Shown: positions 1 through 64,000 of the stretch, piece after piece
Numbering within the stretch: position 1 is the stretch's first letter
Layout of the letters: every line of letters begins with the position of its first letter
Origin: a virus
Taxonomy: Duplodnaviria > Heunggongvirae > Uroviricota > Caudoviricetes
DNA: 64,000 bases
IMG/VR virus record: IMGVR_UViG_3300033273_000374
Span: 128,001-192,000 of that record
Reading direction: 5' to 3' (one strand)
Made by a program: the position numbers and the translations under genes
The notes under the pieces: generated by a model
What the model was told of the DNA's origin: nothing
The model's input: only the letters and a program-made list of their open reading frames with translations
Databases searched by the model: none

Positions 1-129
1 TAACACTTTTGCGTAGTATGTGTTGCCACTCCATTTGCCACCCACAGTAGCGCCGTAGTTGGCCAAGCCTGTTCCATTCATAATGGCAGCGGTAGCGTTA
101 ATTCCTGTAAAACTTGGTGTCCGTATCAT
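1..129 (-). CDS. N-terminal part of hypothetical (probably virion) protein running off the window edge
   Basis: ATG at 129 overlaps PAAR stop (ATGA); open frame MIRTPSFTGINATAAIMNG... to position 1. Confidence 0.6.
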   Translation of the reverse strand, partial: MIRTPSFTGINATAAIMNGTGLANYGATVGGKWSGNTYYAKVL

Positions 130-407
130 ATCACTATTGTGTTGTTACTACCAGTGGCTCTTGCATGGCCACAGGTGTCTACATCTCCTGTTTTCAATGT
201 TGGTATTCCATTCATAAGCACGTTGGTTTTTCCTGGAAAAGCTGCTGTTGCAGCACAGTGTATTGGAGGCTTTGGACAAGGAGGATGTGGTGTTACCTTA
301 GTGCCTTGGCGTGCCGCTGGCCTGTTGTTGACCAATATGTTACTGTGGCCAGAAATTGCTGCGCCGCCTGCGCTGTTTACGTCTCCAATTCTAACTACTT
401 TTGCCAT
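126..407 (-). CDS. PAAR-repeat tail spike tip protein (gp5.4-like)
   Basis: RIGD, PAARQG, PHPPCP..H, TGDVDTCGH..TGS motifs; TAAATA 4 nt upstream of ATG. Confidence 0.9.
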   Translation of the reverse strand: MAKVVRIGDVNSAGGAAISGHSNILVNNRPAARQGTKVTPHPPCPKPPIHCAATAAFPGKTNVLMNGIPTLKTGDVDTCGHARATGSNNTIVI

Positions 408-436
408 ACTGTATTTATTGCTACCATTATATACTA

Positions 437-712
437 TTATAACTTCATGTTTGTGTCAAAGCCAAATTCACCAATGCGTGTACGAATATCGTCTTGTGTA
501 AGTTGTGCAAGTCCACTTGCGCCACCTTCTACTAACAGTTTACCATTGTGATAAATCTGTGGCATGGTACGATGTCCTTGTTCAATTAACCAGGCCCGTG
601 ATTCTGCATCTGTTTCAATGTTGATCTCTTCATATTCAAAACCCATTGTGTCAAGTTGCTTTTTTGCTTGCACACAATATGGGCAAAAGTCTTTTGTGTA
701 TACTGTTATCAA
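437..712 (-). CDS. Glutaredoxin (NrdC/GrxC-like)
   Basis: CPYC active site, TMPQI cis-Pro loop, GG; near RNR genes. Confidence 0.92.
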   Translation of the reverse strand: MITVYTKDFCPYCVQAKKQLDTMGFEYEEINIETDAESRAWLIEQGHRTMPQIYHNGKLLVEGGASGLAQLTQDDIRTRIGEFGFDTNMKL

Positions 713-1845
713 TTGAAATAATCCTTTTGTGTACCTTCTCTATATAGGTCAAGTGTAATACAATGCAGTCCGCCGTCCCAGAAATATCTGTGCCTCCAGG
801 GTACGTAAACAGGTTCTACTTTGTGCTTCTTTAAAAATGCGTTAACTTTTTCGTTGTTAGGATTGGCAACACAGCAATGATGTTCATCTAGCATTAAAAC
901 ATTAACGTCAAATACTGTTTCTTCTACATATCCAACCCAATCAGATAGCCATGTTTCAACAAAGTGTGTAAACTCATCATTATCCTCTTCGCCGGCAAGC
1001 CACCATTTTCCTTTATTTTTATACTTTAATTTTGAAAATTTGTCAATCTTATGCCAACTTTGGTCTGGAAGATAACAAACATCCCAACCTGGAAATGTTT
1101 CTTTGTAATTTTGCACATCAAATAAACTTAGTATTGCACCAGGCTTTATAGGATGGAAATTGCCATCAACATGCCCCTCAAAATCATGCCAGTAAATATT
1201 AAAATTACGAAAGTATGTAGATTGCTCTATTAAATCCATTTCAATTTGGTTAACGTTTTCTGTACTTTGAACTAGTCTATTACCTACCATAAACGAACAA
1301 GAACTACTGCAAAGTCGAAAAAGTTTATAGTCCAATGCCTGTATTTCGTCCCATACATGAGGTAAAAAATAATCTTCATTATAAAAGTTTTCAACAAAAT
1401 TTTTGTAAGACGGCCAATCACCAGATCTAAAGTCAGCTATTTCATTGTACTTAAATTCAGGCCATGGCAGATTTGTCAAATCTACTGTATCTTCTTGTGC
1501 ATAATCCAACAGTGATTTGGCAATAGCAGGATGGTCGTTGTCTGTAATTAAACATTTATCGTCTAGCACAAGTTGATAATCTCTAGGCTGAAGTGGTCCT
1601 CTTGGATACCGGTGAGGATTATCAATAAATCGTTCATGAGGATCCATTTCTGGTTGTATCACTTCTACTCCAAAGTCTTGTAGTATTTTTTTATATCCTG
1701 CAAGATCTTCAAGTGTTTCTTCACAAATACGCTTTAATGGATCGCCTGCTTTATCTGGAATGCCGTTGAAAAATTCTGGAGCATAGTTGTTGCCAAGCAT
1801 GCATACCTTAAGAGGATCCCATTTGTTCCATATGTTATACTTCAT
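709..1845 (-). CDS. Amidinotransferase (glycine/inosamine-phosphate amidinotransferase family)
   Basis: WDPLK, PRD, GHVDG, VFDVN, FWDGGLHCITLD catalytic motifs. Confidence 0.8.
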   Translation of the reverse strand: MKYNIWNKWDPLKVCMLGNNYAPEFFNGIPDKAGDPLKRICEETLEDLAGYKKILQDFGVEVIQPEMDPHERFIDNPHRYPRGPLQPRDYQLVLDDKCLITDNDHPAIAKSLLDYAQEDTVDLTNLPWPEFKYNEIADFRSGDWPSYKNFVENFYNEDYFLPHVWDEIQALDYKLFRLCSSSCSFMVGNRLVQSTENVNQIEMDLIEQSTYFRNFNIYWHDFEGHVDGNFHPIKPGAILSLFDVQNYKETFPGWDVCYLPDQSWHKIDKFSKLKYKNKGKWWLAGEEDNDEFTHFVETWLSDWVGYVEETVFDVNVLMLDEHHCCVANPNNEKVNAFLKKHKVEPVYVPWRHRYFWDGGLHCITLDLYREGTQKDYFN

Positions 1846-2155
1846 CTGGGAAGTCCCTGTACAAAAAATGATCTAGACTGTCGGCATCAATATACTGTGT
1901 AAAGTGTATATGACTGTCAACTGTGTTCTTATTGTGTAACACTCGTTCCATAGCATCATCTAGGTCTTGCATGGTACGAAATTCCATGTCTATACGCCAT
2001 TCACCAATGTCTTTGCTGCGAAAGCCCAGTTTCATTCGTGTAATACGATATGCAACAAGTGTGTCCAGTGTACCAAAGAACTCTTTGATGCTAGTCAAAA
2101 AGTCATCTACATTTGCACCTTCTGCAAGGTCTGCGTATATTGTGTAGACATTCAT
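1835..2155 (-). CDS. Small dimeric alpha/beta-barrel-like protein
   Basis: RITRMKLGF, MEF..MQDLDDA, LYRDFPD; coupled to both neighbours. Confidence 0.55.
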   Translation of the reverse strand: MNVYTIYADLAEGANVDDFLTSIKEFFGTLDTLVAYRITRMKLGFRSKDIGEWRIDMEFRTMQDLDDAMERVLHNKNTVDSHIHFTQYIDADSLDHFLYRDFPDEV

Positions 2156-2583
2156 TTCATAGGACCTATAATTTCATATCCATCTATTTCGTGTTTGTAT
2201 TTGTGATCTTGTCCAAGTAGATACCATTTGTAACCACGTGCTTTGTATATAGCACATTCTGTTTGTAGGCTGCGAATTCCTAGTCGTGCTCTAGGGCGTT
2301 TGTAGTTCCAAGCAAACTGACATGCCTCTATGACACTGTTGTTGATGATGTAAATCATACTCCATGCAGCAAGTTGTCCTTTGTCCCAATATCCAATTAT
2401 TTCGTTACTGGGATCTTTTTCAAACTGCTCTCTATAAAATGGCCAAGCACTTTCAAACTTATGGTGCAAACAGTACTGTCTATAAATTTCCAACAACTCA
2501 TCTGCAGGCGGGTTATCAAATATCACATGTTCAGTGTCTGGTGTATAATTTGTTTTATGAAGATCTACTCTGCCATACTTCAT
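2152..2583 (-). CDS. Arginyl/aminoacyl-tRNA-protein transferase C-terminal (ATE_C/Bpt)-like GNAT protein
   Basis: Y..YC.H, RLGIRSLQTE...GYKWYLLG...YK resemble the ATE_C signature; start moved to MKYGRVD (2583). Confidence 0.6.
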   Translation of the reverse strand: MKYGRVDLHKTNYTPDTEHVIFDNPPADELLEIYRQYCLHHKFESAWPFYREQFEKDPSNEIIGYWDKGQLAAWSMIYIINNSVIEACQFAWNYKRPRARLGIRSLQTECAIYKARGYKWYLLGQDHKYKHEIDGYEIIGPMK

Positions 2584-3046
2584 CTTTGTATTCTTGTGTA
2601 AAATTTTTGTAGTAATCTGTACCAGCAAGTTCCTCTCGTGCTCGTTCCAGTTCACTTCTACGCTGTACAAACAGTATAGCATATGTTCCTTGATTTAGCA
2701 AGACTCCGCCTACTTCTTCAGGTTCATCCGGATGGTCATCTAGTATGATATAATGTTCTGTGCTGACTGCTAGTTTACTCAAATAATCAGCACTTATAAG
2801 TTTTGGATCCATACAGAAGAGAACCACATCTTTGTCTGGAGGAAAATAACTCAGAGTCCAACGTAGTGCATCTTCTATATTCCATGGAAGTATCTTATGT
2901 ACTATAACCTTATTGTCCAACCACGCTCGTTTTGCAAATGGACATGGAGGAAACTTTGCAAATACATCGTTGGGTTTACTTAGAAATTTTAGTATCCAAT
3001 CCTCTATACTAGAGTGAAAATCCTTTGAAACTGTCTTCTGAGACAT
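2555..3046 (-). CDS. DUF1415-like protein
   Basis: CPFAK and DHP motifs; start probably MSQKT, overlapping the nrdB end. Confidence 0.5.
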   Translation of the reverse strand: MSQKTVSKDFHSSIEDWILKFLSKPNDVFAKFPPCPFAKRAWLDNKVIVHKILPWNIEDALRWTLSYFPPDKDVVLFCMDPKLISADYLSKLAVSTEHYIILDDHPDEPEEVGGVLLNQGTYAILFVQRRSELERAREELAGTDYYKNFTQEYKDEVWQSRSS

Positions 3047-4181
3047 CTTGTTTTGTACCACCTATGATATAACTTGAAATTTCTGTTTCTTGAGGAGCAA
3101 CTTGTACATCACCACCTGATATCCATTTTTGTGTCCACGGTAATGGATTTGCTTGTGGCACTTTGTATGCACTAGGAACACCAGCAGCAATCATGCGCTT
3201 GTTTGCAATCCATTCAATATAGTCATGCAACAGTTGTGCATTGAGTCCAATCATGCTGCCACTTGCAAACAAATAGTCTGCCCATGCCTTTTCTTGATTG
3301 ACTGCATCCACAAACATTTGAACACACTCTTCTTCTGTTTCTTCTTTGATTTGTAAAAAGTCTGGATCATCTTGTGGCAGTATTTTCAGCAATTGTTGTG
3401 TGCTGGCCAAATGCACATTTTCATCACGTGCAATAAATTTGATGATCTTGGCATTGCCTTCCATTCTTTTTAGTTCTGCAAATGCCCAACTGCATGCAAA
3501 GCTCACATAAAAACGCACACCTTCAAGGATGTTCACACTTACCAGTGTCTTCCACAACAGTTTCTTTAGTTCGTATTTGTCAACTTTGATGGTGCGAGCA
3601 ACACTGCTGAAGTTGCCATTTACTTTTTTAGTGTCATGTTCTGCACCGCTTACAACCATGTGCTCACCTTCGCCCATGAGTTCATACCAACGGCTTAGTT
3701 CTATCAGCTGGTCGTAGCAGTCTGTGATGCTGTTGGCACAATCAATGATTTCTTTTATTTCTAACATCTCATCAAAGATTTTGCTAGGGTCGCTGTAGAT
3801 GTTGCGTATGATGTGTGTATACGAACGTGAATGAATTGTTTCACTGAATGTCCAAGTGATGATCCAGTTTTCAAGTTCTGGCAAACTCACAATAGGACCA
3901 AATGCTTCTACAGGTGCACGACCTTGCACACTGTCTAATAGTATCTGTCGTTTTAGGTTACTGGTAAAGATATGCTTTTCGTGATCGGTTAATGCTTTGA
4001 AGTCAGCAGCATCACGTAGGACATCTACTTCTTCTGCACGCCAAAAGAAACCCAATTGCTTGTCAGTAAGTTTGTCAAATTGACGATACTTTAGTGTGTC
4101 ATATCTTTGGATAGCAATCTCGCCATCCAAGAATGCACGTTTGTTCAAATGGTCTTTTGCGTCAACATTAAAAACTGACAT
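3009..4181 (-). CDS. nrdB: Ribonucleotide reductase class Ia beta subunit
   Basis: FFW.AEE, LDSVQ, ETIHSRSY, EGVRFYVSF, DENVH, C-terminal VAPQETEISSY. Confidence 0.97.
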   Translation of the reverse strand: MSVFNVDAKDHLNKRAFLDGEIAIQRYDTLKYRQFDKLTDKQLGFFWRAEEVDVLRDAADFKALTDHEKHIFTSNLKRQILLDSVQGRAPVEAFGPIVSLPELENWIITWTFSETIHSRSYTHIIRNIYSDPSKIFDEMLEIKEIIDCANSITDCYDQLIELSRWYELMGEGEHMVVSGAEHDTKKVNGNFSSVARTIKVDKYELKKLLWKTLVSVNILEGVRFYVSFACSWAFAELKRMEGNAKIIKFIARDENVHLASTQQLLKILPQDDPDFLQIKEETEEECVQMFVDAVNQEKAWADYLFASGSMIGLNAQLLHDYIEWIANKRMIAAGVPSAYKVPQANPLPWTQKWISGGDVQVAPQETEISSYIIGGTKQDVSEDSFKGFSL

Positions 4182-4193
4182 CTAATTCTCCTA

Positions 4194-6494
4194 CTATATT
4201 GTACAACTGTCACAGTCTTCTTCAAACTGCTCTTCGCTTGGTGCCAATAGTACAATCTGTTCACGCTCGTTGATGTCATCACCAGATCCATCATGCGTGT
4301 TAAAATAATACAACTGCTTGTGACCATATTTATAAGCAAGCAATAGGTGTTGTAACATAGCACTCATTGGGATCTTTTCATCTTCATAATGCACAGGATT
4401 GTAACTGGTGTTTACACTAATACCTTGGTCAATGTACTTTTGTAACACAGCCATGATCTTTAGATATCCTTCGGGTGATTTTTGATCCCATAACAAATCA
4501 TATTTGTTTTTTAGTCTTGGAAACCCTGGTACAACCTGCTTTAGTACACCATCTTTTGATTGCTTTACACTTACAAAACTGCGAGGTGGTTCAATGCCAT
4601 TGGTGCTGTTTGAGATCTGCGCACTTGTTTCTGCAGGCATCAGTGCCATCAGTGTGCTGTTACGAATGCCGTTTGTCTTGAGTTGTTCACGCAACCCTGC
4701 CCAATCCATGCGTTCAACATGCGGCACTAGTTCATCCACATCACGTTTGTAAGTTTGGTTAGGTGTAATACCTGCACCATACTTTGTTTCATGCACCAAT
4801 GGAATAGCACCTTGTTCTTGTGCTAGATCTGCACTGGCTTTTATCAAATAGTAACTCCATGCTTCTGCATATTTGTCAATGAGTTCCAAATTTGGATCGC
4901 CGTATGTGGTGTCATTCTTTGCTAAAAAGTATGCAAAATTTACAATACCAATGCCCAAAGGACGACGATTCATTGTGCTACGTTGTGCTGCTTTTACAGG
5001 ATAGTCCTGATATGTGAGCAATGCATCCAATCCACGCACTGCAAGTTCACAGGGCTTGGCAAAATCTTGTGGGTCTTTTATAAGTCCCCAATTGATTGCG
5101 CTGAGTGTACACAGTGCAATTTCGCCTTCTTCGTCGTTGAAGTCGTTGAGTGGCTTTGTGGGCAAGTTAATCTCGCAACACAAATTGCTTTGACGCACAG
5201 GTGCAAGTTCAGGTAAAAACGCACCATGATCATTTGCATGATCCACATTCATTAGATAGATGCGACCTGTGTTTTTGCGTTCTTCCATGAATGCACTGAA
5301 CAGCACTGCAGCCTTTACGGTCTTTTTACGGATGCTGGTTTTGCGTTCTGCTGCTTCATATAGTTCTTTGAACCGTTTTTGATCTGCAAAGAAAGCATCA
5401 TACAATCCAGGCACATCACTTGGTGAAAACAGTGTGATATCTCCGCCAGCAATTAGTCTTTCATAGAACAATTTTGAGAACTGAACTCCGTAATCCATGT
5501 GGCGTACTCTGTTGTCTTCCGTTCCTTTATTGTTTTTAAGCACAAGCAGATCTTCAACTTCGTAGTGCCAAATTGGATAGTACAGTGTGGCTGCGCCGTT
5601 TCGCACACCGCCTTGACTACATGATCTTGTAGCGGATTGAAACATCTTATAGAAGGGGATAACGCCTGTATGGTATGCATCTCCTGCTCGTATTGGCGAG
5701 CCCAACGCTCGTATTCTGCCTGCTCCGATGCCAATGCCGGCTTTTTGACTAACATATTTAACGATACTACTAGTAGTAGCATTAATACTATCCAAACTAT
5801 CATCTGTCTCAATAAGGACACACGAGGAGAACTGCTTTTGTGGAGTTCGTACACCAGCCATAACAGGAGTAGGAAGGCTGATATAGAATGTAGATATTGC
5901 GTCATAATAATCCTTCACCCAACGAAGTCGTGTTTCTTTTGGGTACTGCATAAACAGTGTTGCCGCAATGCACATGTATGCCATTTGCGGTGTTTCAAAG
6001 ATCTCACCCGTTACACGGTTCTTTACTAGATACTTTCCACGCCACTGTTCCATACCTGCATAGGTAAGGTCTTCGTCTCTATCATGCTTGATGTAACTGT
6101 TGAGCGTATTCCATTCTTCTTCGGTATACTCAGTTACTAACTCTTTTGTATAAAATCCTCTTTTGACATTTTTCTGCACTAGTGCATAAATGTGCCATGG
6201 TTCAAATTGACCATACACCATTTTGCGCAAATGGTAATTGATTAGTCTTCCAGCTACCCACTGATATCCTGGTGTTTCTTCACTGATTAGATCGGCTGCA
6301 CTTTTTATAAGTGTTTCTTGAATGTCTACTGTTGAGATACCATTGTAAAATTGCAATGAACTGCGAATCTCAACTTCACTAGCACTTACACCTGTAATCC
6401 CTTCGCAGGCGTAAAAAACTACTTTGTGTAATTTTTCTAGATCAATTGATTCTTTGTTGCCATTGCGTTTTGTAACTGTTAGTGCTTGGTTCAT
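4194..6494 (-). CDS. nrdA: Ribonucleotide reductase class Ia alpha subunit
   Basis: ATP cone (VTKRNG), FSSCVL, SNLCCEI, C-terminal CDSC; no intein. Confidence 0.98.
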   Translation of the reverse strand: MNQALTVTKRNGNKESIDLEKLHKVVFYACEGITGVSASEVEIRSSLQFYNGISTVDIQETLIKSAADLISEETPGYQWVAGRLINYHLRKMVYGQFEPWHIYALVQKNVKRGFYTKELVTEYTEEEWNTLNSYIKHDRDEDLTYAGMEQWRGKYLVKNRVTGEIFETPQMAYMCIAATLFMQYPKETRLRWVKDYYDAISTFYISLPTPVMAGVRTPQKQFSSCVLIETDDSLDSINATTSSIVKYVSQKAGIGIGAGRIRALGSPIRAGDAYHTGVIPFYKMFQSATRSCSQGGVRNGAATLYYPIWHYEVEDLLVLKNNKGTEDNRVRHMDYGVQFSKLFYERLIAGGDITLFSPSDVPGLYDAFFADQKRFKELYEAAERKTSIRKKTVKAAVLFSAFMEERKNTGRIYLMNVDHANDHGAFLPELAPVRQSNLCCEINLPTKPLNDFNDEEGEIALCTLSAINWGLIKDPQDFAKPCELAVRGLDALLTYQDYPVKAAQRSTMNRRPLGIGIVNFAYFLAKNDTTYGDPNLELIDKYAEAWSYYLIKASADLAQEQGAIPLVHETKYGAGITPNQTYKRDVDELVPHVERMDWAGLREQLKTNGIRNSTLMALMPAETSAQISNSTNGIEPPRSFVSVKQSKDGVLKQVVPGFPRLKNKYDLLWDQKSPEGYLKIMAVLQKYIDQGISVNTSYNPVHYEDEKIPMSAMLQHLLLAYKYGHKQLYYFNTHDGSGDDINEREQIVLLAPSEEQFEEDCDSCTI

Positions 6495-6921
6495 TGTTAT
6501 TCCTCTTGATTAATTCTTGTGCTGCAAAACGTCTGGTCGCTTTTGTTTGTGTAAGAGTATTTACATGAACCTCTAAATCCCAATTAAGTGTATATTTTCC
6601 ATCATTGACTAGGACTAAATTGTAATCGTTACTCTTGTGTGTTCCACACACAAACTCTAATTCGCAACTGTGGTTTGTGTAGTATATAGTATACAACATT
6701 CCCAAGCCTCTGCCAATATCATCATACACATTGTCAATGATAAGTTGCCATGGGCCTGGCCATTGCTCCGATAGGGTTTGGCAATAGTATTGATTGCTTA
6801 TTGGAGCAGTATTCCAAAGTTTATTTGTTTCATAGACACATTCTTCTAGTGATAGTGTGTCTAAATGTTTGCGAAACTTTTGCCATGCAAGCAAACGTTC
6901 CTGCGTTGGTAGATTAAACAT
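6442..6921 (-). CDS. Hypothetical phage protein
   Basis: 159-aa ORF, in operon. Confidence 0.7.
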   Translation of the reverse strand: MFNLPTQERLLAWQKFRKHLDTLSLEECVYETNKLWNTAPISNQYYCQTLSEQWPGPWQLIIDNVYDDIGRGLGMLYTIYYTNHSCELEFVCGTHKSNDYNLVLVNDGKYTLNWDLEVHVNTLTQTKATRRFAAQELIKRNNNEPSTNSYKTQWQQRIN

Positions 6922-6924
6922 GTA

Positions 6925-8514
6925 TTAACGTAGTGTTCTTATTGAATAGTAAAGTGTACCACTGGTTTGATTATCAGTTGTGTAGTTAAGTGTAGTGATA
7001 TTTGATGTATTTGTCAATGAAAAAGTAACACCTACACTGCCATTGTTTTCATTAAATTCATCGTCAACAATCTGTGCAGTGCCATTGTGTGTGATACGCA
7101 ATTTGCCCTGACGTAGTTTGCTGTTGCGATCAATATAATATTCTATTTCAATGGCTGCTTCTTGTGCATTATCCGGAAAACTAATTCCAGTTGATCCTGT
7201 TGTGTTGTTATCAAGTGTTACACTCTGTCCATATCCTCTGATGTAGCCGCCAAATTTAACACCTTGTGAGTTGTCAAATGCCATACCTGCCAGGTGATTG
7301 CCGTCAACGTTAACTCTGCGTGTGGTGTTTGAATCATCTGCATCTGGCCTATCAAAATGATCGCCAATGCTGTGACTGTTGTCTACTGTGTAGTTGATAA
7401 CATGCGCTGTGGCACTGCCACTACCACTACCATTGTTTCCGCAGTCTTTGAAGTAGTTAAATGCACTGGTAAATCCAAGTCCATCATAGATGTGTATGGC
7501 ATTGTTATAGATAGCATCAAACAAACTGTTTACAACTTTCATGCCACGTGGACCATCAACACTAGGTGCACTGCCTGTTACAAACTCGCCAACTTTAAAG
7601 CCTTTAAACATGGTTTTGAAATGACATGCATTGAATACAATGTTGTCCATATCATTGTCTGCAATCACACCCACATAACTATTTTCCATGTTACAATTAA
7701 AGAATGTTACATGGTTTGTGGTATAGGTTGCACTGCTTGTAATTTTTACACTATAGTTAACATCACCTATTGAACTTGGTGTTACTGTCAATGGACCAAT
7801 AAAGTTTGTGTTACTTAACAGCACATTATCTGCTTGATCTACTATAAACACAGGAGTTGATGTTGTTGCCTTAAATGTCATGCTTTCTATAACAATGTCG
7901 CTAGGGCGTGTTGCACCACCTGTGCCTACACTGGCACCTGTTTGTTGCAAACTGTCTGCAGTTTGTGCTACCGGTGTTGAAGTACTAGCAGCTAATGCAC
8001 CTTCAATTGTGCTGCTGTCTGGACCTTCGCCTACTATTTTTGCGTATGTTGGAATGTTTATTGTGCTGAGCACTTTGTATGTGCCGGCTGGAAAATACAA
8101 TGCTCTACGCACTCTGGTTATCTGTTCGCGAGCAAACAGTTCATACAGTGCTCTGTTGATAGCGGCTGTGTCGTCTGTTGCACCATCACCTACTGCACCA
8201 AAATCACGCACGTTAGCAAAATCATCTAGTTTGTTTTGTAATGTTCTCGTTACAGGACTGTTAGCACTGGCGCCTGTTTGCGCACTAAAACCAATTTGTG
8301 AATCACTGTAGGTATAAGTGTCACTGGTTTCAATAACGCTGCTTAAACTGGTAAGGATTTCAATATTTTCTGTGGTAGGCGCATCAGTGCCGCCATTGCC
8401 AATGTATAGTTTTCTTGTGTCTACTGCTAGACCAAGTTCACCTCTTGCAAGTTGAGGTAAGTTATCACTTACACCGCTGCGATGTTGAATTCTCGAGATT
8501 TGTACTACAGCCAC
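6925..8514 (-). CDS. Tail fibre/spike-like protein with pectate-lyase-3 beta-helix
   Basis: N-terminal L..GELG...D...LYIG adaptor; NVRDFGAVGDG.TDDT.AI..A, LYFPAGTY; TATAAATA and GGAG upstream. Confidence 0.75.
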   Translation of the reverse strand: MAVVQISRIQHRSGVSDNLPQLARGELGLAVDTRKLYIGNGGTDAPTTENIEILTSLSSVIETSDTYTYSDSQIGFSAQTGASANSPVTRTLQNKLDDFANVRDFGAVGDGATDDTAAINRALYELFAREQITRVRRALYFPAGTYKVLSTINIPTYAKIVGEGPDSSTIEGALAASTSTPVAQTADSLQQTGASVGTGGATRPSDIVIESMTFKATTSTPVFIVDQADNVLLSNTNFIGPLTVTPSSIGDVNYSVKITSSATYTTNHVTFFNCNMENSYVGVIADNDMDNIVFNACHFKTMFKGFKVGEFVTGSAPSVDGPRGMKVVNSLFDAIYNNAIHIYDGLGFTSAFNYFKDCGNNGSGSGSATAHVINYTVDNSHSIGDHFDRPDADDSNTTRRVNVDGNHLAGMAFDNSQGVKFGGYIRGYGQSVTLDNNTTGSTGISFPDNAQEAAIEIEYYIDRNSKLRQGKLRITHNGTAQIVDDEFNENNGSVGVTFSLTNTSNITTLNYTTDNQTSGTLYYSIRTLR

Positions 8515-8545
8515 GACTAAACTCCTATAATATACTATTTATACG

Positions 8546-10030
8546 TTAGTTCACACTCATCACTGGAAGTTTTATAGGAGTTCCGTTTTTATACAGAGAT
8601 ACATGTTCATATAAACTTTTCAATCGCTCAGGGCCTCGCCAAATTGGCCATTTGTATTTTATTGCATGTTCATGGACTTCCAGTCGTCGGCGTATTCTTT
8701 CTTCAAAAGTAAGATCAGGATTAAGTGCGCTAGTCCAAATCATTGGATTAGGTCTTTTATTTCCTATAGGATCAAACTCTAAAACAGGAAAAGTTACTTG
8801 ATGACTATCAATCATTCTTTCCAAAGGAGTATCTGATAAAAACATCAAACTTGTACTAAGATCAATTCCGTTTATGGTACCGCTTGCAACATATTTTTGC
8901 CAGCGTGAATACATTTTTAAATTATCATGATGATCATCTAGTGTTTCTGTTAGATACCCTATGATCATTAAAAAGAAACATTTTAGACCAGTTCTTTGAA
9001 AATGTTCTAGATGATAATCTATGTCTTCGTTTGTAAACTTCTTGTCCATTTCCCAACGAATTTTGTCACTGCCTGTTTCTACACCTACATAAAACTGTTG
9101 TCCGCCAGCCTCTGCAATCATATCAAAGTAATCATCTGTGAGTTGTCTTTTGGGTTTGAAAATAAACTGTCCGCCCCATTTAAATCCTGCTTTATGATCA
9201 CTATTATATTTTGATAGTTTATCACACATGTCTCTAAAAGCCTTGAGACTCCCATTGATCAAACTATCAGTAAAATAAAACTGGTTGACTCCATAATTTT
9301 CATAATGGTGTATCATTTCGTCTGCTAGATTTTGTCCACTTCTGTATCTAAACTTGGGCCAGTATGCTGCAACATTGCAATAGGTACATTTTCTAACACA
9401 ACCTCTACTGCCAACAATATTAACTTCACGTTTAGCCTCAAAAAGATAATCGTATAGTTCAAAATTGTATTGACTGTAATCTGGAAATGCTAGACTGTTT
9501 AAATCGTTTACTTGAACTAAATTTTCTGAATTGTTAATACCTGGATGATTTACATTACCTTTAAGCAATTCAATTACAGCTTCTTCGCCCTCGCCATATA
9601 TTACATAACTACACAATTTAGACTGTAACATACTCTGACCAAAGCTGTTAACTCCCATGCCGCCTAGTACAATTTCACATTGCGGATATAGTGCTAATAC
9701 TGTTTCGCATGCCATTTTAGCAAACATATGACTGTTACCAGTGAAAACACTAATTAGAAGTCTTGTATCATTATCAACATAAGGCACTAGTTCTTTTTGT
9801 ATAAAGTCTAGTAACATTGCTGTTTCTTCATCAGTTGGTTTTCGTGTTTTTTCCCACACACCAACTAAATCATAGTATGCTTGCTTTCCTAACTGTTGAA
9901 AAAGTGTAATGTTTAAATCTAAGCACTTGACGCTATAGCCGTGACTTTGCATAACACCAGCTATAATAGCAGTGCTTATTGGTGGCCTATGCACTTCTAG
10001 TTGAGGTATTGCAATTAGAACGTTTTTCAT
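8546..10030 (-). CDS. B12-binding-domain radical SAM protein
   Basis: GG..GEGE, SRGCVRKCTYC (CxxxCxxC), GVETGS. Confidence 0.88.
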   Translation of the reverse strand: MKNVLIAIPQLEVHRPPISTAIIAGVMQSHGYSVKCLDLNITLFQQLGKQAYYDLVGVWEKTRKPTDEETAMLLDFIQKELVPYVDNDTRLLISVFTGNSHMFAKMACETVLALYPQCEIVLGGMGVNSFGQSMLQSKLCSYVIYGEGEEAVIELLKGNVNHPGINNSENLVQVNDLNSLAFPDYSQYNFELYDYLFEAKREVNIVGSRGCVRKCTYCNVAAYWPKFRYRSGQNLADEMIHHYENYGVNQFYFTDSLINGSLKAFRDMCDKLSKYNSDHKAGFKWGGQFIFKPKRQLTDDYFDMIAEAGGQQFYVGVETGSDKIRWEMDKKFTNEDIDYHLEHFQRTGLKCFFLMIIGYLTETLDDHHDNLKMYSRWQKYVASGTINGIDLSTSLMFLSDTPLERMIDSHQVTFPVLEFDPIGNKRPNPMIWTSALNPDLTFEERIRRRLEVHEHAIKYKWPIWRGPERLKSLYEHVSLYKNGTPIKLPVMSVN

Positions 10031-10548
10031 ATGTTAAGAAGTTTCCTAATTTTATTCATATGATGATAATGCTCTGAATAGTTACCTACAATTGTGTAAT
10101 CTGAAAAATAACTTGTATCTCGATATTCGTTTGTTTTTTGATTATTCATATCAATTATCCAATCATATGGGTTATCTTTGATTGGAAAAATCCAATGCCC
10201 ATTAAAACGTATACATGCATCGTGTATAGTCATTGACCCATGTTCAATACTTTCATATGTTAACTTGGGCAAAAGATGAACAATATCTACATCATCTATT
10301 TCAAAACGGTCAATGTGTATAACCTTATCAGCAATAATATTATTTTCTCTGTCTATAATAGTATCCCAGATTTGATTTTTACCAAATAATTTATTGTACA
10401 TACCTAAAGTAAAATTAGCATTGTCTAAATCTAAATCTATTTCTTTGTTTTCAATTATTTCAAACTCTAATTTTTTTTTATTTTGCTTGAACGTTAGTTT
10501 TGGATAAGAATAACCTTGTTCCCCGCGAGCTTCAAGATATAGTCTCAC
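10027..10548 (-). CDS. Hypothetical protein
   Basis: 173-aa AT-rich ORF coupled to the radical SAM gene. Confidence 0.65.
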   Translation of the reverse strand: MRLYLEARGEQGYSYPKLTFKQNKKKLEFEIIENKEIDLDLDNANFTLGMYNKLFGKNQIWDTIIDRENNIIADKVIHIDRFEIDDVDIVHLLPKLTYESIEHGSMTIHDACIRFNGHWIFPIKDNPYDWIIDMNNQKTNEYRDTSYFSDYTIVGNYSEHYHHMNKIRKLLNI

Positions 10549-10549
10549 A

Positions 10550-11227
10550 TCATGCTCCGTAGTACTCGCCTACTCTAGCCCACCATTTACGTTTGTATTT
10601 AGTGAACTCCTCACCCTCAATGGTCCAAGTTTGATACTGATAATCTTTGCTACACATCAACACCACACCCTGTTGGATGTTGGTATTGTACACTTCGTTG
10701 TGTGCATCTGCGTAAGCACACAACTGTAAGAAATAATCTTCAATCCATTCTGTTTTTTTAGGCTTGTTGGTTTGTTTGAAGTCTATGATAGCAGGCTTTC
10801 CGTTGTACACACCAACACAATCTGTTGTGCCTGCATACACTTGCGGAAAGTAAAGTGGTACTTCTGTGCCCCAGTATTCACTTGCATTGCACAGTCCTTG
10901 CTCCACAATAATTGTGGCCATTTTGTGTGATTGTTGTGAGTATGGGTTGCTACCTGGTTGTCCAATCTCGCCTGTTGTGACGTAGTCTTCTAACCACTTG
11001 TGCATGCGAGTGCCGCGTCCGGCTGCTTCTGTTACAATCTCTTGTGCTTTCTTTTCGCCAACACGACGTTTCCAGTTTAGTAGTGCTTGCTTCTTTTCTT
11101 CACTTTTGGTTCTATCTAGTATTGTGGTTACACTAGGTACTGCAGCACCATCTGGCGTACTGTACAATCTTTTACCGTCAACACTCTTGCGTTTGAGTTT
11201 GTGGTAATCATATGGGGAATTGATCAT
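10550..11227 (-). CDS. PD-(D/E)xK exonuclease (Cas4/MGME1-like)
   Basis: PSVTTIL, RGT.MH, E, YAGTTD, IIDFK, QL.AY. Confidence 0.88.
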   Translation of the reverse strand: MINSPYDYHKLKRKSVDGKRLYSTPDGAAVPSVTTILDRTKSEEKKQALLNWKRRVGEKKAQEIVTEAAGRGTRMHKWLEDYVTTGEIGQPGSNPYSQQSHKMATIIVEQGLCNASEYWGTEVPLYFPQVYAGTTDCVGVYNGKPAIIDFKQTNKPKKTEWIEDYFLQLCAYADAHNEVYNTNIQQGVVLMCSKDYQYQTWTIEGEEFTKYKRKWWARVGEYYGA

Positions 11228-11233
11228 GTGTTA

Positions 11234-11262
11234 AGTATAGCACATGTACTACATGTGGTCAA
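11234..11262 (-). promoter_or_regulatory. Sigma70-type promoter with perfect 17-bp palindrome in spacer; leaderless
   Basis: TTGACC-N17-TATACT-N6-ATG; CACATGTA-N-TACATGTG at 11241-11257. Confidence 0.75.
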
Positions 11263-12337
11263 GTCTAATGTCTTCTAAAAAGTCTCTAGCACGTTGTGTT
11301 AGTGCTTCCTTGCTTTGCATCATCTGTTGATTGTGTTCTAGTGCACCACCTAATTTTTGATAAACATCTATAGGATTTAATTTGGCAAGTTTTTTAAAAC
11401 TGTGAAAAGCAGCAATAACACGTTCTTCTTTATCATCAATCTCATCATAACTTTCGTCAATTACCCCGTCAAACGTTTTGAAGCCTATACTGCGTAAGTG
11501 TTGCAGTGTGTGTTTTCCACTTAGTACAATAAATGGTCGACCTGCCATCATGGGCTTTGCTGTTTTTTCTGTTACAAAAAAGCAATTATTATCTGCAATA
11601 GTTTCTCCTACCACACTGTACCAACTTGCATTCATGATTGGCATGCTAATGAATTGACTTACAAAACCCTCATCCAATTGATTTGTTGTGTTTACATAGC
11701 CACCATCTACTGTTGTAGAGTTAATAATTATTTGAGCTTCTTCATTTATGTTGTCTAAAAATTTGCTTTTGTATATACCAAAAAGGTTTACAATACAATC
11801 ATCTAATAGATTATTTGCTCGTAACATTTTAAAAAAAGTATTTCTATGGGGTTTTGGATTTCCAAGCAACACATCAGCAAGGTGCGATCTTTTGTTTGGG
11901 CCTAAGTGTGGCTGCGGCAGTATTTGTTTTTTGTTTACTTCGTGTGTTTTTACTAAATGGTAGTTGTTGTACACATATGGAACAGGCCACAAATGATCGT
12001 TTGGAGTAATACAAGCAGTAATCATGTAATCACGTTCAGTTAATGGACAATCTTTGACGTCATATGTGAGTTTGTGATCTAAATCCCCAACCCCTGGTAT
12101 GTACATTTCAAAATCTTCAAACACTATAGCTTTGTCAGGCAATGAGCTGCGATCAGCATACTGTTGATGATTGTAGTTTCTATATCTATAAAAACCTATT
12201 TTATCTGGATCAAAATATGGATGTGGATATTCGTCATCGTAGATGCTACTAAGTACACCATACTGGTTATCATTAAGGTGCGCCAAGCGCATTGCTTCAT
12301 GAAATTCAGCTGGAGTTGAAAAATTAGTAATTTGCAT
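11249..12337 (-). CDS. GT-B-like (TEK-motif) putative glycosyltransferase, paralog 1
   Basis: R...F, VVGET, FVTEKTAK...PF, GFKTF..IDESYD. Confidence 0.55.
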   Translation of the reverse strand: MQITNFSTPAEFHEAMRLAHLNDNQYGVLSSIYDDEYPHPYFDPDKIGFYRYRNYNHQQYADRSSLPDKAIVFEDFEMYIPGVGDLDHKLTYDVKDCPLTERDYMITACITPNDHLWPVPYVYNNYHLVKTHEVNKKQILPQPHLGPNKRSHLADVLLGNPKPHRNTFFKMLRANNLLDDCIVNLFGIYKSKFLDNINEEAQIIINSTTVDGGYVNTTNQLDEGFVSQFISMPIMNASWYSVVGETIADNNCFFVTEKTAKPMMAGRPFIVLSGKHTLQHLRSIGFKTFDGVIDESYDEIDDKEERVIAAFHSFKKLAKLNPIDVYQKLGGALEHNQQMMQSKEALTQRARDFLEDIRLDHM

Positions 12338-12349
12338 TGATAACGTTTG

Positions 12350-12709
12350 TTACCAATCAATCTTCCAGTAAAAGTATGTGCCACTAGAACTTTTTCTAGC
12401 AATGGTGTAACCTAAACCTTCAAAGTGATTGATGACTTCTTTCATTTGTTCTGTCTTGACTGCGTCTGTGATTGTGCCTTGCCAGGCTTTGTAATAGTTT
12501 AGACCATCTGTGTCATTGTCAGTCATTGGACTGCCAGTGATTGTTGTACCTTGTATTGTAACTGTGCTTGTATTGGTTATGTTAACTGTAAACACACCAC
12601 TTGCTACTGCATCTGCTACTGCAACTTCCATAATAGCAATCTGTTGTACCACAGTGTTTGTACCTTGTGCTTGTTCACGTGCGTTTGCTGCTGTTGGAAA
12701 TCTAGCCAT
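12350..12709 (-). CDS. Putative virion structural protein
   Basis: Thr/Ala-rich 119 aa at end of late operon. Confidence 0.5.
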   Translation of the reverse strand: MARFPTAANAREQAQGTNTVVQQIAIMEVAVADAVASGVFTVNITNTSTVTIQGTTITGSPMTDNDTDGLNYYKAWQGTITDAVKTEQMKEVINHFEGLGYTIARKSSSGTYFYWKIDW

Positions 12710-13461
12710 TATGCGTTCTTCTTTGCCATCTTAGTTGCAGTTGCATACTTTACTTCTTTCCAGCGAGAACCATATCGCTCTTTAAAGTCTGCATCTGGTA
12801 ATTTCTTTTCATAGTGTTTCAATTTAGCTTTTTCAGGTTTAGTAAGTTTACGTTCGCCTGTGAGCTTGCGTGAGATGCCTTGTTGTGTTTCAAGTTCACG
12901 CTGTAGAACTTTATAGTATTTGCTTGTGATTTGATCACGTATTTTTTGATCTTCGTGTTTGATAGAACCACGTGCATCATGCACATCATTGATTGCTTTG
13001 ATCAATTTTTGTTCTAGTTCATTTCCAAAAGTCTGCACTAGTAATTGTGCTGCTTGTCCATGCTCATTTGCGTCTTCAAGTTCATCAAATTGTTTGGCAA
13101 CGTCTGCGAGGTGCTGTGAACTATATGCTTCTCCTATGCTTTCATCACGTTTGTTCATTGCACGTTTAGCCATTTGTCCTACTTTTTCTTCTGGTGGAAC
13201 ATCACCTACAGGTGCATCTGCCTCAGGTTTACCTCCTACAAATGTTACAGTTTCTGCATCAAATTGTTGTATTACATTTGCAAGTTCTGGTTCACTGTCA
13301 TACATGTCTTTGAATTTGTCATAGGTAACGTTTATGCCAGCATTTCGTAATGCATATAAAAAATCTGCCATGCTGGCAGTGCCATCCTTGCTGTTGTTTG
13401 CAACAACATCTGCTACTGCTATGATGCTTTGTACGCTGTCAACAAATTCTGTAAATTGCAT
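12709..13461 (-). CDS. Putative internal head protein
   Basis: MQFTEF N-terminus; C-terminal F..RYG....V.YATATKMAK. Confidence 0.5.
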   Translation of the reverse strand: MQFTEFVDSVQSIIAVADVVANNSKDGTASMADFLYALRNAGINVTYDKFKDMYDSEPELANVIQQFDAETVTFVGGKPEADAPVGDVPPEEKVGQMAKRAMNKRDESIGEAYSSQHLADVAKQFDELEDANEHGQAAQLLVQTFGNELEQKLIKAINDVHDARGSIKHEDQKIRDQITSKYYKVLQRELETQQGISRKLTGERKLTKPEKAKLKHYEKKLPDADFKERYGSRWKEVKYATATKMAKKNA

Positions 13462-14237
13462 TACTCAGCCTTTTCGCGTCCCATTGGCTCTTCACCGCCT
13501 ACTGCAGCATCACTAGCAGCAAAGTCATCTTCTGGCTCTGCGTCTAATGTTGGGTCTGTGCCCATTTCTGCATCTGGTGCTGTAATTTCACCTGGCTCAT
13601 CACCCATTGGTTCTGCAGGTGTTTCGCCTACCAGTATACGACTTGCTTCGTCTACACTTGTTCTTGCTGTGCCTAAATTGTCAAGCAAACCTTGTAGTGC
13701 AGTGCTCATGCTACTGTTGAAACTGTCTGCAACGCTACTGTCCATTTCGTCACGGATAGCATCTGTAAGTGGTGGAAGATCTTCGTTGATCATTTTACCA
13801 ACATCTTCTAGCATGCCCTGAATTCTATCTACCATGTCTTTGGCTGCTAGTACAAGTTCAGCACTCTCAACTTCGCCTTCTGTGATCACGCTTTCGTCAA
13901 CTTTCTTTTTCTTAGCATCTTTGGCAGCCTTCTTCATAGGCTCCTTCTTATCACCGTCTTTGTCTAAGTCTAGGAAGTCTGGCTTGGCTTTTGCTTCTGC
14001 TAAGTGTGCTTCTAGTGCTTGTTTAGCAATGCGCAGTTCTTGAAACTGTTTGTTGTTAAATGCACGAGCGCCTTCGCGACTTTCCATTACAGCAAGGGTA
14101 TCACTTAGGTTTTTGTGTAATTTTTCTGCTTTTGATTCTGAGAGCCTGTCTACATCAATAGTATAGCCGAAGATTTTATTAGCAACTTGCATAATCTTCT
14201 TACTACTCGGTGCAGGCACCAATTCGTTAAGATCCAT
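13461..14237 (-). CDS. Acidic prohead core/scaffold-like protein
   Basis: KPDFLDLDKDGDKKEPMKKA motif, L/I-x-E sites, acidic tail; TAAATA upstream. Confidence 0.55.
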   Translation of the reverse strand: MDLNELVPAPSSKKIMQVANKIFGYTIDVDRLSESKAEKLHKNLSDTLAVMESREGARAFNNKQFQELRIAKQALEAHLAEAKAKPDFLDLDKDGDKKEPMKKAAKDAKKKKVDESVITEGEVESAELVLAAKDMVDRIQGMLEDVGKMINEDLPPLTDAIRDEMDSSVADSFNSSMSTALQGLLDNLGTARTSVDEASRILVGETPAEPMGDEPGEITAPDAEMGTDPTLDAEPEDDFAASDAAVGGEEPMGREKAE

Positions 14238-14267
14238 GGTAGATTCCTTTAATGTCTATTGTTGTAT

Positions 14268-14702
14268 TTATGTTAAATTAATTGAAAGTAGATTTGTCTG
14301 AAGTTCTGTTTTTGCATATTCTAACCGGGCAATGTCTTCACTGAGTCTGCAGTTTAGAATACTTTTACGCACTTTACTGGCTTTGCGCATACTGTGTTTA
14401 TAGAATAGGCAGTCTTCATTCAATTTACTGATGCGGAAATCTAAATCTTCTATGAGCCTTGCTGTACCATGCTGATTATTAATGCAACTGATTGCATATC
14501 CAACAGCACTTTTTTTGTAAGCAAAACTTTTGTCTTTGTACCGCCATACACCTTCACACTGTTCTATAACAATGCCATTAACTGTTATGCTCGTAGGTGT
14601 ATTGTTGTACAGTTTTACTTTTACGTTTGTGCTGTCAACTGTACGATTAAACTGTTTACTGAGACTTTTTACTAGATCTAATTTTGTAGAATAAGTCGCC
14701 AT
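14268..14702 (-). CDS. Hypothetical protein
   Basis: ORF in operon. Confidence 0.6.
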   Translation of the reverse strand: MATYSTKLDLVKSLSKQFNRTVDSTNVKVKLYNNTPTSITVNGIVIEQCEGVWRYKDKSFAYKKSAVGYAISCINNQHGTARLIEDLDFRISKLNEDCLFYKHSMRKASKVRKSILNCRLSEDIARLEYAKTELQTNLLSINLT

Positions 14703-14877
14703 CAATTTTTTTCCTTGTTATAATTGATTTGTTCACTAAACTATTTGCTAGATTTTGTTCATATTCTGTGAGATCTCGTTTGCGCACATTAACTTCTGCT
14801 TCTATGCGCTGAAACATGTTGTGTTCATCATTGTTCACATAAACTGGAATACCAGGAAATGCTTCGTGTGCTCTCAT
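14656..14877 (-). CDS. Small hypothetical protein (winged-helix-like)
   Basis: LTEYEQNLANSLVNKSII.R. Confidence 0.55.
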   Translation of the reverse strand: MRAHEAFPGIPVYVNNDEHNMFQRIEAEVNVRKRDLTEYEQNLANSLVNKSIITRKKIDGDLFYKIRSSKKSQ

Positions 14878-15338
14878 TAACTTAGTTCTACTGTTTGCCC
14901 GGGCTTGAGTGCATCTTTAGGATCTTTGGCTCCTGGTACACTACCTTTGGGCTTGATTTTTGATTTTTTAGTGGCTGGGTCAACTTCTACATCTACTTTG
15001 TCTAGATCAATTTCTACACCATCACCTGCTTCAATCTTGTTGCCCATACGTTTTGTAATTTTAATTTCTTGCTCGCTAACACCTCTTTCTAGTGCTCTTT
15101 TTAGCATTTCAATGTTTCGTCTTGCACTGACTTTGATGTCTGGATTTGCATCCCATGCTGCTTGTTCTTTATCAATTAAACTTTTGAGTACATCTGCATC
15201 GCCTTTGCCCATTTGAGCAGCACGCACTGCGTCTAGTACTTCACGCTCTGCTGCTTTGCGTTCTGGACTGTACACTGCGTTTATTTGTCTAATAGCATCA
15301 TCTATGGCTGTGTTTTCTACAAATTCATTTAGTCTCAT
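14877..15338 (-). CDS. Putative internal head protein
   Basis: MRLNEFVE N-terminus. Confidence 0.5.
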   Translation of the reverse strand: MRLNEFVENTAIDDAIRQINAVYSPERKAAEREVLDAVRAAQMGKGDADVLKSLIDKEQAAWDANPDIKVSARRNIEMLKRALERGVSEQEIKITKRMGNKIEAGDGVEIDLDKVDVEVDPATKKSKIKPKGSVPGAKDPKDALKPGQTVELS

Positions 15339-15616
15339 CGGTTCAATGCCTTTACTCTACGACTTGCAGGGTTTACTCTTTTGGTTCTTTTTGCTTTACG
15401 AGCCATTCTAGCACCCATTCTTGCTTTTGTCAATTTAAGTTTGATACGTTTTTTGATGTCAGGTGCAGCAAAGCACTGTGCTGGTGTAGCAACAATGCGT
15501 CCTTTGCGTCTGCCGCTGGTGCAACGATACTTGCGCACGACTTTGTTGCCACGCTTGGCCCAAGCCATGCCCTCATTGAGGCCCAACACTTCTGGTATAA
15601 TATCACCTATTAACAT
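15335..15616 (-). CDS. Highly basic late protein
   Basis: K/R-rich after LNE site; RC.SG.RKGR.V....C; TAAATA 5 nt before ATG. Confidence 0.65.
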   Translation of the reverse strand: MLIGDIIPEVLGLNEGMAWAKRGNKVVRKYRCTSGRRKGRIVATPAQCFAAPDIKKRIKLKLTKARMGARMARKAKRTKRVNPASRRVKALNR

Positions 15617-15635
15617 GTAGTTATTTATGGAAAAA

Positions 15636-15893
15636 CTATTTTAGTAAAACAAACACTGTGCTGCTGAGTGCTACAGCAAGTGCACCTATGATGGCTGTGG
15701 CCCAGCCTAGCAGTTGACGATTACGGAACTGGTCATTCTTTACAACCGCAGTTCTAATTTCTGCAATATCGTTGTCCTGCTTGGCCATATGTTCAATGAT
15801 ACGATCAAGTTTGTTATGCAATTGGTTGTACCTTTCTCCACACAATTCAACGTGTGCTTCAAGGCTCTCTTTTTCAATATCGGTTGTTGACAT
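15636..15893 (-). CDS. Coiled-coil + C-terminal TM protein (holin/XhlA-like)
   Basis: LEAHVELC.ERY coiled coil then ~22-aa hydrophobic C-terminus. Confidence 0.55.
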   Translation of the reverse strand: MSTTDIEKESLEAHVELCGERYNQLHNKLDRIIEHMAKQDNDIAEIRTAVVKNDQFRNRQLLGWATAIIGALAVALSSTVFVLLK

Positions 15894-15930
15894 AAGTCCA
15901 CCCTACTGGTTCGTATAATTGACGCTTGAG

Positions 15931-15988
15931 TGTTTTATATGTGCCTGTGTATTGCCTAGTGTGTGCCTTGTAGCATCACTATTATTTA
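15931..15988 (-). promoter_or_regulatory. TAAATA late promoter followed by three AGGCA repeats at 11-bp period
   Basis: TGCCT on + strand at 15942, 15953, 15964; CAGGCACATATAAAACA on - strand. Confidence 0.6.
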
Positions 15989-16429
15989 TTAGGAAGTGAC
16001 CCGCATTATAAATGTGTTTTTATTTTCGCCATGTGTGGCAAACACACTGGGTTCCATGATACAGTTCTCATCTAGACCGCTGATTGCAGGTGTGTTGTGT
16101 AGTGCATCTGCCAAGAACCGTGCATTTTCTCCTAGCACACCATCTTGTTCTACACCAAATTGCCATAGCCATATGTTGTGATCAACGTTGAAAAGTTCTC
16201 TAATTACCCTGTGCTTTTCGCCAAATTTATCACTATACCTTTTGTGTATTTTGTCAATTGACCCTGTGATAGGATCTTGAATACTGTGTGGTTGTGTGTA
16301 CAAACCTACAGTCTGTACCAGTGTGTCGTAGTTTCGCTGTTGATTGCGACTTTTGCCTGCTGCACGATATTCGTTGGTGCGTGTAATATCTACCAATGTC
16401 AACAGAGCGTAAAACTCTTTAAATTCCAT
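15989..16429 (-). CDS. Hypothetical protein
   Basis: TLVDIT.T, RNQQRN.DTL.Q. Confidence 0.65.
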   Translation of the reverse strand: MEFKEFYALLTLVDITRTNEYRAAGKSRNQQRNYDTLVQTVGLYTQPHSIQDPITGSIDKIHKRYSDKFGEKHRVIRELFNVDHNIWLWQFGVEQDGVLGENARFLADALHNTPAISGLDENCIMEPSVFATHGENKNTFIMRVTS

Positions 16430-16830
16430 GCAACGGATCCTCGTCTCTCAAATACAAGCCCAATTCAATCAATGCACTTTGATTCTTGCATTCTATACAA
16501 TCAACACTATTATACGACATAAACCGCAAACACTGCAACCTATTTGTGCCCATGTACACACCCCAAATCATACCATCCTCGTTCACCACAGGAGGATTGA
16601 TGTGTGGCCACATTTCGTGTGCGCCTTTGCGTTTGTAGAAACTTGTATTCCACCAGTCCGGTGTACATTTATAATATAGTAGTGGATACCATAATCCATC
16701 ATCCATTATACGTGGTAAGTCACGCCAATACCAACGGTTGTCATTGTGCCAACTCATTGGCGATAGTTGTGATAGTTCTACACTGTGTATTCCAGGATGA
16801 TCTTGCCATAGGCTTTTACAATGTGTCATT
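16419..16830 (-). CDS. Hypothetical protein (possible ParB/Srx-like fold)
   Basis: GLWYPL...GTNRL; start likely MTHCK after TAAATA. Confidence 0.5.
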
Positions 16831-16848
16831 ATGTGTGTATTTAATTCA

Positions 16849-16882
16849 TAAAAAAAAGCGGTGCTAAAAAACACCGCTTTTT
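16849..16882 (-). terminator. Rho-independent terminator (bidirectional-type)
   Basis: AAAAAGCGGTG-loop-CACCGCTTTTT. Confidence 0.85.
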
Positions 16883-16903
16883 GTTTAGTAATAGTAAAGT
16901 GTA

Positions 16904-17293
16904 TTAGACGATTGCGTCTGCCAATGCACTTGTTGGACCACCTTGCTCAACTGTTGCTGAACTAAGGTCGATGCTGTCAACTGTGCCTAGTGCTCGTACT
17001 GCTGCTTGAATAACAGTTGAAGCTGCAAAGTTGCCTACTGCTGTGTCTGTTGTAAGACGCTCAATGCCTACGATTTGACGTGTGTCTGAATCGTATAGTG
17101 GGCCTAGGTATACGATTGTACCAAATGTACCTAGTAATGAGTAAACCTGTGCAAGTGTGCTTGCTGGGCCTGTCTTTCCACTTACGTCTGCTAGATAATC
17201 AATTTCGAGGTATGTAATGTCTTCTGCACCTGCTCCCATTGAAACTGGGAAAGTAGGTGTTGATGTTGGGTGTACTCTTGTTAAGTCAGCCAT
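16904..17293 (-). CDS. Putative virion structural protein (paralog of 17315-17734)
   Basis: MADLTRVH..., Q.A.R.LG. Confidence 0.6.
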   Translation of the reverse strand: MADLTRVHPTSTPTFPVSMGAGAEDITYLEIDYLADVSGKTGPASTLAQVYSLLGTFGTIVYLGPLYDSDTRQIVGIERLTTDTAVGNFAASTVIQAAVRALGTVDSIDLSSATVEQGGPTSALADAIV

Positions 17294-17314
17294 TTTTCTA
17301 TTCCTTCTCTATTA

Positions 17315-17734
17315 TTATACTAGCTCGAAGCCAGGATCTGTTACATCGCTGCCACTGCAGTCGAGGTTGTTACCGCCAGCTGCTGTTAGTGTGCGAATTG
17401 CTGTTTGTAGTGAACTTGCTGTGTAAGCACCAGCTGGGTATAGAGCAACACTGATTTGACCACTTGTGTCACCTTCAACTTGGTACATTTCAATGTTTGC
17501 ACCACCGTTTGTGATTTTGTCAAAAATTGCTACTACACCTTCTGCTGCGTCTAGCTCGTTGCGTAGATCTTCTACGTTACCTGACACGTCTTTGATTATG
17601 ATCTTAAAGAAGTCAAGTTGTGGTCCGTTTAGGATCACTGTTTCGTCTGCTGCGATAGCGCCGCTGCCTGATGCGCCACGGTCTTGGTTAACAACACCAA
17701 ATGCTGAACCATGTGTACGGGTAATTTCCGCCAT
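17315..17734 (-). CDS. Putative virion structural protein
   Basis: MAEITRTH..., LQTAIRTL; TAAATA, leader hairpin and GGAG upstream. Confidence 0.6.
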   Translation of the reverse strand: MAEITRTHGSAFGVVNQDRGASGSGAIAADETVILNGPQLDFFKIIIKDVSGNVEDLRNELDAAEGVVAIFDKITNGGANIEMYQVEGDTSGQISVALYPAGAYTASSLQTAIRTLTAAGGNNLDCSGSDVTDPGFELV

Positions 17735-17792
17735 TTTCTTTCTCCAAATGTGTGCAAATGCTTTGCATCTGCTTACATTTATTTATGACAGT

Positions 17793-18479
17793 TTATAGGA
17801 ATTTTCGTCCAAATGCGTAACCAGCACCAAATGCTGCTGCTGCTTTTGCCACAGTTTTTACTGCACTTTTTGCAATACTGTCGCCTTTTGGACCACCACT
17901 AACTAGTCCTTGTGACACTGTTGCTGCAGCATATGGACGGAACATGTCGCTGCGGAATTTTTGGTCATGACGATTTGCATTTATCATGCGTTGAGCAACT
18001 GCTTTGCGTTCGTTGTCAGAAGCACTACCATAGTCCTGTGCAATGCGACGTGCATTTTTTAGCAGACCATTGCGAATTTGTAAATTGCGTTGCATGCTCA
18101 ACAACATCTCTCTGTCTTGTGCCTTGTTTATTTTACCGCTGGCTACCTGACGCAAATAACGTTTGAACTTGAGTTCATCCAAATACACATTGCCTGAACT
18201 TGTAAGTTTATCACCAAATTTGCTTTGATTTGTGAGTATTGCTGCAAGATTGTGCAAGTCTGTTGCACCTGTGCGCACATTTGAGAAGGTTTGATACTGC
18301 AGTGTTTTTTTTGCATAGGCTGCTGCAGCCTCGGGGTTTTCATAACGCATCTGTTGCAACATCAGCATGTGCTCAAAGAATGTGTTGGCAATGTCATACT
18401 CACTGTAACCAGTGGCATCTTTTGGATTTCGCAAGTATCTTGCTTCAGTGAGCTCTTCTCTTATAAACTCAAATGCCAT
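17793..18479 (-). CDS. Putative internal head protein
   Basis: MAFEFIREELTEAR; amphipathic Gly/Ala C-terminus. Confidence 0.5.
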   Translation of the reverse strand: MAFEFIREELTEARYLRNPKDATGYSEYDIANTFFEHMLMLQQMRYENPEAAAAYAKKTLQYQTFSNVRTGATDLHNLAAILTNQSKFGDKLTSSGNVYLDELKFKRYLRQVASGKINKAQDREMLLSMQRNLQIRNGLLKNARRIAQDYGSASDNERKAVAQRMINANRHDQKFRSDMFRPYAAATVSQGLVSGGPKGDSIAKSAVKTVAKAAAAFGAGYAFGRKFL

Positions 18480-19726
18480 TACCATTCCTTCTTTATGACA
18501 AAGTTATTGCGGTTGAATTCAAGTCTATCATTAAACTTTACTGCACCGCCTGCTTTGCCAACTGCTACATAACCTTCAGGATTTGTAACTTCATATCCTT
18601 GGTCAGTCTTTACAAATGTTCCCATTCCTTCAACTGTATTTAACTTCTTGATCAGCATCAATTTCAAATTGTTTATTTGTTTATACACAGTGAGTATGCT
18701 GAACAGTGTGTCTTTGTTTTCTGCAAACGAATCTTGCATGTCTTGTATTCTTTGCAATCTTGCTTGTGCTGCAGGTGACTCTTCTCCACCTTTTAACTTT
18801 GAAATTTCGCCTCGCATTTTGTTTGCAAAAAAGTCTTGTAGTCCACGCAAAAATGTGTTACTGTCTCCAACACTTTGATTTTTTCTAACAAGATTGTTTA
18901 TGTAAGGCTGGACAAACTTTTTAAAGTCTGCTTGTTGTGTAACTTTATCAAACTCAGCTTTATTTGTATTAGCCAGTGTGCTGGTAATTTGTTTTATACC
19001 ACGCTGTATGATGCTGTTTTGTTTGTCACTGAGTGTGGCACTGCCTGTTACATCTTTGTAAAATGCATCATCTACCCAAACACTTGGTGTTTTCTTAAAG
19101 CCTTTTACAGCAACACCAAAACTGCTCTTCATGTCTGCAATAGTTTCACCTTCGTATGCAGTGTGGAATATAATGCCGAGGTTGGCAGCACTCATGCGTT
19201 TTGCAACATCGCTGTCTGCAGGCACTGCATATGTAATGGTGTTTGGACGGAATGTCAAGTATTCTACACCATCAATGGTTTCGTTTTTCAAACTGTCTTT
19301 GGTGAACATCATGTCGCCCTGCACAACACCCTCAATGCCCAGTTTGCTTAATTCGTCTAAACACAAGTGCAGTTTGTCCTTGACTGGGCTCTCGCCATAT
19401 ACATCATCAATCTCTTCGTGTGTGCGTCCTAGTTTGGGTGTTGCACCAAACACACTTTTTGTGCCTACAAAAAACTTACCGCTTTCTGGATCTGTGCCAC
19501 ACACAATAGCAGGTGCACCATCCCATTTAACAGTGACTTGCTGGCTACGGTCCCCACCTTGAGCCAGCATGCCACGCACACCTTCTAGGTATGCCAGTGC
19601 TTCACGAGCACCTGTGTAACCATCATCCAACACTAAATCTTCAAGATGTGTCATATGCACATTCTTGCCTGCTTTGCTTTCTATCAGCATCCAATCTCTT
19701 AGTGTGGTAATTTCTTGTAATAACAT
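18479..19726 (-). CDS. DUF6267-like protein with ligase-type nucleotidyltransferase motifs
   Basis: H.EDL, TVKWDG (motif I), QGD, PEGYV (IV), AVK (V). Confidence 0.6.
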   Translation of the reverse strand: MLLQEITTLRDWMLIESKAGKNVHMTHLEDLVLDDGYTGAREALAYLEGVRGMLAQGGDRSQQVTVKWDGAPAIVCGTDPESGKFFVGTKSVFGATPKLGRTHEEIDDVYGESPVKDKLHLCLDELSKLGIEGVVQGDMMFTKDSLKNETIDGVEYLTFRPNTITYAVPADSDVAKRMSAANLGIIFHTAYEGETIADMKSSFGVAVKGFKKTPSVWVDDAFYKDVTGSATLSDKQNSIIQRGIKQITSTLANTNKAEFDKVTQQADFKKFVQPYINNLVRKNQSVGDSNTFLRGLQDFFANKMRGEISKLKGGEESPAAQARLQRIQDMQDSFAENKDTLFSILTVYKQINNLKLMLIKKLNTVEGMGTFVKTDQGYEVTNPEGYVAVGKAGGAVKFNDRLEFNRNNFVIKKEW

Positions 19727-20502
19727 TATGCAGTCTTTTCTAGTTGTGCTACAACCGCTGCTTTTAATTTAGCATCTGCATTGATAGTTTTAAGAAGTTT
19801 TGCAACTTTAGGGCTTGCTTGTGCAGGTGCTTGTGCTTGTGCTGCTGGTTGCGCACCGGCTGCTGCAGGCTTGTCTATGCTTTGTATTGCTTTCTTGTCA
19901 ACTGCAAATATAGCACTACCAATTTTTAATTGTATTTGCTCATCGCCTTGTGCATCTTTTGTGTTGAGTGTAGCAGCATCTTTGTTTACCACTGCTTGTT
20001 TCTTTTCGCCTTTGGCATTTATGTATGTAACAGTGTCACCCACTTTAGGATCAATTGCAGGACCACTAGTGGCTACACCTGCTGCTGTTGGTTCATTGGG
20101 TTTGGGTTGTGCGCCTGCGGCAGCCGCTGCGGCTGTTCCAGCGCCTTTGTCTCCTCTGTTTACAGTTTTATAAATTGTTTCTTGGTATTTGGCTTTGATT
20201 GCACCTGTGATATAAGCATCCAGTGCTTTAGAATCATCTGGATTGCCTGTGAATGGTGGTTCATTATTTTTTGGATCAGCAAAATCTACCACTTTGTTTG
20301 TTACGTCTGTGATCAGTGCTGGTGCTTCTTTAGCATACACATCTGCGCCACGAGCCTTTAGTTGTGCCATTGCTTTTGTAACATCAGCTTTGACACCTTT
20401 GAGCACTGCAGGAACCTGCTTTAATTTTTGGTTATACTCACGGTCAAGTTTCCGAGTCGCTACATCCACATCTGCTTCTAAAATTATTTGTGAAATTTTC
20501 AT
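19726..20502 (-). CDS. Ala/Lys-rich putative internal head protein
   Basis: MKISQIILEA; low-complexity linkers. Confidence 0.55.
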   Translation of the reverse strand: MKISQIILEADVDVATRKLDREYNQKLKQVPAVLKGVKADVTKAMAQLKARGADVYAKEAPALITDVTNKVVDFADPKNNEPPFTGNPDDSKALDAYITGAIKAKYQETIYKTVNRGDKGAGTAAAAAAGAQPKPNEPTAAGVATSGPAIDPKVGDTVTYINAKGEKKQAVVNKDAATLNTKDAQGDEQIQLKIGSAIFAVDKKAIQSIDKPAAAGAQPAAQAQAPAQASPKVAKLLKTINADAKLKAAVVAQLEKTA

Positions 20503-20747
20503 TTTGACTCACCTAATTTTTGTGCGCCACGCTTAAACTTTTTGGTATCACGTCCTCTGATGCTGTTGATAAGTCTGCGTTCTAAGTCGCCAGCAACTGC
20601 TTCGTCGTAGTGTTCATAAAACTCGTCAATTAAATTAATAGCACTTTCAATGATTTGACTACCACGTGATTCAAATACATGCTGTCTATCACGCTCGTGT
20701 ATCATGTTATTAAGTTCATTTAAAATACTGCGAGTTTGTTTTTTCAT
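20499..20747 (-). CDS. Hypothetical phage protein
   Basis: TRSIL.EL...ESR...I.SAINL...LERRL.NSI; TAAATA upstream. Confidence 0.65.
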   Translation of the reverse strand: MKKQTRSILNELNNMIHERDRQHVFESRGSQIIESAINLIDEFYEHYDEAVAGDLERRLINSIRGRDTKKFKRGAQKLGESK

Positions 20748-20807
20748 TACCTAGCACCCGATTTAATTTATTTATCGTTAAATACAGTATACTTGGAGGA
20801 GTAGGAG

Positions 20808-21539
20808 ATGTCAATACAAGATAACCCTGGCGGCCATTTCGCTGAATTGGCCCGTATAGCATACATGACAGAAAAAGAAAGTAGACCTATTGCTAAAAAG
20901 ATGGGATATAAGAAAACAAAACTCATCGATCAAAACGGTGCAGAGTGTCTTTTTTTAGAAAATGACGACACACTGGTGTTAGCATTCCGTGGAACAGAGC
21001 CCAAAGAGTTCTCAGATATTAAAGCAGATCTCAAAGCATGGAAGCGTAAAAGTAAAACCTGGGGCATGGTCCACGCAGGTTTTTATGAATATCTCAATAA
21101 AATTTGGGAAAGTGTGTTAAGACACATCAACTACGGCGACAGAGAAACAAAAAAATTGTATATTTGTGGACACAGTCTTGGTGGTGCAATGGCCACACTT
21201 GCTGCAAGTCGTTTGCAAGATCGTGTGATAGGATGTTACACCTATGGATCGCCACGTGTGGGTGGTCGTGTTTGGCGTAGCAAATGCACATTTGAACATC
21301 ACAGATACGTCAACAACAATGACATTGTGCCACGTGTTCCATTTTGGATTATGGGTTTTAGACACTATGGCGAATTACACTATATCAATCATTATGGTAA
21401 TATTCGTAAACTCACAGCCTGGCAGAAGTGTAAAGATCAATGGCGTGGACGATTGAGAGCATGGCAAAAGCGTGAGTTCTTTGATGGTGCTCGAGATCAC
21501 AGCATGGTTCAATACAGTAAAAAAATTAACAAGAGTTGA
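20808..21539 (+). CDS. Lipase class 3 (alpha/beta hydrolase)
   Basis: AFRGT, VHAGF, GHSLGGAMA, TYGSPRVG, DIVP, DHS; strong GGAGGAG SD. Confidence 0.92.
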   Translation: MSIQDNPGGHFAELARIAYMTEKESRPIAKKMGYKKTKLIDQNGAECLFLENDDTLVLAFRGTEPKEFSDIKADLKAWKRKSKTWGMVHAGFYEYLNKIWESVLRHINYGDRETKKLYICGHSLGGAMATLAASRLQDRVIGCYTYGSPRVGGRVWRSKCTFEHHRYVNNNDIVPRVPFWIMGFRHYGELHYINHYGNIRKLTAWQKCKDQWRGRLRAWQKREFFDGARDHSMVQYSKKINKS

Positions 21540-21546
21540 CCAAAAA

Positions 21547-21646
21547 TCTTGTTTGCCTAGTTTTGCTGTACTAAATACACTGTCATTTCAATGACACCAG
21601 GCACAAATAAAACATACTATAGGCATTTAGGCAAACAAGAGGCAGC
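21547..21646 (+). promoter_or_regulatory. RBS-sequestering 13-bp inverted repeat enclosing a TAAATA late promoter, with AGGCA repeats
   Basis: TCTTGTTTGCCTA (21547-59) / TAGGCAAACAAGA (21628-40); TAAATA 21572-77; inner TGTCAT-ATGACA hairpin. Confidence 0.7.
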
Positions 21647-23347
21647 ATGAAGTTACCAAACGATGCAGAGGCACAACTAAATCGATTACTAGGCGCATTC
21701 ATAAGGCAAATACCAGAGGCACCCGAATATCGAGAGAGACTGGTCGAAGAACTTGAGATCATACTCAAATTACGCTTCACCGATTACTTCCTAACAATTT
21801 GCGATGTACTGACGCTAACCGCGGACATTCCCCACATGACCAGAGGTTCAGCAGGGTCAAGTCTTGTGTGTTACCTATTAGGTATCACTGATGTGGATCC
21901 CATAAGATGGCAAATACCGGTTGCACGTTTCCTAAATCCTTTGAGGGATGACTTGCCAGATGTGGACATAGACTTTCCGCATTGGCAACAGGATACTGTG
22001 ATGCAAAGAGTATTTGCGAAATGGCCTGGTCGCAGTGCAAGAATCAGTAACTATGTGCTATACAAGGAGCGCAGTGCCCGTAGAGAAGCGGCACGCCGTC
22101 TTGGCGCATCTGGCAAACTCCCTCGCAATTTTAAGTATGAAGATTATGACATCGATAAGGAAGAGGCAATGAGGCTCGAAAAGAAACTACTAGGCAAAAA
22201 AAGATCAATATCAAAACACTGTGGTGGCATTGTGATACTAAAACACAAGGTGCCAAAAAGTCTAATCAACCAAGACAATCAGTTGATGCTGGACAAAAGA
22301 GAAGTAGAAGATTTAGAACATCTAAAAATAGACATACTGGCCAACAGAGGGTTGAGCCAACTGTTAGAAATAGACAGTGACACACCACTGGAAGCATATC
22401 CAGAACAAGATTTTGAAACATCACAACTGTTGTGTAGAGGTGATGTGCTAGGCGTAACGCAGGCTGAGTCCCCGGCCATGCGACGCCTGTTCCAAGCAAT
22501 ACAACCACAATCAAAAGCAGATTGTGTGTTTGCCACAGCACTGATTCGTCCTGTGGCCACAACAGGAAGACAAAAGGCAGCATTTTTTCAAGACTGGACA
22601 GAAAGCGCACTAGAAGATACCATAGTGTATGAAGATGATGCCATACACAAAATAGCAAACCTAATTGGTTGCGACATGTATGAAGCAGACATGTATCGTC
22701 GTGCATTTGCAAAACGTGACGAAGAACGTGTGATGGAATTTATGGGCAAGATGGGAGAATGTGAAGACAAAGAACAGATTATCCAAGAACTGTATGGCTT
22801 GGGTAACTTTGGGTTGTGTAGAGCACATGCTGTGAATCTTGGAAGGCTGATTTGGGCATTAGCATATCAAAAAGCACACAACCCAAAGGATTTTTGGCGT
22901 GCTGCACTCAAACACTGTGTGGGATCATACAGACGTTGGGTACACAAAACGGAAGCAAAGAATGCGGGGTGGGATCTACGTGAACTGGGTTATGAGAATG
23001 GCATCACCAGCACACCACAAGCACAGTATCGCAAACATGGTTATTGGACACAACCTGACTTTATGCCTGGTATGTTTATACAAGAAACTTGGGGCGATAG
23101 AGTAAACTTTGCAGGACTCATAGCCAATGGCAGAACATTCCGTGGTGAAAGTGGACGCTATGTTACATTTGTTACTGCAGGCATTGCCAATGGCGAGTAT
23201 GTGGACATCACAGTCAAACGTCCGTTCTCACACAAGGATCATGATGTTATTGTGGGTTCAGGTAAGATACGCATAAGCAACGGTGCACGTTACATTGAGT
23301 GTTATGATGCACAAGGTCATAGATTAGAAAAATATTTGTCAAATTGA
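21647..23347 (+). CDS. dnaE: DNA polymerase III alpha-like (family C), PHP-less compact form
   Basis: RGSAGSS, GITDVDP, RFLN, PDVDIDF, KIDIL, ESPAMR, ALIRP, AHA; C-terminal OB-like region. Confidence 0.88.
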   Translation: MKLPNDAEAQLNRLLGAFIRQIPEAPEYRERLVEELEIILKLRFTDYFLTICDVLTLTADIPHMTRGSAGSSLVCYLLGITDVDPIRWQIPVARFLNPLRDDLPDVDIDFPHWQQDTVMQRVFAKWPGRSARISNYVLYKERSARREAARRLGASGKLPRNFKYEDYDIDKEEAMRLEKKLLGKKRSISKHCGGIVILKHKVPKSLINQDNQLMLDKREVEDLEHLKIDILANRGLSQLLEIDSDTPLEAYPEQDFETSQLLCRGDVLGVTQAESPAMRRLFQAIQPQSKADCVFATALIRPVATTGRQKAAFFQDWTESALEDTIVYEDDAIHKIANLIGCDMYEADMYRRAFAKRDEERVMEFMGKMGECEDKEQIIQELYGLGNFGLCRAHAVNLGRLIWALAYQKAHNPKDFWRAALKHCVGSYRRWVHKTEAKNAGWDLRELGYENGITSTPQAQYRKHGYWTQPDFMPGMFIQETWGDRVNFAGLIANGRTFRGESGRYVTFVTAGIANGEYVDITVKRPFSHKDHDVIVGSGKIRISNGARYIECYDAQGHRLEKYLSN

Positions 23348-24303
23348 TCAAGTCCAAATCTAAACTGATCCATAAAACTGTCTAAATTTTCTCTAACCAG
23401 TGATAAATTTTTTTGGTGTCTATCCATATAATCCAGTTTCTTCACATTGTGATTTTCTAACAATTTACGATTAAGTTCTAGTGCATTTAAAATTCTTAGA
23501 CCCGGATGTGCTTCATATTGATAGCTGTGATCAATTACATCATCAAATACATCAAAACCTATACGTGTAAGCTGTTCTGGCATAGCATATCCACCGCAAA
23601 ATATAGGAAAACAACAACCGTGCAATGTCATTAAATATTTTTCTGTAATTATGCAACCTTTTTCCCAAAAGACAGGTTCAGTAATAATACTAAAAGTACT
23701 GGAACAAAACTTTTCACTAAAAATAGCATTCCACAATTGGGAATGAGGCTTTCCGTTGTCATACTCTGGTGGATTGGTAATTCCTTCAAAAGGTATAAAT
23801 TTTTTCTCTAAAAAACTATCAAATTTATATGGTGTTAAACGAGTGAATTCATCAATCATTATAAAGTGTTCGTTTTCTATTTCCCAACTTTGAGTATACT
23901 CAAAATCTATATGTCTATTTTGACTGAACCATGCGCTAACAAGAAGTCTATTTTCTCTACGCTTATTCATCATAACGAAACAATTTTTTTCGTCTGAATA
24001 TTCTGCTGCAGAGACATTTTTTAAGAAATCTTTACAGTTTTTTAATAAAATATACGGAATATATGTGTAAGGATATGGGAAATCTTTCCAATACAGGTAT
24101 TCCCACCACACATGCTCTACATTTACATTTTGTTTTTTGATAATTGACTCTATGCTATTGTAAGACTTGTCTATGTAAATACCTTCGTCGTTGTATTCAA
24201 TTTTAGCATCCTCCCACGACACCGGTGGTTGATGATCTATAACAAATACCCAGCCATCATTGCCTGGCTTGATTATACCATCTGCTGTATCAATTAAAAG
24301 CAT
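23317..24303 (-). CDS. GT-B-like (TEK-motif) putative glycosyltransferase, paralog 2
   Basis: NKRRENR, IITE, ITEK, GFDVFDDVIDHSY. Confidence 0.55.
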   Translation of the reverse strand: MLLIDTADGIIKPGNDGWVFVIDHQPPVSWEDAKIEYNDEGIYIDKSYNSIESIIKKQNVNVEHVWWEYLYWKDFPYPYTYIPYILLKNCKDFLKNVSAAEYSDEKNCFVMMNKRRENRLLVSAWFSQNRHIDFEYTQSWEIENEHFIMIDEFTRLTPYKFDSFLEKKFIPFEGITNPPEYDNGKPHSQLWNAIFSEKFCSSTFSIITEPVFWEKGCIITEKYLMTLHGCCFPIFCGGYAMPEQLTRIGFDVFDDVIDHSYQYEAHPGLRILNALELNRKLLENHNVKKLDYMDRHQKNLSLVRENLDSFMDQFRFGLDQFDKYFSNL

Positions 24304-24308
24304 CTAAA

Positions 24309-25715
24309 CTAGCCACTTTGCTTCAATCCAGCCAACATATCTTTTAGTTTACTGCTCTGTACACTGGCTGTAATCTTGCCTACATCCTCATCACCTGCTT
24401 CAGCAACACCAGCATTGTCTTTTGACTTGATTTGTTCATAGATACTGCTTGATTGTTTCTTGAACTGTTGATATTCTTCATCCTCGCCCAAGTCTCTGAT
24501 GCGCAAACTTTCAACATCAAACTCTAAATCAATCTTTTGTCCAACACCACTTGAACTACGTGTTTTCATAAGTTGCAATTGATAGCGTCCACGTTCACGC
24601 ATTGCTCTACTTGTAAAGATACCAAACACATTGTCTGCAGTGTTGATCTTACTCAAGCCACCTGCAATCATGCTGTGATCAAATTCAATTTCTTCAACTG
24701 CACTACGATTCAACTGACTTGCTGTAACAAACACACAGTTTAATTCTTTGGCTAAGTTGCGCAGTTCTTCACTCACATACTTGTCTTTAACAAACAGGTC
24801 ATTGGGCGATACCTTGGCACTCACTGGCATGATCAAATCCAAATAGTCAATCAACAAAAAATCAATCTTCCAACCTAGTTTGATCTGCAGTTCTTTAAGG
24901 TATGCCCGTATGTCATTTACATTGCTCTGTGCTGGCATGTATTTGATCTGTAAACGGCCTGCTTTTTTGCCTACCATACGAACTTTCATTTCAACAGTGT
25001 CAAGATCTTTAAACACCTCCTTGGTTGACACATTGGTCATCATGCTGTCAATGCGCATTGCACTCAAGCCTTCTGAAAGTTCCAGTGTGAGATACACACC
25101 ATTTAACCCGCTAGTAGTCCAATTGACTGCTAGATTCTGCATGAACAAACTTTTGCCTGACCCTGATCCACCTGCAAATATATTGAGTTCACCCTTGTTC
25201 ATGCCGCCAAACAGTTTCCTATCCACTGCTGGCCACCCTGTTGAAATCTGTCCATTGTTGTCTTTGAGTGCCATAAGTCTGGCTCTTGGATCAGCAAAGT
25301 AGTCTGTGCCCATGTCTTTTGTGAGACTGATTTGTACAGCATCTTTGATGATCTTTTCAACAGGGTCGTATTCGCCTTTCTCAAGCAAGTCTGCACTTTT
25401 GAGAATGGCACGTTCTAGTTCTTGCCGCTTGGTGAATCCTTCAAACTCTGCAAGAAACCAGTCGTTGTGACTTTCAGTTACGTCTGGCACTGGCTTTAGT
25501 TCTACACCTGTCACAGCCTGCACCTGCTCTCTTGTGGGCAGTGTGCCATGATCCTTGCTGTGTGTGTCTATGAACTGTGCAGTGTCTCGCAAACTACGAT
25601 CAAAGTTGTCTACATTGAAAATGTTTTGCACCCGCACAAAGTTTTGTGCATCGTTAAGCATCATTTCTAAAAATAATTTTTGTAAGTCTGGTGTATATTC
25701 TTTTGTCATTTCCAA
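24309..25715 (-). CDS. Replicative DnaB-like helicase (gp41)
   Basis: Walker A GGSGSGKS, TLELSE, IDYLD, TASQLNR, KTR. Confidence 0.93.
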   Translation of the reverse strand: MEMTKEYTPDLQKLFLEMMLNDAQNFVRVQNIFNVDNFDRSLRDTAQFIDTHSKDHGTLPTREQVQAVTGVELKPVPDVTESHNDWFLAEFEGFTKRQELERAILKSADLLEKGEYDPVEKIIKDAVQISLTKDMGTDYFADPRARLMALKDNNGQISTGWPAVDRKLFGGMNKGELNIFAGGSGSGKSLFMQNLAVNWTTSGLNGVYLTLELSEGLSAMRIDSMMTNVSTKEVFKDLDTVEMKVRMVGKKAGRLQIKYMPAQSNVNDIRAYLKELQIKLGWKIDFLLIDYLDLIMPVSAKVSPNDLFVKDKYVSEELRNLAKELNCVFVTASQLNRSAVEEIEFDHSMIAGGLSKINTADNVFGIFTSRAMRERGRYQLQLMKTRSSSGVGQKIDLEFDVESLRIRDLGEDEEYQQFKKQSSSIYEQIKSKDNAGVAEAGDEDVGKITASVQSSKLKDMLAGLKQSG

Positions 25716-26686
25716 CCTAATTTATCAATACGATCTAAAATTTTTTCACTGTACATTTGATGTGTGAGTGGGCCCGGGTGCATATTGTCTGTGCCATAGT
25801 CTAAAAAGTAACTATCGTGCTCAATTCCACATTGTTCATCTATCAATAGAAAATTTGATTGTGTACATAGCACTGAACTAATTTCTACGTCTACATGTAT
25901 GCCTACTAGCAATAGTTCAACACCTAGTTTTTTGCAAAAGTTTTCAACTTGTCGTATAGCCCTCATTCCAACATGATGCCAATGACGATCTGATATCATT
26001 TTTTGTGTGATTATTCCTTTGAAATTTTTTGCTTCTGGTCGATCAAAAAAATGTATTCCTATGTGTTGTACACTATTACCTGTTATGTACCACGGAAGTC
26101 TATTGGTGTATGTTAATCCCCAAATAACTTTATCACCTTTTTGTAGATCTGCTCTCAGCAATTGATCACTTTGCCATTGTAAACTAGTTCTAGACTGTGC
26201 TAGATTTACAGTAGGAATATTTAGTTTGTTGCTAATAGATTTCCAATAAACTTCATCAAAATCTATAGCCTCTCCTGCTGTTGTGCTGCATCCTATAATC
26301 CATAGATTACTATCTTGTGACAATCTTGGTTTTATGGTGGGTGCATCTAGTGCTGGAGTTTTATCTATCTCAAATATGGTTTGCTGCAATGTTGATATTA
26401 TTTTACAGTAAACATAAGAAGTTTGTGCCATGCTGAATCTATCATCAACAGTTGCACCATCAGACCATACATCATCATTGGGAGAACAATAAATGATTTG
26501 AGTTGCTTTAAACAATAGATCAATTAATCCTTTAACACCAACATCAGCAATGCTGGTATATATAACTCCAATGTGATTGCGATCTATATTACTATATTCC
26601 ACTAGGTAAGCATTAGGGTCAATCTCGTGCGCACGGTCTGACAGATAATTTGTACTATCGCCAACTATCACTGTTAAATTATTCAT
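25706..26686 (-). CDS. Protein with C-terminal SGNH-like domain
   Basis: GCSTTAG, WGLT...R, D..HPG...H. Confidence 0.55.
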   Translation of the reverse strand: MNNLTVIVGDSTNYLSDRAHEIDPNAYLVEYSNIDRNHIGVIYTSIADVGVKGLIDLLFKATQIIYCSPNDDVWSDGATVDDRFSMAQTSYVYCKIISTLQQTIFEIDKTPALDAPTIKPRLSQDSNLWIIGCSTTAGEAIDFDEVYWKSISNKLNIPTVNLAQSRTSLQWQSDQLLRADLQKGDKVIWGLTYTNRLPWYITGNSVQHIGIHFFDRPEAKNFKGIITQKMISDRHWHHVGMRAIRQVENFCKKLGVELLLVGIHVDVEISSVLCTQSNFLLIDEQCGIEHDSYFLDYGTDNMHPGPLTHQMYSEKILDRIDKLGWK

Positions 26687-27570
26687 TAACATTTTCCACA
26701 GTTAAAAACGCAATAGTCATAACGTTCAGTTTGTATTGTACTATAGAATTCGTCAAAATACCTAATTTGTTCACTGAGTTTGGTTGTTGTTATGTTGTGT
26801 TTGCTACGATCATGCCACCATTTGCTTTTATAATAAAATTCATAATGAGTCATCATACAACAAGGACTATAAATTCCTCTTGAACTTATGTAGTGTTCAA
26901 CTCCAGTTTTGCATATTGGATCTATCTCAAAATCTTTTTGATTTTGTTTTTTATAAAGTTGTTGAACTGTGTCACGTGGACCTATGTATTTTGTAGGTCT
27001 TAATGGATCATCGTTCAACCAACGATCGCTTGGCTCTACTCTAAATTCGTCAATACCAAAACTGTTGGCAATCTTTCTGGTATGTTCTATATCATGTTCA
27101 TTGAAACTAAAAGGTATATACCTCCACATTGTTCTAGCTGGACCTGCAACACATTCTTCTATGCCAATTTTTATAGTGTTCCAGTCTGCATTTACTCGGT
27201 ACTGAGTAAAGTTTTCGGGTGTGCCATCAATACTAAATTTTACACTATCAATTGGGCGTAGCACTTGATTAAACTTTTGCCACCAATTGCGAGTCTTGTA
27301 ACTTCCGTTAGTAGTGATATGCATGCGATTGCATTTTTTTGTTAGCACATCAACTAGTTCTATAAACTTGCGATGATATATTGGATCACCTGTATTACCG
27401 CATAAATTAATATCGTCTACTGGTGTATCTATAAATGATTCTAATGCATCTATATCAATGTCGTTTATAGCAAAGTTTTTCTTTCCAAACCTGTCCATAA
27501 AAGTTGTGCGCTCGCATCTAGGACATGCAAGTGTACATCTGCTAGTGGGTTCAATGTGCAAACTAACCAA
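26686..27570 (-). CDS. Radical SAM protein with C-terminal Cys cluster
   Basis: CTLACPRC, GDP, TNG, SIDG, PCC, C...C. Confidence 0.88.
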   Translation of the reverse strand: MVSLHIEPTSRCTLACPRCERTTFMDRFGKKNFAINDIDIDALESFIDTPVDDINLCGNTGDPIYHRKFIELVDVLTKKCNRMHITTNGSYKTRNWWQKFNQVLRPIDSVKFSIDGTPENFTQYRVNADWNTIKIGIEECVAGPARTMWRYIPFSFNEHDIEHTRKIANSFGIDEFRVEPSDRWLNDDPLRPTKYIGPRDTVQQLYKKQNQKDFEIDPICKTGVEHYISSRGIYSPCCMMTHYEFYYKSKWWHDRSKHNITTTKLSEQIRYFDEFYSTIQTERYDYCVFNCGKC

Positions 27571-28528
27571 GGCGTTTTCTCAACAGATTAATTTTTAAAC
27601 TGTTTGATTGTTTTGCATCAAGTATGCTTTTGAGTGTAAACAGTTTACCATAACGCACAACAGCATCATTTACATCTTTAACATCGTTGTGCCATTCAGG
27701 AAAACTCACACTCCATCCATATTCTAATGCATCATCTATCAAACGTTGTCCTGCTCTATCTCTGTCCGGCACCAATATAACTTCTCTAGCCAATGTGTCA
27801 ATGATTTGTGCTTGTTGTTCACTGCACTGATTGCTCATTATGCCCACACCACCTATGCACATTGCATCCAACAGTCCTTCAGTGACCACACAAAACCTAG
27901 CATTAGACAACTGATTATCAATACCATACACATAGCCACTGTCATGGTTAGTAAAGTATTTGGGTCTACCTGTATCGTCTGTGGTCCTTGCACTGAATCC
28001 TATAACTTCGTTGTTCCAAGTGAAAGGCACAATGATGCGTTTCCACATGCCTGCAGGTTTGCTGTTGCTCCATAATAATTTATGCACAGGCAAACATCTG
28101 TCAACAGCATACTGTTGTATGTGTTTGGGCGCACGATCTAATGCTACCACTCCTTCTGGCAATGGTCGAGGTTTAAACTCTACAACAATAGCATCTTCGT
28201 CTGGTTCCAACAGTTCAACTGTGTCTTTGATACGCAGTGCTTCAATGTTTAGCATCTGTCGTGTGTTTTCGTCAATGCCCAACCATGTAAGCAGTTTGCG
28301 CAGTTTAAAACTGATGTGCCGGCCGGGCTGCCAGCCTGTTTTAAATCCACAGTTGAAACAGTGATAACTCACAGCATCACCATTCATTATCACACCGCCT
28401 CTGCCTCTACGATCTGTGCTTTCGCCATTGTGATGACAGCATACAGCATTAAACGAAATCCAACCACCACTGCTGGTTTTACGCTTGCCAGGCAACGCAT
28501 CAAATACACTTTGTTGTATACTATTCAT
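27563..28528 (-). CDS. DNA primase (gp61-like)
   Basis: Zn ribbon CC...HCFNCG, PKY, TEG.LDA, PDRD.AG, KDVND (TOPRIM). Confidence 0.9.
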   Translation of the reverse strand: MNSIQQSVFDALPGKRKTSSGGWISFNAVCCHHNGESTDRRGRGGVIMNGDAVSYHCFNCGFKTGWQPGRHISFKLRKLLTWLGIDENTRQMLNIEALRIKDTVELLEPDEDAIVVEFKPRPLPEGVVALDRAPKHIQQYAVDRCLPVHKLLWSNSKPAGMWKRIIVPFTWNNEVIGFSARTTDDTGRPKYFTNHDSGYVYGIDNQLSNARFCVVTEGLLDAMCIGGVGIMSNQCSEQQAQIIDTLAREVILVPDRDRAGQRLIDDALEYGWSVSFPEWHNDVKDVNDAVVRYGKLFTLKSILDAKQSNSLKINLLRKRLG

Positions 28529-29085
28529 GTGTTTATTATAGCATCTAACTCGTTTTTGATCAATTGAAAAATACGTTTGTGTCCTCGCCCATTTGGATGC
28601 AAGTGATCAGCAATGTACTGTTTTCTGTCCTGCATCAACACATCTACCATGTGTGGCACACAGTTGATATGCATGTGTTTGATACCTCGTAGTTCACAAG
28701 CATTAGAGACTATTTGTTTTGGGTACCAGTCATGCACATCTTCAATATAGTTGCTTAATTGGTTGTTTACATAATCTACTACACTTGCTGTTAGCAGACT
28801 GCCACGTTTCTTTTGTTGTATGTAGTTGAGATGCTCCCAACAACCTGTGTGGTTATTGTACCAACTGTTGCGATTGGGATGTGACCACCCAAACAGCACC
28901 ACATCATCTGATTGTATCTGGTGTTGCGTTTCGCAAAAATGTAGTGCTATCCATGGATTACTGGCACTGCTCTGACTGTGCTGTACAAAATCATAACCAT
29001 AATGGTCAGCGGCTATAAGCCCATAACAGGTAGTGGCTTCTTCTCCTAGGCTTACACTGCAACCATATTGATGTATAGTAGGCAT
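28525..29085 (-). CDS. SGNH-like hydrolase/acyltransferase
   Basis: GCS, SN, WS...R, HPN..GH. Confidence 0.55.
   Translation of the reverse strand: MPTIHQYGCSVSLGEEATTCYGLIAADHYGYDFVQHSQSSASNPWIALHFCETQHQIQSDDVVLFGWSHPNRNSWYNNHTGCWEHLNYIQQKKRGSLLTASVVDYVNNQLSNYIEDVHDWYPKQIVSNACELRGIKHMHINCVPHMVDVLMQDRKQYIADHLHPNGRGHKRIFQLIKNELDAIINT
28535..28563 (-). promoter_or_regulatory. Sigma70-type promoter, leaderless primase mRNA
   Basis: TTGATC-N17-TATAAT-N6-ATG. Confidence 0.65.
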
Positions 29086-29768
29086 CAGTATCTATCCACA
29101 CAGTAACCATCATACCAGTGTTGATCCTGAATCCAGGTGTGGTTGCGTACTTTTTCCTCTGCAGCAGCAAACTCTAATCTTGTCTTATCATCAACTTCTA
29201 GTTCAGGTAAAACATAATCCAAATAGTTTATGTGCTGTTGTGGTGTTGGATGGTAGTCATCATCAAATGCTGCATTGTGCCAATCACCTTTATAGATGAT
29301 GTTGTGTACACTGGGTCTAATTGTTTGTAGTGTCTTTGCATATGTTTGTGTTGGATCATGAAACAACTGTATCTCTTGATCACTGTCAAAGATATTTAAA
29401 TCAATCATGCTTAAAAAATAATATTCACACCCAATACCTTCTAGTATAAGTTTTGCTGCGTGTATGTTAGCACAATCTCTAATAAAACTGCCATAGGTAT
29501 CTACGATTGTAGCACCAGGTGTTTGCCACGATCCATCACTATAACTGTCTTCTCTATCACGTGATGTCCACATAACAATCACAGTGTCGTCAGCTGAAAT
29601 AGTGTGCCTTGCATCACATTCTGCAATGCTCCACAGTATAAAACTATTGCCACCACCACCTTTTCCAAAGTTGTAGTATTGATCAAACTGAGGTGCTAGA
29701 GCATCTGCCCATGTGGGCCACTTGTAGCGTGTAAAACTACAACCAAATGTAAACAATCTGCCATGCAT
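29085..29768 (-). CDS. SGNH-like hydrolase/acyltransferase
   Basis: FGCSFT, G.GN, WT...RED, DYHPTP..H. Confidence 0.6.
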   Translation of the reverse strand: MHGRLFTFGCSFTRYKWPTWADALAPQFDQYYNFGKGGGGNSFILWSIAECDARHTISADDTVIVMWTSRDREDSYSDGSWQTPGATIVDTYGSFIRDCANIHAAKLILEGIGCEYYFLSMIDLNIFDSDQEIQLFHDPTQTYAKTLQTIRPSVHNIIYKGDWHNAAFDDDYHPTPQQHINYLDYVLPELEVDDKTRLEFAAAEEKVRNHTWIQDQHWYDGYCVDRY

Positions 29769-29784
29769 ACATTTAATTATACCT

Positions 29785-29814
29785 AAAAAAAAGCAGGCAA
29801 ATAAAATGCCTGCT
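29785..29814 (-). terminator. Rho-independent terminator closing micro-ORF operon
   Basis: AGCAGGCA-loop-TGCCTGCT followed by T-run. Confidence 0.85.
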
Positions 29815-29828
29815 CATCTTTACCGACT

Positions 29829-29885
29829 TTACTTTTTTGTTTTACGAGTAAAAAACTCTACTTCTTCGTCTGTGTAAGGATACAT
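29829..29885 (-). CDS. 18-aa micro-ORF MYPYTDEEVEFFTRKTKK
   Basis: TGATG coupling to upstream micro-ORF; ends before terminator. Confidence 0.45.
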   Translation of the reverse strand: MYPYTDEEVEFFTRKTKK

Positions 29886-29983
29886 CACACTGTGCCTGCT
29901 ATTAACACCGGTAGCAATAGATATCCTGCTTGAATTCCAAACAGTATACTACAACCTAATGCTGCTTTAAGTACATTCATCAT
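29885..29983 (-). CDS. 32-aa hydrophobic micro-protein
   Basis: MMNVLKAALGCSILFGIQAGYLLLPVLIAGTV; GGAG SD, ATGA coupling. Confidence 0.55.
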   Translation of the reverse strand: MMNVLKAALGCSILFGIQAGYLLLPVLIAGTV

Positions 29984-30108
29984 AGTGTCTCCAACCTTTT
30001 TGCTTCTGCATGGTAACCAAGACGAATAAGTTCCGCTGCTGCCTTAGCACGGCCTGCTCGTCCTAGCATTTCCCAAAATTTATTTGCACATTTTGTTACT
30101 GTTTGCAT
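29980..30108 (-). CDS. 42-aa small protein
   Basis: MQTVTKCANKFWEMLGRAGRAKAAAELIRLGYHAEAKRLETL; AGGTGG SD. Confidence 0.65.
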   Translation of the reverse strand: MQTVTKCANKFWEMLGRAGRAKAAAELIRLGYHAEAKRLETL

Positions 30109-30109
30109 T

Positions 30110-30244
30110 TTATATCCACCTTTTTGTATCATATGAATAACGCTTCATAATTTCTTCTACGTCATATGTGTTTTTTGCATATTGTAGTTCTTTTTCCATT
30201 GGAGTCATTGTTATTTTTTTCCAAAGTTTTTTAATGTTACACAT
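30110..30244 (-). CDS. 44-aa small protein
   Basis: MCNIKKLWKK...LQYAKNTYDVEEIMKRY; AGGAG SD. Confidence 0.6.
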   Translation of the reverse strand: MCNIKKLWKKITMTPMEKELQYAKNTYDVEEIMKRYSYDTKRWI

Positions 30245-30407
30245 TATAATCAACTCCTGCAACCAGTGGGTGTTTGTCCAAGATTTCACTGTATGCTTGT
30301 TGCCATTGATCGCCATATTCTATGCGATACCAGTCTTCAACATGTTTGCTACGGTCTGGTTGTGATCCAAAAACCGTCTGTAGATCATCAAACAACTTTG
30401 CAGTCAT
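30237..30407 (-). CDS. 56-aa small protein
   Basis: MTAKLFDD...WYRIEY; AGGAG SD. The longer 125-aa call runs through the RNA leader. Confidence 0.65.
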   Translation of the reverse strand: MTAKLFDDLQTVFGSQPDRSKHVEDWYRIEYGDQWQQAYSEILDKHPLVAGVDYNV

Positions 30408-30430
30408 TTTTGTTCTCCTATTAGTTTTTA

Positions 30431-30578
30431 GATGCTTGAGGAAAGCAATACCGCGGTCTCTTCCGCCGTCTCCACGATGCCTGTTTGCAGCACCACTTGT
30501 AAGGCATGGGATATGCCCTGGTCTTTCCCAGTGCCACTCATTTTTTCTGAGCTGAGGTCGCTCTGTGCAATGCACAAT
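30431..30578 (-). ncRNA. Candidate structured ncRNA / 5' leader with ~8 short hairpins
   Basis: GC-rich island directly after TATAAATA (30581-88); hairpins TGTGC, GAGC, CTGG, GGCAT, CTG, CGT, GCGG, TGCTT. Confidence 0.65.
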
Positions 30579-30580
30579 GT

Positions 30581-30588
30581 TATTTATA
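30581..30588 (-). promoter_or_regulatory. T4-type late promoter TATAAATA
   Basis: Exact T4 gp55 consensus in intergenic DNA. Confidence 0.75.
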
Positions 30589-30644
30589 ATACAATAAGTA
30601 GAAATTGTTGTCAATGATTAGATGTGCGTTAAAATAACGCAATG

Positions 30645-31349
30645 CTAAGCCAGTATCTTAGCGTCAATGTAAGGTATCATCTGTTCAACAAACAATTCAT
30701 GTCCACGTTCATTTGGGTGTTCGCCTCCGGCAAACACACTATCTCCATGTTGTGATCTTAACCAGTCGTGCATGTTGTTGTTACCCATAAATGTGTTATC
30801 AAATTTTGGATATACAACAGGGCTTAGGTCACCTTCATAACCTTTTGTTGGAGGAAGTGCATTGAATTGTACATAACGTGCACCATACTGTTTTAACAAT
30901 GCATTGGTGCTCATGCGAAGTGTAACGTCCCATTGCCTCTGATGTCCCAAACTGTGTTTGATCCATTCAACCACACTGTTTCTAAAACAAGCATCACCAG
31001 GATGTGGATTGTCATTGAATCTTACAAAGCCTGAATGAACCCAACGGTCTTCGTCATCATGATACCAACTCATTCTATCTATGCTGGTCCATGCAACTGC
31101 TATAAACAAATCTTCTCGTGGTGTAGGATTTTGTTGTATGTATTCGCATACAGTTTGCCATATGTATGTGTTACTACCACTGGGCTGGCCTCTGTTGTCA
31201 TAGGTTGCACCATAGTGCTGCGCCAGACGTCCAAGCCACACATGCTGTTCTCTGTAACTAATATTTTCGTGATGTTGATCCCAAGTTGCGTTGGGTGCAA
31301 CAAGTTCGCTGCCGTAGGTAAAACTGCAGCCTATACCTATTATGTGCAT
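30645..31349 (-). CDS. SGNH-like hydrolase/acyltransferase
   Basis: GCSFTYG, GSN, WTS.DR, HPNERGH. Confidence 0.6.
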   Translation of the reverse strand: MHIIGIGCSFTYGSELVAPNATWDQHHENISYREQHVWLGRLAQHYGATYDNRGQPSGSNTYIWQTVCEYIQQNPTPREDLFIAVAWTSIDRMSWYHDDEDRWVHSGFVRFNDNPHPGDACFRNSVVEWIKHSLGHQRQWDVTLRMSTNALLKQYGARYVQFNALPPTKGYEGDLSPVVYPKFDNTFMGNNNMHDWLRSQHGDSVFAGGEHPNERGHELFVEQMIPYIDAKILA

Positions 31350-32107
31350 TATGACCTGTAAAGTATTTTGCTTAGTGTTCCTGTGGTAGTAGATCTAACA
31401 AAACGCACTGCGCTGTATACACCATTGAATACTTGTATATCACTGTCTTCTTGTGCAGTGTATGTAACAGTTCTCAACACTGTCCAGTCATCGTTGTTAA
31501 GTCCTTGTGTTTGTGGACTTAGACTGACCTGTATCTGTAGTGTGCCTGTGAACGCACTTGAAAAATAAATCTGTGCTGTGTGAGTGGCATCATTGCGATT
31601 GATATATGGATCCAAGTAGATAGCATCGCCAGTATCGCCGCCATCAAATTCTTCTGTGGTGCTTGCACTAAACAATGGATAAACACCTTCGTTTAATTCC
31701 AGTGTTCCGTTTGCACCATAGTTGTCATCTGCATAAGCAGGATTTGTTATGCCTTCGCCGTCTGTGATTTTGATTCCATATGTGTAATACTTGGCATCCA
31801 AGTTTAATAGATCACTCTCGAGAAACCTTACTCTGCCCACACCTTTTGCTGCATCAACACTTTCAATGGTTTTGCTGAGTAATGTTGTGCCTTGATCTTT
31901 ATCCGTAAGTGTCAACACTGCGGTTTTGCCTAATATGCTGGTTGCTTTGTTGTTTCTGTTTTTGAACTGTATTCTCACAGTTTGATCTACGCCTCTGTAG
32001 ATTTTTACGTTGGGAGTAAAGTACATGGTCAAGGTATTACCCACCCTTTCATCAGTTGTTACAGCCACAAGATTTTGTGTGTATAAGTAAGTATTAATAA
32101 CGTTCAT
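31349..32107 (-). CDS. Putative virion/baseplate-type beta-sandwich protein
   Basis: IYRGVDQ..QFKN; TATAAATA 4 nt before MNVINTY start (32107). Confidence 0.55.
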   Translation of the reverse strand: MNVINTYLYTQNLVAVTTDERVGNTLTMYFTPNVKIYRGVDQTVRIQFKNRNNKATSILGKTAVLTLTDKDQGTTLLSKTIESVDAAKGVGRVRFLESDLLNLDAKYYTYGIKITDGEGITNPAYADDNYGANGTLELNEGVYPLFSASTTEEFDGGDTGDAIYLDPYINRNDATHTAQIYFSSAFTGTLQIQVSLSPQTQGLNNDDWTVLRTVTYTAQEDSDIQVFNGVYSAVRFVRSTTTGTLSKILYRS

Positions 32108-32128
32108 AACGTATTTATAAGAAGACTG

Positions 32129-32503
32129 ATGAGCCAATACGCAGAAGAAACATTTGAAAAATATCCCTTTTTAAGTTTAGTCACATACGGCGGTAATGAA
32201 TACATAGGCATAATACAAAACCAAGACGATACTGTACTCAGCATTTATGATTACAGTCGCATTAAAAGTGATGAAGCAAAAAATCTTTTTTTAGAATTAG
32301 GTGAACAATGGTGGTGGGAAAGCAATAGAATGATCCCCATTAATCTTTTTCTCAAAAGAGAATGGGATGTTTTTACCACGGTGTTGTTAACACTTAATGT
32401 AAAAGATTGCAACGTTGTATATGGCGGCACTGTAAGCATCAGCGATCTGGCAAAAAAAAGAAGCAAAAGACGCAACATACAATTGGTAAGGAAACCTAAA
32501 TGA
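32129..32503 (+). CDS. Conserved hypothetical phage protein
   Basis: YPFLS, EY.GIIQN, WWWESNR.IPI. Confidence 0.7.
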   Translation: MSQYAEETFEKYPFLSLVTYGGNEYIGIIQNQDDTVLSIYDYSRIKSDEAKNLFLELGEQWWWESNRMIPINLFLKREWDVFTTVLLTLNVKDCNVVYGGTVSISDLAKKRSKRRNIQLVRKPK

Positions 32504-32850
32504 TAGATTTTTTTCTAGCACTTGTTATAAAGCACTTCATTGTGGACCTTGGTATGCAACCATATCTAGGCAAACGTCAGAAACAGAACTATATCAGTGA
32601 TGCACATCAACACTATATGGAACATTTCTTAGGCACACTGATAGTGTGTATTTTCTTTATCAATCCTGTATTTGCCTTTGCGGCTGCCACATTAGACTAT
32701 CTAGCACACTGGCACGTAGATTTTGCTAAACATCGTATTAACAATTGGTTAGAATTAAGACCTAGGTCATACACATGGTGGTGGACAAATGTTGGTGATC
32801 AAATAGCACACATAGTCACATACTACGCACTTGTTAGAATATTCATGTGA
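32500..32850 (+). CDS. DUF3307-like membrane protein
   Basis: KH..D...Q, H...H, H.H.D..K, DQ..H. Confidence 0.7.
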   Translation: MIDFFLALVIKHFIVDLGMQPYLGKRQKQNYISDAHQHYMEHFLGTLIVCIFFINPVFAFAAATLDYLAHWHVDFAKHRINNWLELRPRSYTWWWTNVGDQIAHIVTYYALVRIFM

Positions 32851-32884
32851 GTGTATGGATTTTATTAAAAAAATCACGCTATTG

Positions 32885-33457
32885 TTATTTTTTTTCTATT
32901 TCTTCAATAAGGTTCATGTGAACAACTACTAATTGCGAATAGGCTATGGAATGCGACTTCTTAAAAAAGTATGTGTCATCTGTGGGACGTTGCCAAACAC
33001 TTGCTCCAACAGTGGCCCAATCTTTTCCACGTAGGTGTGCTTTGCCTGGGCGTATCACTGCAAGCAACATGGCCATTCTTGCCACACTGTCAGGACGCAT
33101 GTTTGCCACAAGATCATAATGATTGCCTATGTGTATGATTTGCTCGCAGTATTCTCTGTCAGTCCACAGTCTACTCCAATTGGGTTCTGTGTGCATTAGA
33201 TCAATCAAATGCAATTCATCACGCACATGCTCATACATACTAACGTTTAGCAAGTCTAGTTTAAAATAGCCTAATTCTTCTGCATGTTCGTGTTCAAGTG
33301 TGGCAATGCCATCCATTGCTGCAGGAATATCTGTAAAGTACACGCCGGTGTTGTGTTGACGACCAGTGTTTAGTCTTGCAGGTGTACCATGTATGTGTTT
33401 TAGCACACTGGTGCGATCTGCAAAATCTATATCAATATCAGGATTTGTCTTTACCAT
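32885..33457 (-). CDS. Short DnaE-like fragment (one half of a split family-C polymerase)
   Basis: Starts MVKTNPDIDIDF; HNTGVY, YFKLDLLN, AVIRPG, FKKSHSIAYS; no RGS/PHP region. Confidence 0.8.
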   Translation of the reverse strand: MVKTNPDIDIDFADRTSVLKHIHGTPARLNTGRQHNTGVYFTDIPAAMDGIATLEHEHAEELGYFKLDLLNVSMYEHVRDELHLIDLMHTEPNWSRLWTDREYCEQIIHIGNHYDLVANMRPDSVARMAMLLAVIRPGKAHLRGKDWATVGASVWQRPTDDTYFFKKSHSIAYSQLVVVHMNLIEEIEKK

Positions 33458-33660
33458 AGTTGCAAAGTCTTTCCATTTCCTGCTATAATCATAACACACG
33501 TTACAATGTGTAACACTATCCAAAATGTCCTAGCCCATAAAGCACGTTTTACATCTCGTTGAGTGATAGGCAAAAACTCAGGTTTGTCATCGTCAGTGAG
33601 TCCAATTGGCATGCCAACAGTTCTTGCCCACCATTTTAGCCAACGGCGTTGGCCACTCAT
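33451..33660 (-). CDS. Small membrane protein
   Basis: WAR..G...D; C-terminal TM ending in GN. Confidence 0.6.
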   Translation of the reverse strand: MSGQRRWLKWWARTVGMPIGLTDDDKPEFLPITQRDVKRALWARTFWIVLHIVTCVMIIAGNGKTLQLW

Positions 33661-34001
33661 TTACTGATATACCCTCGTCTAATCAGCCTGTCTCTTTTGT
33701 ATTCTGCTAATCTGTTTGGTTCCTGTTCGTCTAAGAAGTCTTCTGCAATGAGAATATCCATCAAACATTTTACGTCTGCTGCTTCTTCGTGGATGTCCTG
33801 CATCTGCTTGTTACCAGCACCGTGCCTTAGAACTTTACTGCAACGCTGAACTAGTTCGCCACATTCTTCCATCAGTATAACAAGTAGCTTTTCCAAATCA
33901 ATGCCTTCATAGGGAACATTGTAGTTGTCCTTGTATACTTTGTGTCCCAGTCCATCATATTGCCACAGTCTACGATCAGGGTCAATTTGATTTCGTCTCA
34001 T
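33657..34001 (-). CDS. MazG-like NTP pyrophosphohydrolase
   Basis: EECGEL...K..R.G...EE.AD. Confidence 0.7.
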   Translation of the reverse strand: MRRNQIDPDRRLWQYDGLGHKVYKDNYNVPYEGIDLEKLLVILMEECGELVQRCSKVLRHGAGNKQMQDIHEEAADVKCLMDILIAEDFLDEQEPNRLAEYKRDRLIRRGYISK

Positions 34002-34411
34002 TTCAATTTGCCTTTTTCACGCATTTCTGCACGTATCTTAGTTGCACTTATATCATGTATTATAGCACCTAAATCGTGTTCTGTAAAGGTATATCCTACC
34101 CCTCTGCCATAACTGATATCCACAATGTTAGGCACCTGCTTTATGATATATTCTTCGTTATAGGTATAACCTGCTTTTTCAAGTCCATCTCTGATGCCAT
34201 GATATACATCATCAAAGTGAAATGGATTGTCATCTTGTGCGGCTGTACGACCACCGCTGGCATCCTCGCCAACAATGCCGCCCACGTCTCTGACCATGAT
34301 GCAAACTTGACCAGTTTCTGCAAGTGCTCTTTTGAATAATTCTGTGTGTCCATCATGCCATGGCTGCCAACGGCCTAGCATTTGTGTGGTAGGTTTTTTC
34401 CAATCAAACAT
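33998..34411 (-). CDS. HxGH nucleotidyltransferase (cytidylyltransferase-like)
   Basis: GRWQPWHDGH, NPF, ISATKIR. Confidence 0.82.
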   Translation of the reverse strand: MFDWKKPTTQMLGRWQPWHDGHTELFKRALAETGQVCIMVRDVGGIVGEDASGGRTAAQDDNPFHFDDVYHGIRDGLEKAGYTYNEEYIIKQVPNIVDISYGRGVGYTFTEHDLGAIIHDISATKIRAEMREKGKLK

Positions 34412-34456
34412 TTTATTTCCTTTGTTAACTTGACATTTTTACCCTACAAATACGCA

Positions 34457-34603
34457 CTAGTCTTCCTTTTGTGATGCTAGTTCAGCAAACCTTTTTGCAA
34501 TGGTTCTCAATACTTCAGCATCAATATTAGCAGCACCCCAATGTTCAACGCTATGTGCGATGCTATTTAATTTTTTTAACATTTCGTTGTCTGTCATTTC
34601 CAT
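34457..34603 (-). CDS. 48-aa hypothetical protein (not in ORF track)
   Basis: MEMTDNEMLKKLNSIA...LRTIAKRFAEL; TGATG coupling to gcvH. Confidence 0.55.
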   Translation of the reverse strand: MEMTDNEMLKKLNSIAHSVEHWGAANIDAEVLRTIAKRFAELASQKED

Positions 34604-34968
34604 CATGCAATGAACTCTCGATACTGTTCTTCGGTCATTAGTGCGTCCATATCATCCCAATTGTCTGGAACCATTTTAAAGAACCAGCCATTATCAAGTG
34701 GTTCACGGTTGACTAGTTCTGGATCATCTATCAACAATGGATTTACTTCTACAATTGTTCCAGCAATAGGACAGTAAACATCACTTGCTGCCTTGACACT
34801 TTCAACAACTGCACAGTCAGCATTTGCACCAAAGCTACTGTCAACTGGAGGTAGGTCAACAAAAACAATATCTCCCAACTGATTGACAGCATACTCCGAT
34901 ATTCCAACTATGAGAACATCATCTTCTCTTCGTAACCATTCATGTTCGTCTGTGTATCTTATTGTCAT
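34603..34968 (-). CDS. gcvH: Glycine cleavage system H protein (lipoyl carrier)
   Basis: YT.EHEW, GI..YA...LGDIVFV.LP, ESVKAASD (lipoyl-Lys), N..P...GW. Confidence 0.93.
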   Translation of the reverse strand: MTIRYTDEHEWLRREDDVLIVGISEYAVNQLGDIVFVDLPPVDSSFGANADCAVVESVKAASDVYCPIAGTIVEVNPLLIDDPELVNREPLDNGWFFKMVPDNWDDMDALMTEEQYREFIA

Positions 34969-35267
34969 TAATAAACACCTTGCTTTTTTAGTCTATTGTA
35001 TAAACTTTTAAGTTTGTCCAGTTCTGGATGTTTTTGCACCCACATGCCAGTGTCAGGAATAAAAATTTCTTTAAAGAATTTATCCATTACCTCATGCCCA
35101 GTGGCAATACTGGGTATCACTTGGTCTGCTAGTGCATCAAACTCTGCATCAGTAATGATGCTGTCATTGTCAAATTCATATGCATATGCAGCAAGAGCAA
35201 GACGTATTCTAATACGTCGTTGCTTGTCAACTGCGGCTTGTAGTTCACTTGGTATAGGAGGGCCCAT
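34968..35267 (-). CDS. Stand-alone NAD-ligase domain Ia-like protein
   Basis: AYAYE..NDSIITDAEFD.L resembles Y.YY..D.P..SD.EYD.L. Confidence 0.55.
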   Translation of the reverse strand: MGPPIPSELQAAVDKQRRIRIRLALAAYAYEFDNDSIITDAEFDALADQVIPSIATGHEVMDKFFKEIFIPDTGMWVQKHPELDKLKSLYNRLKKQGVY

Positions 35268-35689
35268 TATTGATTACGCTCCATCCAGGTTTGGACAACA
35301 GGCATCAATTGTTCGTGTGTGTCATTAAACCATGCACTAACATGATAATCACAGTGCGGAGGTTGTTCAAACATTTTGTTAGTATCTTCAAAGCGGCCTT
35401 CTCTAATTGTGTCCATCCACACAGTAAAGTCTGGTGCAAATTCTGTTCTTGCTGCTTCTGTAGGACACACAAAGTCTGCTATAGCAATTTTACCTGCCAT
35501 CACCACACCATCTGACAGATAACGCATACGCAATGCTTGGCGCATACGTCCTTCAGTTGAGAAATCCCAATCGTCGTAACGTTCTCTCACCTGATCAGCG
35601 TTGATCCATACACCACCAATTAATTTGGCAAATGGTTCTGCAAGTGTGCTTTTGCCGCTGCCGGGCAATCCAAAAATTAATATTTTCAT
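35267..35689 (-). CDS. cysC: Adenylylsulfate (APS) kinase-like
   Basis: GLPGSGKST, NAD.VR, DFS.EGR, F.CP, FE.P. Confidence 0.75.
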   Translation of the reverse strand: MKILIFGLPGSGKSTLAEPFAKLIGGVWINADQVRERYDDWDFSTEGRMRQALRMRYLSDGVVMAGKIAIADFVCPTEAARTEFAPDFTVWMDTIREGRFEDTNKMFEQPPHCDYHVSAWFNDTHEQLMPVVQTWMERNQ

Positions 35690-35691
35690 TA

Positions 35692-36549
35692 CTATTCCTC
35701 GTCTCTAGTTGCTCGAACTGGTTTATAATTTAACATGTTGTGTGGATATTCGTTTTCCCATATCTCTATTTCATAACCAAGGTACTGCTCAACTAAATTA
35801 TCTAGATATCCTTGTTGATATAAACAGAAATTACTAATGTCCATGTCTGAATTGGAAATAAAACATTTCATTGCACGTTCAACTTCAATCTTGGACTGTA
35901 TTACCTGTTGCTTTCGATTTATAAAATCTTGCCAACGATGTTCAATGTCATAAGAATATTCTTTACCTAAATCTGCCAATAATCGTATTAGATTGTGCTT
36001 GAAATTTTCGTAGTTGTAGAACCATTCAAAATTAAATTTGTGATCAATTGTAAATTGTTTATAGTGTACTTCTTGGCTTTGTAAATTTCCATTCAATGGA
36101 CGGAAACCTAATTTAAACATTTCTCTAAATCCTGGAACACCATTATCTTTAAAGATGTTTACTTGAGATTCTAATCCTGATGTAACTAAATCATGCCATG
36201 ATTTATTCTTAATTATTGGCAATATATCATCAAAGTCTTTAACATCTAATAGATTTAAGCCAAATTCACCTGCAGCGTGATGTACGTGCCAATTCAAAAA
36301 ATAAAGATCCGTTGGTTTAAGATGTATATAACACCAAACGTGTGTGATATTAGATTCTAAAGTTGGGTTTGGGTGTGCATGTCTAACAAGTTTTTCAAAA
36401 TTTCTGTTTGCATGTGCTCCTATAGTCTCACCTTTATCATTGTCATGATAAAAATCAAAATCAGGTGATGTTCCGCTGCTGACACTTAAACATCTAGCTA
36501 AAAAATGACCATGTGTTCCGCCTCTAAAAAGTAAAATAGGTAACGTCAT
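35692..36549 (-). CDS. Hypothetical, possible P-loop/sulfotransferase-like
   Basis: LFRGGTHGHFL N-terminal loop; AT-rich. Confidence 0.45.
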   Translation of the reverse strand: MTLPILLFRGGTHGHFLARCLSVSSGTSPDFDFYHDNDKGETIGAHANRNFEKLVRHAHPNPTLESNITHVWCYIHLKPTDLYFLNWHVHHAAGEFGLNLLDVKDFDDILPIIKNKSWHDLVTSGLESQVNIFKDNGVPGFREMFKLGFRPLNGNLQSQEVHYKQFTIDHKFNFEWFYNYENFKHNLIRLLADLGKEYSYDIEHRWQDFINRKQQVIQSKIEVERAMKCFISNSDMDISNFCLYQQGYLDNLVEQYLGYEIEIWENEYPHNMLNYKPVRATRDEE

Positions 36550-37229
36550 AATCCTGCTTCCTTGAGTATGTGCTTGACCCATTCTGTGTCAGCATAGTAA
36601 TCTACAAACCTACGCTTCCAGTAATCTGGATCTATGTATGGAAATACCAGTTCAATTTGTTCGGTACTGAGTTTATCTAATACACCAATACCTGTATCGC
36701 AATTGTAAACGACCCAACTACTTATGCGTCCTGTGGTTATGTCATGCACAATACGATTGGGGCTAGCATATAAAAAGTAATGATTAAACACACTTTCTTT
36801 TTGTTCTGCCCAAGCAGTCATTGTTTTCAGACTGCGTTCTAGTGCATCTTGTGTTGCTTCTTTGCGCAAGTGTTCAAACAAGTATTCTTGATATAGTGCA
36901 TCCTTGCACCAATGGTCTAATTTTTTGTTTTGCTTTATAACCCAGTCAATGAACTTGGCGGTGTTTATAGCACGTATGTTGACCATGTGCCTACCAAACT
37001 TTACAAACGCATTGTAGTATGGACTTTCGCAAAAGTCTTTGTAGTTTTTTAGTTTGGCGCTGCCTTGTGTTAGTTCATAGAAACGCAAATAAGCAGTCAT
37101 GCCCAATTTGACACCTGCTTCATTTTCCTGTTGCGCACGTCGCTTGGGCTCGCACAGGTGTGCTGCAAGAGTACTTTCCTTGCGATATCCTTTTCCGCAA
37201 TATTGGCATGTGTAGTCTAGATTTTGCAT
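36546..37229 (-). CDS. Zinc-finger phage protein
   Basis: CQYCGK...L..H.CE; promoter TTTACA-N17-TATAAT places start at MQNLDY. Confidence 0.7.
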   Translation of the reverse strand: MQNLDYTCQYCGKGYRKESTLAAHLCEPKRRAQQENEAGVKLGMTAYLRFYELTQGSAKLKNYKDFCESPYYNAFVKFGRHMVNIRAINTAKFIDWVIKQNKKLDHWCKDALYQEYLFEHLRKEATQDALERSLKTMTAWAEQKESVFNHYFLYASPNRIVHDITTGRISSWVVYNCDTGIGVLDKLSTEQIELVFPYIDPDYWKRRFVDYYADTEWVKHILKEAGL

Positions 37230-37273
37230 TTTATGATTTATTATAGCATGTTTGATGATGCTTGTAAAGTCAT

Positions 37274-37753
37274 TCATAATTTGCCATCATTGCCATGCAA
37301 TTGGTCTAGTGCTTTTATATCTTTTTCTGTGTATTGTGTACACAACCAGTCCAACTCATCACTTTTGGCTGTAGGGTGCATCTTTTTTATGTACTTGCGT
37401 ACCTTGTTGGTATTGCTTTTGTCTTTCTTTTTGTGTGCCACCCATTGATGAAACTGCTTGCCCATGCCTGGACTCACAGTGCATAACAATTGCCATACTA
37501 GTTTAGGATGTTTTGCCAGTTCAAAGTACTGTGTGTTCACACGTTGATTTGTAGCCATCAAGTAGTATGCAGCAAGATCGTTGCTGCCTTTTACAATGCT
37601 CATGTATCTGTTGAGCAAGAATGGAGACACAGTCTTTTGCTGTTCGGGTGTGAGTCTGTCATAGAAACCATAGTCTTTTGCATCCAGTGCATTCAGTATG
37701 GCATTGAGTGGAACTTTGTCAGTCAAAATGCACACCTCCGGTTGTGATGTCAT
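37274..37753 (-). CDS. Clamp-loader small subunit (gp62-like)
   Basis: PF..NR.MS, N, HP.L, F..W. Confidence 0.55.
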   Translation of the reverse strand: MTSQPEVCILTDKVPLNAILNALDAKDYGFYDRLTPEQQKTVSPFLLNRYMSIVKGSNDLAAYYLMATNQRVNTQYFELAKHPKLVWQLLCTVSPGMGKQFHQWVAHKKKDKSNTNKVRKYIKKMHPTAKSDELDWLCTQYTEKDIKALDQLHGNDGKL

Positions 37754-38036
37754 TTACAAAGTATAACTTGAACATGTTGGCATCGTCAATATTTTCAAAC
37801 TCTAACAATAGCCAATGTTTGAGTGGACCTTTTCTTGTGGCACTATACAACTCCATTTTCCTTGCAACACGCTCTGCTAGTTGAGGTCTTGCACGAAAGT
37901 ATGCTTCTACACGTGATGCTAGTGCGTTTATGGCATCATAATCAGGATCACTGTTGGGTGTGATCCTGAACATAAATGTGCGATGTTCTTTTTGAACTAT
38001 TGCTTTACCATGCTTTGGTGATGTCCACAATTTCAT
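37719..38036 (-). CDS. Hypothetical protein
   Basis: C-terminal F....DA..FKL. Confidence 0.6.
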   Translation of the reverse strand: MKLWTSPKHGKAIVQKEHRTFMFRITPNSDPDYDAINALASRVEAYFRARPQLAERVARKMELYSATRKGPLKHWLLLEFENIDDANMFKLYFVNDITTGGVHFD

Positions 38037-38505
38037 TCTGCCTGTTTATTTCTTTGGCTGCAAACACTACTCTAGGTTTGTCACAAGTTTCAATGGGTAT
38101 AGCAAGTATCTGTCCTTGCTTGAGTTTAGGAAAATACCATTTCACATCACTGTATAAGTCTACAATGCGTATGGGCAAGTAGTCATGCATCTTACTACTC
38201 AATGGATTAAAACTGAATGCTTTGAATCCTCTGTCGTTGAGACTGCTGAGATTGAGCATTTCTAAATCGCCAACTTCACGCTCGCCAATGAGAATCTTCC
38301 AATCTATGGGCAAACGTATGAGATGTCCTGCAACATCAATAACAGCAGCAGGACTGTTAAAACTTTCTAAAAAGATCAGTGGAATAAAAAAGTAATCTGG
38401 ATTGTTGCTGTCGCTGTTGTCTAACACTGCAAAACGCAAGTCATCAACTTCGTCTGGCAGTTCGTTCATTTCAAACGCTGTATCATCTAGTGTAAGTATT
38501 CTCAT
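38005..38505 (-). CDS. Conserved hypothetical phage protein
   Basis: MRILTL, PLIFLESF, VKW.FPK. Confidence 0.7.
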   Translation of the reverse strand: MRILTLDDTAFEMNELPDEVDDLRFAVLDNSDSNNPDYFFIPLIFLESFNSPAAVIDVAGHLIRLPIDWKILIGEREVGDLEMLNLSSLNDRGFKAFSFNPLSSKMHDYLPIRIVDLYSDVKWYFPKLKQGQILAIPIETCDKPRVVFAAKEINRQNEIVDITKAW

Positions 38506-38807
38506 TCATGTTCTCCGCCAGGACCACGTCCGTTATATCCTTTAAGAAAATTAAAACTTTCAGGTGCACGTTGAGCAGTAGCAAAGGTGCCTACTGTAAC
38601 CACTATGCCTGCAATTAGAAGTATGTGAGTTACCACACTTATGCCCCACAGTGTCCAACTGCCTACACTGAATGCAAACACTAGACACCACATCCATGCA
38701 AGCACTTGTAATACAAGATGTCTTACTTGTAAATCGTTGATATTCTTCAGTGGATTGTGTTGATAATTCATTACACCATTCCACGAATCATTGATAAATT
38801 GTCTCAT
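38502..38807 (-). CDS. Membrane protein
   Basis: NPL.NI, QVLAWMW, two TM segments. Confidence 0.7.
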   Translation of the reverse strand: MRQFINDSWNGVMNYQHNPLKNINDLQVRHLVLQVLAWMWCLVFAFSVGSWTLWGISVVTHILLIAGIVVTVGTFATAQRAPESFNFLKGYNGRGPGGEHE

Positions 38808-38808
38808 G

Positions 38809-40266
38809 TTAACTCCAGTCTATTTTTTCAACCTTGAACGGGTAGTTTGCTTCTTTGTAGAAAGCCTTACGTTTGGTAAGGTGCCTTTTGGCAAATCTGC
38901 AGGTGCTTGTGATGTCCCAGATTTGGACGAAATCTTTGTCATGTGCCTTGCGAATTCCACGCCCGATACTTTGGATGACCCTAACAAAGCTCTTGCCAGG
39001 CTCAAGTAGTACAAGATTGAATATCCTAGGGATGTTAATACCAACAGCGGCAACACCATAAGTAGCAATAATAACTTTATCGCTAGATTCAGCAACTTCA
39101 TCATACTGTTCTTTCCTGTCTGCAGCCTTGGTACTGCCACTCACAAACACACTGTTTGCTATGCGCCTTTGCAGTTCTTTGCCTGCATTCACTCTATCAA
39201 CCAGTATCAGTGTATTGCCACTTTGCACAATTTGATTGACCATGCTGGCAATGTAGTCCAGTCGTTTCTCATCATCTAACAAATACTTCAATTCGCTTTG
39301 ATAGTTCTGATGCTCTTTTAAGTCTATTAATTGTAGCACATTCACTTCGCAATTTGCAAGAACTCCTTTGTCCTGCAGTTCTTTTGCACTGATTTGATTG
39401 ACAACAGGACCAATGCTGCACGTGAGTGCTACACTTTCAAACTTCTCTTTGGGTATGGTTCCTGTAAGTCCCCAACGTATGGGTATATGACTCATCACAC
39501 CTGTGAGCAGTGTCTTTAGTGCATCTGCTTTGGCTTGGTGCACCTCATCAATCATTATGCACACCACATCTTCCAAAAACTCTTGTATGGTTATTTCAGC
39601 AACTTGGTTCTTGGTGTTCTTCAGCAGCACATTCAAACTCTGCCAAGTGCATATGGTGTGAGTACGTCCAAATTCTTTTCTGTCACCAAAGAACACACCC
39701 ACATCCAGTCCCATATTGATATAGTCTGCTTCTGTTTGTGTTACAAGGCTTTTGTTGGGTACTACAATTATGGTGCGTCCATGTACTTCACAACGTTCGC
39801 TGAGTGCGGCAGTCATCAGTGTCTTGCCTGCACCTGTGGCTACTTCTTGTATGCACTGTGGATTTTCCACAAACTTGTTTATGGTTTCAATTTGATAATC
39901 ACGTAGCACAATTGGTTCGCCTGCAACAGGATGCCCTTTGGGCCATGTGCGATCTGCATATGTGTTTGCATCCACAGGCTGTAATGGATAGTCAATGGTG
40001 TATTCACGTGTGTCATTGAGGCTGGGCTCATAGCCTGCACTCACTAGTATGGGCAGTATTTCAGGCAACAGGTTGATATAGGTGCTGCCGCCCATTTGAA
40101 AGTATGCTTGTTTGCCATCCCAACGTCCAAGACGCACTGCTGGCATGTAACGTGCACCAGGAATCTCATACTTGAACTGGTTGCTTAACTTGCGACGTGT
40201 GTCCAAGTCTAAACCTTCAATCTTTACGTTTACTTCGTCCTTAACGTGTAGTATGCAAGGTTTCAT
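38809..40266 (-). CDS. uvsW: UvsW-like SF2 DNA helicase
   Basis: LRDYQ, ATGAGKT, DEVH, GLTGT, GINIP, QSIGRG.R. Confidence 0.88.
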   Translation of the reverse strand: MKPCILHVKDEVNVKIEGLDLDTRRKLSNQFKYEIPGARYMPAVRLGRWDGKQAYFQMGGSTYINLLPEILPILVSAGYEPSLNDTREYTIDYPLQPVDANTYADRTWPKGHPVAGEPIVLRDYQIETINKFVENPQCIQEVATGAGKTLMTAALSERCEVHGRTIIVVPNKSLVTQTEADYINMGLDVGVFFGDRKEFGRTHTICTWQSLNVLLKNTKNQVAEITIQEFLEDVVCIMIDEVHQAKADALKTLLTGVMSHIPIRWGLTGTIPKEKFESVALTCSIGPVVNQISAKELQDKGVLANCEVNVLQLIDLKEHQNYQSELKYLLDDEKRLDYIASMVNQIVQSGNTLILVDRVNAGKELQRRIANSVFVSGSTKAADRKEQYDEVAESSDKVIIATYGVAAVGINIPRIFNLVLLEPGKSFVRVIQSIGRGIRKAHDKDFVQIWDITSTCRFAKRHLTKRKAFYKEANYPFKVEKIDWS

Positions 40267-40879
40267 ACCAATCCTTCATTTCTTTTCCATATGCTAAGTT
40301 AGCATTATCCAGTGGATGTCCGTCTTTACCAAATGCAAAGTTATTGTTTTGTGCGTATTGCGTTAATCCAATAAGTTCGTTGTTGGGCATAAACCAATGA
40401 TTCCAATCTATAGGATATAGTATATTGTCTTTGCTATAAGTTTGGTTTGGATTCCGGCCGGTATGTTTATCTCTAAAAATTTCGTAATCTGAACAACAAA
40501 ATATATAATCTACACCATTATCTTTACACAAACTTTGCATTAAATAGATGTTTCTCCAAGTTTGATCTTTGATATAGGTTTCGTTGCCACCTATACCAGC
40601 ATACCATTCTTTTCGAAAATTAGAAATTTCTGGGTCATTGTCAGTGTACACATCTAGTTTAAAGTGCGGACTGAAATCAGCTCTGTTAGGAAAAGTCCAC
40701 ATAACAATAACTCTTTCAAAATTTTGGTTGCACAGATATTTGTAAAGCATGGTCCCATTAGCATCACCAACTTGAGCCAAACATACAGCATCTCTATCTA
40801 TCTGCTTCCACCATGTATTGCCTTCCGAATCAAGTTCGGTTCCGTTACTAAAACTATCTCCCAGTATTAATGTGTGCAT
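40241..40879 (-). CDS. SGNH-like protein
   Basis: GDSFSNG, WT...R, GHP. Confidence 0.55.
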   Translation of the reverse strand: MHTLILGDSFSNGTELDSEGNTWWKQIDRDAVCLAQVGDANGTMLYKYLCNQNFERVIVMWTFPNRADFSPHFKLDVYTDNDPEISNFRKEWYAGIGGNETYIKDQTWRNIYLMQSLCKDNGVDYIFCCSDYEIFRDKHTGRNPNQTYSKDNILYPIDWNHWFMPNNELIGLTQYAQNNNFAFGKDGHPLDNANLAYGKEMKDWYETLHTTR

Positions 40880-41513
40880 GAATTGCCTCTGCTATCCGTT
40901 GATGTCCTAGTTCTAACGGATGACCGCCTGGTCCTTTGGGTGCATCTCCCATTATTTCTACCATTGAAGTATCGGGCCATCCTACAAACGCTGCGATATC
41001 TATCATAGAAATAAGGTCATCTGCTTTGTGATCCAATGTATGTATTAGATTCAAATTGTCAAATGTATTTACAAATCTATACTCAACATTGTTTTGTTTT
41101 AAAAAACTTTGCAACAATACAACCTGTCTCACCCAGTTGCGAAATTCATACACAACTTCACTGTGCAAGGTTAGCCAACGTGCTATGCCTGGCCTATCAA
41201 CATCTTTTGCTTGATCCGGGTGCAACCAATAAGCAAGTTCTGAACATCCAGGCCATATGGTAAATGCACCATGCATGTCATTGAACTCTTGTCTGCCGCA
41301 ACTGGTCCAACCTACCACAACTAGATCTGGATCATGTTCAATAACAGCATTAATTGTGCGCTTTACAAAAAAATGATTGCTAGTGCCTCTGCGGCCTTCA
41401 TTGATGACTTTGTAGCCCAATTGCTTGCCTAGCACATGCGGCCATGCATTATTACGATCTTCTAGTTCTTCACCATACGTGAAACTATCGCCTACTGTGT
41501 ATAACTTTTTCAT
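40854..41513 (-). CDS. SGNH-like protein
   Basis: GDSFTYG, G.SN, WT...R, GHP...GH; likely start MKKLY. Confidence 0.6.
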   Translation of the reverse strand: MKKLYTVGDSFTYGEELEDRNNAWPHVLGKQLGYKVINEGRRGTSNHFFVKRTINAVIEHDPDLVVVGWTSCGRQEFNDMHGAFTIWPGCSELAYWLHPDQAKDVDRPGIARWLTLHSEVVYEFRNWVRQVVLLQSFLKQNNVEYRFVNTFDNLNLIHTLDHKADDLISMIDIAAFVGWPDTSMVEIMGDAPKGPGGHPLELGHQRIAEAIHAHINTGR

Positions 41514-41530
41514 AATATCCATTGTAGCAT

Positions 41531-41567
41531 AAAATGAGTGGCTAGTCTATTTCTAAACTAGCCACTC
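41531..41567 (-). terminator. Terminator hairpin of sRNA unit 2
   Basis: GAGTGGCTAGT-loop-ACTAGCCACTC then ATTTT. Confidence 0.7.
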
Positions 41568-41572
41568 TGTGT

Positions 41573-41616
41573 ACAGTCGTGATTGGAGGAGAGAGGAGAG
41601 AGGAGCTCACGACTGC
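41573..41616 (-). ncRNA. Candidate sRNA hairpin with anti-SD loop (unit 2)
   Basis: Stem CAGUCGUGA/UCACGACUG; loop GCUCCUCUCUCCUCUCUCCUCCAA. Confidence 0.6.
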
Positions 41617-41656
41617 AAACCGTTAAATTTTTGTGTTAGCCATAAGTAGCTTGGGT

Positions 41657-41728
41657 GAGTAGGGGGAAATTAATCCCCCTACCCGTTTCATCACAGTCCT
41701 CGTGGAAGAAGAGAGAGGGGAGGACTGT
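41657..41728 (-). ncRNA. Candidate sRNA: anti-SD-loop hairpin plus GC-rich second hairpin (unit 1)
   Basis: ACAGUCCUC/GAGGACUGU stem with loop CCCUCUCUCUUCUUCCAC; then GGGUAGGGGGA/UCCCCCUACUC hairpin. Confidence 0.6.
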
Positions 41729-41741
41729 AAATGAACTCTTG

Positions 41742-42668
41742 TTATGTCATCTTCATACAGGTTGTTTCTGCAAGTTTTTTCCAGTTGCTAGATATCCTCT
41801 TAAGGTCTGCAAGTTTGAGTGCCATACGCAAACTCATCTCACGAAACCTCTCAGGCTGGTCTTGCATAAAATTAATTATCTCTTGTTCTTCTTCCTTGCT
41901 AAAATTATATCCTTCAAACAAGTCTCCTTTGCGAGCAATTTGCTTGATGCGTAACAGTTTATCACGCATCGTGTCCAATGTAAGGTCTACATAGTGCGCA
42001 CGACTCATTAGTGCTTCTAAGTGATCCTGTAACCTTTTGCTTTTTACATTCTCAAACTTGATGTTGGTGACAAAGCAAGCACTGCCCTTGAATACAAATG
42101 AATCAGGGATTCCTTCATTGCGTAATTTTACACTGTCCGCATTCCAGAAGATCTTACGCTTCTTTCCGCTGTCCAGTGCTGCTTTAAGTATGTTCAATGA
42201 CAAGTCGTCCATTAGGACACTATCACAGTCATCAAACACCACCACGTTACCTTTACCACTGTATTCGTAAAGTTTGGCATACAATCCAAGTGCAGTCATT
42301 GCACCTTTGACAACTTCAAACGGACGCTTTTGATTTGCTATATCACCAAAAATGTTTTGCCGTTCTAACGTGGTCATTACACCATAACTTTTACCAACGC
42401 CCGGTGGCCCGGTAACAATCATTGCACGGATGTCACCTGCCTGCAAACTAGCAGTCATGGTATTCAAGATCTCGAAACGCTCTTCAATTTCTTGCATCCG
42501 TGTTTCTTCATCTACTAAATCATTTGCATTGGCATTTGGTAAGCCAATAATTTTACACTCAATACCTTTTTTATACAAACGTGTCTGAGCAGCCTTTACA
42601 GCGGCTTGTGTTTTGTAGCTCTTCTCAACACCTTTGTTATCTACCAGTTTAAACATCTCTCGCTCCAA
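41742..42668 (-). CDS. AAA+/P-loop ATPase
   Basis: GPPGVGKS, VFDDCD, LKAALD, TN, SR. Confidence 0.85.
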   Translation of the reverse strand: MEREMFKLVDNKGVEKSYKTQAAVKAAQTRLYKKGIECKIIGLPNANANDLVDEETRMQEIEERFEILNTMTASLQAGDIRAMIVTGPPGVGKSYGVMTTLERQNIFGDIANQKRPFEVVKGAMTALGLYAKLYEYSGKGNVVVFDDCDSVLMDDLSLNILKAALDSGKKRKIFWNADSVKLRNEGIPDSFVFKGSACFVTNIKFENVKSKRLQDHLEALMSRAHYVDLTLDTMRDKLLRIKQIARKGDLFEGYNFSKEEEQEIINFMQDQPERFREMSLRMALKLADLKRISSNWKKLAETTCMKMT

Positions 42669-42686
42669 CTGTTTAAATTTTAATTT

Positions 42687-42717
42687 ATAATAGCATCTTT
42701 TACAGATGTGTCAACCT
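42687..42717 (-). promoter_or_regulatory. Early sigma70-type promoter
   Basis: AGGTTGACA-N13-TGCTATTAT. Confidence 0.75.
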
Positions 42718-42720
42718 AAT

Positions 42721-43077
42721 TTATGCACGACCTGTAAGATAACGTGGTCCTGTCCATGCAACAGTGTAACCACCGTCTAAGATATTACCACGTGGAGCGT
42801 TTCTTGCTGGCGCATTAAAACCAGCTGGTTTAAGGATATCACCTTTATTAAACTTTTTGTCATTGTCTGTGGCAACAACAAAACCCCAAACACTACCACC
42901 ATTGCGGTTGGTAATTTTAATGTATTTGGAACCTTTGGTGTATCCAAGCTCTGAATCAAAATCTGCAACTCTTTGAACATCACGATCGCTAAGTTTGTTT
43001 GTTTTGGAACACTTTTTGATCCAGTTAATGTAATCAGCTACGATATCGTTTAACAGTTGATCAATTTGCTGTTGCAT
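42721..43077 (-). CDS. Early hypothetical protein
   Basis: G.KYIKI, SVWGFV, GDILKPA...PA; GGAGAGAGG SD before MQQQ. Confidence 0.75.
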   Translation of the reverse strand: MQQQIDQLLNDIVADYINWIKKCSKTNKLSDRDVQRVADFDSELGYTKGSKYIKITNRNGGSVWGFVVATDNDKKFNKGDILKPAGFNAPARNAPRGNILDGGYTVAWTGPRYLTGRA

Positions 43078-43109
43078 TTCCTCTCTCCATGCATTTATCT
43101 TATACATAC

Positions 43110-43140
43110 ATAATAGCAAATTGTGCCAATTAGTCAACCT
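43110..43140 (-). promoter_or_regulatory. Early sigma70-type promoter
   Basis: AGGTTGACT-N13-TGCTATTAT. Confidence 0.7.
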
Positions 43141-43288
43141 CTTTTTTTGGTTTTTTCTTATTTTTTCCCCAGGCACTGGTATAAACTTCTTCGCTACGTG
43201 CACCTGGTTCGCACACAGTGATTTTACCACCTTTGGCAAGATACTCTTTAACAGCAGCTTCGTAATCTTCGCGTTCATTTTTATCCAT
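43130..43288 (-). CDS. Small early protein
   Basis: EYLAKGGKITVC; AGGAG SD before MDKN. Confidence 0.65.
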   Translation of the reverse strand: MDKNEREDYEAAVKEYLAKGGKITVCEPGARSEEVYTSAWGKNKKKPKKEVD

Positions 43289-43299
43289 TGGTTTTTCTC

Positions 43300-43431
43300 C
43301 TAGTGTTTTCCGGTACGAACAGGCAATCCCTGATTCATATAGTCGTTGCGCACCGACAAAATCTGTGCTGGTGTCATGTATTCCCACACCAGCAGTTTGC
43401 CGTCTGGCATTGCTATTTCTAACCAATACAT
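43300..43431 (-). CDS. 43-aa early protein (not in ORF track)
   Basis: MYWLEIAMPDGKLLVWEYM...; AAGGAG SD after promoter. Confidence 0.65.
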   Translation of the reverse strand: MYWLEIAMPDGKLLVWEYMTPAQILSVRNDYMNQGLPVRTGKH

Positions 43432-43461
43432 TACACACTCCTTGTTTGTTTAACTATACAT

Positions 43462-43489
43462 ACAATAGCATAAATTGCTAGACTGTCAA
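43462..43489 (-). promoter_or_regulatory. Early sigma70-type promoter
   Basis: TTGACA-N13-TGCTATTGT. Confidence 0.72.
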
Positions 43490-43492
43490 TCT

Positions 43493-43834
43493 TTATGAAC
43501 CAGCAATCATTCTAAAACTGCCATCTTCTTGTAAACGGAAACCTTCAACAAACACATGCCAGTCACCGCAATGACGTTTGGCTGATTGGAAAACTGATTC
43601 TGCTGCTCTCCAAAAACCTTCTACAGTGTTTTCATGAGTGAAGTGGCTGAACTCACATTCTTGCATGTTCTCGTCAAATGCACGATATGTAATGCGATAA
43701 CATTCACGCTCTTCGTCAACAACCTTATCGCTGAGGTTAACAATCTCTTCGTCAAACATGCTCCAGCGAGTCTCAAATCCTAACTCGTTGCGCTTGTTGT
43801 CTAAGTCTTCGATAACTGCGTATAAGTTGTTCAT
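43493..43834 (-). CDS. Early hypothetical protein
   Basis: GDWH.FVE.F; GGAGAG SD. Confidence 0.72.
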   Translation of the reverse strand: MNNLYAVIEDLDNKRNELGFETRWSMFDEEIVNLSDKVVDEERECYRITYRAFDENMQECEFSHFTHENTVEGFWRAAESVFQSAKRHCGDWHVFVEGFRLQEDGSFRMIAGS

Positions 43835-43861
43835 TTCTCTCTCCGTTTTTTAACTATACAC

Positions 43862-43892
43862 ATATTAGCATGTATGTGTATACTGTCAACCT
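43862..43892 (-). promoter_or_regulatory. Early sigma70-type promoter
   Basis: AGGTTGACA-N13-TGCTAATAT. Confidence 0.72.
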
Positions 43893-44023
43893 AATAAATG
43901 CATTTTTTTGAAACTTTTTTTTCTGCTACTATATCATGTATCAAAAACATTGTTTAGATTGAGAAAACCTACAATATTGTGTAGATAACTTTTTTTTATT
44001 TTTTTTTGCCTTTTTGTAGGATA

Positions 44024-44221
44024 TTATACCAGTAAAAATGCTAGAATACCCGCAACAACCACATATGGCATCAACTTCCAGCCCAATCTAAAACCAGCTA
44101 TTATTACTGCAACAACAACACCAATGGTAAAGCCCATTGCTAATAGGTGCAGTATCAAATCCATTTTGTCATACACTAGCTCAAATGTGCCTTGATCACT
44201 TACTTGGAATTCCATCTTCAA
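44024..44221 (-). CDS. Small membrane protein
   Basis: Two hydrophobic segments; start uncertain. Confidence 0.55.
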   Translation of the reverse strand: MKMEFQVSDQGTFELVYDKMDLILHLLAMGFTIGVVVAVIIAGFRLGWKLMPYVVVAGILAFLLV

Positions 44222-44396
44222 ACCTTCCTTCTACACTCTTGATGTGTTTGCATTTGCGACGTGCAACACAGTTACAATCAAACCCGCTATCTAGCATGGT
44301 AACAGTGTACACATCGCCCTTGCTGCCTGTTACAGGCCATTGCACACCCACAAATGGGTGTCCTTTTGTATTTACTATCTCACTAGGGTGAGCCAT
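44196..44396 (-). CDS. SWIM zinc-finger protein
   Basis: GS.G..Y.V...C.C....CKH. Confidence 0.75.
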   Translation of the reverse strand: MAHPSEIVNTKGHPFVGVQWPVTGSKGDVYTVTMLDSGFDCNCVARRKCKHIKSVEGRFEDGIPSK

Positions 44397-44554
44397 TAAG
44401 CAGTAACCTTGCCAACAACAACACCAGCACCGTTAATTTTACCGAGAAAGTTAATGTGTGAATTGAACTGCTGAGCCAACACATTCATGTCTGCAGTTTT
44501 TCTAATTTTGCGCATTGCATCTAATGCGTTTTGCAATTCTACTGAATAAGTCAT
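44396..44554 (-). CDS. Small early protein
   Basis: MTYSVELQ...; follows promoter. Confidence 0.55.
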   Translation of the reverse strand: MTYSVELQNALDAMRKIRKTADMNVLAQQFNSHINFLGKINGAGVVVGKVTA

Positions 44555-44591
44555 TGCTTTATTCTCTCTACTGTTTTTTTCCAACATATAT

Positions 44592-44622
44592 ACAATAGCA
44601 CAACAACACATGTTGTCAACCT
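44592..44622 (-). promoter_or_regulatory. Early sigma70-type promoter
   Basis: AGGTTGACA-N13-TGCTATTGT. Confidence 0.72.
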
Positions 44623-44653
44623 AATTTTATAAATATTTTTACAGGAGCCTTCA

Positions 44654-45163
44654 ATGACCGATGTGCTTGTACTCAACGCAGACGCACAACCATTAAACTA
44701 TCTCCCCCTCAGCGCCGTGTCTTGGCGCGATGCCATACAGCAGATATGGCTAGATAAATGTACAGTATTGGAATATTATGATGATTGGGTTGTGAGTTCA
44801 CCAAGCACAGATTTTCAAGTGCCTGCAATAATAATGATGAAAGAATTCTTTCGACGGCATAGTCATCCAAGATTCAGCAAACTTAACTGCCATATCCGAG
44901 ACTTATATTCCTGCCAATACTGTAACACACAACAATCACACCGAGAACTAACACTAGACCATGTACTGCCACGTTCACATGGAGGTCGCACATCATGGAC
45001 AAACATAGTCACAGCCTGTAAGCCTTGCAACCTAGCAAAAGGTAACAAACTAACTCCTTTGCCCAACATCAAGCCATATAGACCAAGTTATTATGAATTA
45101 GTTGAAAAGCGCAAACAGTTTGACTTTAGTATACGTCACGACAGTTGGCGTCAGTTTATTTAG
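44654..45163 (+). CDS. HNH endonuclease (McrA-like)
   Basis: VLVLNAD..PL, RD..CQYC, LTLDHV.PRS.GG, W.N..ACKPCN..K; TATAAATA and AGGAG upstream. Confidence 0.9.
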   Translation: MTDVLVLNADAQPLNYLPLSAVSWRDAIQQIWLDKCTVLEYYDDWVVSSPSTDFQVPAIIMMKEFFRRHSHPRFSKLNCHIRDLYSCQYCNTQQSHRELTLDHVLPRSHGGRTSWTNIVTACKPCNLAKGNKLTPLPNIKPYRPSYYELVEKRKQFDFSIRHDSWRQFI

Positions 45164-45359
45164 AAAAATACTTTTCTAACATTTCTAACACATCATCATA
45201 ATGTGCAATTTCCATGATTTCTTTTTCCATAGCGTCAATAATGTCTGGATGCTCGCCAATACCAGTGCTACTGTTTAGATATACTTCAACGTTGGCTTTG
45301 TGTTTGTCAACATGCCCCTGTGCATGTGAACGCAGTGCTTCTAATAATATTTCACGCAT
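45156..45359 (-). CDS. Small conserved phage protein
   Basis: H..N.EVYL....GIGEH.DI. Confidence 0.7.
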   Translation of the reverse strand: MREILLEALRSHAQGHVDKHKANVEVYLNSSTGIGEHPDIIDAMEKEIMEIAHYDDVLEMLEKYFSK

Positions 45360-45388
45360 GGTTTACTCCTGACTAAGTATGTTTACTT

Positions 45389-46384
45389 ATGTTTAACCTC
45401 GAAGTTAAAAAGTTTTTTCCTAACAGTTATGTAGACAGCAATGCACTGGACTACCCATGGACACCAGCTGGCTGGCCAGTAAAACTGCCTAGCAAAAATG
45501 AATGTCGTTTTGAGCAACCTGACTTTTATGTGGTGCTAAACTTGCAAGACATGCTCACACAGGACACAGACGGTATTGTTGAATTGCGTACAATACACAA
45601 TCATTTTGCAGGTTGGGCAGACCTAAGCAGAGTTATAGTGTGTGTCTGGCCGCAGCGGATCAAATACATCTGGCCAGAAGACAGTGTACAGATTGTTGAA
45701 TTCAGCACACATCAATATGCTACTTGGCAACAGTACAAAGACAACGAAGATCTGCTGCGTGAAACATTTGACTTGAGTCAAAAAGATTGGCACTATAATT
45801 TTGTGTGCATGAACAGACACGACAAACCTCATCGCCGCATAGCGTATAGCAAGTTGCGAGCATATGGCATGGCTGGTAACTGTAGTCTGCAAAGTAAAGG
45901 ATTTCAATTGGCATACCCTAACAAACCATTTAAAGATTATGAAGCAGAATATGATAACTTGGCTAACCTGTTGAGTTTGGATACTAACCTAAACAGCGCA
46001 TTGTTCAACATCATAACAGAATCACAATATGCTGAACAGTATGGAATTGTCAGCGAAAAAACTTTCAATGCAATAGTTGCTGGACAACCTTTTGCTGTAA
46101 TAGGACATCAGTTAGCACTTGAAGACATCAAGTGCTTGGGTTTTGTAACCTATGACAATGTGTTTGATGAGGAGTATGATCATGCTGACAATACAAGCAG
46201 GATTGATTATTTAATAAACAGACATCCTAAACTGATACAGTCTCGTATGCACATAGATGATATGTGGAAGGTATACGACTACTGTGAAGAAAGAATACGT
46301 TTCAATAGAGATTATTTTTTCAATGAGTTTGGACCCAACATGTTAGACAGCTTTCAAAAACAACTGTTAGAGATTTGGCACTAG
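45389..46384 (+). CDS. GT-B-like (TEK-motif) putative glycosyltransferase, paralog 3
   Basis: MNR..KPHR, NIITES, VSEKTF, PF, GF.T....DE.YD. Confidence 0.55.
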   Translation: MFNLEVKKFFPNSYVDSNALDYPWTPAGWPVKLPSKNECRFEQPDFYVVLNLQDMLTQDTDGIVELRTIHNHFAGWADLSRVIVCVWPQRIKYIWPEDSVQIVEFSTHQYATWQQYKDNEDLLRETFDLSQKDWHYNFVCMNRHDKPHRRIAYSKLRAYGMAGNCSLQSKGFQLAYPNKPFKDYEAEYDNLANLLSLDTNLNSALFNIITESQYAEQYGIVSEKTFNAIVAGQPFAVIGHQLALEDIKCLGFVTYDNVFDEEYDHADNTSRIDYLINRHPKLIQSRMHIDDMWKVYDYCEERIRFNRDYFFNEFGPNMLDSFQKQLLEIWH

Positions 46385-47128
46385 ACTGTGCTGTTTCCAA
46401 AAGTCTGTATTTGTAGGGGTTGGACGTCCATGAAACACAACTATACTGGTGTTAGGCGTTAGTATCCATGGTTGTGTTGGTTCATGATACATGTTGTCTT
46501 CAGCAGGCCACGAGCCATCATTTGCTAGTCCTGTTCCGCTTTTAATTAGCCCGCCTCTGAACACTTCCCATTTGAAACTCATTGCCCACTCGTTAGGCCA
46601 CCAAGTATATTCTTTGCCTTTAATGGCATGCGTAACAAAGTCTTGATCGCCTCTGAACTTGCGTATGTTCTCAACTCTGTTGCTTGTAAATTGTTCCCAA
46701 ATGTATCTGTGTTGTGCAGTGTTCCAGCGCATCACACTGCTATTGCACACAGTGTATTTTGGTATCCATTTGCGATTGAAGTCTTGACAAATGCAAAATT
46801 TGTTGGTGTATTCAAAAAACTTGTCCATGTTACCAACAATAACAGTATCCATGTCTAGGTACAGCACATCACCTTGTATAGGAAAGTCTGGACTGAATTG
46901 GTACATCTTATACCACCAGTATCTACTGGGTGTGTCTACTTCTGGCCAATTGGGCAATGCCACAGTTTGTATTGGCCTGTCTACAAAATAAGGATTGTGT
47001 ACATCATCTGTGAGTATGGTCAAACGAAATGGCTTGGACAAATGTTTATTCAATCCAAGCCATAGGTTTTCTACATAAATTTCAGGTGGGTATTTTGGAC
47101 CTACTGCAACGCCTACAACGTTGATCAT
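46367..47128 (-). CDS. GT-A glycosyltransferase (GT8-like)
   Basis: KY...YV, WW.K..F, YLDMD, NSSVM, GDQ, VFHG.P.P. Confidence 0.8.
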   Translation of the reverse strand: MINVVGVAVGPKYPPEIYVENLWLGLNKHLSKPFRLTILTDDVHNPYFVDRPIQTVALPNWPEVDTPSRYWWYKMYQFSPDFPIQGDVLYLDMDTVIVGNMDKFFEYTNKFCICQDFNRKWIPKYTVCNSSVMRWNTAQHRYIWEQFTSNRVENIRKFRGDQDFVTHAIKGKEYTWWPNEWAMSFKWEVFRGGLIKSGTGLANDGSWPAEDNMYHEPTQPWILTPNTSIVVFHGRPTPTNTDFWKQHSLVPNL

Positions 47129-47505
47129 CCTCTTAGAACTTGTTTTTTACCTACACCACTGCCCACTGTGCGACGTTCAATGTCGTTGTGACTAAACTCT
47201 GCCCAGTACAGTTCAAATGCTACACCATCTTCTACACCTTCAAATTGATGCACAAGGCCAGGTTTGACTTGTGTGAAGTCTCCAGCTTCTAGAATGGTTT
47301 CGTCAACAAGTCCTTCTTGATCTGCTGTTTGCCACACTCGCACAATCATCTTTCCTGACTCTACAAAAAAACCATTCCATTTGTGTTTGTGATAGTGTTC
47401 GCTACACTTGTAGCCGGCTAGATACTCAATGCGATGAAACTCTAGCACACCGTTTGCGTGGATCAATTCTGTTTGTCCCCATATCTTGCCAGCACGAATG
47501 CCCAT
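47125..47505 (-). CDS. Cupin (sugar isomerase-like)
   Basis: GK.WG, CS.H.H, H.F, ELY, DI.R. Confidence 0.75.
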   Translation of the reverse strand: MGIRAGKIWGQTELIHANGVLEFHRIEYLAGYKCSEHYHKHKWNGFFVESGKMIVRVWQTADQEGLVDETILEAGDFTQVKPGLVHQFEGVEDGVAFELYWAEFSHNDIERRTVGSGVGKKQVLRG

Positions 47506-47570
47506 TAGTTTTTCTCCTTACAATTATCAAAATGCCATCTCTTCATCTGTGGCAATCCTCCTGCCTTCAT
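47505..47570 (-). pseudogene. 21-codon remnant of a homing-endonuclease C-terminal motif
   Basis: MKAGGLPQMKRWHFDNCKEKN; TAATG-coupled at both ends. Confidence 0.55.
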
Positions 47571-47746
47571 TACATGCTGTTCTTTTTTTCTTGAATTTCT
47601 GCACGACGTGTTTTGGCAAGTTTGCCCATTTCGCCTAGTGCTTTTCTAGCACGAGCAGCCGCAGCTTTTACACCTTTGGTTTCAAATGCTTCTGATTCTT
47701 TGATGTATGCTTCATACTGTTCTACAATACTGTCATGTGTTGACAT
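47570..47746 (-). CDS. Histone H1-like (Hc1-type) nucleoid protein (not in ORF track)
   Basis: KGVKAAAARARKAL.E..KL.K.RR.EIQ.KKN; AAGGAG SD and TTGACA-N17-TATAAT. Confidence 0.8.
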   Translation of the reverse strand: MSTHDSIVEQYEAYIKESEAFETKGVKAAAARARKALGEMGKLAKTRRAEIQEKKNSM

Positions 47747-47786
47747 TTTAATTCTCCTTAATGTCTTTATTATACAGATTTATATA

Positions 47787-48572
47787 TTATCTGTCAAATC
47801 TTTCAATATCCAATTCTGATAATTGTTCGCTTGGCCCTTTCCAAATCTCAATTATGTGCGCAGGTTCATCTGTGTCGTTGCATCCTTGATGCCATGTGCC
47901 TGCTGGAATGTCCACAGGATTCTCAATACTTAGTGTTTGGTGTTGCGCACCATTATAAGGATCACTAGTGGTGTTGGTTAAAATATATGCATTGCCACTC
48001 ACAAGATTCCAAGTTTCGCTTCTGTGCTTGTGTCTTTGCATGCTGAGTTTGCTATGTGGTGCAATTACAAGTTCTTTAACTTTAAATCCTTCGCCTTTGT
48101 ATAGATCGCGATAGTGTCCCCAACTGCGTTGTGTAGTTGGTGCACGCCATTCTTTTAATATCCAACTGCTTGAATTCTTTTTGTCTTTGCCGCCTACACC
48201 AAAAACAAATTCAACTCTGCTGTCATTTTGATATGCACTTTGTTCAGGTGTGTTATCACTACCTCTGTCACCACCATTTGCAAATATGATGTGTTTTGCA
48301 CCTAAAGTTTGTGCTTTGAATATTGCACCTGATGCACTTCCGTCACTGTCATCAAAGTCTGCAACCACACGATTGACCATACGCAAATTTTTTACAATAC
48401 TTGCTCTTTCATGGATGGGCATAAAACTGCGTCCTTTTTTACGAGCAAGCCATGCATCGCTATTGAGTGCTACCCAAAGTTCATCTCCCAATTGTGCGGC
48501 TGCTTCAAAGTAGGCAATATGGCCACTGTGCAATGGATCAAAGCCACCACTGACCAAAACTATTTTTTTCAT
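47787..48572 (-). CDS. Cytidylyltransferase + cupin (PMI type II-like) fusion
   Basis: SGGFDPLHSGH, NSD.WL..KKG, FANGGDR, NSSS; R.WG.Y, LS.Q.H..RSE.W. Confidence 0.85.
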   Translation of the reverse strand: MKKIVLVSGGFDPLHSGHIAYFEAAAQLGDELWVALNSDAWLARKKGRSFMPIHERASIVKNLRMVNRVVADFDDSDGSASGAIFKAQTLGAKHIIFANGGDRGSDNTPEQSAYQNDSRVEFVFGVGGKDKKNSSSWILKEWRAPTTQRSWGHYRDLYKGEGFKVKELVIAPHSKLSMQRHKHRSETWNLVSGNAYILTNTTSDPYNGAQHQTLSIENPVDIPAGTWHQGCNDTDEPAHIIEIWKGPSEQLSELDIERFDR

Positions 48573-48624
48573 GAATTACCTCAGATAAATATATGCGCAC
48601 ATTATTTATACCAAGGATTTATCA

Positions 48625-49314
48625 ATGAACAATATTTACGTTGGCTGGGACAGCCGAGAAGATATTGCCTATCAAGTATGTGAACATTCAATTTACAGAC
48701 GCACATACAAAGAGTTTTTAAATGTTATTCCTCTCAAACAAAGTGAACTACGTGAACAAAAACTCTACTGGCGTGAAATAGACAAACTTGCATCAACAGA
48801 ATTTACATTCACACGCTTTCTTGTTCCATATCTAAACAACTACAAAGGACTAGCAGTTTTTTGTGACAGTGACATGGTGTTCCTAACAGATGCCTATCAC
48901 TTGTTTGAAAATGGATTCAAAGATAGTAGCAAAGCAGTTTGGGTAGTGAAACACGACTACAATCCGCCCGAAGGACTCAAAATGGATGGACAGATGCAAT
49001 TGCAATATCCACGCAAAAACTGGAGCAGTTTTATGATTTTCAATTGCGAACATCCTAGTTGTAAAAACTTGGATTTAGAAACTGTTAATACAGAGACTGG
49101 TGCATACTTGCACAGATTTGAATGGTGTGCAGACGAAGAAATTGGTGAACTAGGTTGCGAATGGAATTGGCTAGTAGGACACTATAAAGAACCCAAAGAC
49201 GGTATTCCTAAGGTGCTGCATTACACAGAAGGCGGGCCATGGTTTGAAAACATGCGTGATTGTGAATACGATCATGTGTGGAAAAAAGAAGTCATTAACC
49301 TGTACAGCTCATGA
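48625..49314 (+). CDS. GT-A glycosyltransferase (GT8/CDI-like)
   Basis: G.D.RE, STEFT.TRF, DSD, YPRKNWSS, WN.L, HYT.GGPW. Confidence 0.82.
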   Translation: MNNIYVGWDSREDIAYQVCEHSIYRRTYKEFLNVIPLKQSELREQKLYWREIDKLASTEFTFTRFLVPYLNNYKGLAVFCDSDMVFLTDAYHLFENGFKDSSKAVWVVKHDYNPPEGLKMDGQMQLQYPRKNWSSFMIFNCEHPSCKNLDLETVNTETGAYLHRFEWCADEEIGELGCEWNWLVGHYKEPKDGIPKVLHYTEGGPWFENMRDCEYDHVWKKEVINLYSS

Positions 49315-50048
49315 GTAATTATTACTTTCATCACAAATACAATCTTGGGTACATCATTATAGCAAAAAATTCTAGCACCAGTATAACTCCGTATCTAGAA
49401 CAGGCTGGATTTGAAATTATACTGCCTGAAGATATTCCTACTAATATAGAAGACTTACCATTTTTTTATATCTTACGCAATCCAATTGACCGGTTTTGTA
49501 GTGGCATAGTTGAAACATATTGCAACAGTGCTGATGCATATGGTACAAGCATGACTGAACAAGCACTGTTTGCGATGAGTAATAGTAGTCAACAAGAGTT
49601 TTGTTTTAATTTATTGATGAGATTGGTTCCATACAATAGCCAAAATCGACTGGCTGAGAATAACAAACCTGTAAATGAAGGACTAGGGTATGAGTACGAT
49701 GTCCACACTGAGTTGCAAACTAAAAGTTTAAGACATACACAAAATGATAAAATAGCAAGAGTAGTTCCTATTAGTATAAAGTTGACCAGTGAAATCCCGC
49801 AAATATTTTTTGAACAAACAAAACATACCTCAAAGCAAAGTTTATTAACTACGCCTGTAAAACATTCTAATCAAAGTCTAGATGGCAAGAAACGTATGAA
49901 CGATAATATGAAAGCAATACTAGTTGCCAACAGAGAAAACGAATGTATGAAAAACATATGGCATTATTTAAAACCAGATATTGATCATTGGAATGAATGT
50001 ATTAAATTGCGGTATATGCAGCAGCACCATATGAGTGAGGCAATATGA
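49311..50048 (+). CDS. Sulfotransferase-family-like protein
   Basis: IAKNSSTS (5'-PSB-like), RNP.DRF.S (3'-PB-like), H...Q. Confidence 0.6.
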   Translation: MSNYYFHHKYNLGYIIIAKNSSTSITPYLEQAGFEIILPEDIPTNIEDLPFFYILRNPIDRFCSGIVETYCNSADAYGTSMTEQALFAMSNSSQQEFCFNLLMRLVPYNSQNRLAENNKPVNEGLGYEYDVHTELQTKSLRHTQNDKIARVVPISIKLTSEIPQIFFEQTKHTSKQSLLTTPVKHSNQSLDGKKRMNDNMKAILVANRENECMKNIWHYLKPDIDHWNECIKLRYMQQHHMSEAI

Positions 50049-51082
50049 TACGCGAGTATATGAAAAATAGCATAGTTCGTATGCAAAATTGTCAGATACT
50101 TGATCTTGGCCGTGTGGGTCAAGAAGTTTTTGTCATAGGTGGCGAAAAGATTATACCAGGTAGTTTGAGCAAAAATGCAAAATCAATTATTGACAGTCTG
50201 CCTGCAGCAGACAAATTATTATGCGATTGCAAAGGCATACGACTGGGTCCTGTGTATTACTGGTACACTGTGCCATTGTTCAATTACTATCATCTAATAT
50301 TAGACGGGCTAGGACAACTAAGCCATTACTTTGACCTTAAAAGAGAAATACCTGATTTAAAGTTAGTGCTTAATCAAAGCCCTAAAAAACTTGCTACTCA
50401 TCCTCCATTTGTCACAGAGTTGCTGGACCTATTTGAAATAGACTACGAATTTACAGATGAAAAAATCATGTACGACACAGTGTTCTTCGGGGATACACTC
50501 AATCAGGATGATCGAGGCAAAAGAGTTACTCCAGCAGACAGACAATATGAACTACTACACGAATTAATTGATAGAGCAAAAAATACTGCAACTGCACCAC
50601 AACATGAACGTGTATATCTCAGCAGACGTGCCCACGCTAATCTCATGAACAATCGCAAAGACATAATAGGCGAGGACAATACAGTAAAACGTGGACTAGT
50701 AAATGAGGATGAAGTTGTAGAAATACTCACAGAGTTAGGCTATGCAGAGGTGTTTGGTGAAAACTATACACTTGCAGAAAAGATTGTGCTTTTCTCTGGA
50801 ATGAAAAAATACATCAGTGCAGCAGGTGCAGGTGTAACCAACATACTGTGGACCATGCCTAACAGTGTGAGTGTAGGAGGTATTCACACTCCGGGATTTC
50901 CTTTTCCTAGCAATGATCACAGTCGTCACATATGTTGTAATAAAAAATATGTAAATGCCAATATCAACTGTTACAAAGGTAAAGTTGAGTTTGTTGATCC
51001 TGCAGCAGGTGCAAAAAACTACAACAATCCGTGGTATATTAACAACCTTGTAGCCTTTAGAAAATGGGCAGAAACAATATAA
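50045..51082 (+). CDS. GT61 (DUF563)-like glycosyltransferase
   Basis: NYYH..D, VYLSR, R.L.NE.E, GAG.TN. Confidence 0.75.
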   Translation: MIREYMKNSIVRMQNCQILDLGRVGQEVFVIGGEKIIPGSLSKNAKSIIDSLPAADKLLCDCKGIRLGPVYYWYTVPLFNYYHLILDGLGQLSHYFDLKREIPDLKLVLNQSPKKLATHPPFVTELLDLFEIDYEFTDEKIMYDTVFFGDTLNQDDRGKRVTPADRQYELLHELIDRAKNTATAPQHERVYLSRRAHANLMNNRKDIIGEDNTVKRGLVNEDEVVEILTELGYAEVFGENYTLAEKIVLFSGMKKYISAAGAGVTNILWTMPNSVSVGGIHTPGFPFPSNDHSRHICCNKKYVNANINCYKGKVEFVDPAAGAKNYNNPWYINNLVAFRKWAETI

Positions 51083-51089
51083 ATACTAC

Positions 51090-51242
51090 ATGCGACTGAA
51101 AGAATTTGAACTAAAACACAGGTTCAGTAAAACCAAAAGCAGACGCGGCAAGAAGTTACGCATCAAAGATGATGTAACTAAGCACAACACAAATAGTAAG
51201 GCCGATGCTCAGTCTGGCCAGGCATCTTCTCAACCTTCCTGA
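51090..51242 (+). CDS. 50-aa basic late micro-protein (not in ORF track)
   Basis: TATAAATA 4 nt before ATG; MRLKEFE N-terminus like the head-protein cluster. Confidence 0.5.
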   Translation: MRLKEFELKHRFSKTKSRRGKKLRIKDDVTKHNTNSKADAQSGQASSQPS

Positions 51243-51855
51243 ACAACTCACATGCACTTTCGTAAAATAAGGCTTCAGTGTAGCCGGTATCCATGGTCCA
51301 TTTATGTCCTTTTTTGTCTCGTTCTGTGGGTACTTCAAACAATATGGTTTTGGCTTTGGATTGGAAATCTTTGAGTAATCGAGACATATTCATATACTTT
51401 TCTGTGCGATTGTACAAATGATGTATCACATTAAACACAGTCATAAAGTCATAGCGACTATCTTCTTTGACCCAATTTTCTAAATTTGTGTGTTTGAATG
51501 TTGCTAATTCAACACCGTGTCTTGCTTTGATACTTTCGCATACACCCAGGTATTCTTGGTTATAGTCAACACCTACAGCAGGTATGCCAAGTTCTTGTGC
51601 AACTTTAAAAACATAATAACCTAGATTGCTACCAAAGTCTGCATAACTTGCAGGCTCTACCTCATTGAACACACGTTCAAAATCAGCACTTTTTATTTTG
51701 GTGTCTACCCATGGACGCAACGGCCCTGGATTGTTTATAGGTGTAACAAGTTCGTCTGTGATGTCATAGTTTTGATAACCACGCACTTGTGTTACACCAC
51801 TGTCATGTCCGCCAAAGTTAATGCTTTCTATGTCTGCACGTTCTAACACTTTCAT
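51178..51855 (-). CDS. Class I SAM-dependent methyltransferase
   Basis: YQ, DFGSNLGY, GVD, V.HHL. Confidence 0.8.
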   Translation of the reverse strand: MKVLERADIESINFGGHDSGVTQVRGYQNYDITDELVTPINNPGPLRPWVDTKIKSADFERVFNEVEPASYADFGSNLGYYVFKVAQELGIPAVGVDYNQEYLGVCESIKARHGVELATFKHTNLENWVKEDSRYDFMTVFNVIHHLYNRTEKYMNMSRLLKDFQSKAKTILFEVPTERDKKGHKWTMDTGYTEALFYESACELFRKVEKMPGQTEHRPYYLCCA

Positions 51856-52928
51856 GCTATATAGTCCCTAAGTTTTTTCCATGTCATGTAATCTGTCCAG
51901 TCACTCTTGCCAAAATCTTCGTAAATCTTTTTTGTAAGATCCCATTGTAGTATATGTGGCAACATGTATTCTTTGATGTCATTGAGCACACTAGGTCCTA
52001 ATTGTATGTTACTGCTCCAAAGATCTGCATTTGTGTCATGTCGTTTGTTTGTTTTACAATACCAATATTCACAATGAAACAAAAACTGCAATTGCAAAAA
52101 GTCACTGTTGGCATGTATGAGATTCTTCTTTGCATTTATAAGCTCAGATGATACTTCAGGTACATCCCAATTCATTTCTGCTGGCCATCGATATTGCTCC
52201 ACATGCACTATTCCTGCACCACCGTAGTCTACCCATTTGAGTTGACCTCTTGTGTTTTGCATGTAGTTTTTACCATTGCTATACCCTAGATCCCAAAAAC
52301 AACATCCTAAGTTTTTCAATAGCCAATAATTTAAATCAGCAATCTCTCTTAAATTCCTACGCCAGATGCTTATGTCATTGCTGGCATCTGTGTATAGTTC
52401 GTTGTTGTCATTGAGCAATCTATAGTGCATGTCGCCTTTGACTATCATTTGATCCAACAAGCCATGCGGTTTTTGTTTGCGTTGTGTTATCTTTTGTAGA
52501 TTGTTAAAATACAAAACACTGTTAAAGTTATATACTTGTGCATACGGACTCAGAGCTTTTACAATATAATGATATGGAACTCCTTTGCGTCTTTCATTTT
52601 CAAGGTATTTGGTGCACACATAGGTGTTCCCATCTTTTCCTGCTCCAATACGTTGTTCTACTCGGTAGCCGTGCAGTGCAACAATTTGATCTCCATTTTC
52701 GCCTCTTTCTCGAGCAACTTTGTAAGGTTGCATGGTATCAATCATTTGTGCCACTAGTCTTGGTTTGTCAAGGTTGGCTTGAATCTGATTTATTAAAAGT
52801 TCGTTAGCATGTGCATTTTTTAAAACTTTGTTTATGCCCGGTACATTTTCTATACGGTCATAAGGTTTCACATCGTTGTCGTAGGCACTGTCACCAACTA
52901 TCAATTTTTTTGTTTTAAATGCCACCAA
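51852..52928 (-). CDS. Protein-kinase-fold (sugar/small-molecule) kinase-like
   Basis: IGAGKDG Gly loop, VK, WDLG...N, VDYG. Confidence 0.55.
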   Translation of the reverse strand: MVAFKTKKLIVGDSAYDNDVKPYDRIENVPGINKVLKNAHANELLINQIQANLDKPRLVAQMIDTMQPYKVARERGENGDQIVALHGYRVEQRIGAGKDGNTYVCTKYLENERRKGVPYHYIVKALSPYAQVYNFNSVLYFNNLQKITQRKQKPHGLLDQMIVKGDMHYRLLNDNNELYTDASNDISIWRRNLREIADLNYWLLKNLGCCFWDLGYSNGKNYMQNTRGQLKWVDYGGAGIVHVEQYRWPAEMNWDVPEVSSELINAKKNLIHANSDFLQLQFLFHCEYWYCKTNKRHDTNADLWSSNIQLGPSVLNDIKEYMLPHILQWDLTKKIYEDFGKSDWTDYMTWKKLRDYIA

Positions 52929-53814
52929 GTTGTCTCCTTAGTATTGTGTTCCATGCTACGCCATTATGCCTCTCTTTTTCATTGAATTGACAATAACTCA
53001 ACCAAAAGAATAAATTTTTCCTGTTGGGTTCCACATCCAATATGTGTGATTTTTGTATTTGTTTAAAGTTGAATGATATAGGAGCACATGGATTGTGATT
53101 TGTAGTGACCACTGGTATGCCTTGTCGTGTGGCTTCTATGGTAACCATGCTGTTGTATGCAACAACAGCACATGCAGCATCTAGGTCTTCTTGCAGTGGG
53201 CAATCTTCTGGATGCATGTCTCTGCCTATTAGATTACCCAATTTGTCTACAATTGGATCCAATGGCTTTTGTCGCACTTTGATAAGATGATGTTTGTCTT
53301 CAGGAAGCACACTGTGCAATGCTGACAGTGTTTTTTGTAACCAATCCTGTGCACCAAAATACCAACTGATTGCATTTGTTGGAGGCAGTACCAAGATACG
53401 ATCTCCACGCTGTGCTGCAGTCTTCCATTCAAGCACAGGGTTGTTGCCTTTGAAATGACTTTTCCAACGCAGATTGTCAGCAGGCATAATTTTATTCATG
53501 GTATGACCATTAACAGTCATACGCAACCAGCCTTTGCCATTGTAGCCACTGTTAAAATATGAATGGTCCATGTATAGTCGTTGTATACCTTGACTTGCAG
53601 CACTTTTCATTATCAATCCTGTGCCACGTAGTATACCCAAACTACACACCATGTCTATTCCACTAGGTATTCCGTTCTGCCTAAAATCTCGCAGATTCCT
53701 ACATTCTGCACTGTAACCTGTACCTGATTCGTTTATACTTTGGGCAAAGCGTCTTACTATGTCAGTGGTTAATTTTCTGTCTGTGTCGTAACATATAACA
53801 CGTTTAACTGCCAT
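52915..53814 (-). CDS. KpsS/KpsC-like GT-B glycosyltransferase, paralog 1
   Basis: GILRG, D.SYF, R.K, NS...EA..G.PV, L.Y.QF..E. Confidence 0.6.
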   Translation of the reverse strand: MAVKRVICYDTDRKLTTDIVRRFAQSINESGTGYSAECRNLRDFRQNGIPSGIDMVCSLGILRGTGLIMKSAASQGIQRLYMDHSYFNSGYNGKGWLRMTVNGHTMNKIMPADNLRWKSHFKGNNPVLEWKTAAQRGDRILVLPPTNAISWYFGAQDWLQKTLSALHSVLPEDKHHLIKVRQKPLDPIVDKLGNLIGRDMHPEDCPLQEDLDAACAVVAYNSMVTIEATRQGIPVVTTNHNPCAPISFNFKQIQKSHILDVEPNRKNLFFWLSYCQFNEKERHNGVAWNTILRRQLGGI

Positions 53815-54565
53815 TGCGTTGCACCATTGCCTCTATTGTGTCATTGCCGCCTAGCACAGGTTCAAGTTCTGCACTGCTTTTTGTAGCAAACCAGTTGAGT
53901 ACACCATGCTGTGGTCCAAATACGTCTACAGTGTTGTGTTTGTGATTTCTTGGATTGTATGTTGCAACTGGAAACCAATAAACATTATACTGGTGTTTTG
54001 TCAAAAAGTCAAACACTGTTTGATAGTTTTTTTCGTCTTGCATTTCTATCAACATACTAGGTTGATAATAGGTGATAGTTCCGCTGGCTCCTTGTAAAAC
54101 TTCTGGTTCCATGCCTTCAACATCTATTTTTAAAAAGTCTACGCTAGGAAAACCTTTGATATAGTCTAGTGGAACTACAACCACATCGTTGCCAGATGAC
54201 ATTCTAGTTTTACCATAGTCAAACTGTGTACCTCCATGATAAGTATCACTGCCCAGTGCCATGCGATTAAGTGATACATTTTTACAACCAGTTTCTGCAC
54301 AGTTTTTGACAAGCAAATCAAAATTGTGTTCATCAGGTTCAAATGCTATTACACTTTGTACATGTTTGCTGACAGGTATAGCATGTGTGCCTATGTTCGC
54401 ACCAATATCAATCACAAAACTGTTCTTGTCTGTGTATTCTATTATAAGATCAATTTCTGATTGGCAATATTCACCATAGTGTTTTAAACTGCGTCCTATT
54501 GTAGGATCGTCACTGTGTATGTACATGTTGCCATTAATTGTGTTTACACGTTCTACTGCAAGCAT
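53804..54565 (-). CDS. FkbM-family methyltransferase
   Basis: DIGANIG.H, AFEP, KIDVEG.E..VL.G. Confidence 0.9.
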   Translation of the reverse strand: MLAVERVNTINGNMYIHSDDPTIGRSLKHYGEYCQSEIDLIIEYTDKNSFVIDIGANIGTHAIPVSKHVQSVIAFEPDEHNFDLLVKNCAETGCKNVSLNRMALGSDTYHGGTQFDYGKTRMSSGNDVVVVPLDYIKGFPSVDFLKIDVEGMEPEVLQGASGTITYYQPSMLIEMQDEKNYQTVFDFLTKHQYNVYWFPVATYNPRNHKHNTVDVFGPQHGVLNWFATKSSAELEPVLGGNDTIEAMVQRNGS

Positions 54566-55347
54566 TCTCGAGCCAATCCTGATTCTATTTCTTCATGTGT
54601 AAATTGACTATAAGCCAAATTAGACAACCATTGATGTGTGTGGCCACGTACCAAGTTTTCAATATCTGCACATTGTGTAATACTTATGTCTGCTGCAAAA
54701 CTCTGTGGATGACACATGGTAGGTATGCCCAAAAGTTGTGCTTCAACAGCGACTAGACTACACAGTGTAACAACACAGTGTGTGTTTTGTGCTTGATGTG
54801 CAAATGGCACATCAGCAACTGTTGGTCCGCTCGTTCCTCTGGCTCTTGGTTTATAACGTACTTCAATTGGTCTGTCTGTGTGTTGCTGTAATTGTTTTAT
54901 AGTTTGTTTTACCCAAGTCTTGACATCCATATCTGTGTACCAGCGTGTCATTGTTTCACTGCTGGGGCAAACTAATATTTTATCACCTGTACCATATGGT
55001 TTGGGTGTTACCTTCCAACGTTCAAATCTATCACTGGGCCAGTCTTGTATACGTTTGTAATGCAAACTGTTACGACTAACACGCCACATAAAATCTTCAC
55101 AAAGTCCATATCTGTTGTGATATGGCATGTCCCAAAAATACCAATCAACATTATTTTTTGTTAGATAACGTATGGTCTGTTCGTTGTATAACATTCCCCA
55201 AAAATGACTAGGCTCTAATGCAGGATTGTTTCTATCTCCTGGTGTACAATTGGGCCAGCCGCGTTTGATGCTGTCCATTACCCAGTTACTCTTGCTGCCT
55301 TGTTTAGGACTGTAGTAAATATTAATAGCTGGCACTTGTATGATCAC
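54553..55347 (-). CDS. KpsS/KpsC-like GT-B glycosyltransferase, paralog 2
   Basis: TDRPI..R.KP, S..AVEA...GIP, LAYSQF...EI.SG. Confidence 0.6.
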   Translation of the reverse strand: MIIQVPAINIYYSPKQGSKSNWVMDSIKRGWPNCTPGDRNNPALEPSHFWGMLYNEQTIRYLTKNNVDWYFWDMPYHNRYGLCEDFMWRVSRNSLHYKRIQDWPSDRFERWKVTPKPYGTGDKILVCPSSETMTRWYTDMDVKTWVKQTIKQLQQHTDRPIEVRYKPRARGTSGPTVADVPFAHQAQNTHCVVTLCSLVAVEAQLLGIPTMCHPQSFAADISITQCADIENLVRGHTHQWLSNLAYSQFTHEEIESGLARECLQ

Positions 55348-56137
55348 GTTGTCGAGTGTCTACATTATCTGCACTGTATTCACTGCGTAAATCTTCTACT
55401 ACATCATTTACATAACGTCCTTGGAACGGAATCTGAAACGGTGCATCTTTGGTTTTGGTGTAGGCTGTTACAATACTAACATTGTGCGCTTTGCCATCTC
55501 TGTTGTGTAATTGATCATATGCACGTTCTAATTCACTGAGTGGTGCACGTGGTTTCTTCTGTTCGTAGTAAGCCCAACTGTCCAGTGTAACAGGACAATC
55601 AATGTACTTGCCTGTGTTTTGTGCAAGCCACATAAACTTCCATTGATATCCATTTGCTGCAACAATATCACGGAACAAGTCTGGATGAAAACTGTAAAAG
55701 CAATGATTAAACCACGGAGCAAACGGAAGCACATTAATCATTGTGCCGCCAACTTTGCAAAGGTTATGCATGTTTTCAAACACTGTGCGTTGATCAAAAA
55801 TGTGTTCGCCAGTGCCGTTGTTTGTAACGTAATCAAATTGTGTTGTGTAGTTATACTTGTCTTTTAGAATAAAGTTGAGATCCATAGCAACAGCACGAAG
55901 TTCTGTGTTGATGTCAATGGCTAGATAATCACCAAAGCCAAGATCCTCAAAGTATTCCCAAACGTATTGTGTAGGTTTGCGGTGTTGTTTACCACTGACA
56001 CTTGCACAGTGATCTAGCCAAACTTCGCTGTATCTAAAACGCTGATTACCCCATTCTACCACTGTTGCCCCAGGAGTAAAATTACCTTGTCTTGATAGTG
56101 TAGCAGTTGCTAACTGCATTATGTTATTGAAAGCCAT
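55322..56137 (-). CDS. Methyltransferase-like protein
   Basis: E.G.Q, ID, DLN, N.GT.EH.F.Q, GG, H.FY.F.P. Confidence 0.7.
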   Translation of the reverse strand: MAFNNIMQLATATLSRQGNFTPGATVVEWGNQRFRYSEVWLDHCASVSGKQHRKPTQYVWEYFEDLGFGDYLAIDINTELRAVAMDLNFILKDKYNYTTQFDYVTNNGTGEHIFDQRTVFENMHNLCKVGGTMINVLPFAPWFNHCFYSFHPDLFRDIVAANGYQWKFMWLAQNTGKYIDCPVTLDSWAYYEQKKPRAPLSELERAYDQLHNRDGKAHNVSIVTAYTKTKDAPFQIPFQGRYVNDVVEDLRSEYSADNVDTRQRDHTSASY

Positions 56138-57378
56138 TAGTCTACCTTTTTGAAATGATAATACTCACGTTTGCCACTTGGTCTTGCTTGACCATGATCA
56201 ATGATTTCAAACTTACCTGGTCTTGTAAATGCACGAACCATTGCCTCGGTGTGTTGTTGATTGTTAGGACGATTCTCAAGTTTCTGTGTTTCATGTACTA
56301 CCACTCCACCAGGCACAAGAAGTTCATGGTAAGCATCTACAATTTGTTCTTCGGTTAGCCCACCAAAGTCACGTAGTTGGATGCTTACTGCAAGACTCAG
56401 TACAATATCATAGTAGTCAGTTGCTTTAAACTTCATATAGTCATTGAATGTGCCTGCGTACCATTTTACATTGGCTGGCTTTTTATCATCACGTAATTTT
56501 ACAAAAGGTTCAACACCTGTTGCTTTTGCAACATGTGGTGCCATAAGTTTTGTGATGAAACCATCATTGCATCCAATATCAATCAGTTGTGCACCGCCAT
56601 CCCATTGTTGTGCTAGTTCAACAAGTTTCATACGTTGTACTCTATCTTCAGCATCTTCAATGCCATAACGCTTTTGATACTTGTTCCATTCTTTAACTAC
56701 TTTTTCTGGTGGTTGTGTAAACATTGTCATATTATCCCATATTTCTCGAGGGTTACCTTTGCGTAACTCTTTGAACTTAGACTTGTCAGTAAGTTTAGCC
56801 ATGAGCTCACTTTCCCAACTTTGTCTAGGATCATCTAGACAAATGTGTAGTGCTTGTCTAAAGTCATCCTTGTTATAAAAACTGTATAGGTATTCTAACC
56901 TATCACTTAATCTTTCGTGTGCTAAACTGTTTATTGGACACGACATCTCAAAGTCTATCAAACTTATTTCGCCATCCTGTATACAAAAGTTACTTAGCGG
57001 AAACTTTGCGAAGTCTTTTGATTTGCTGTTTGGATCCATACCCGGATAAAAATACATTATGTTAGCAAGTTCTAGTTCATCTGCTATTCTATCAATTTGA
57101 TCATGATACTTGGTTAATGTGTGTTCATGCCAGGTGTGGAATAGACTTTCACCAACCTCAGTCATTGCTAGACTAAGATCAGACTCATCTGCACCTATCA
57201 TGTTAGGAAAATGTAGTTTCCCTTGTAATCTTTGCAAACAAGTTGTTTCTCGTAACCAACAATCGTATATGCTACCACGAGCAGGTTTTACACTTTTTTT
57301 ATTTCTAGTGCTGTAACTTTTTACAACATGCTCGCCTGTCATAAAACACCAACTGGCTTTGCCCATAGTATACTGCAT
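56137..57378 (-). CDS. Kinase-like + class I methyltransferase fusion
   Basis: N: VVK..E..L..L...HFP, N...ISLIDFE; C: DIGCNDG, GVE, L.PGG. Confidence 0.65.
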   Translation of the reverse strand: MQYTMGKASWCFMTGEHVVKSYSTRNKKSVKPARGSIYDCWLRETTCLQRLQGKLHFPNMIGADESDLSLAMTEVGESLFHTWHEHTLTKYHDQIDRIADELELANIMYFYPGMDPNSKSKDFAKFPLSNFCIQDGEISLIDFEMSCPINSLAHERLSDRLEYLYSFYNKDDFRQALHICLDDPRQSWESELMAKLTDKSKFKELRKGNPREIWDNMTMFTQPPEKVVKEWNKYQKRYGIEDAEDRVQRMKLVELAQQWDGGAQLIDIGCNDGFITKLMAPHVAKATGVEPFVKLRDDKKPANVKWYAGTFNDYMKFKATDYYDIVLSLAVSIQLRDFGGLTEEQIVDAYHELLVPGGVVVHETQKLENRPNNQQHTEAMVRAFTRPGKFEIIDHGQARPSGKREYYHFKKVD

Positions 57379-57725
57379 TAGTTTTCACACTTTGTTATAT
57401 TCTTCTTAAATATTTTATCAAATAATATTGCAAGAACCATAGCACCTATGCCTGTCACCAAATGTTCTCCTATAAAATGTTCTGCATGTATTAGTGCGTC
57501 AGCGATTGCTGTAAATGCACCAGTTAGGAAGATGCCTAACCATTGGTTTTTCCATGGAAGAAAACTTGCAGCAAACATAGCAACACCAGTTAATATTCCT
57601 GTCTTGCTTGCTGTAAGGGCGTGACCCCAGTTGAGGACAGACAAGTCACCTTGAACCATACACACCATACACGCTGTCCATGCTTCTCCAAATTTTTCTA
57701 CTAATACTTTGAGTCTTTGTTTCAT
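57378..57725 (-). CDS. Membrane protein
   Basis: AW.AC...MVQG, hydrophobic helices. Confidence 0.7.
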   Translation of the reverse strand: MKQRLKVLVEKFGEAWTACMVCMVQGDLSVLNWGHALTASKTGILTGVAMFAASFLPWKNQWLGIFLTGAFTAIADALIHAEHFIGEHLVTGIGAMVLAILFDKIFKKNITKCEN

Positions 57726-57735
57726 TTGTTTTATA

Positions 57736-58506
57736 TTACTTTTTAATTTCTTTTACTTTCCACATGCGACCATTGCCGTTGAATTCACCAATGATGTTGA
57801 TGCTACGGCGGCGCATGGTTGGAGCAATTCGAGGTGTCACACCATGCACACTGTCTTTTACATTTAGGAACATGCAAAAGTTGTTTGCTTCGTAAGGCAC
57901 TTCAAAATGTGGCACATGCAAATGGTCATCCACTTGACGTCCTAGACTTTTGTTTACTTGTGTAATCTCACCTGTTGCACGATGCACTGTAAAGTTGCCT
58001 CCTGGTGCAGTATCTCCAGGTTGTCGCATGTATAGCAACCCTGCATATATTTCAACAGGATTATCCACATGTGGTGTGCGAGTGGTGCCTGTTTGATCCA
58101 CAGGCTCATGCACCACAAACTGACAGTCTGCTACATACTGTCCACTGTTGTCTACATCACGTGGCGTTACACTACCTTGTAACAGGTTGTGTAAGAACTC
58201 ATCGCCATAGGTGCTACTGATGTTGGGTGCAAACAATTCAACACAGGCTTTGAAATATGCTGCACTGGTGTGATAAGCAAAGAAGTCTTGCCAAATTGCA
58301 GGAGGTGCTTGTTGCACACACTCTTTCATTTTGTAACGATAGGTAATGCCTCCATCGTGCGGTGTTGTGCTGGTAACAAGTTCCATAGGAAATGTTTCAC
58401 ACAATTCACGGTAACGGTTTTCAGGTAGTGCACCTTCAACACACACATACGGATAAGGATCAGTGTGAACTTGTTTTACATTTTGTATGCAACTCAAGTC
58501 TTCCAT
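57736..58506 (-). CDS. 2OG-Fe(II) oxygenase-like protein
   Basis: PYPY, H.D (PHVD), LLY, GG, HGV, R. Confidence 0.78.
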   Translation of the reverse strand: MEDLSCIQNVKQVHTDPYPYVCVEGALPENRYRELCETFPMELVTSTTPHDGGITYRYKMKECVQQAPPAIWQDFFAYHTSAAYFKACVELFAPNISSTYGDEFLHNLLQGSVTPRDVDNSGQYVADCQFVVHEPVDQTGTTRTPHVDNPVEIYAGLLYMRQPGDTAPGGNFTVHRATGEITQVNKSLGRQVDDHLHVPHFEVPYEANNFCMFLNVKDSVHGVTPRIAPTMRRRSINIIGEFNGNGRMWKVKEIKK

Positions 58507-59399
58507 TTTTTTATTCCTTCTGATTTTTGCTGTTGTGCTGCATCATATTCGTGTGGGTTTTTCAACTTTTCAGCACGTATTTGTGCTTTGGTAACATCTC
58601 TTACATCTTGCCACCATGCATTGTTTTGAAAGTGAACATTGCCACCTTGTATGTCGCCTTTCAAACTTTTGCCTACTTCTTTGCGGAATCCTTTGAGATG
58701 GTCCATATACTGTCCTAGCACACTGTTGATAAAGATATGTCCACTAGCACTAGGACTACCTAGGTCATTGAACTGTACACCCATGCTTTTAAAATCTTCT
58801 ACCAGTTCACCAAATATGAAACTGTCATGTGATTCTGCATGTTCAAAAATGTCATCACTTTCGTATATCCAACGCCACTGTTCCATAAACTGCTCAAACT
58901 GTGGATGGTTGCGATTGAACATCATCCAACCACATTCTGGCCATGTCTTGCGACCCAAGTATGTGGCAAGTTGATTTTCACTTGGAGCAATCTCATGCAA
59001 AAATTCTATGGGCATAGGAGTGTGTGTTCTTACATCTCCATCACACCACATGAACACATCTGTGCCGCATGTTTTTGCAAAGTGCCACAGTGCAAATGTT
59101 TTGTTTGCAAATCTACTAGCATCCCACAAAAAACTTTTTTTACTTTTGTCTTTGTTATAACCATGTGCGTGTGGATTGTCTTTGTGTCTGTGCTGCCATG
59201 CTTTGAGATCTGGCAGTGTTGAGGCTTGATCTAACACAGTGATGGTGTCTGCATTTGCAGTGTCTGGTTCATGATCCTCTGCATATATTGTAAGAGGAAC
59301 ACTTTTTGGCCAATTGTTTAGATACCCATTGATAAACTGTTGACCGTATTTCTTGTATCCTGTTTGGTGCCAGGAGGTAAATACTGATAATGTGCGCAT
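58494..59399 (-). CDS. GT-A glycosyltransferase
   Basis: RF..K, W.DGD, ECG, HDS..F, DH.KG.RK; TAAATA 5 nt before MRTLS. Confidence 0.75.
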   Translation of the reverse strand: MRTLSVFTSWHQTGYKKYGQQFINGYLNNWPKSVPLTIYAEDHEPDTANADTITVLDQASTLPDLKAWQHRHKDNPHAHGYNKDKSKKSFLWDASRFANKTFALWHFAKTCGTDVFMWCDGDVRTHTPMPIEFLHEIAPSENQLATYLGRKTWPECGWMMFNRNHPQFEQFMEQWRWIYESDDIFEHAESHDSFIFGELVEDFKSMGVQFNDLGSPSASGHIFINSVLGQYMDHLKGFRKEVGKSLKGDIQGGNVHFQNNAWWQDVRDVTKAQIRAEKLKNPHEYDAAQQQKSEGIKKWKT

Positions 59400-59412
59400 A
59401 TAATTATTTAGC

Positions 59413-60267
59413 ATGAATATAAGTCACTTCCCAAATAATTTGCCAGGCAACGCAGACATGGTGTATCCACAGGTGTTGGATGCCATGCGCAGCACTGATA
59501 CAGTTGTAGAAAATGATATGGATGCAGATGCTGCACTCATATGGAGTGTGTTATGGTTTGGACGTATGAGTGCTAACAAAAGAGTTTGGGATCATTATAG
59601 AGCACAAAACAAACCAGTGTTTGTTATAGAGGTTGGCGGTCTGCGTCGCAACAAAACTTGGAAGTTAGGCATCAACGGCATCAACAGAGATGCAGACTTT
59701 GCACTAGAAGATGATATGCCCGATGATCGCACACAAAAATTAGGTATAGAATTACAACCATGGAAGCAAGATGGCGAGTATGTGCTTGTGTGTGGACAGC
59801 ACGGACACAGTCAACAATGGGTCAACATGCCCGACATGGACACCTACTATCGCAATACCATTATTGAAATACGCAAACACACTGAAAAACCTATTGTAGT
59901 TCGTAGTCATCCTCGTTACAGAGAAGGATTACATTGGGCCTGTGATATGAATTGGTACAAAGAGCAAGAAGTCACATGGAATATACCAAAGCACATTCAG
60001 CAAACCTATGATAGTTTTGATCTAGAACACATGCTCAAACACACATACTTTACAGTGAGTCACAGTAGCAATGCTGGCATAAACAGTATAATACAAGGTG
60101 TGCCAAGTGTGGTCAGTGAAAGCAGTCTAGCATACGAAGTGGGATCTAACAGTGGCAGTTCATTGAACAGACCCAATAGACAAGCATGGTTAAATCGTTT
60201 GTGCTACACTGAATGGTACGCAGACGAAATAGATACACAATGGCATAGAATTAGAAATTGTGTATAG
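59413..60267 (+). CDS. KpsS/KpsC-like GT-B glycosyltransferase, paralog 3
   Basis: IE.G, Q...S, R.HP, S......I.GVP, R..WL..L...W...E. Confidence 0.6.
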   Translation: MNISHFPNNLPGNADMVYPQVLDAMRSTDTVVENDMDADAALIWSVLWFGRMSANKRVWDHYRAQNKPVFVIEVGGLRRNKTWKLGINGINRDADFALEDDMPDDRTQKLGIELQPWKQDGEYVLVCGQHGHSQQWVNMPDMDTYYRNTIIEIRKHTEKPIVVRSHPRYREGLHWACDMNWYKEQEVTWNIPKHIQQTYDSFDLEHMLKHTYFTVSHSSNAGINSIIQGVPSVVSESSLAYEVGSNSGSSLNRPNRQAWLNRLCYTEWYADEIDTQWHRIRNCV

Positions 60268-60369
60268 ACGTTTTACCGTCATAAATACCATAGAGCAAAT
60301 GTGCTCTGATTGAAAGGATAGGTTAAAAGCCTACAACCAATTGGTTAAACCAAAGGAAGAAATTCAAAA

Positions 60370-61308
60370 ATGTTAAATAAATCACTTGCAACTGCGGTTG
60401 CACTAGTCTGCATTGCTGGCGCGGCACATGCAGAAACAGTAGCTCCTGTTGACAGCCTAGAGGTATCCCCTTTCGGTCGAGCTCGCACATATGTAGAAGT
60501 TGACTCTAGAGATGGAGTTGATCCAATTGTTGATTCAGGTAGTTCACGCATTGGTCTTAAAGCTAAAGGTCAAAGCGGTGCTATTGGCATCTTTGGTGAA
60601 GTAAGTGCAAACTTAAACCTAAACGGTGGCAACAATGTAACAACACGCATGGGTTATGCTGGTGTCTCATTAGAAAAGTTAGGTAGTCTAAGCATAGGTA
60701 GACAGCAAGGTGTACAAGATAGTTTCACCGATAATGCAGACATCTTCACAGGTGCAGGCAACAATGCTGCACAACAAATGGGCTTCTACGCAAATCAAAG
60801 CATCAAATACACTAACGAAATTGGTGGCATAAGTGTTGCTGCTCTTGCAGGAATGGACGATGACGATTCAGGTAACGAAACAGTTGATCGTTACGAAGTA
60901 GGCGTTGGTGCTTTTGGCTTTGCTGTTTCTATGGGCCAGGACGAAGGTGCTGATACTTCATACTACGGTATTGGTTATGGAAACAAGTTTGGCAAGGTCA
61001 GTGTAGCAGCAAGTTACACAATTGCTGACGCCAACGACGGTGGAAGTTTTGAAGATATCGTAATGTTCAACAGTGACGAGACAACCGCTGTAACACGCGG
61101 CATTGAAGTTGCTGCAGGTTTTGATCTATCGGATAAACTTACAGTGCTTGGTGGTTACAACCTAACAGATGCTGATGGCGATGAAGGTGTTGCTGTTGGT
61201 GAGTTAAAATATGGACTTGGCAAGAAAGCATTTGCATTTGCCAATGTTGAATACGATCTTGATGCAAGTGAGTATGTAACTAGAACAGGTCTACAAATTA
61301 ACTTTTAA
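60370..61308 (+). CDS. Gram-negative outer-membrane porin
   Basis: Signal peptide (AHA), SRIGLK, R.GY.G, G.LSIGR, alternating beta strands, terminal Phe; TAAATA upstream. Confidence 0.85.
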   Translation: MLNKSLATAVALVCIAGAAHAETVAPVDSLEVSPFGRARTYVEVDSRDGVDPIVDSGSSRIGLKAKGQSGAIGIFGEVSANLNLNGGNNVTTRMGYAGVSLEKLGSLSIGRQQGVQDSFTDNADIFTGAGNNAAQQMGFYANQSIKYTNEIGGISVAALAGMDDDDSGNETVDRYEVGVGAFGFAVSMGQDEGADTSYYGIGYGNKFGKVSVAASYTIADANDGGSFEDIVMFNSDETTAVTRGIEVAAGFDLSDKLTVLGGYNLTDADGDEGVAVGELKYGLGKKAFAFANVEYDLDASEYVTRTGLQINF

Positions 61309-61328
61309 TAGGCTCTTAACTATACAAT

Positions 61329-61359
61329 GAAAAAAGCAGCGGAAACGCTGCTTTTTTTA
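61329..61359. terminator. Bidirectional Rho-independent terminator
   Basis: AAAAAAGCAGCG-GAAA-CGCTGCTTTTTT between convergent genes. Confidence 0.9.
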
Positions 61360-62112
61360 TGAGTGGTGTCTGTAATCAAACACTTCGCCATCTAACCATT
61401 TTGTTATAAGTCCGTTGTCTGTGAGATAACCTATGCGTGTTACAATTTCACTCATATTCTCACTGAGCAATCCAAGTTCATCCAACTGATACCAAGTGCT
61501 GGCATAGTCTACAGGGTCTTGATTTTTGTAACAAATTACTTCTATATAATCTTCAAACGCAGGCTTTTTGAAATATGCATCTGCACAATCAAATCCGTTG
61601 AGTGCTAACAAATATATCAACTGCGAAAGTGTAAAAGTAGAATATTGGTTTGCAAATGTATAGTTCTTAAACTTGTGATGCATAACATTAACAGTGCTGG
61701 GCACACAAAGATATAACATGCTGTTTACAGCCATTTGCTTGCTTATAGCACCTAACAGTTTAAGTGGACTGTGTGCATACTGTAATGTATCATGACACCA
61801 TACAACATCAAATTTGCGTTCACTAAAAGGCAATCTGTCTGTGGTGTTGAAGTCATGCTTGACCAGCATTATGTTTTTGTTGTTAGCAGGTTGTTTAGGT
61901 TTTGTATCTAGTCCAACACATTTGATGTTGAGTGGTTGTGGATTTTCTAAATCACCATCTGTAGCATTAGCCCACCAATCTAGATCTAATCCTTCGCCAC
62001 TGCCTACGTCCAACAAGTGCTTGATGCTGAGTTTAAAATCAGTAAAGCCATCTAGATACTGTAGTGTTTGCATGCTGTGTGCATGACTTTGATGTGCATC
62101 CTCAAACATCAT
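61357..62112 (-). CDS. Class I methyltransferase (type 11-like)
   Basis: LDVGSGEG, FDVVW.HD..QY..SP. Confidence 0.78.
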   Translation of the reverse strand: MMFEDAHQSHAHSMQTLQYLDGFTDFKLSIKHLLDVGSGEGLDLDWWANATDGDLENPQPLNIKCVGLDTKPKQPANNKNIMLVKHDFNTTDRLPFSERKFDVVWCHDTLQYAHSPLKLLGAISKQMAVNSMLYLCVPSTVNVMHHKFKNYTFANQYSTFTLSQLIYLLALNGFDCADAYFKKPAFEDYIEVICYKNQDPVDYASTWYQLDELGLLSENMSEIVTRIGYLTDNGLITKWLDGEVFDYRHHS

Positions 62113-62420
62113 GATTTGAGTATACCTATCATGCTATAACCTTTGGCAATCTCCATTGCAGCATCGCCATCCTTAATCAATTTTGGCAATAATTTTTTAT
62201 CATCATACTTGGGATTATTTTGTACCACAAGCATTATATCTATTGCTTGTTTATAATTCTTTTTAGCGTTAGCAAAGAATTGTTGACAATCTCTGTATCT
62301 ACGCCAACCTTCAGCAGTAGCGGCACCATTGCGTATGCCTTTGAGCATGGCAGTTTCTAGTTTGTTGCATTCAATCCAACGATTGTACACACTCATATAG
62401 TCAATATCAGACTTGGACAT
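62109..62420 (-). CDS. Hypothetical protein
   Basis: ORF in operon. Confidence 0.6.
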   Translation of the reverse strand: MSKSDIDYMSVYNRWIECNKLETAMLKGIRNGAATAEGWRRYRDCQQFFANAKKNYKQAIDIMLVVQNNPKYDDKKLLPKLIKDGDAAMEIAKGYSMIGILKS

Positions 62421-62865
62421 CTTCCATACCCGCTGTTCTCAGTCGTACAATGTGACCCATTTGCCACTGCTTGGTATCAAGGCCTTTCATTATGCCCAGC
62501 CAACGGTTGCGTAGCAGTGCTACTTCATTAATGATTGTTTCAAAGTCTACTACTTCGTCTTCACCATCCACATATTTTTCAGCATCACGTGATGTAAGTG
62601 CTCTTGGATAGTTTTCCAAATACTTTACAAAATGCTTGCGGCGTATCTTACGCAACTGTATGTTAAGGTGATTGAGTACTGCTTCTACTTCTTGCAATTG
62701 GTTAAAACGTATTTCTGTTACTGCAGGCAAGTGTTTGATGTTCTTCTCAACAATACCATGTATGCCAACTTCTTTGCGAGCTTCTTCTAACTCTGCTTCA
62801 AAGTGTGCTATAAAGTCAGGAATAAATGACATATCCTGTACTACTTTGCTATACCAATTTGCCAT
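62407..62865 (-). CDS. uvsY: UvsY-like recombination mediator
   Basis: Helical, L..RD.EKY.DG, K.W......LR.AG; near uvsX. Confidence 0.75.
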   Translation of the reverse strand: MANWYSKVVQDMSFIPDFIAHFEAELEEARKEVGIHGIVEKNIKHLPAVTEIRFNQLQEVEAVLNHLNIQLRKIRRKHFVKYLENYPRALTSRDAEKYVDGEDEVVDFETIINEVALLRNRWLGIMKGLDTKQWQMGHIVRLRTAGMEDVQV

Positions 62866-62871
62866 GTTTAT

Positions 62872-62900
62872 ATACTACAACAAGAAAGTAGAACTGTCAA
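62872..62900 (-). promoter_or_regulatory. Sigma70-type promoter, leaderless uvsY mRNA
   Basis: TTGACA-N17-TAGTAT-N6-ATG. Confidence 0.7.
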
Positions 62901-62904
62901 CTGT

Positions 62905-63126
62905 TTAGTCGCTCCAGTCAAAATCTTCATCATAATCATCTTCTAGTAGACCGTGATCTTCTATGGACTGTCTGAGATATTTGTCTTCTACTAGTTCTAG
63001 TAAATCTTGCTCGTCTACACCCAAGTCAATAAGGCTGTTGATGTAATGATCAGCAGCATGTTGTTTGTCTTTGATGTATTGAGAAAGAATTTGCCAAGAC
63101 TCGAGTATCAAGTCTTTTTCTTCCAT
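62905..63126 (-). CDS. Small acidic hypothetical protein
   Basis: W.....YI..K..AA; acidic tail. Confidence 0.65.
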   Translation of the reverse strand: MEEKDLILESWQILSQYIKDKQHAADHYINSLIDLGVDEQDLLELVEDKYLRQSIEDHGLLEDDYDEDFDWSD

Positions 63127-63128
63127 TA

Positions 63129-64000
63129 TTAATCTTCCCCGTTGTCTATGTCAACTGCAACACTTTCTTCATCAAGCTCTGCTGTTGGCTCGGTATTTAC
63201 CTTTCCCTCGGAGATATCTTTCATAATGACTTCAAGTTTTTCACCTGTCCAACCTTTGCGAAACTCTAGCATTTCTTCGCCAGCGGCTGTAACATACTTG
63301 AGACGGTTACCTTGTTTAACAAGTAGTTCTTGTTTTTCAAACAAGTCAATGAGTCCACTGTATGGATCCATACCAGTTTCATATGGAATCTTAACTTGCA
63401 CACCTTCAAAAGGTTTTGCATAACGTGTTTTCATTACCTTACATGCTGCACGAATACCTCGTACATCACTTACCTTGTTGCCTGCTTCGTCTTCTTTGAG
63501 TTTGAGTTTACGCATAGCAACCACAATACTACTTGCATAGATAAAGCCTTGTCCACCTGAGATCTTATCATCTGGATCAAACATGTCTTGTGATGCATAT
63601 GTATGGTTAGTACACACCATGCCAACGTTATAACTACCAATCATATTTACTGTGTTACGCACAAGAGCAGTTAGTGCTTTGGGCTTACGACCCAAGTCAC
63701 CTTTCATGTCACCCTTGTCAAATTGATCAACGTCTGTTGGTGTTAGCAACATGCCTAAACTGTCAATTACAAACAACACCTTTGGACGTTCTTCCTCGGC
63801 CATTGCTTTGTAATCTTTCATGAATGTTGAGATTGTTTTAGCAACATCATCAATCATGCTCATGCTAAGTTTTAGCAGTTTGCTTTCATCAGTGTCTACA
63901 CCCAGTGCTTGTAGCCAAGCCTCGTCAAGTGCATTCTCTGAGTCAATAAGAACTACAAAAATACCTTGTGCTTGTGCGGCTTTAACAATGTTACCACTTG
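63129..64000 (-). CDS. uvsX: UvsX/RecA-like recombinase (5'-truncated by window)
   Basis: IDSENALD, VIDSLG, NHTY, SGG.G..YASS, KTR. Confidence 0.92.
   Translation of the reverse strand, partial: SGNIVKAAQAQGIFVVLIDSENALDEAWLQALGVDTDESKLLKLSMSMIDDVAKTISTFMKDYKAMAEEERPKVLFVIDSLGMLLTPTDVDQFDKGDMKGDLGRKPKALTALVRNTVNMIGSYNVGMVCTNHTYASQDMFDPDDKISGGQGFIYASSIVVAMRKLKLKEDEAGNKVSDVRGIRAACKVMKTRYAKPFEGVQVKIPYETGMDPYSGLIDLFEKQELLVKQGNRLKYVTAAGEEMLEFRKGWTGEKLEVIMKDISEGKVNTEPTAELDEESVAVDIDNGED

Follow-up and report, generated by a model that had tools for sequence, protein, structure and literature searches.

Two leaders in a 64,000-nt window (the whole stretch of DNA analyzed here) of a 203-kb contig from an uncultured, marine Rak2/PA5oct-like jumbo phage, a contig ~57% complete, carry clusters of the same short word, AGGCA, and raise the question of what this element is, at which level it acts, and what reads it. 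On re-reading, the ten AGGCA positions of the original prediction were all exact, seven of them on the plus strand in the 5' region of a DnaE gene (21599, 21621, 21629, 21640, 21669, 21704, and 21717), forming the densest AGGCA cluster in the window, and three on the minus strand in the leader of a gene for an 85-aa membrane protein (15942, 15953, and 15964), at exact 11-nt spacing. Equally exact were the 16/17 match between two 17-mers, one from each leader and together the sole copies in the 203-kb genome at up to 2 mismatches, and the presence of TAAATA upstream of both clusters (21572 to 21577 on the plus strand and 15983 to 15988 on the minus strand). We scored 287 leaders, for which the expectation is 0.11 AGGCA per 90-nt leader. 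The DnaE leader, with 4 copies (Poisson P = 5 × 10−6; 0.0015 corrected for 287 leaders), ranks first, and that of the 85-aa gene, with 3 (corrected P = 0.055), ranks second. The third richest leader belongs to a gp32-type SSB gene lying just outside the window. None of the 287 leaders carries the antisense word TGCCT at comparable density.

The 17-mer itself is lineage specific (L082 has CAGGCACATACATAAACA), and by comparison of the leaders, the conserved unit is the box with its A-rich spacer rather than the 17-mer. The box consensus, WWAGGCAMA with GGC invariant, is common to all three leader families; spacing is 8 to 14 nt, gaps from 7 to 29 nt occurring both inside single leaders and from one leader to the next, and the boxes occur in sense orientation only, on genes of both strands. 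They are found in the 43 orthologous DnaE leaders (mean, 2.67 AGGCA per 90 nt versus a background of 0.12), and in ~20 orthologous 85-aa leaders, even where the proteins are no more than 39% identical (2 to 4 [AC]GGC[AT] boxes spaced 10 to 13 nt apart). Of 65 unique SSB leaders, 63 have at least one AGGCA and 51 have two or more (mean, 2.15 per 90 nt versus 0.12, a 17-fold excess, with zero antisense TGCCT). Since no other gene carries the boxes as widely as the SSB gene, the DnaE and 85-aa leaders being boxed only in some lineages, the SSB leader is probably the original site of the boxes. Phages without this DnaE need not be without the repeats: relatives with no DnaE match in their contigs (80% and 72% complete) retain boxes in 85-aa or SSB leaders, and the element is thus not dependent on DnaE. 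Rfam covariance models matched nothing in the window at gathering score, and even at E values up to 10 no match touched the leaders; our literature search found no publication describing an AGGCA-box leader element.

Every carrier leader has the same layout, namely, a TAAATA motif, a folded RNA element, and an unstructured, A/C-rich stretch with 2 to 4 boxes. T4-type late promoters have a TATAAATA-like −10 element but lack a −35 element, lie before late genes, and need a gp55-type sigma. In this phage, 46 of 78 copies of [CA]TAAATA lie within 120 nt upstream of sense gene starts, versus ~14 to 28% in scrambled controls; the presumed transcription start sites are deduced from this motif. The folded element is a covarying 5' hairpin in the DnaE and SSB leaders and a conserved, uncovaried closing stem in that of the 85-aa gene. 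The box regions fold no better than shuffled sequences (z = +1.08 and +0.80; medians, +0.59, 0.0, and +0.74).

The DnaE gene (21647 to 23347, plus strand) encodes a PHP-less, 566-aa DnaE-type (family C) polymerase core (Pfam DNA_pol3_alpha, E = 5 × 10−43; DNA_pol3_finger, E = 2 × 10−13); a second polymerase, of family B, is encoded elsewhere in the phage and its leader lacks boxes. The polymerase had been described as family C and adjacent to a lipase; the family assignment stands, while the class 3 lipase gene (20808 to 21539, plus strand; Pfam Lipase_3, E = 2.5 × 10−25) is merely the co-directional gene upstream. The TAAATA core at 21572 to 21577, a putative T4-late-type promoter, does not vary in any of the 39 orthologous leaders aligned. 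It is followed on the plus strand by the 5'-terminal hairpin of the presumed late transcript (21581 to 21596; RNAalifold and MFE fold), in which RNAalifold identifies 6 pairs, 4 showing compensatory double changes among the 39 sequences, and by four boxes (21599 to 21644), the last of which overlaps the Shine-Dalgarno sequence (SD; GAGG). In the same 39 leaders, ATTTAGGCA is invariant, and GGCAC and the SD box are nearly so. Three more boxes lie within the first 75 nt of the open reading frame (ORF; 21669 to 21721, plus strand), where orthologues retain the pattern NGGC[AT] at positions +22, +45, and +58 (and at +71 in some) despite varying amino acids. The Arg20 codon is AGG in 17 of 18 orthologues although AGG is rare, accounting for 7% of Arg codons, and the Gly16 codon is GGC in 17 of 18.

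The 85-aa gene (15636 to 15893, minus strand), previously called holin-like, encodes by translation a tail-anchored coiled-coil membrane protein with a C-terminal TM segment and the conserved N terminus MSTTDIEKxSLEAHVELC. It matches no Pfam or PHROG family and gives only subthreshold similarities (XhlA, at best E = 0.073, in 5 of the 12 members; DUF2951, E = 0.013). Among the neighboring ORFs searched, endolysin families had no match, whereas several ORFs belong by their matches to virion structural families. Its identification as a holin or XhlA-type lysis protein, with which it shares topology alone, is not supported, and the proposed lysis-timing circuit is speculation. In its leader, on the minus strand, the TAAATA core at 15983 to 15988, again a putative T4-late-type promoter (ATAAATA is kept in all orthologous leaders), precedes a closing stem that encloses the box-bearing loop. 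The 5' arm GAUGCU (15972 to 15977; GATGCT invariant in 19 leaders) pairs with the 3' arm AGCGUC (15921 to 15926; GCRTC invariant in the 19), the stem reaching 7 to 8 bp in L241/L312 and G005; across the leaders it varies only by U-A to U-G changes, with zero double compensation. The loop (z = +0.76 versus shuffles; z > 0 in 95% of orthologues) holds the three boxes (15942 to 15968), which end ~50 nt upstream of the start codon.

The SSB is assigned by its match to phrog_1192 (E = 2 × 10−64), and the top six PDB matches of its structure model are all T4 or RB69 gp32 (E = 2 × 10−7 to 2 × 10−6; probability, 1.00), at 14 to 18% identity. In many SSB leaders, the last box supplies the SD (AAAGGCAAC, 4 to 8 nt, ATG); in several, a box lies between SD and AUG, and AUGGCA is itself a box-like word. 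The SSB leaders of cultured relatives show different tandem words, most clearly in Atu_ph07, where TTAGCACAA occurs twice, a pair unique in the 490-kb genome.

The original prediction posited a common DNA- or RNA-binding regulator. A shared cis element, implying a common reader, is borne out by the conservation of the boxes in orthologous leaders, and the SSB gene as widest carrier points to translational control in the manner of gp32. Action as RNA is favored over action as DNA, because the boxes lie on the sense strand only, in the transcribed leader, at variable spacing, reach or overlap the SD or AUG of the DnaE and SSB genes, and continue into the ORF. A DNA-level element, be it a set of operators or iterons phased by about one helical turn and bound by a transcription factor or a replication protein, or else a −24/−12 promoter resembling those of sigma54 (GG-N10-GC), would account for the 11-bp spacing in the 85-aa leader, and unrelated IMG/VR matches to the 11/11 pattern are mostly tandem DNA repeats. 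We nevertheless consider it improbable: the spacing varies from 7 to 29 nt, the boxes are always sense and lie downstream of the promoter, running to and past the start codon, and the flanking elements covary as RNA. As for sigma54 in particular, its consensus, TGGCAC-N5-TTGCA, is resembled by GGCAC-N6-GGCA. In sigma54 promoters, the GG and GC elements have a fixed spacing and transcription starts ~12 nt downstream, ahead of the gene; we rejected such a promoter in view of the 7- to 29-nt spacing and of the last box, which overlaps the SD or abuts the ATG and would place the start site inside the ORF.

If the element acts as RNA, the boxes might simply raise translation or mRNA stability for high late-protein output, as SD-like AGG standby sites or CA-rich enhancers, with the 5' hairpin acting against 5'-end-dependent decay. 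The leaders are indeed unstructured and A/C-rich, the last box doubles as the SD of DnaE (GAGG) and of many SSB genes, and SSB is required in stoichiometric amounts. This explanation nonetheless appears unlikely, as GG is invariably followed by C and A, which are unable to pair with the anti-SD, the true SDs of the phage are AAGGAG or GGAG, the box abuts the ATG in some orthologues (AGGCAATG), too near for an SD role, and boxes also lie between SD and AUG and within the ORF.

The DnaE locus has a further feature, an anti-box arm, TCTTGTTTGCCTA (21547 to 21559, plus strand), which lies upstream of the late promoter and is a perfect 13-nt complement to 21628 to 21640 (plus strand), its partner arm in the computed fold, comprising box 3 and the start of the SD. 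The long transcript that includes the anti-box folds at −28.5 kcal/mol (z = −2.9), and GCC-containing anti-boxes occur only in DnaE orthologues with a co-directional upstream ORF. T4 late genes e, soc, 49, and I-TevI have gating hairpins, which this stem resembles in that an arm upstream of a late promoter pairs with the RBS region; gating of this type explains only 1 of the 7 DnaE boxes and none in the SSB or 85-aa leaders. The same pairing might suggest that the boxes, instead of binding a protein, pair with an antisense RNA that acts in cis or in trans. However, the cis anti-box covers 1 of 7 DnaE boxes and has no counterpart in the SSB and 85-aa leaders, the contig holds no TGCCT cluster or box array beyond the three carrier leaders, and its sole anti-box-rich leader (genome positions 118425 to 118547) folds no stronger than shuffles (z = +0.2), making this the least probable of the explanations considered.

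The reading that we prefer, at a probability of roughly 40%, is that the AGGCA boxes are an RNA operator that is read by the phage's gp32-type SSB and that later spread to two other late genes. The boxes would be single-stranded recognition words of a translational operator, along which a word-preferring protein, by analogy most likely the phage's own SSB, would bind cooperatively in competition with the 30S subunit. With all free ssDNA covered, excess SSB would then silence its own mRNA, like T4 gp32, and, in the marine lineage, also the accessory DnaE and the operon headed by the 85-aa gene. At DnaE, the anti-box upstream of the late promoter may add a second layer: transcripts reading through from the lipase would be translationally silent because the anti-box pairs with box 3 and the SD, and late-promoter transcripts alone would be open. 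In the 85-aa leader, where the boxes stop short of the start codon, the bound protein would have to spread or trigger a structural switch to occlude it.

The analogy rests on the T4 gene 32 operator, which comprises a 5' folded element, >40 nt of unstructured RNA with UUAAA/UAAA repeats, and the RBS, repression needing both parts; how gp32 distinguishes its own mRNA from other RNA is unclear (PMC535899). The SSB leaders resemble the T4/RB69 operator in preceding a gene for a gp32-fold SSB, in the largely unstructured repeats of a short word, which run into the RBS and follow a predicted 5' fold, and in presumed transcription from more than one promoter class. Placed beside gene 32, the boxes are found in the SSB leader, as a word repeated 2 to 4 times per leader that reaches the RBS (DnaE and SSB); the copies in the window, those of DnaE and the 85-aa gene, are not in SSB leaders. 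There are also differences: the word is AGGCA(A/C) rather than UUAAA/UAAA, with a period of 10 to 13 nt; the T4 folded element is a pseudoknot, whereas that of the AGGCA leaders is a predicted hairpin; and the word also stands on the DnaE and 85-aa genes, while for the T4 gene 32 word we know of no occurrence on other genes. To our knowledge, T4 gp32 represses no mRNA but its own, and its site size of ~7 nt does not match the box period. In T4, gp32 and the DNA polymerase are both translationally autoregulated, the gp43 operator combining a hairpin with single-stranded RNA that overlaps the RBS (PMC3014915). The DnaE leader is alike in being a replication polymerase mRNA of that build, but gp43 binds its own operator, whereas here the enzyme is an unrelated family C accessory polymerase whose word is common with the SSB leader.

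The same operator might instead be read by a dedicated RNA-binding regulator of a small posttranscriptional regulon, encoded by the host or in the missing 43% of the phage genome; given the ~57% completeness of the contig, such a gene could lie elsewhere. This is a less likely alternative to reading by the SSB. A multigene regulon resembles RegA more than gp32 (PMC3014915), and a specific word with an invariant GGC suits a sequence-specific binder over a generic SSB. Conversely, it is the SSB gene that carries the boxes most widely and most densely, a pattern typical of autogenous control, and homologues of RegA (PF01818) and CsrA (PF02599) were not found in the contig, the control search for RegA being uninformative. 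The carriers do resemble the RegA regulon in that one unstructured determinant near the start of several mRNAs suggests a single repressor, but that regulon comprises ~30 mRNAs versus three genes here, and RegA binds A+U-rich sites that take in the AUG (PMC3014915), unlike the boxes. We rejected a RegA operator as such, the boxes not being A+U words and PF01818 being absent from the matches in this incomplete contig, where the control search was silent. CsrA/RsmA leaders likewise have several short, purine-rich, single-stranded words, one at the SD; the CsrA core is GGA, whereas GGC is invariant here, and with no PF02599 match in the phage these sites, too, were rejected.

A stronger version of the SSB reading, for which we see only a small chance, is that an SSB with a real AGGCA preference runs a small posttranscriptional regulon, in which free SSB sets the translation of the SSB, the family C polymerase, and the membrane-protein operon. 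If so, free SSB would report exposed ssDNA, coupling replication status to late functions, and the membrane-protein operon under its control may act in lysis. That gene 32 controls itself is textbook knowledge, yet such control is known from few phages. A large uncultured aquatic jumbo-phage clade offers another word, sharply defined, which recurs across dozens of diverged leaders and on two further genes, a conserved cis-regulatory RNA motif absent from Rfam. With its recognition, promoters and leaders of Rak2/PA5oct-like phages can be annotated better, and the leaders provide a natural data set on how SSB or another protein reads RNA and on whether replication proteins are posttranscriptionally coregulated.

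The original prediction placed a shared AGGCA-repeat element in the leaders of dnaE and of a holin-like gene (here the 85-aa gene), and each of its coordinates proved exact on rereading. The seven copies at 21599 to 21721 form the densest AGGCA cluster of the window. When the 90-nt upstream regions of the 287 called genes were scored (expectation, 0.11 AGGCA per leader), the DnaE leader ranked first, with 4 AGGCA (corrected Poisson P = 0.0015), and that of the 85-aa gene second, with 3 (corrected Poisson P = 0.055); the antisense word TGCCT was without comparable clustering across these leaders. The 17-mers of the two leaders, which match at 16/17, recur nowhere else in the genome when up to 2 mismatches are allowed, and their role as the functional unit is rejected, as orthologues retain the box and an A-rich spacer rather than the exact 17-mer. 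Between the DnaE and 85-aa leaders lies a gene for a 415-aa conserved phage protein (window 18479 to 19726, minus strand) that matches DUF6267 (E = 2e-102) and phrog_455. The box word also turns up by chance in the stem of a hairpin resembling a terminator, AGCAGGCA-TTTTATT-TGCCTGCT with a T run behind it (window 29790 to 29830, minus strand), which is outside the element.

The third-ranked leader of the 287 is just beyond the window, at genome positions 194954 to 195030 on the minus strand, where the boxes AGGCAC, AGGCT, and AGGCAC, spaced by 14 and 11 nt, precede a gene at 193967 to 194953 on that strand for a 328-aa protein matching phrog_1192, "single strand DNA binding protein" (SSB; E = 2e-64). 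With its AlphaFold model (mean pLDDT, 71) as the query, the six best matches in the PDB were to gp32 of T4 and RB69 (E = 2e-7 to 2e-6; probability, 1.00), and all later matches had E values of >0.04. Outside the DnaE, 85-aa, and SSB leaders, the contig has no intergenic box array in the sense orientation. It is a single IMG/VR virus record of 202,913 bp (G+C content, 39.7%; CheckV completeness estimate, ~57%) with most of its genes on the minus strand, and the window covers its bases 128001 to 192000. Its early promoters are of the sigma70 type (GGTTGACA-N17-TATAAT), with AAGGAG or GGAG at ordinary ribosome sites. The promoters of the SSB gene are nested (genome 194990 to 195080, minus strand; locus L107, 2990 to 3080): a sigma70-type promoter, TTGACC...TATACT, encloses a late-type CTAAATAC in its 17-nt spacer. 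This layout recurs in orthologues (TTGACnnnATAAATAnnnnnnCATATACT) and suggests expression of SSB throughout infection.

The boxes are kept in orthologous leaders of both genes originally proposed to share the element and likewise in those of SSB. For DnaE, whose protein matches span 68 to 99% identity across 80 loci, TAAATA and ATTTAGGCA are invariant blocks in 39/39 aligned unique orthologous leaders, with GGCAC and the box at the Shine-Dalgarno sequence (SD) nearly invariant in the same set. Nineteen unique leaders of the 85-aa gene, with protein identity as low as 39%, keep the ATAAATA motif and GATGCT, then three or four [AC]GGC[AT] boxes and GCRTC. Among unique SSB leaders (63 to 89% identity), at least one AGGCA is present in 63/65 and at least two in 51/65, with a mean of 2.15 per 90 nt versus 0.12 in the surrounding DNA, and TGCCT in 0/65. 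An extended consensus of roughly WWAGGCAMA is common to all three families, and box spacing is mostly 8 to 14 nt, roughly doubling when a hairpin or an A-rich spacer lies in between. One alignment row, L223 in alignment A4, had wrong coordinates and is disregarded. A scan of IMG/VR with a fixed 11/11 spacing pattern retrieved mostly unrelated tandem DNA repeats, along with three more 85-aa orthologue leaders (loci L241, L288, and L312) and a few other box-rich leaders. In these three orthologues and in one from the related genome G005, the AGGCA boxes number two to four and the closing stem is longer. The loose pattern GGCW gave many matches in five large relatives, apparently in coding sequence, and was uninformative. 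On a 32-kb viral contig (IMGVR_UViG_3300031949_001619; L243, 5700 to 5830, plus strand), about ten AGGCA in roughly 90 nt stand directly 5' of a 93-aa ORF; this may be an independent case of a similar leader.

We conclude that this cis-regulatory RNA element is real and conserved, with the evidence favoring action as RNA rather than DNA. The boxes are always in the sense orientation, for genes on either genome strand, and lie downstream of a TAAATA motif; 46 of the 78 copies of [CA]TAAATA occur ≤120 nt upstream of gene starts, versus about 14 to 28% for scrambled controls, as expected for a T4-late-type promoter. Immediately 3' of TAAATA, the DnaE leader forms a hairpin with compensatory double changes in 4/6 pairs (39 sequences), and the SSB leaders also begin with hairpins whose arms covary. 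The box stretches themselves fold no better than dinucleotide shuffles, both in the window (z = +1.08 and +0.80) and as orthologue medians (DnaE, +0.59; SSB gene, 0.0; 85-aa leader loop, +0.74). In DnaE and many SSB leaders the last box provides the SD or abuts it; in several SSB leaders a box falls between the SD and AUG, and the start codon reads AUGGCA. The DnaE array runs on into the ORF, with NGGC[AT] at +22, +45, and +58 (in some also +71) and variable encoded residues; Gly16 is GGC and Arg20 is AGG, each in 17/18 orthologues, AGG making up only 7% of Arg codons. A role at the DNA level, as phased operators or a sigma54-type promoter, is less likely because the spacing is variable and the last box is at the start codon; on these grounds a sigma54 promoter was rejected.

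DnaE has a second layer. An anti-box arm at 21547 to 21559 (plus strand), upstream of TAAATA, is a perfect 13-nt complement of 21628 to 21640, that is, of box 3 and the start of the SD, and a transcript including it folds at -28.5 kcal/mol (z = -2.9). GCC-containing anti-boxes (GCCTCT, GCCTTTG, and TGCCTCTT) match the own SD box of each orthologue and occur only where there is a co-directional upstream ORF (0/16 leaders without one). This pattern is consistent with T4-style gating of DnaE, in which the late-promoter mRNA would be open and the read-through mRNA silent; such gating accounts for one box, not the array.

Dependence of the element on DnaE did not survive comparison with relatives in which a DnaE match is absent: G001 (288 kb; 80% complete) has four boxes in the 85-aa leader, and G002 (252 kb; 72% complete) has three AGGCAAC boxes in the SSB leader. 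As G002, G007, and G009 keep the SSB boxes while the leader of their 85-aa homologue is short and box-free, the SSB leader is the constant carrier, with DnaE and the 85-aa gene joining the set in some lineages only. The phage also has a family-B polymerase, an 899-aa open frame matching DNA_pol_B outside the window (genome 36970 to 39967, minus strand; locus L355), with an ordinary early sigma70 leader that is box-free; hence, the 566-aa PHP-less DnaE is a second, accessory polymerase, expressed late. The "holin-like" label is not supported for the 85-aa protein, which combines a conserved N terminus (MSTTDIEKxSLEAHVELC) with a coiled coil and a single TM segment at the C terminus. None of the Pfam and PHROG families searched matched it, it resembles XhlA and DUF2951 below threshold only, and searches of its neighbors gave no endolysin family, several of these neighbors matching virion structural families. 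A lysis role is possible but unsupported.

The leader anatomy resembles that of the T4 gene 32 operator, where a folded 5' element leads into >40 nt of RNA that has less structure and carries UUAAA/UAAA repeats along with the ribosome-binding site, and repression requires both pseudoknot and repeats (PMC535899); T4 DNA polymerase is translationally autoregulated too (PMC3014915). In the AGGCA leaders the 5' element is a hairpin or a closing stem, followed by a less structured repeat stretch. On this basis the boxes may be an RNA operator with the gp32-type SSB as its most likely reader, to which we give a probability of about 0.4; the transcript starts are predicted from the TAAATA motif. Next in rank, and rather doubtful, is a dedicated regulator other than SSB. 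CsrA and RegA were tried as encoded readers, and neither was found in the contig (~57% complete). The boxes could instead serve as enhancers or in stability, which we hold less likely. Antisense pairing is also less likely. An anti-box-rich, late-promoter leader at genome 118425 to 118547 (minus strand; locus L359, 4926 to 5048) with the three anti-box-like words UGCCUUA, UAGCCA, and UGCCUUAG, folds no more strongly than shuffles (z = +0.2) and lacks an Rfam match, and no box-rich or anti-box-rich noncoding RNA (sponge or antisense) was found in this incomplete contig.

At both gathering and permissive thresholds Rfam returned nothing at the box leaders, and a literature search found no paper on the element. 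Our verdict is that it would be a gene 32-type translational operator with differing features, extended to a three-gene set. The nearest cultured phages by SSB similarity, PA5oct, Atu_ph07, Vibrio phage 2.275.O, and Yersinia phage fHe-Yen9-04, are Rak2/PA5oct-like jumbo phages; megablast matched the region to no cultured phage. Other short tandem words occur in the SSB leaders of some of these relatives: ACGGTACAA twice in the Vibrio phage, TAGGATAA-type words in PA5oct, and, in Atu_ph07, TTAGCACAA twice before the start codon (locus L232, 520 to 600, plus strand), a pair unique in its 490-kb genome. Such differing words fit a leader coevolving with its reader, and Agrobacterium phage Atu_ph07 offers a cultured system in which autoregulation of SSB via a repeated word could be tested.

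Follow-up and report, generated by a model that had tools for sequence, protein, structure and literature searches.

A conserved microprotein operon behind a CCUC-loop leader RNA in uncultured marine phages

In bacteria, DUF1127 genes are co-transcribed with CCUC-rich sRNAs that carry CCUCCUCCC loops, and one DUF1127 protein, CcaF1, binds RNA (PMC8034643). Such an arrangement is found in the CIN1 loci of Alphaproteobacteria, where the cuckoo, CcsR and NfeR sRNAs lie by DUF1127 genes; in Sinorhizobium, CIN1-type RNAs also occur within the 5' UTR (PMC8034643). Furthermore, a DUF1127 protein binds the sensor kinase PhoR (PMC12501420), and YjiS of Salmonella, likewise of the DUF1127 family, is associated with the membrane (PMC11707872). 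DUF3563 (PF12086), a bacterial family of ~50-65 aa, is not mentioned in the literature that we searched. Phage small-protein genes are tiny, often overlooked in annotation and thought to bind host or phage partners (PMC11323111). Here we analyse a phage cassette that touches on all of these systems, and of which our literature search found no description.

The cassette lies in a window of 64,000 nucleotides (the whole stretch of DNA that was analysed), taken from a viral record of 203 kb that is ~57% complete. Reading of the sequence gives five ORFs of 56, 44, 42, 32 and 18 aa on the minus strand at 30407-29829, all coordinates including the stop codon. ORF1 (30407-30237, 56 aa) opens with AGGAG-N8-ATG, and the ATG of ORF2 (30244-30110, 44 aa) lies within ATGTGTAA, in an 8-nt overlap with ORF1. 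ORF3 (30108-29980, 42 aa) follows after a spacer of 1 nt, with GGTGGA upstream, and is overlapped through ATGA by ORF4 (29983-29885, 32 aa), which in turn overlaps ORF5 (29885-29829, 18 aa) through TGATG. ORF4 and ORF5 have a weak Shine-Dalgarno (SD) site of their own or none. The junctions of -8, +1, -4 and -1 nt are those of a translationally coupled operon, and -1, -4 and -8 nt also predominate in the 94 non-redundant loci that we fetched by the leader motif described below. Upstream, on the same strand, a T4-type late promoter box TATAAATA is read directly at 30588-30581 and is followed by a conserved 5' leader RNA of 173 nt (30408-30580). Downstream, a scan finds an intrinsic terminator at 29783-29815 (minus strand), GAGCAGGCA-loop7-TGCCTGCTT followed by T8, whose stem at 29815-29791 has 9 pairs, 5 of them G-C. 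Comparable hairpin and T-run sites stand after the ORF5 homologue in five relatives (L003, L008, L061, L072 and L096), and by a strict criterion a terminator-like site is present there in 17 of 51 loci. The neighbours of the operon are replication and SGNH-like genes, with no structural module. The first-pass annotation had described five tightly packed small ORFs with SD sites or stop-start overlaps and a closing terminator; they are where it placed them, on the minus strand, and its view of a self-contained unit holds, with promoter, leader and terminator around five genuine coupled genes.

Each of the five ORFs falls in a family that is present among the 94 loci. The usual gene order is F1, then a DUF3563-type or DUF1127 protein, then F3, a variable slot, and at the end F5, the 44-aa family F44 or both; ORF1, ORF3 and ORF5 belong to F1, F3 and F5, respectively. 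F1 occurs in 86 of the 94 loci, F3 in 89 and F5 in 54, usually as the last gene, and the layout type of the window is the most frequent one (18/94). Slot 2, the place of ORF2, is taken by a clear DUF1127 protein (PF06568; 44 bits, cut-off 23.3) in 59 of the 94 operons, so that DUF1127 and DUF3563 are apparent alternatives for one slot. Between F3 and F5, relatives carry a cupredoxin (22 loci), DoxX (12), an ATP-synthase c-like protein (ATP-synt_C, at least 3) or other membrane micropeptides; Pfam matches on relatives are to DUF1127, DUF3563, ATP-synt_C and Copper-bind. Of 73 complete operons, 33 contain an additional ORF with a membrane-like stretch, or 47 when hydrophobic F3 N-termini are counted, and about one third have no membrane element at all. 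The window operon itself is free of cupredoxin, DoxX and ATP-synthase c cargo, and gene content differs even among close relatives. F1, F3, F44, DUF1127 and the DUF3563-type proteins are basic (median pI 9.2-9.7), in contrast to F5 (median pI 4.1).

Judged by their pattern of change across these loci, the five ORFs are conserved protein genes, each under purifying selection as protein. The pN/pS ratio, pooled over non-independent pairs, is 0.15-0.31 in the proposed frames compared with 0.7-1.8 in shifted ones, with an excess of third-position changes; this is the dN/dS-type comparison that the first-pass annotation had put forward, and it points to purifying selection in all proposed frames. 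We also scored the window peptides against HMMs built from other loci only, with 2000 shuffles as control, and obtained 39.4 bits for ORF1 (best shuffle 8.1), 39.4 for ORF2 (9.8), 45.6 for ORF3 (14.9) and 24.3 for ORF5 (7.5). That the ORFs arose as chance frames or as untranslated parts of a non-coding RNA is extremely improbable. Such an origin would suit their very small size, the weak or absent SD sites of ORF4 and ORF5 and the failure of the window peptides alone to match any database family, yet it is at odds with frames that stay open and homologous across dozens of diverged loci, with low pN/pS confined to the proposed frames and with SD-like sites before 71-94% of the ATG starts, as opposed to 23% of background ATGs. 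The conservation of frames in homologous loci, on which the first-pass annotation had made its reading depend, is thus observed.

Searches of the window peptides against Pfam, PHROGs, NCBIfam and PADLOC returned nothing significant, and the families of ORF1, ORF3 and ORF5 have no convincing match in these four collections either; PADLOC, which covers anti-phage defence and toxin-antitoxin systems, matches neither the window peptides nor their relatives. F1 is marked by the motif W-x-(K)-x-E-Y-x-x-D-W-x-x-A-Y, with pN/pS of 0.25 in frame and 1.71 and 1.31 out of frame, and comprises 422 clusters at 90% identity (221 at 50%), none of them with a Pfam domain. With a pI of 4.6 the window ORF1 departs from the rest of F1 in being acidic, and its AF2 model consists of two helices (pLDDT 69). 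As a single query against viral contigs it finds no relative, and in the ESM Atlas no usable match. A weak HNH match in PHROG (E 0.047) was set aside as noise, a relationship of F1 to the DUF3563-type family was rejected (18% probability), and longer fused F1 forms in databases are gene-calling artefacts, including a chimera with a cytidylyltransferase fragment. ORF5 belongs to an acidic family that begins M-[WY]-P-Y-T-[DE]-[DE]-E-x-[DE]-[FW]-[LIV], with pN/pS of 0.15 and 52, 34 and 235 differences at the three codon positions.

ORF3 (GRAKAAAELIRLGYHAEAKRL) is a short form of F3 that lacks the N-terminal module of CxxC and a hydrophobic stretch. The family shares the core G-R-A-R-A-A-x-E-L-x-R-x-G-Y-x-x-E-A-K-x-L-M, has pN/pS of 0.31, is paralogous to F44 (hhalign, 92%) and comprises at least 1141 clusters, all devoid of Pfam domains. 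A comparison of the family with Pfam gave no convincing match (1 of 42 members weakly matches an unrelated family), and in the ESM Atlas the clusters nearest to ORF3 are 100% viral and hypothetical only. No F3 member matches DUF1127, whose model includes the motif L-x-D-x-x-L-x-D-I-G, and the alignment of F3 with phage DUF1127 proteins is confined to the N-terminal module (hhalign). ORF4, which occupies the variable slot after F3 and before F5, reaches a maximal 17-residue hydropathy of 2.11 and is, as predicted from its sequence, a single-pass membrane micropeptide. Membrane micropeptides of 31-41 aa occupy this slot in 25 of the 94 loci; against an HMM of them built without ORF4 it scores 16.4 bits (E 0.0017), the weakest homology of the five.

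Profile comparisons place ORF2 (LQYAKNTYDVEE), the microprotein of slot 2, among the DUF3563-type proteins as a divergent member. The window peptide by itself does not match PF12086 at E up to 0.1 (cut-off 26.9 bits), nor does anything in the 203-kb record at E up to 10. Among its aligned homologues 17 of 21 match, with a best E of 4e-9, and two of them, in L008 (31.4 bits) and L072 (29.6 bits), exceed the gathering cut-off. The subgroup of the window ORF2 aligns over its full length with the Pfam-positive subgroup (hhalign 96.7%, E 4.2e-10, 46 columns), and ORF2 still scores 16.3 bits against an HMM from which it and its three nearest relatives were left out (best of 2000 shuffles 9.8). One homologue, P0331, is 91% identical to it, and most of the 556 ORF2-type relatives in databases match PF12086. 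ORF2 has the size and the helical prediction of the bacterial family (the AF2 model has three helices, pLDDT 73.5) and shares with it a central E-K-x-L...[AS]-x-D/N-x-x-D/E-[LV]-E block. Of the DUF3563 block E-x-Y-L...D-L-x-D-L-E-R-R it partly keeps the invariant L20 and E30 and the near-invariant position 29 (V); E-I replaces R-R after the E of the block, so that ORF2 reads D-V-E-E-I where the family has D-L-E-R-R. Phage forms also differ in that they often add a C-terminal N-L-K/R-G-W-V tail and are encoded in a phage operon downstream of a structured leader. A Pfam match of ORF2 to SRI (E 0.05) was discarded as noise, and a sequence search of the PDB with the DUF3563-type profile found no match.

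Homology between DUF1127 and the DUF3563-type proteins was considered and rejected, as hhalign finds just a common C-terminal tail of 7 residues. Neither the window peptides nor the rest of the 203-kb record match DUF1127 (PF06568), and because of this DUF1127 biology can be carried over to the window by slot equivalence only. The first-pass annotation had likened two of the peptides to small stress proteins of DUF1127/DUF3563-like neighbourhoods. For ORF2 this proved right, as a relative of DUF3563; ORF3, which is not DUF1127-like and whose family has no convincing Pfam match, does not fit. The neighbourhood itself is borne out by the DUF1127 proteins in slot 2 of the related operons and by the type of ORF2.

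A T4-type late transcription unit calls for a TATAAATA box shortly upstream and needs no -35 element, and by consensus the window has one. Of the 93 related loci, 52 have the exact box, at 66-168 nt before the conserved CCUC motif, and a further 28 have NATAAATA variants of it. We infer late timing of the operon solely from this promoter consensus, and a putative sigma-70-like promoter, TTGACA-17-TATTAT (30614-30586, minus strand; 11 of 12 matches in a consensus scan), overlaps the late box. The leader contains two hairpins with CCUC in the loop, in line with the first-pass annotation: GAGC-GACCUCA-GCUC at 30563-30549 and UGCUU-UCCUC-AAGCA at 30447-30433, both on the minus strand. The terminal one, UGCUU-YCCUC-AAGCA, keeps its letters in at least 119 viral contigs; the 19-nt motif GGTATTGCTTYCCTCAAGC is likewise found in at least 119 viral contigs and has a single copy in the 203-kb record. 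The second, upstream hairpin occurs in 29 of 93 leaders. A search of Rfam with the leader finds no family, not even cuckoo/ar14, whether at the gathering score or with E as high as 10. A cuckoo/CcsR (CIN1) RNA would match an ar14/CcsR-type model and have two CCUCCUCCC loops; the window leader has neither feature, and its loops GACCUCA and UCCUC are of 5-7 nt with a single CCUC each. Folded as a single sequence, the window leader does not stand out (z -0.44). Masking of the ORF1 ribosome site by the leader found no support in a simple thermodynamic test of 66 loci, where P(unpaired) is 0.49 for native and 0.52 for shuffled sequences (p 0.19); for the window leader alone the values are 0.23 and 0.49.

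F1, F3 and F5 are confined to viral or metagenomic data and to 3 contigs of 2 marine MAGs, which does not bear out the proposal that the cassette was captured from a host. In GTDB genomes only 3 of 20 motif matches are real, and these probably represent phage contigs mis-binned in the two MAGs. F1 and F3 are absent from 50,697 GenBank phage records (tblastn), and the region has no match among GenBank phages (blastn). Clustered at 90% identity, each cassette family still gives hundreds to more than a thousand clusters in ocean metagenomes, although gene callers mostly miss these genes or run through the leader (e.g. P0498, P0402). The flanks that the cassette has in the window recur in just 1 of the 93 other loci, and the cassette is found in different gene neighbourhoods. 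Compared with this one relative, DNA identity is 80-83% in the flanks, 73% in the leader, 59% in ORF1 and 52% in ORF3; the cassette diverges much faster than its flanks and therefore behaves as an exchangeable module. These comparisons suggest an old phage unit that passes from one phage to another.

The cassette is one copy of a conserved microprotein operon of an uncultured lineage of marine giant phages. As to function, we lean slightly towards products that bind or regulate and are expressed late in the infection, because they are too small for enzymes and mostly basic and helical. The late promoter and the CCUC-loop leader precede the five coupled genes, and translation would initiate at ORF1 and be passed along the operon by termination-reinitiation. 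The slot-2 protein may act like its bacterial relatives, among which DUF1127 proteins bind RNA, in the case of CcaF1, or sensor kinases, PhoR being one, and the remaining products could be partner or membrane-tethering subunits. A closer counterpart of CIN1, in which the leader is cut off and, as an anti-Shine-Dalgarno sRNA, targets mRNAs of the host or the phage in trans while the slot-2 protein serves its maturation or stability, seems unlikely to us; it corresponds to the cassette idea of the first-pass annotation. It would account for the invariant terminal hairpin, for the second CCUC loop of the window and other leaders and for the frequency of DUF1127 in the operon; bacterial sRNAs of this kind sit in the 5' or 3' UTR of DUF1127 genes and are bound by CcaF1 (PMC8034643), and nothing indicates that masking of the ORF1 ribosome site is all the leader does. 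However, the absence of an Rfam match even at E up to 10 and the short loops with one CCUC speak against it, as do a window operon with a DUF3563-type protein in place of the unrelated DUF1127 and the lack of bacterial counterparts for the most constant genes, F1, F3 and F5.

Quite unlikely, in our estimate, is the broader proposal of a modular microprotein toolkit that, together with an anti-Shine-Dalgarno-type RNA, would give marine giant phages their own version of the DUF1127/cuckoo-sRNA stress circuit of Alphaproteobacteria and, during infection, reprogram host translation or two-component (e.g. phosphate) signalling. Here the unrelated helical cores (F1, F3/F44, DUF1127 and DUF3563-type) would be combined with common end modules that dock them on one host target, namely CxxC at the N-terminus and, at the C-terminus, an N-L-K/R-G-W-V or YxPGDHYMRG tail. 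We regard as improbable a late structural or assembly role, in which the basic proteins and acidic F5 do not regulate the host but are co-packaged with the DNA, to serve as internal or ejected components, or act in virion assembly or lysis timing. The T4-type promoter, the strongly basic families with one small acidic peptide and the membrane micropeptides of 25 loci would agree with this, but the operon sits by replication and SGNH-like genes rather than in a structural module, its content varies among close relatives, which is unusual for virion parts, its cargo points to host physiology, and no PHROG structural family is matched. That same cargo (22 cupredoxins, 12 DoxX, at least 3 ATP-synt_C), the membrane-like extra ORFs of 33 (or, with F3 N-termini, 47) of 73 operons and the membrane association of YjiS (PMC11707872) would fit microproteins that act as accessory or assembly subunits of this membrane and periplasmic cargo and tune host respiration. 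We hold this to be very improbable, given that about one third of complete operons are devoid of membrane elements, that the window has no such cargo and an ORF3 without hydrophobic N-terminus, and that F1 and F5, which belong to the core, have the composition of soluble proteins.

The favoured reading, of late binding or regulatory proteins, lends itself to experiment. Marine phages interfere with host phosphate physiology; as DUF1127 proteins bind RNA and PhoR, a direct test is feasible with synthetic genes, without phage culture. The cassette puts DUF1127 and DUF3563 into phages, and as apparent alternatives for one slot they therefore provide a first functional hint for DUF3563. It also defines three microprotein families without convincing database match, F1, F3/F44 and the 13-26-aa F5, and in relatives the operon doubles as an expression platform for auxiliary cupredoxin, DoxX and ATP-synthase c genes.

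In summary, the cassette resembles CIN1 loci in that a CCUC-loop RNA is co-transcribed with small-protein genes. It differs from them in a leader with no covariance-model match and shorter loops with a single CCUC, in its four to five genes, three of them from families not known in bacteria, and in a phage late promoter in place of RpoHI/HII; moreover, the DUF1127 gene of a CIN1 transcript, present in 59 of the 94 related loci, is absent from that of the window. The slot-2 relatives in phages are basic microproteins like bacterial DUF1127 proteins (CcaF1 of Rhodobacter sphaeroides, the small DUF1127 proteins or SDPs of Agrobacterium, and YjiS), although the phage DUF1127 forms carry extra N- and C-terminal modules. 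What sets the cassette apart from phage small-protein genes in general is a fixed order of five translationally coupled genes, which have a leader RNA and a terminator to themselves and are conserved as a unit in many marine phages that have not been cultured.

The five microprotein genes behind the leader RNA were found with the positions and sizes proposed in the first-pass annotation, and all genes surrounding them are likewise on the minus strand. A near-consensus sigma-70-like promoter (TTGACA-17-TATTAT, 11/12 matches; 30614-30586, minus) lies past the stop codon of a DUF6071/SGNH-like gene (30645-31349, minus), in the same intergenic space as a T4-type late box TATAAATA (30588-30581, minus). 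Since the two overlap (30586-30614, minus), the operon might be transcribed both early and late. The leader of ~173 nt (30580-30408, minus) has the highest G+C of the neighbourhood (0.47-0.49). Within the operon, all on the minus strand, ORF1 (56 aa, 30407-30237) is preceded by AGGAG, ORF2 (44 aa, 30244-30110) overlaps it by 8 nt, ORF3 (42 aa, 30108-29980) follows after a spacer of 1 nt, and ORF4 (32 aa, 29983-29885) and ORF5 (18 aa, 29885-29829) are joined to their predecessors by ATGA and TGATG overlaps, respectively. A 9-pair stem followed by T8 (29815-29783, minus) forms the terminator that ends the operon. The extreme 5' end of the leader holds a perfect palindrome, TGTGCA-T-TGCACA (30565-30577, minus), which could be either an operator or merely the first hairpin; relatives carry different inverted repeats at this position.

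The operon is flanked by three SGNH/GDSL-like paralogues (28525-29085, 29085-29768 and 30645-31349, all minus), the last preceding it and one of them matching DUF6071; a primase gene (27563-28528, minus) adjoins them. The next gene after the terminator (29768-29085, minus) starts 9 nt past GGTATAAT, immediately behind the terminator (29768-29800), and may have a leaderless start or depend on read-through. The window occupies positions 128001-192000 of an IMG/VR viral record that counts 202,913 bases and is judged ~57% complete, and is therefore that of a giant phage; the record contains one occurrence each of the leader motif and of the ORF3 family.

With the window's peptides as sole queries, Pfam, PHROGs, NCBIfam and PADLOC returned nothing significant, and a nucleotide search of GenBank phages with the operon region found no match. 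Through the flanking genes, L001 and L003 were identified as relatives; in both, ORF1-, ORF3- and ORF5-like peptides follow the same promoter and leader, but the remaining genes differ. Further loci were fetched with two exact leader motifs, TGGCACTGGGAAAGAC (82 matches, 20 true loci) and GGTATTGCTTYCCTCAAGC (at least 119 viral contigs), giving a non-redundant set of 94 loci, the window counted in. Family HMMs, built from a few seed peptides, were run against every stop-to-stop frame located downstream of the motif.

These HMM searches revealed a near-fixed gene order: family F1, then DUF3563-type or DUF1127, F3, a variable slot, and F44 and/or F5. F1 (ORF1 in the window) is present in 86/94 loci, F3 (ORF3) in 89/94, the DUF3563-type (ORF2) in 29/94 and F5 (ORF5) in 54/94; the DUF1127-type (59/94) and the 44-aa family F44 (31/94) have no member in the window. 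Its arrangement, F1-DUF3563-F3-F5, is the commonest single one (18 loci of 94). Most complete operons have 4 or 5 genes and measure a median of 833 nt from motif to last stop, and intergenic junctions in the related loci are mainly -1, -4 or -8 nt. The slot between F3 and F5 holds a cupredoxin (PF00127) with a signal-like N-terminus in 22/94 loci (L003:5800-6222, L061:4459-4923, L136:8454-8885 and 19 more), DoxX in 12/94, an ATP-synthase c-like protein in at least three (L036, L071, L088), and other membrane micropeptides in further relatives. Several operons (L003:5734-5799, L089, L119, L139, L166) also contain a recurring 20-21-aa peptide, M-I/L-D-P-D-H-T/S-Y-x-K-P-K-G-E-K-K-K-G-G-K.

The frames of these families are coding and under purifying selection. 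Nei-Gojobori pN/pS, pooled across pairs of 80-98% nucleotide identity, was 0.25 for F1, 0.26 for DUF1127, 0.31 for the DUF3563-type, 0.31 for F3, 0.19 for F44 and 0.15 for F5, whereas the same alignments shifted by one or two bases gave 0.7-1.8; the pairs are non-independent, so that these figures are descriptive and carry no statistical tests, yet the gap between proposed and shifted frames is large and consistent. Differences accumulate at third codon positions (e.g. 52/34/235 in F5). Called starts are ATG except in three cases, and SD-like sites precede 71-94% of them versus 23% of all ATGs in these regions. The proposal of five translated frames, which non-conservation in homologous loci would have undermined, is thus strengthened: the frames are conserved, and pN/pS is low in the proposed frames only.

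Scored against HMMs of the other loci only, with 2000 shuffles per peptide as control, ORF1 reached 39.4 bits (best shuffle 8.1), ORF2 39.4 (9.8), ORF3 45.6 (14.9) and ORF5 24.3 (7.5). ORF1 retains the F1-invariant E30 and W35 and the near-invariant Y31, Y39, P47 and G51, and AF2 predicts two helices (pLDDT 69). F1 comprises 422 clusters at 90% and 221 at 50% identity, all small metagenome proteins; none of 37 members matched Pfam and two of 37 weakly matched one unnamed PHROG. Longer F1 forms in databases were set aside as gene calls reading through the leader, or chimeras. Public calls for F1 homologues (entries P0498 and P0402) often begin within the leader RNA and thereby acquire false N-terminal extensions that translate it.

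ORF2 aligns with 44-68-aa proteins of the same slot, 17/21 of which match Pfam DUF3563, two above the gathering cut-off. ORF2 itself went undetected by the Pfam DUF3563 model in a whole-record scan at E up to 10. An HMM excluding ORF2 and its three nearest relatives scored it at 16.3 bits (best shuffle 9.8), its subgroup profile aligned over the full length with the Pfam-positive subgroup (96.7% probability, E 4.2e-10), and ENA data contain a homologue of 91% identity. Given the subgroup alignment, the Pfam matches of its relatives and its own Pfam miss, we classify ORF2, from sequence comparison, as a divergent DUF3563-type protein and not as a Pfam-defined member. The suggested resemblance of ORF3 to DUF1127 was not borne out: no F3 member matched DUF1127 in Pfam (42 members), and a profile comparison of F3 with the phage DUF1127 proteins aligned nothing beyond the N-terminal module. 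F3 counts at least 1141 clusters, has no PHROGs match and nothing convincing in Pfam (1/42 weakly matches a thiol-disulfide oxidoreductase family via its CxxC), and the Atlas clusters nearest to ORF3 are 100% viral. Most members have 55-73 aa, with CxxC at the N-terminus plus a hydrophobic stretch; ORF3 is a short, core-only form. Profile alignment (hhalign 92%) identifies F3 and F44 as paralogues. ORF4 is a predicted single-pass membrane micropeptide (hydropathy 2.11), and 31-41-aa peptides of like build occupy its slot in 25/94 loci; it matches their HMM (E 0.0017), a score that composition could inflate, so that homology is probable, not certain. F5 peptides (13-26 aa, acidic; consensus M-[WY]-P-Y-T-[DE]-[DE]-E-x-[DE]-[FW]-[LIV]-[SN]-G-[KR]) are usually encoded last, ahead of the terminator.

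The window shares its flanking genes with L003 only, among the 93 other loci; the remaining loci are flanked by lipase, IMP dehydrogenase/GMP reductase, PRPP synthetase or unknown genes. Between the window and L003, DNA identity is 80-83% in the flanks versus 73% in the leader, 59% in ORF1 and 52% in ORF3, and operon gene content differs as well. The cassette thus changes, through evolution or exchange, far more rapidly than the DNA around it. L003 also has an additional 62-aa gene on the opposite strand (4697-4885, minus in that locus) between the DUF6071 gene and the promoter, which the window does not have, and is without the window's 227-aa SGNH gene. Within the proteins, three end modules recur on unrelated cores: C-terminal N-L-K/R-G-W-V, C-terminal YxPGDHYMRGK...W-K-G-K-A-H-A and N-terminal T-Y-C-x-x-C (e.g. 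L019:10400-10633, L184:2496-2684, L104:1284-1481, L150:3278-3520). The N-L-K/R-G-W-V tail is found in 42/55 DUF1127, 6/28 DUF3563-type and 2/83 F1 proteins (ORF2 ends in K-R-W-I), the YxPGDHYMRG tail in 8/83 F3 and 4/55 DUF1127 proteins, and the N-terminal CxxC in 47/83 F3 and 3/55 DUF1127 proteins. Such a pattern suggests that microproteins shuffle modules among one another.

Every relative found in databases is of metagenomic or viral-contig origin. NCBI contributes only a handful of entries, MAG proteins annotated as hypothetical and encoded on contigs up to 340 kb; F1 and F3 were not found in GenBank phages. A search of 185,579 species genomes with the motif yielded three real loci, in two MAGs. 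The full cassette lies on L210 (PBPT01000016.1, 335 kb), L200 and L205, contigs assigned to a Neomarinimicrobiota MAG (which includes a 335-kb contig) or to a Flavobacteriales MAG, and most probably giant-phage contigs that were mis-binned. Our literature search found no paper on DUF1127 or DUF3563 genes in phages or on this cassette, and no publication on DUF3563; small phage proteins in general are a well-established class (PMC11323111). The cassette is widespread, undescribed and directly testable.

The operon combines a promoter box, a conserved leader, coupled genes under purifying selection, alternative occupancy of its second slot, a cargo slot and exchangeability. Its products weigh 2-7 kDa and are mostly basic (median pI 9.2-9.7; F5 acidic), with helices wherever structure was predicted, from which we infer that none can be an enzyme and that binding is the probable mode of action. 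Our preferred reading is that of small proteins made late, with a binding or regulatory function. A virion or assembly role and a membrane or energy role rank below its main rival, an RNA-plus-protein circuit like that of CIN1, the alphaproteobacterial locus in which a DUF1127 gene is co-transcribed with cuckoo/CcsR sRNAs. Two hairpins in the window's leader present CCUC in their loops; the terminal hairpin is invariant, and the first recurs in 29/93 leaders. The leader matched no Rfam family, and a simple test spanning 66 loci gave no indication that the ORF1 ribosome site is masked. Functional knowledge for the second slot comes from bacterial DUF1127 proteins only: YjiS is membrane-associated (PMC11707872), and those of Agrobacterium and E. 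coli bind the sensor kinase PhoR (PMC12501420). The DUF1127 protein CcaF1 is RNA-binding and shares its transcript with CCUCCUCCC-loop sRNAs; in Sinorhizobium these sRNAs are situated in the 5' UTR (PMC8034643).

Follow-up and report, generated by a model that had tools for sequence, protein, structure and literature searches.

A conserved structured leader RNA at the head of a microprotein operon in marine phages

Introduction

On the minus strand of the window (the whole stretch of 64,000 nucleotides analysed here, which comes from an IMG/VR virus record of 203 kb with an estimated completeness of 57%), a folded RNA of about 150 bases lies at positions 30588 to 30431, between a putative late promoter and a row of very small genes. 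A preliminary description of this locus had proposed either a riboswitch- or thermometer-like leader or a processed small RNA, with an internally duplicated module and several contacts between complementary segments. The locus raises the question of whether this RNA is a real and conserved structure, to which genes it is attached and what it might do. We addressed it by comparing the window with homologous sequences from IMG/VR and from marine metagenomes.

Results

Organization of the locus

Inspection of the window confirmed that all the sequence features named in the preliminary description are in place on the minus strand, and both the TATAAATA promoter in front of the RNA and the first ORF behind it were seen (Table 1). 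T4-type late promoters have this word at −10, require no −35 sequence and depend on gp55. As a word, TATAAATA is not significantly enriched (7 occurrences in the window for 4.1 expected). Nearly every homolog carries (T/G)ATAAATA upstream of the RNA, usually preceded by ..CTGTACTATT.., and among the matches listed (N)ATAAATA was present within 260 nt upstream in 83 of the 92 unique complete metagenome instances. Conservation of the sigma70-like promoter of the window was also looked for in the upstream regions of the homologs and was not found. At the position of P0 the homologs have a hairpin whose sequence is unrelated. No terminator was found between the RNA and ORF1 in the window.

Table 1. 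Features of the leader RNA and of its operon (window positions).
Feature	Position	Strand	Basis
Sigma70-like promoter, TTGACA-17 nt-TATTAT, 11/12 matches, overlapping TATAAATA	30586..30614	-	window sequence
Putative T4-late-type promoter core TATAAATA	30581..30588	-	exact sequence match
P0, 5'-terminal hairpin UGUGC-AUU-GCACA, close to the expected transcript start	30564..30576	-	
H-type pseudoknot domain, 35-nt segment AGAGCGACCUCAGCUCAGAAAAAAUGAGUGGCAC	30531..30565	-	compensatory changes
Pseudoknot S1, GAGC paired with GCUC	30563-30560 with 30552-49	-	
Pseudoknot S2, CCUCA paired with UGAG-U-G	30557-53 with 30540-35	-	
Pseudoknot connecting loop AGAAAAAA, A-rich	within 30531..30565	-	
H1, hexaloop hairpin CUGG-GAAAGA-CCAG, type G-RANAGA-C	30518..30531	-	covariation
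H2, GGCAU-AUCCC-AUGCC, abutting H1	30503..30517	-	covariation
J1, single-stranded UUACAAG, conserved	30496..30502	-	alignment of 42 sequences
P3, hairpin UGGUGCU-GCAAACA-GGCAUCG, variable	30475..30495	-	covariation
J2, UGGAGACG, one of the (U/A)GAC spacers found before hairpins across the family	30467..30474	-	
H3, second hexaloop hairpin GCGG-AAGAGA-CCGC	30453..30466	-	covariation
H4, GGUAUUGCUU-UCCUC-AAGCAUC, pyrimidine-rich loop, abutting H3	30431..30452	-	
Spacer from H4 to the Shine-Dalgarno sequence, G-free A/C/U, 11 nt	30420..30430	-	
AGGAG Shine-Dalgarno sequence (30419-30415) and ORF1 ATG (30407-30405)	30405..30419	-	
ORF1, 56 aa, divergent AKTEY microprotein	30237..30407	-	protein alignment
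Further micro-ORFs of the operon	29832..30244	-	
Intrinsic terminator ending the transcription unit, 9-bp stem then T run	29791..29815	-	

Comparative evidence for the fold

In the window, the minimum free energy of this region (−46.7 kcal/mol) does not stand out from that of shuffled sequences (−44±4.4, z −0.61), and it is the comparative evidence, not the folding energy, that makes the hairpins real. When 42 distinct sequences were aligned with MAFFT, standard pairs occupied 93.7% of the cells in the 22 proposed pairs, and this value dropped to 24–48% when the 3' partners were slid by 1 to 3 columns; both-sided changes were observed in 12 pairs. A model-fitted alignment of 56 distinct sequences gave 92.7% (at most 49% when slid) and compensatory changes in 19 of the 22 modelled pairs, but such an alignment leans towards the model and the MAFFT result is the unbiased figure. 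Compensatory changes affect all four pairs of H1, six out of six in P3, all four in H3 (98.7% paired) and four of the five in H2 (99.6% paired), where GGCGU/ACGCC, CGGAU/AUCCG and CGCAU/AUGCG replace the usual GGCAU/AUGCC. G-U pairs are frequent, for instance UG in 17 sequences at columns 64–109 and in 15 at columns 60–113; since the opposite strand would have A-C mismatches in their place, the selected RNA is the transcript of this strand. Taken together, these results confirm the existence of the leader as a conserved structured RNA, with strong covariation among its homologs.

Upstream of the hairpins, the 5' domain has the organization of an H-type pseudoknot, in that the loop of stem 1 pairs with a downstream segment and this pairing covaries. 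Here 96.5% of the cells were paired (compare with 22–35% when slid), and three pairs showed compensatory changes: S1 changes from GAGC/GCUC to AAGC/GCUU in five sequences, and in S2, C-G gives way to A-U and U-A to C-G. Two members have an inserted A, with which the pseudoknot U that is bulged in the others is paired. The CUCA/UGAG complementarity noticed earlier is thus a genuine pseudoknot stem.

The other contacts proposed at the outset did not stand up. For the GGGA/UCCC loop contact, neither a comparison of the homologs by hand nor a mutual-information scan revealed any covariation. The same two approaches gave no consistent compensation for the loop-loop contacts H1/H4, H1/H2 and H3/H2, and the scan found no tertiary covariation beyond the helices. 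We also considered that the H4 loop, whose CCUC is complementary to the ribosome-binding site, sequesters the Shine-Dalgarno sequence in a pseudoknot. This complementarity is weak (−4.8 kcal/mol, compared with −3.4 for shuffled loops), it is equalled by cross-pairings (−4.9), it is missing in several members and it does not covary among the homologs; sequestration by the H4 loop was rejected on these grounds.

Extent of the RNA family

An exact 19-mer spanning H1 and H2 was found in 26 other IMG/VR contigs. A degenerate H2 pattern matched 75 IMG/VR contigs and a pattern leaving H2 free matched 73; the flanks of these IMG/VR matches align across 110–190 nt. The H4 motif alone matched at least 120 contigs of marine metagenomes. 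In all, the element is present in more than 75 contigs of IMG/VR and in at least 120 of marine metagenomes. Parts of H2/J1 or of H4 were prescribed by the search patterns, so that the conservation of these segments is somewhat inflated, a bias that loci seeded with the AKTEY protein (see below) correct only partly. With a covariance model of the family (R1), the window scored 133 bits, and there is one copy in its 203-kb genome.

We then compared the RNA with known sequences. As the preliminary description had supposed, it belongs to no known Rfam family: covariance-model searches of the whole window against Rfam 15 gave no match at gathering thresholds, and in E-value mode the region 30300–30700 gave only four weak matches, none of them credible (13.7–17.2 bits for gathering scores of 39–50, E 0.25–7.1). 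A tRNA/tmRNA scan found none. BLASTN in near and distant modes with the region and with one homolog against 50,697 phage records gave no match, nor did tBLASTN with the AKTEY protein. A loose pattern hit at least 120 loci in representative bacterial genomes, but all those listed scored at most 25.5 bits with R1, which is the level of chance when compared with the 133 bits of the window. An R1 search of the cultured relatives PA5oct, Atu_ph07, Phosso and XaC1 produced nothing credible; the best scores, 15 and 10 bits, sit away from the DUF1127 genes of these phages, and the DUF1127 genes of Phosso and Atu_ph07, when their upstream regions were inspected, had plain leaders with no such RNA. As judged by these searches, the RNA is a previously uncatalogued family matching no Rfam family; a catalogue published in 2023, which holds 8495 unnamed structured-RNA candidates from IMG/VR, may already include it (PMC10690425).

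Modular architecture of the members

Two elements are always present, a RANAGA-loop hairpin closed by a G-C pair and, immediately after it, H4, which surpasses all other elements in conservation, is nearly invariant (GGUAUUGCUUUCCUCAAGCAUC) and always comes last. The number of hexaloop hairpins varies from 1 to 4 per member, each being usually preceded by a (U/A)GAC spacer, and GAC is enriched twofold. The hexaloop consensus is ..A-N-A-G-A-C, with a first base that varies between G, A and C. The loops of H2 and H4 are pyrimidine-rich, AUCCC and UUUCCUC in the window, and take the forms AACCC, UGUCC, CUUUCCCAAAAA, UAACCAUAA and others in the family. J1 reads UUACAAG without exception in the 42 aligned sequences, where it was partly fixed by the search patterns, and UUAAAAG or others elsewhere. 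The module described as internally duplicated, a hexaloop hairpin followed by a pyrimidine-loop hairpin, proved to be a true repeat unit when the family was compared.

The remaining elements can be lost. H2 is replaced or absent in three loci (L213, L221 and L224), L224 and also L227 being without it, H1 is missing from L212 and P3 from L031 and L044. The pseudoknot and P3 are optional in the family, and the 5'-terminal hairpin, present in most members, is variable. The minimal natural forms (L213, L214 and L217) consist of the pseudoknot, one hexaloop hairpin (H1) and H4 only. A variable number of near-identical hairpins is what repeated binding sites, rather than one compact aptamer, would be expected to show. 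Over the whole genome, the hexaloop hairpin was found 6 times for 3 expected, two of the six being in the leader; it is not enriched, and a role as a genome-wide operator was rejected.

Position ahead of the gene and non-coding status

We then examined what follows H4. The matches listed included 92 unique complete metagenome instances. A hexaloop hairpin immediately precedes H4 in 82 of these, and in 82 of the 92 a Shine-Dalgarno sequence, an ATG and an ORF of at least 30 aa come after H4, with a median distance from H4 to the ATG of 26 nt (range 20–35). In the 46 unique IMG/VR sequences, the spacer after H4 is single-stranded, rich in A, U and C and without G; the distance from H4 to the Shine-Dalgarno sequence is 8–20 nt in 45 of them and 27 nt in the last (L211). 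Independently of the patterns, 35 AKTEY loci of IMG/VR were fetched by protein alone and then searched with R1. A full-length match ending at the start of the gene was present in 31 of them (24–128 bits) and one more had a match truncated at the contig end. The three others (L208, L231 and L233) are without the RNA, meaning that the AKTEY gene has no strict need of it.

In the window, the frame is open from a TTG at 30614 through the region, which makes a 125-aa ORF (30614–30237), and this TTG is upstream of the promoter core. Translation of this ORF through the RNA had been named earlier as the result that would tell against a leader. The frame is not conserved: stops in the frame of the downstream ORF are present in 44 of 49 unique homologs, and the length differences between homologs are not multiples of three. 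The coding reading is excluded by these in-frame stops. Moreover, the median identity to the window is 68% (nucleotides) for the RNA compared with 27% (amino acids) for the first ORF; the RNA is far better conserved than the protein, which argues for a slowly evolving partner. Altogether, these data show that the position ahead of a gene is obligatory and that the RNA is non-coding.

The microprotein operon

The transcription unit of the window contains five micro-ORFs. ORF1 is a divergent member (..WYRIEYGDQWQQAY.. in the protein alignment) of the AKTEY family, proteins of 52–102 aa with the motif (W/Y)AKTEYxxDWQYAY and at least 420 metagenomic members, for which no Pfam domain and no name were found. 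An AlphaFold2 model of the AKTEY protein is only a helix-loop-helix (pLDDT 67), too simple for a fold search. ORF1 is followed by an ORF of about 44 aa, a member of a 42–50-aa GRxRAAAEL..GY..EAK family, a 32-aa hydrophobic peptide and an 18–19-aa MYPYTDEE peptide. The microproteins of these operons are mostly missed by gene callers.

Across 68 operons, the gene content is a mosaic. AKTEY was detected in 60 of them by a regular expression, which missed the divergent copy of the window, the GRxRAAAELxRxGYxxEAK family in 48 and a 17–18-aa MWPYTxEE peptide in 38. Less frequent are DUF1127 (PF06568, 23 of 68), DUF3563 (PF12086, 21 of 68) and a YRSYC/SEFKH family (17 of 68). DUF1127 is absent from the operon of the window and from the 203 kb of its genome.

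The phages carrying the RNA

The DnaB-type helicase of the window phage has its closest relatives in PA5oct, Atu_ph07, Phosso and XaC1, with about 48% identity, and the phage also encodes a ribonucleotide reductase (RNR), a primase and a PolIII-alpha-like protein. The contigs bearing the RNA are 86–205 kb long and only 24–57% complete according to CheckV, figures that together suggest genomes of about 350 kb. One of them carries a T4-type gp23 capsid gene. On these grounds, the RNA belongs to a marine clade of jumbo phages distantly related to T4.

Discussion

A translational operator as the favoured reading

We favour, with a probability of about 0.5, the reading that the RNA is a cis-acting translational operator, that is the 5' leader of the microprotein operon, bound by a conserved factor. 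It is suggested on the one hand by the fixed placement of the RNA at the start of the message, the narrow range of spacing between H4, the Shine-Dalgarno sequence and the ATG and the lack of any terminator or stand-alone copy, and on the other hand by the near-identical hairpins repeated in variable number and the conserved primary sequence of their stems and loops. A site 20–35 nt before a start codon is at the 5' edge of the region covered by the 30S subunit. Transcription from the TATAAATA promoter would produce an mRNA of about 800 nt, whose first 150 nt or so would form a string of independent helices, namely the 5' hairpin, the H-type pseudoknot, 1–4 hexaloop hairpins, the optional GGCAU/AUGCC hairpin and finally H4. 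As it ends 20–35 nt before the start codon, H4 would be placed at the edge of the 30S-covered region. A trans-acting partner, which could be a phage or host RNA-binding protein or the ribosome platform itself, may bind the repeated hairpins and H4 and so set the translation efficiency of the first cistron; translational coupling would carry this control to the rest of the micro-operon, and the 5' hairpin and pseudoknot would add protection from 5'-end-dependent decay.

Several observations do not sit easily with this operator. The hexaloop fits none of the protein-binding consensus sequences with which we compared it, as they are generally known (CsrA GGA loops, boxB, ANTAR). Likeness to CsrA, boxB/N, ANTAR, K-loop, SRP and sarcin-ricin elements was ruled out on the loop consensus, again as generally known, and a CsrA/RsmA-binding leader or sponge was rejected because many hexaloop hairpins have no GGA (L053, L207, L219, L224, L236 and L238). 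In addition, three AKTEY loci do without the RNA, sequestration of the Shine-Dalgarno sequence by the H4 loop has no covariation in its favour, and RNase E would also find a suitable site in the spacer behind H4, which is G-free and A/U-rich; cleavage there would free the RNA.

Alternative explanations

Such a release is the starting point of a second explanation, which we regard as doubtful, though as the main rival. The RNA would be a processed, trans-acting sRNA, the phage counterpart of the alphaproteobacterial Cuckoo/CcsR RNAs, which have a pair of hairpins, both with CCUCCUCCC in the loop. Cleavage within the G-free spacer, by RNase E for instance, would detach the leader from the operon mRNA, its pyrimidine-rich loops AUCCC and UUUCCUC would act on the Shine-Dalgarno regions of host or phage mRNAs, and co-transcribed small RNA-binding proteins of the DUF1127 type could assist. 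There is a precedent: the CcsR RNAs of Rhodobacter, which carry anti-Shine-Dalgarno loops and are co-transcribed with the gene of the DUF1127 protein CcaF1, are bound by this protein and matured with its help, while the CcsR RNAs of Sinorhizobium seem to originate in the 5' UTR of a DUF1127 gene (PMC8034643). The frequency of DUF1127 (23 of the 68 operons) and DUF3563 in the phage operons, the C-rich loops of H2 and H4, the single-stranded A/U/C-rich spacer after H4 and the much better conservation of the RNA than of the adjoining ORF all agree with this sRNA. However, the loops are variable (AACCC, UGUCC, UAACCAUAA and others) and without the defining CCUCCUCCC motif, no Rfam family was matched below E = 0.25 or near its gathering score, and there is no DUF1127 gene in the 203 kb of the window's genome. 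Furthermore, the RNA is always 5' of an ORF starting 20–35 nt downstream and was never found without one, an obligatory position that is not expected of a purely trans-acting RNA.

A broader and more speculative proposal, to which we would give little weight, is that the leader and the microproteins make up a single phage RNA-microprotein device, a ribonucleoprotein that reprograms host translation or RNA decay late in infection. The hairpin array could then be a scaffold for AKTEY, for the GRxRAAAEL family, for DUF1127 or DUF3563, or for a conserved host machine such as the ribosome platform or the RNase E degradosome, with the particle being formed after processing; the whole might represent the DUF1127-Cuckoo stress module of bacteria in a form re-engineered by viruses.

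It seems improbable that the leader has no specific partner and is simply a passive stabiliser, a translational enhancer or an RNA thermometer. Most members do have a 5'-terminal hairpin of variable sequence, and the Shine-Dalgarno sequence is in an unstructured, G-free stretch. Passive protection nevertheless gives no reason why the stems and loops of H2, H4 and the hexaloops should keep a near-invariant sequence in phages with proteins of about 27% identity. As for the thermometer suggested by the preliminary description, it is unlikely because the Shine-Dalgarno sequence is in the unpaired spacer and outside every conserved helix, unlike in the ROSE or fourU types.

The riboswitch of the same description is hardly to be expected either. 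In this case an aptamer made of H1 to H4 would bind a ligand and control translation of the operon, and its 5' UTR location, the strong conservation of unpaired nucleotides (GAAAGA loops, UUACAAG, GGUAU) and the optional peripheral pseudoknot and P3, as in some riboswitch classes, would be in keeping with it. Yet the core is dispensable: hairpins come and go freely, and for each of H1, H2, P3 and the pseudoknot there are members that do without it. A closing P1 helix and a multi-helix junction are lacking, and no tertiary covariation was found. Nor is there an expression platform, whether a terminator or an alternative helix sequestering the Shine-Dalgarno sequence, the controlled genes are microproteins without a metabolic link, and no Rfam riboswitch was matched.

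Finally, one may practically dismiss the reading in which the region is no RNA element at all, but either the N-terminal portion of the 125-aa ORF or a GC-rich spacer that arose by chance. In its favour are the frame open from the TTG in the window and the non-significant folding energy of the single sequence. Against it, stops interrupt that frame in 44 of 49 homologs, its TTG precedes the promoter core, and the compensatory changes, the indels with lengths not divisible by three and the conservation across hundreds of contigs speak for an RNA.

Significance

The leader adds to phage biology a well-supported, abundant and hitherto unannotated family of structured RNAs, present in hundreds of marine contigs and provided with a clear genetic partner, the microprotein operon. 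Few bacterial microproteins have a known role that is linked to RNA or to signalling, and DUF1127 and DUF3563 belong to these few; the presence of the two behind a dedicated, very conserved leader suggests that jumbo phages deploy microprotein/RNA modules late in infection. As the RNA is small and modular and has minimal variants, binding and reporter experiments should be straightforward, and a covariance model is ready for annotating such operons in metagenomes.

Comparison with known systems

Several known systems resemble the leader in part. The leader of T4 gene 32, which controls translation of the downstream cistron in cis, begins with a 5' pseudoknot; behind it lies an A/U-rich tract without structure, to which gp32 binds cooperatively. 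The phage RNA likewise starts with an H-type pseudoknot and, in our proposal, exerts translational control in cis; unlike in the gene 32 leader, this pseudoknot is optional, four or five conserved hairpins come after it and the genes encode microproteins. The boxB hairpins of the lambda nut sites and the GGA hairpins of CsrA arrays serve as protein-binding sites, and the loops of boxB are the pentaloops GAAAA and GAAGA. As far as these systems are generally known, they share with the phage RNA repeated short leader hairpins with purine loops, one of them near the Shine-Dalgarno sequence. In contrast, the phage loops are hexaloops with a variable first base, unlike boxB, and many of the hexaloop hairpins, such as UGAGAAAAGACUCA and CAUGCAAAGACAUG, have no GGA, so that the CsrA consensus does not apply.

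The phage motifs GP20-a (RF02991) and GP20-b (RF03003) and the 8495 csRNAs from IMG/VR (PMC10690425) are candidate cis-regulatory RNAs from comparative genomics and, like the leader, structured elements directly upstream of a phage gene that were detected only by covariation in metagenomic phage contigs; the leader differs from GP20-a and GP20-b in not being a motif deposited in Rfam. The likeness to Cuckoo/CcsR (Rfam alpha-r14 type; CIN1 loci; PMC8034643) extends to the pyrimidine-rich, anti-Shine-Dalgarno-like loops, the location in an untranslated region of a message coding for very small proteins, the duplicated double-hairpin units, the frequency of DUF1127 in the phage operons and, for the RNAs of S. 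meliloti, the position 5' of the gene. The phage RNA is different in that its loops have no CCUCCUCCC and in that it adds G-RANAGA-C hexaloop hairpins and a pseudoknot; it is found in a phage genome behind a TATAAATA promoter, it matches nothing in Rfam, and its commonest partner gene is AKTEY, not DUF1127, which the window phage lacks. By analogy, the RNA would work most like a phage mRNA operator of the gene 32 type or like a DUF1127-Cuckoo module, while being a member of neither: it is a new family on the theme of a UTR hairpin RNA plus a microprotein.

The leader RNA and its operon

The palindrome at the 5' end of the hairpin-array leader RNA might be taken for a PhaR box. This identity is disfavoured, as the homologs hold hairpins of unrelated sequence at the same place (e.g. 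TTGTTGC..GCAACAA or TGTACA..TGTACA), which makes a hairpin at the 5' terminus of the RNA the preferred reading of TGTGCA-T-TGCACA. The triplet GAC is enriched twofold (about 3.6 per 87 nt) in the leader (window 30431-30565, minus strand) and all its homologs. Its copies occupy two kinds of site, the 3' halves of hexaloops (AGAC) and the unpaired spacers immediately 5' of hairpins (UGAC), and it may be a repeated recognition element.

The operon downstream is assembled from shuffled microprotein families: AKTEY (without a Pfam domain; 420 or more members from metagenomes), DUF1127, DUF3563, GRxRAAAELxRxGYxxEAK, YRSYC/SEFKH and a 17-18-aa MWPYTxEE peptide. Several of these microproteins share a C-terminal ..NLRGWV. 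At locus L028 the micro-operon is followed by a copper protein gene; at L031 an ORF resembling it by eye comes after the micro-operon, about 850 nt downstream of H4, the last leader hairpin.

Features of the leader, the operon and related loci
Feature	Location	Strand	Detail
Palindrome	window 30564-30576		TGTGCA-T-TGCACA
Microprotein operon	window 29832-30407	-
	L017 4839-5704
	L212 1205-1900
DUF1127 gene regions	L246 (Phosso) 1400-1640
	L247 (Atu_ph07) 1500-1700
Copper protein gene	L028 4800-5219		plastocyanin/azurin-type; PF00127, E 1e-17
Sigma70-type promoter, near-consensus	window 30586-30614	-	TTGACA, 17-nt spacer, TATTAT; 11/12 matches
Extended promoter element	window 30589-30606		..GTAAG(N5-7)CTGTACTATTnTATAAATAnnnGTG..; ~10-30 nt upstream of TATAAATA in homologs

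Phages carrying the RNA

Five RNA-bearing contigs, the records of the window, L060, L037, L059 and L027, are 86-205 kb long and rate as just 24-57% complete, which implies a full genome size of about 350 kb. Only one of these contigs carries a capsid gene of the T4 gp23 type. In Phosso and Atu_ph07, cultured jumbo relatives infecting Alphaproteobacteria, the DUF1127 genes have short, unstructured leaders, where the hairpin array was not found. The Phosso gene is preceded by TATAAAT.

The promoter region

Since the T4-late-type core TATAAATA of the window is overlapped by a near-consensus sigma70-type promoter, unmodified host RNA polymerase might be a second reader of this transcription unit; TTGACA is absent upstream of the leader in the homologs. 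The element ..GTAAG(N5-7)CTGTACTATTnTATAAATAnnnGTG.. is conserved in the promoter regions of L029, L035, L055, L064, L083, L235 and others. It exceeds the classical T4 late promoter in length and may be the defining late-promoter element of the leader-bearing jumbo-phage clade.
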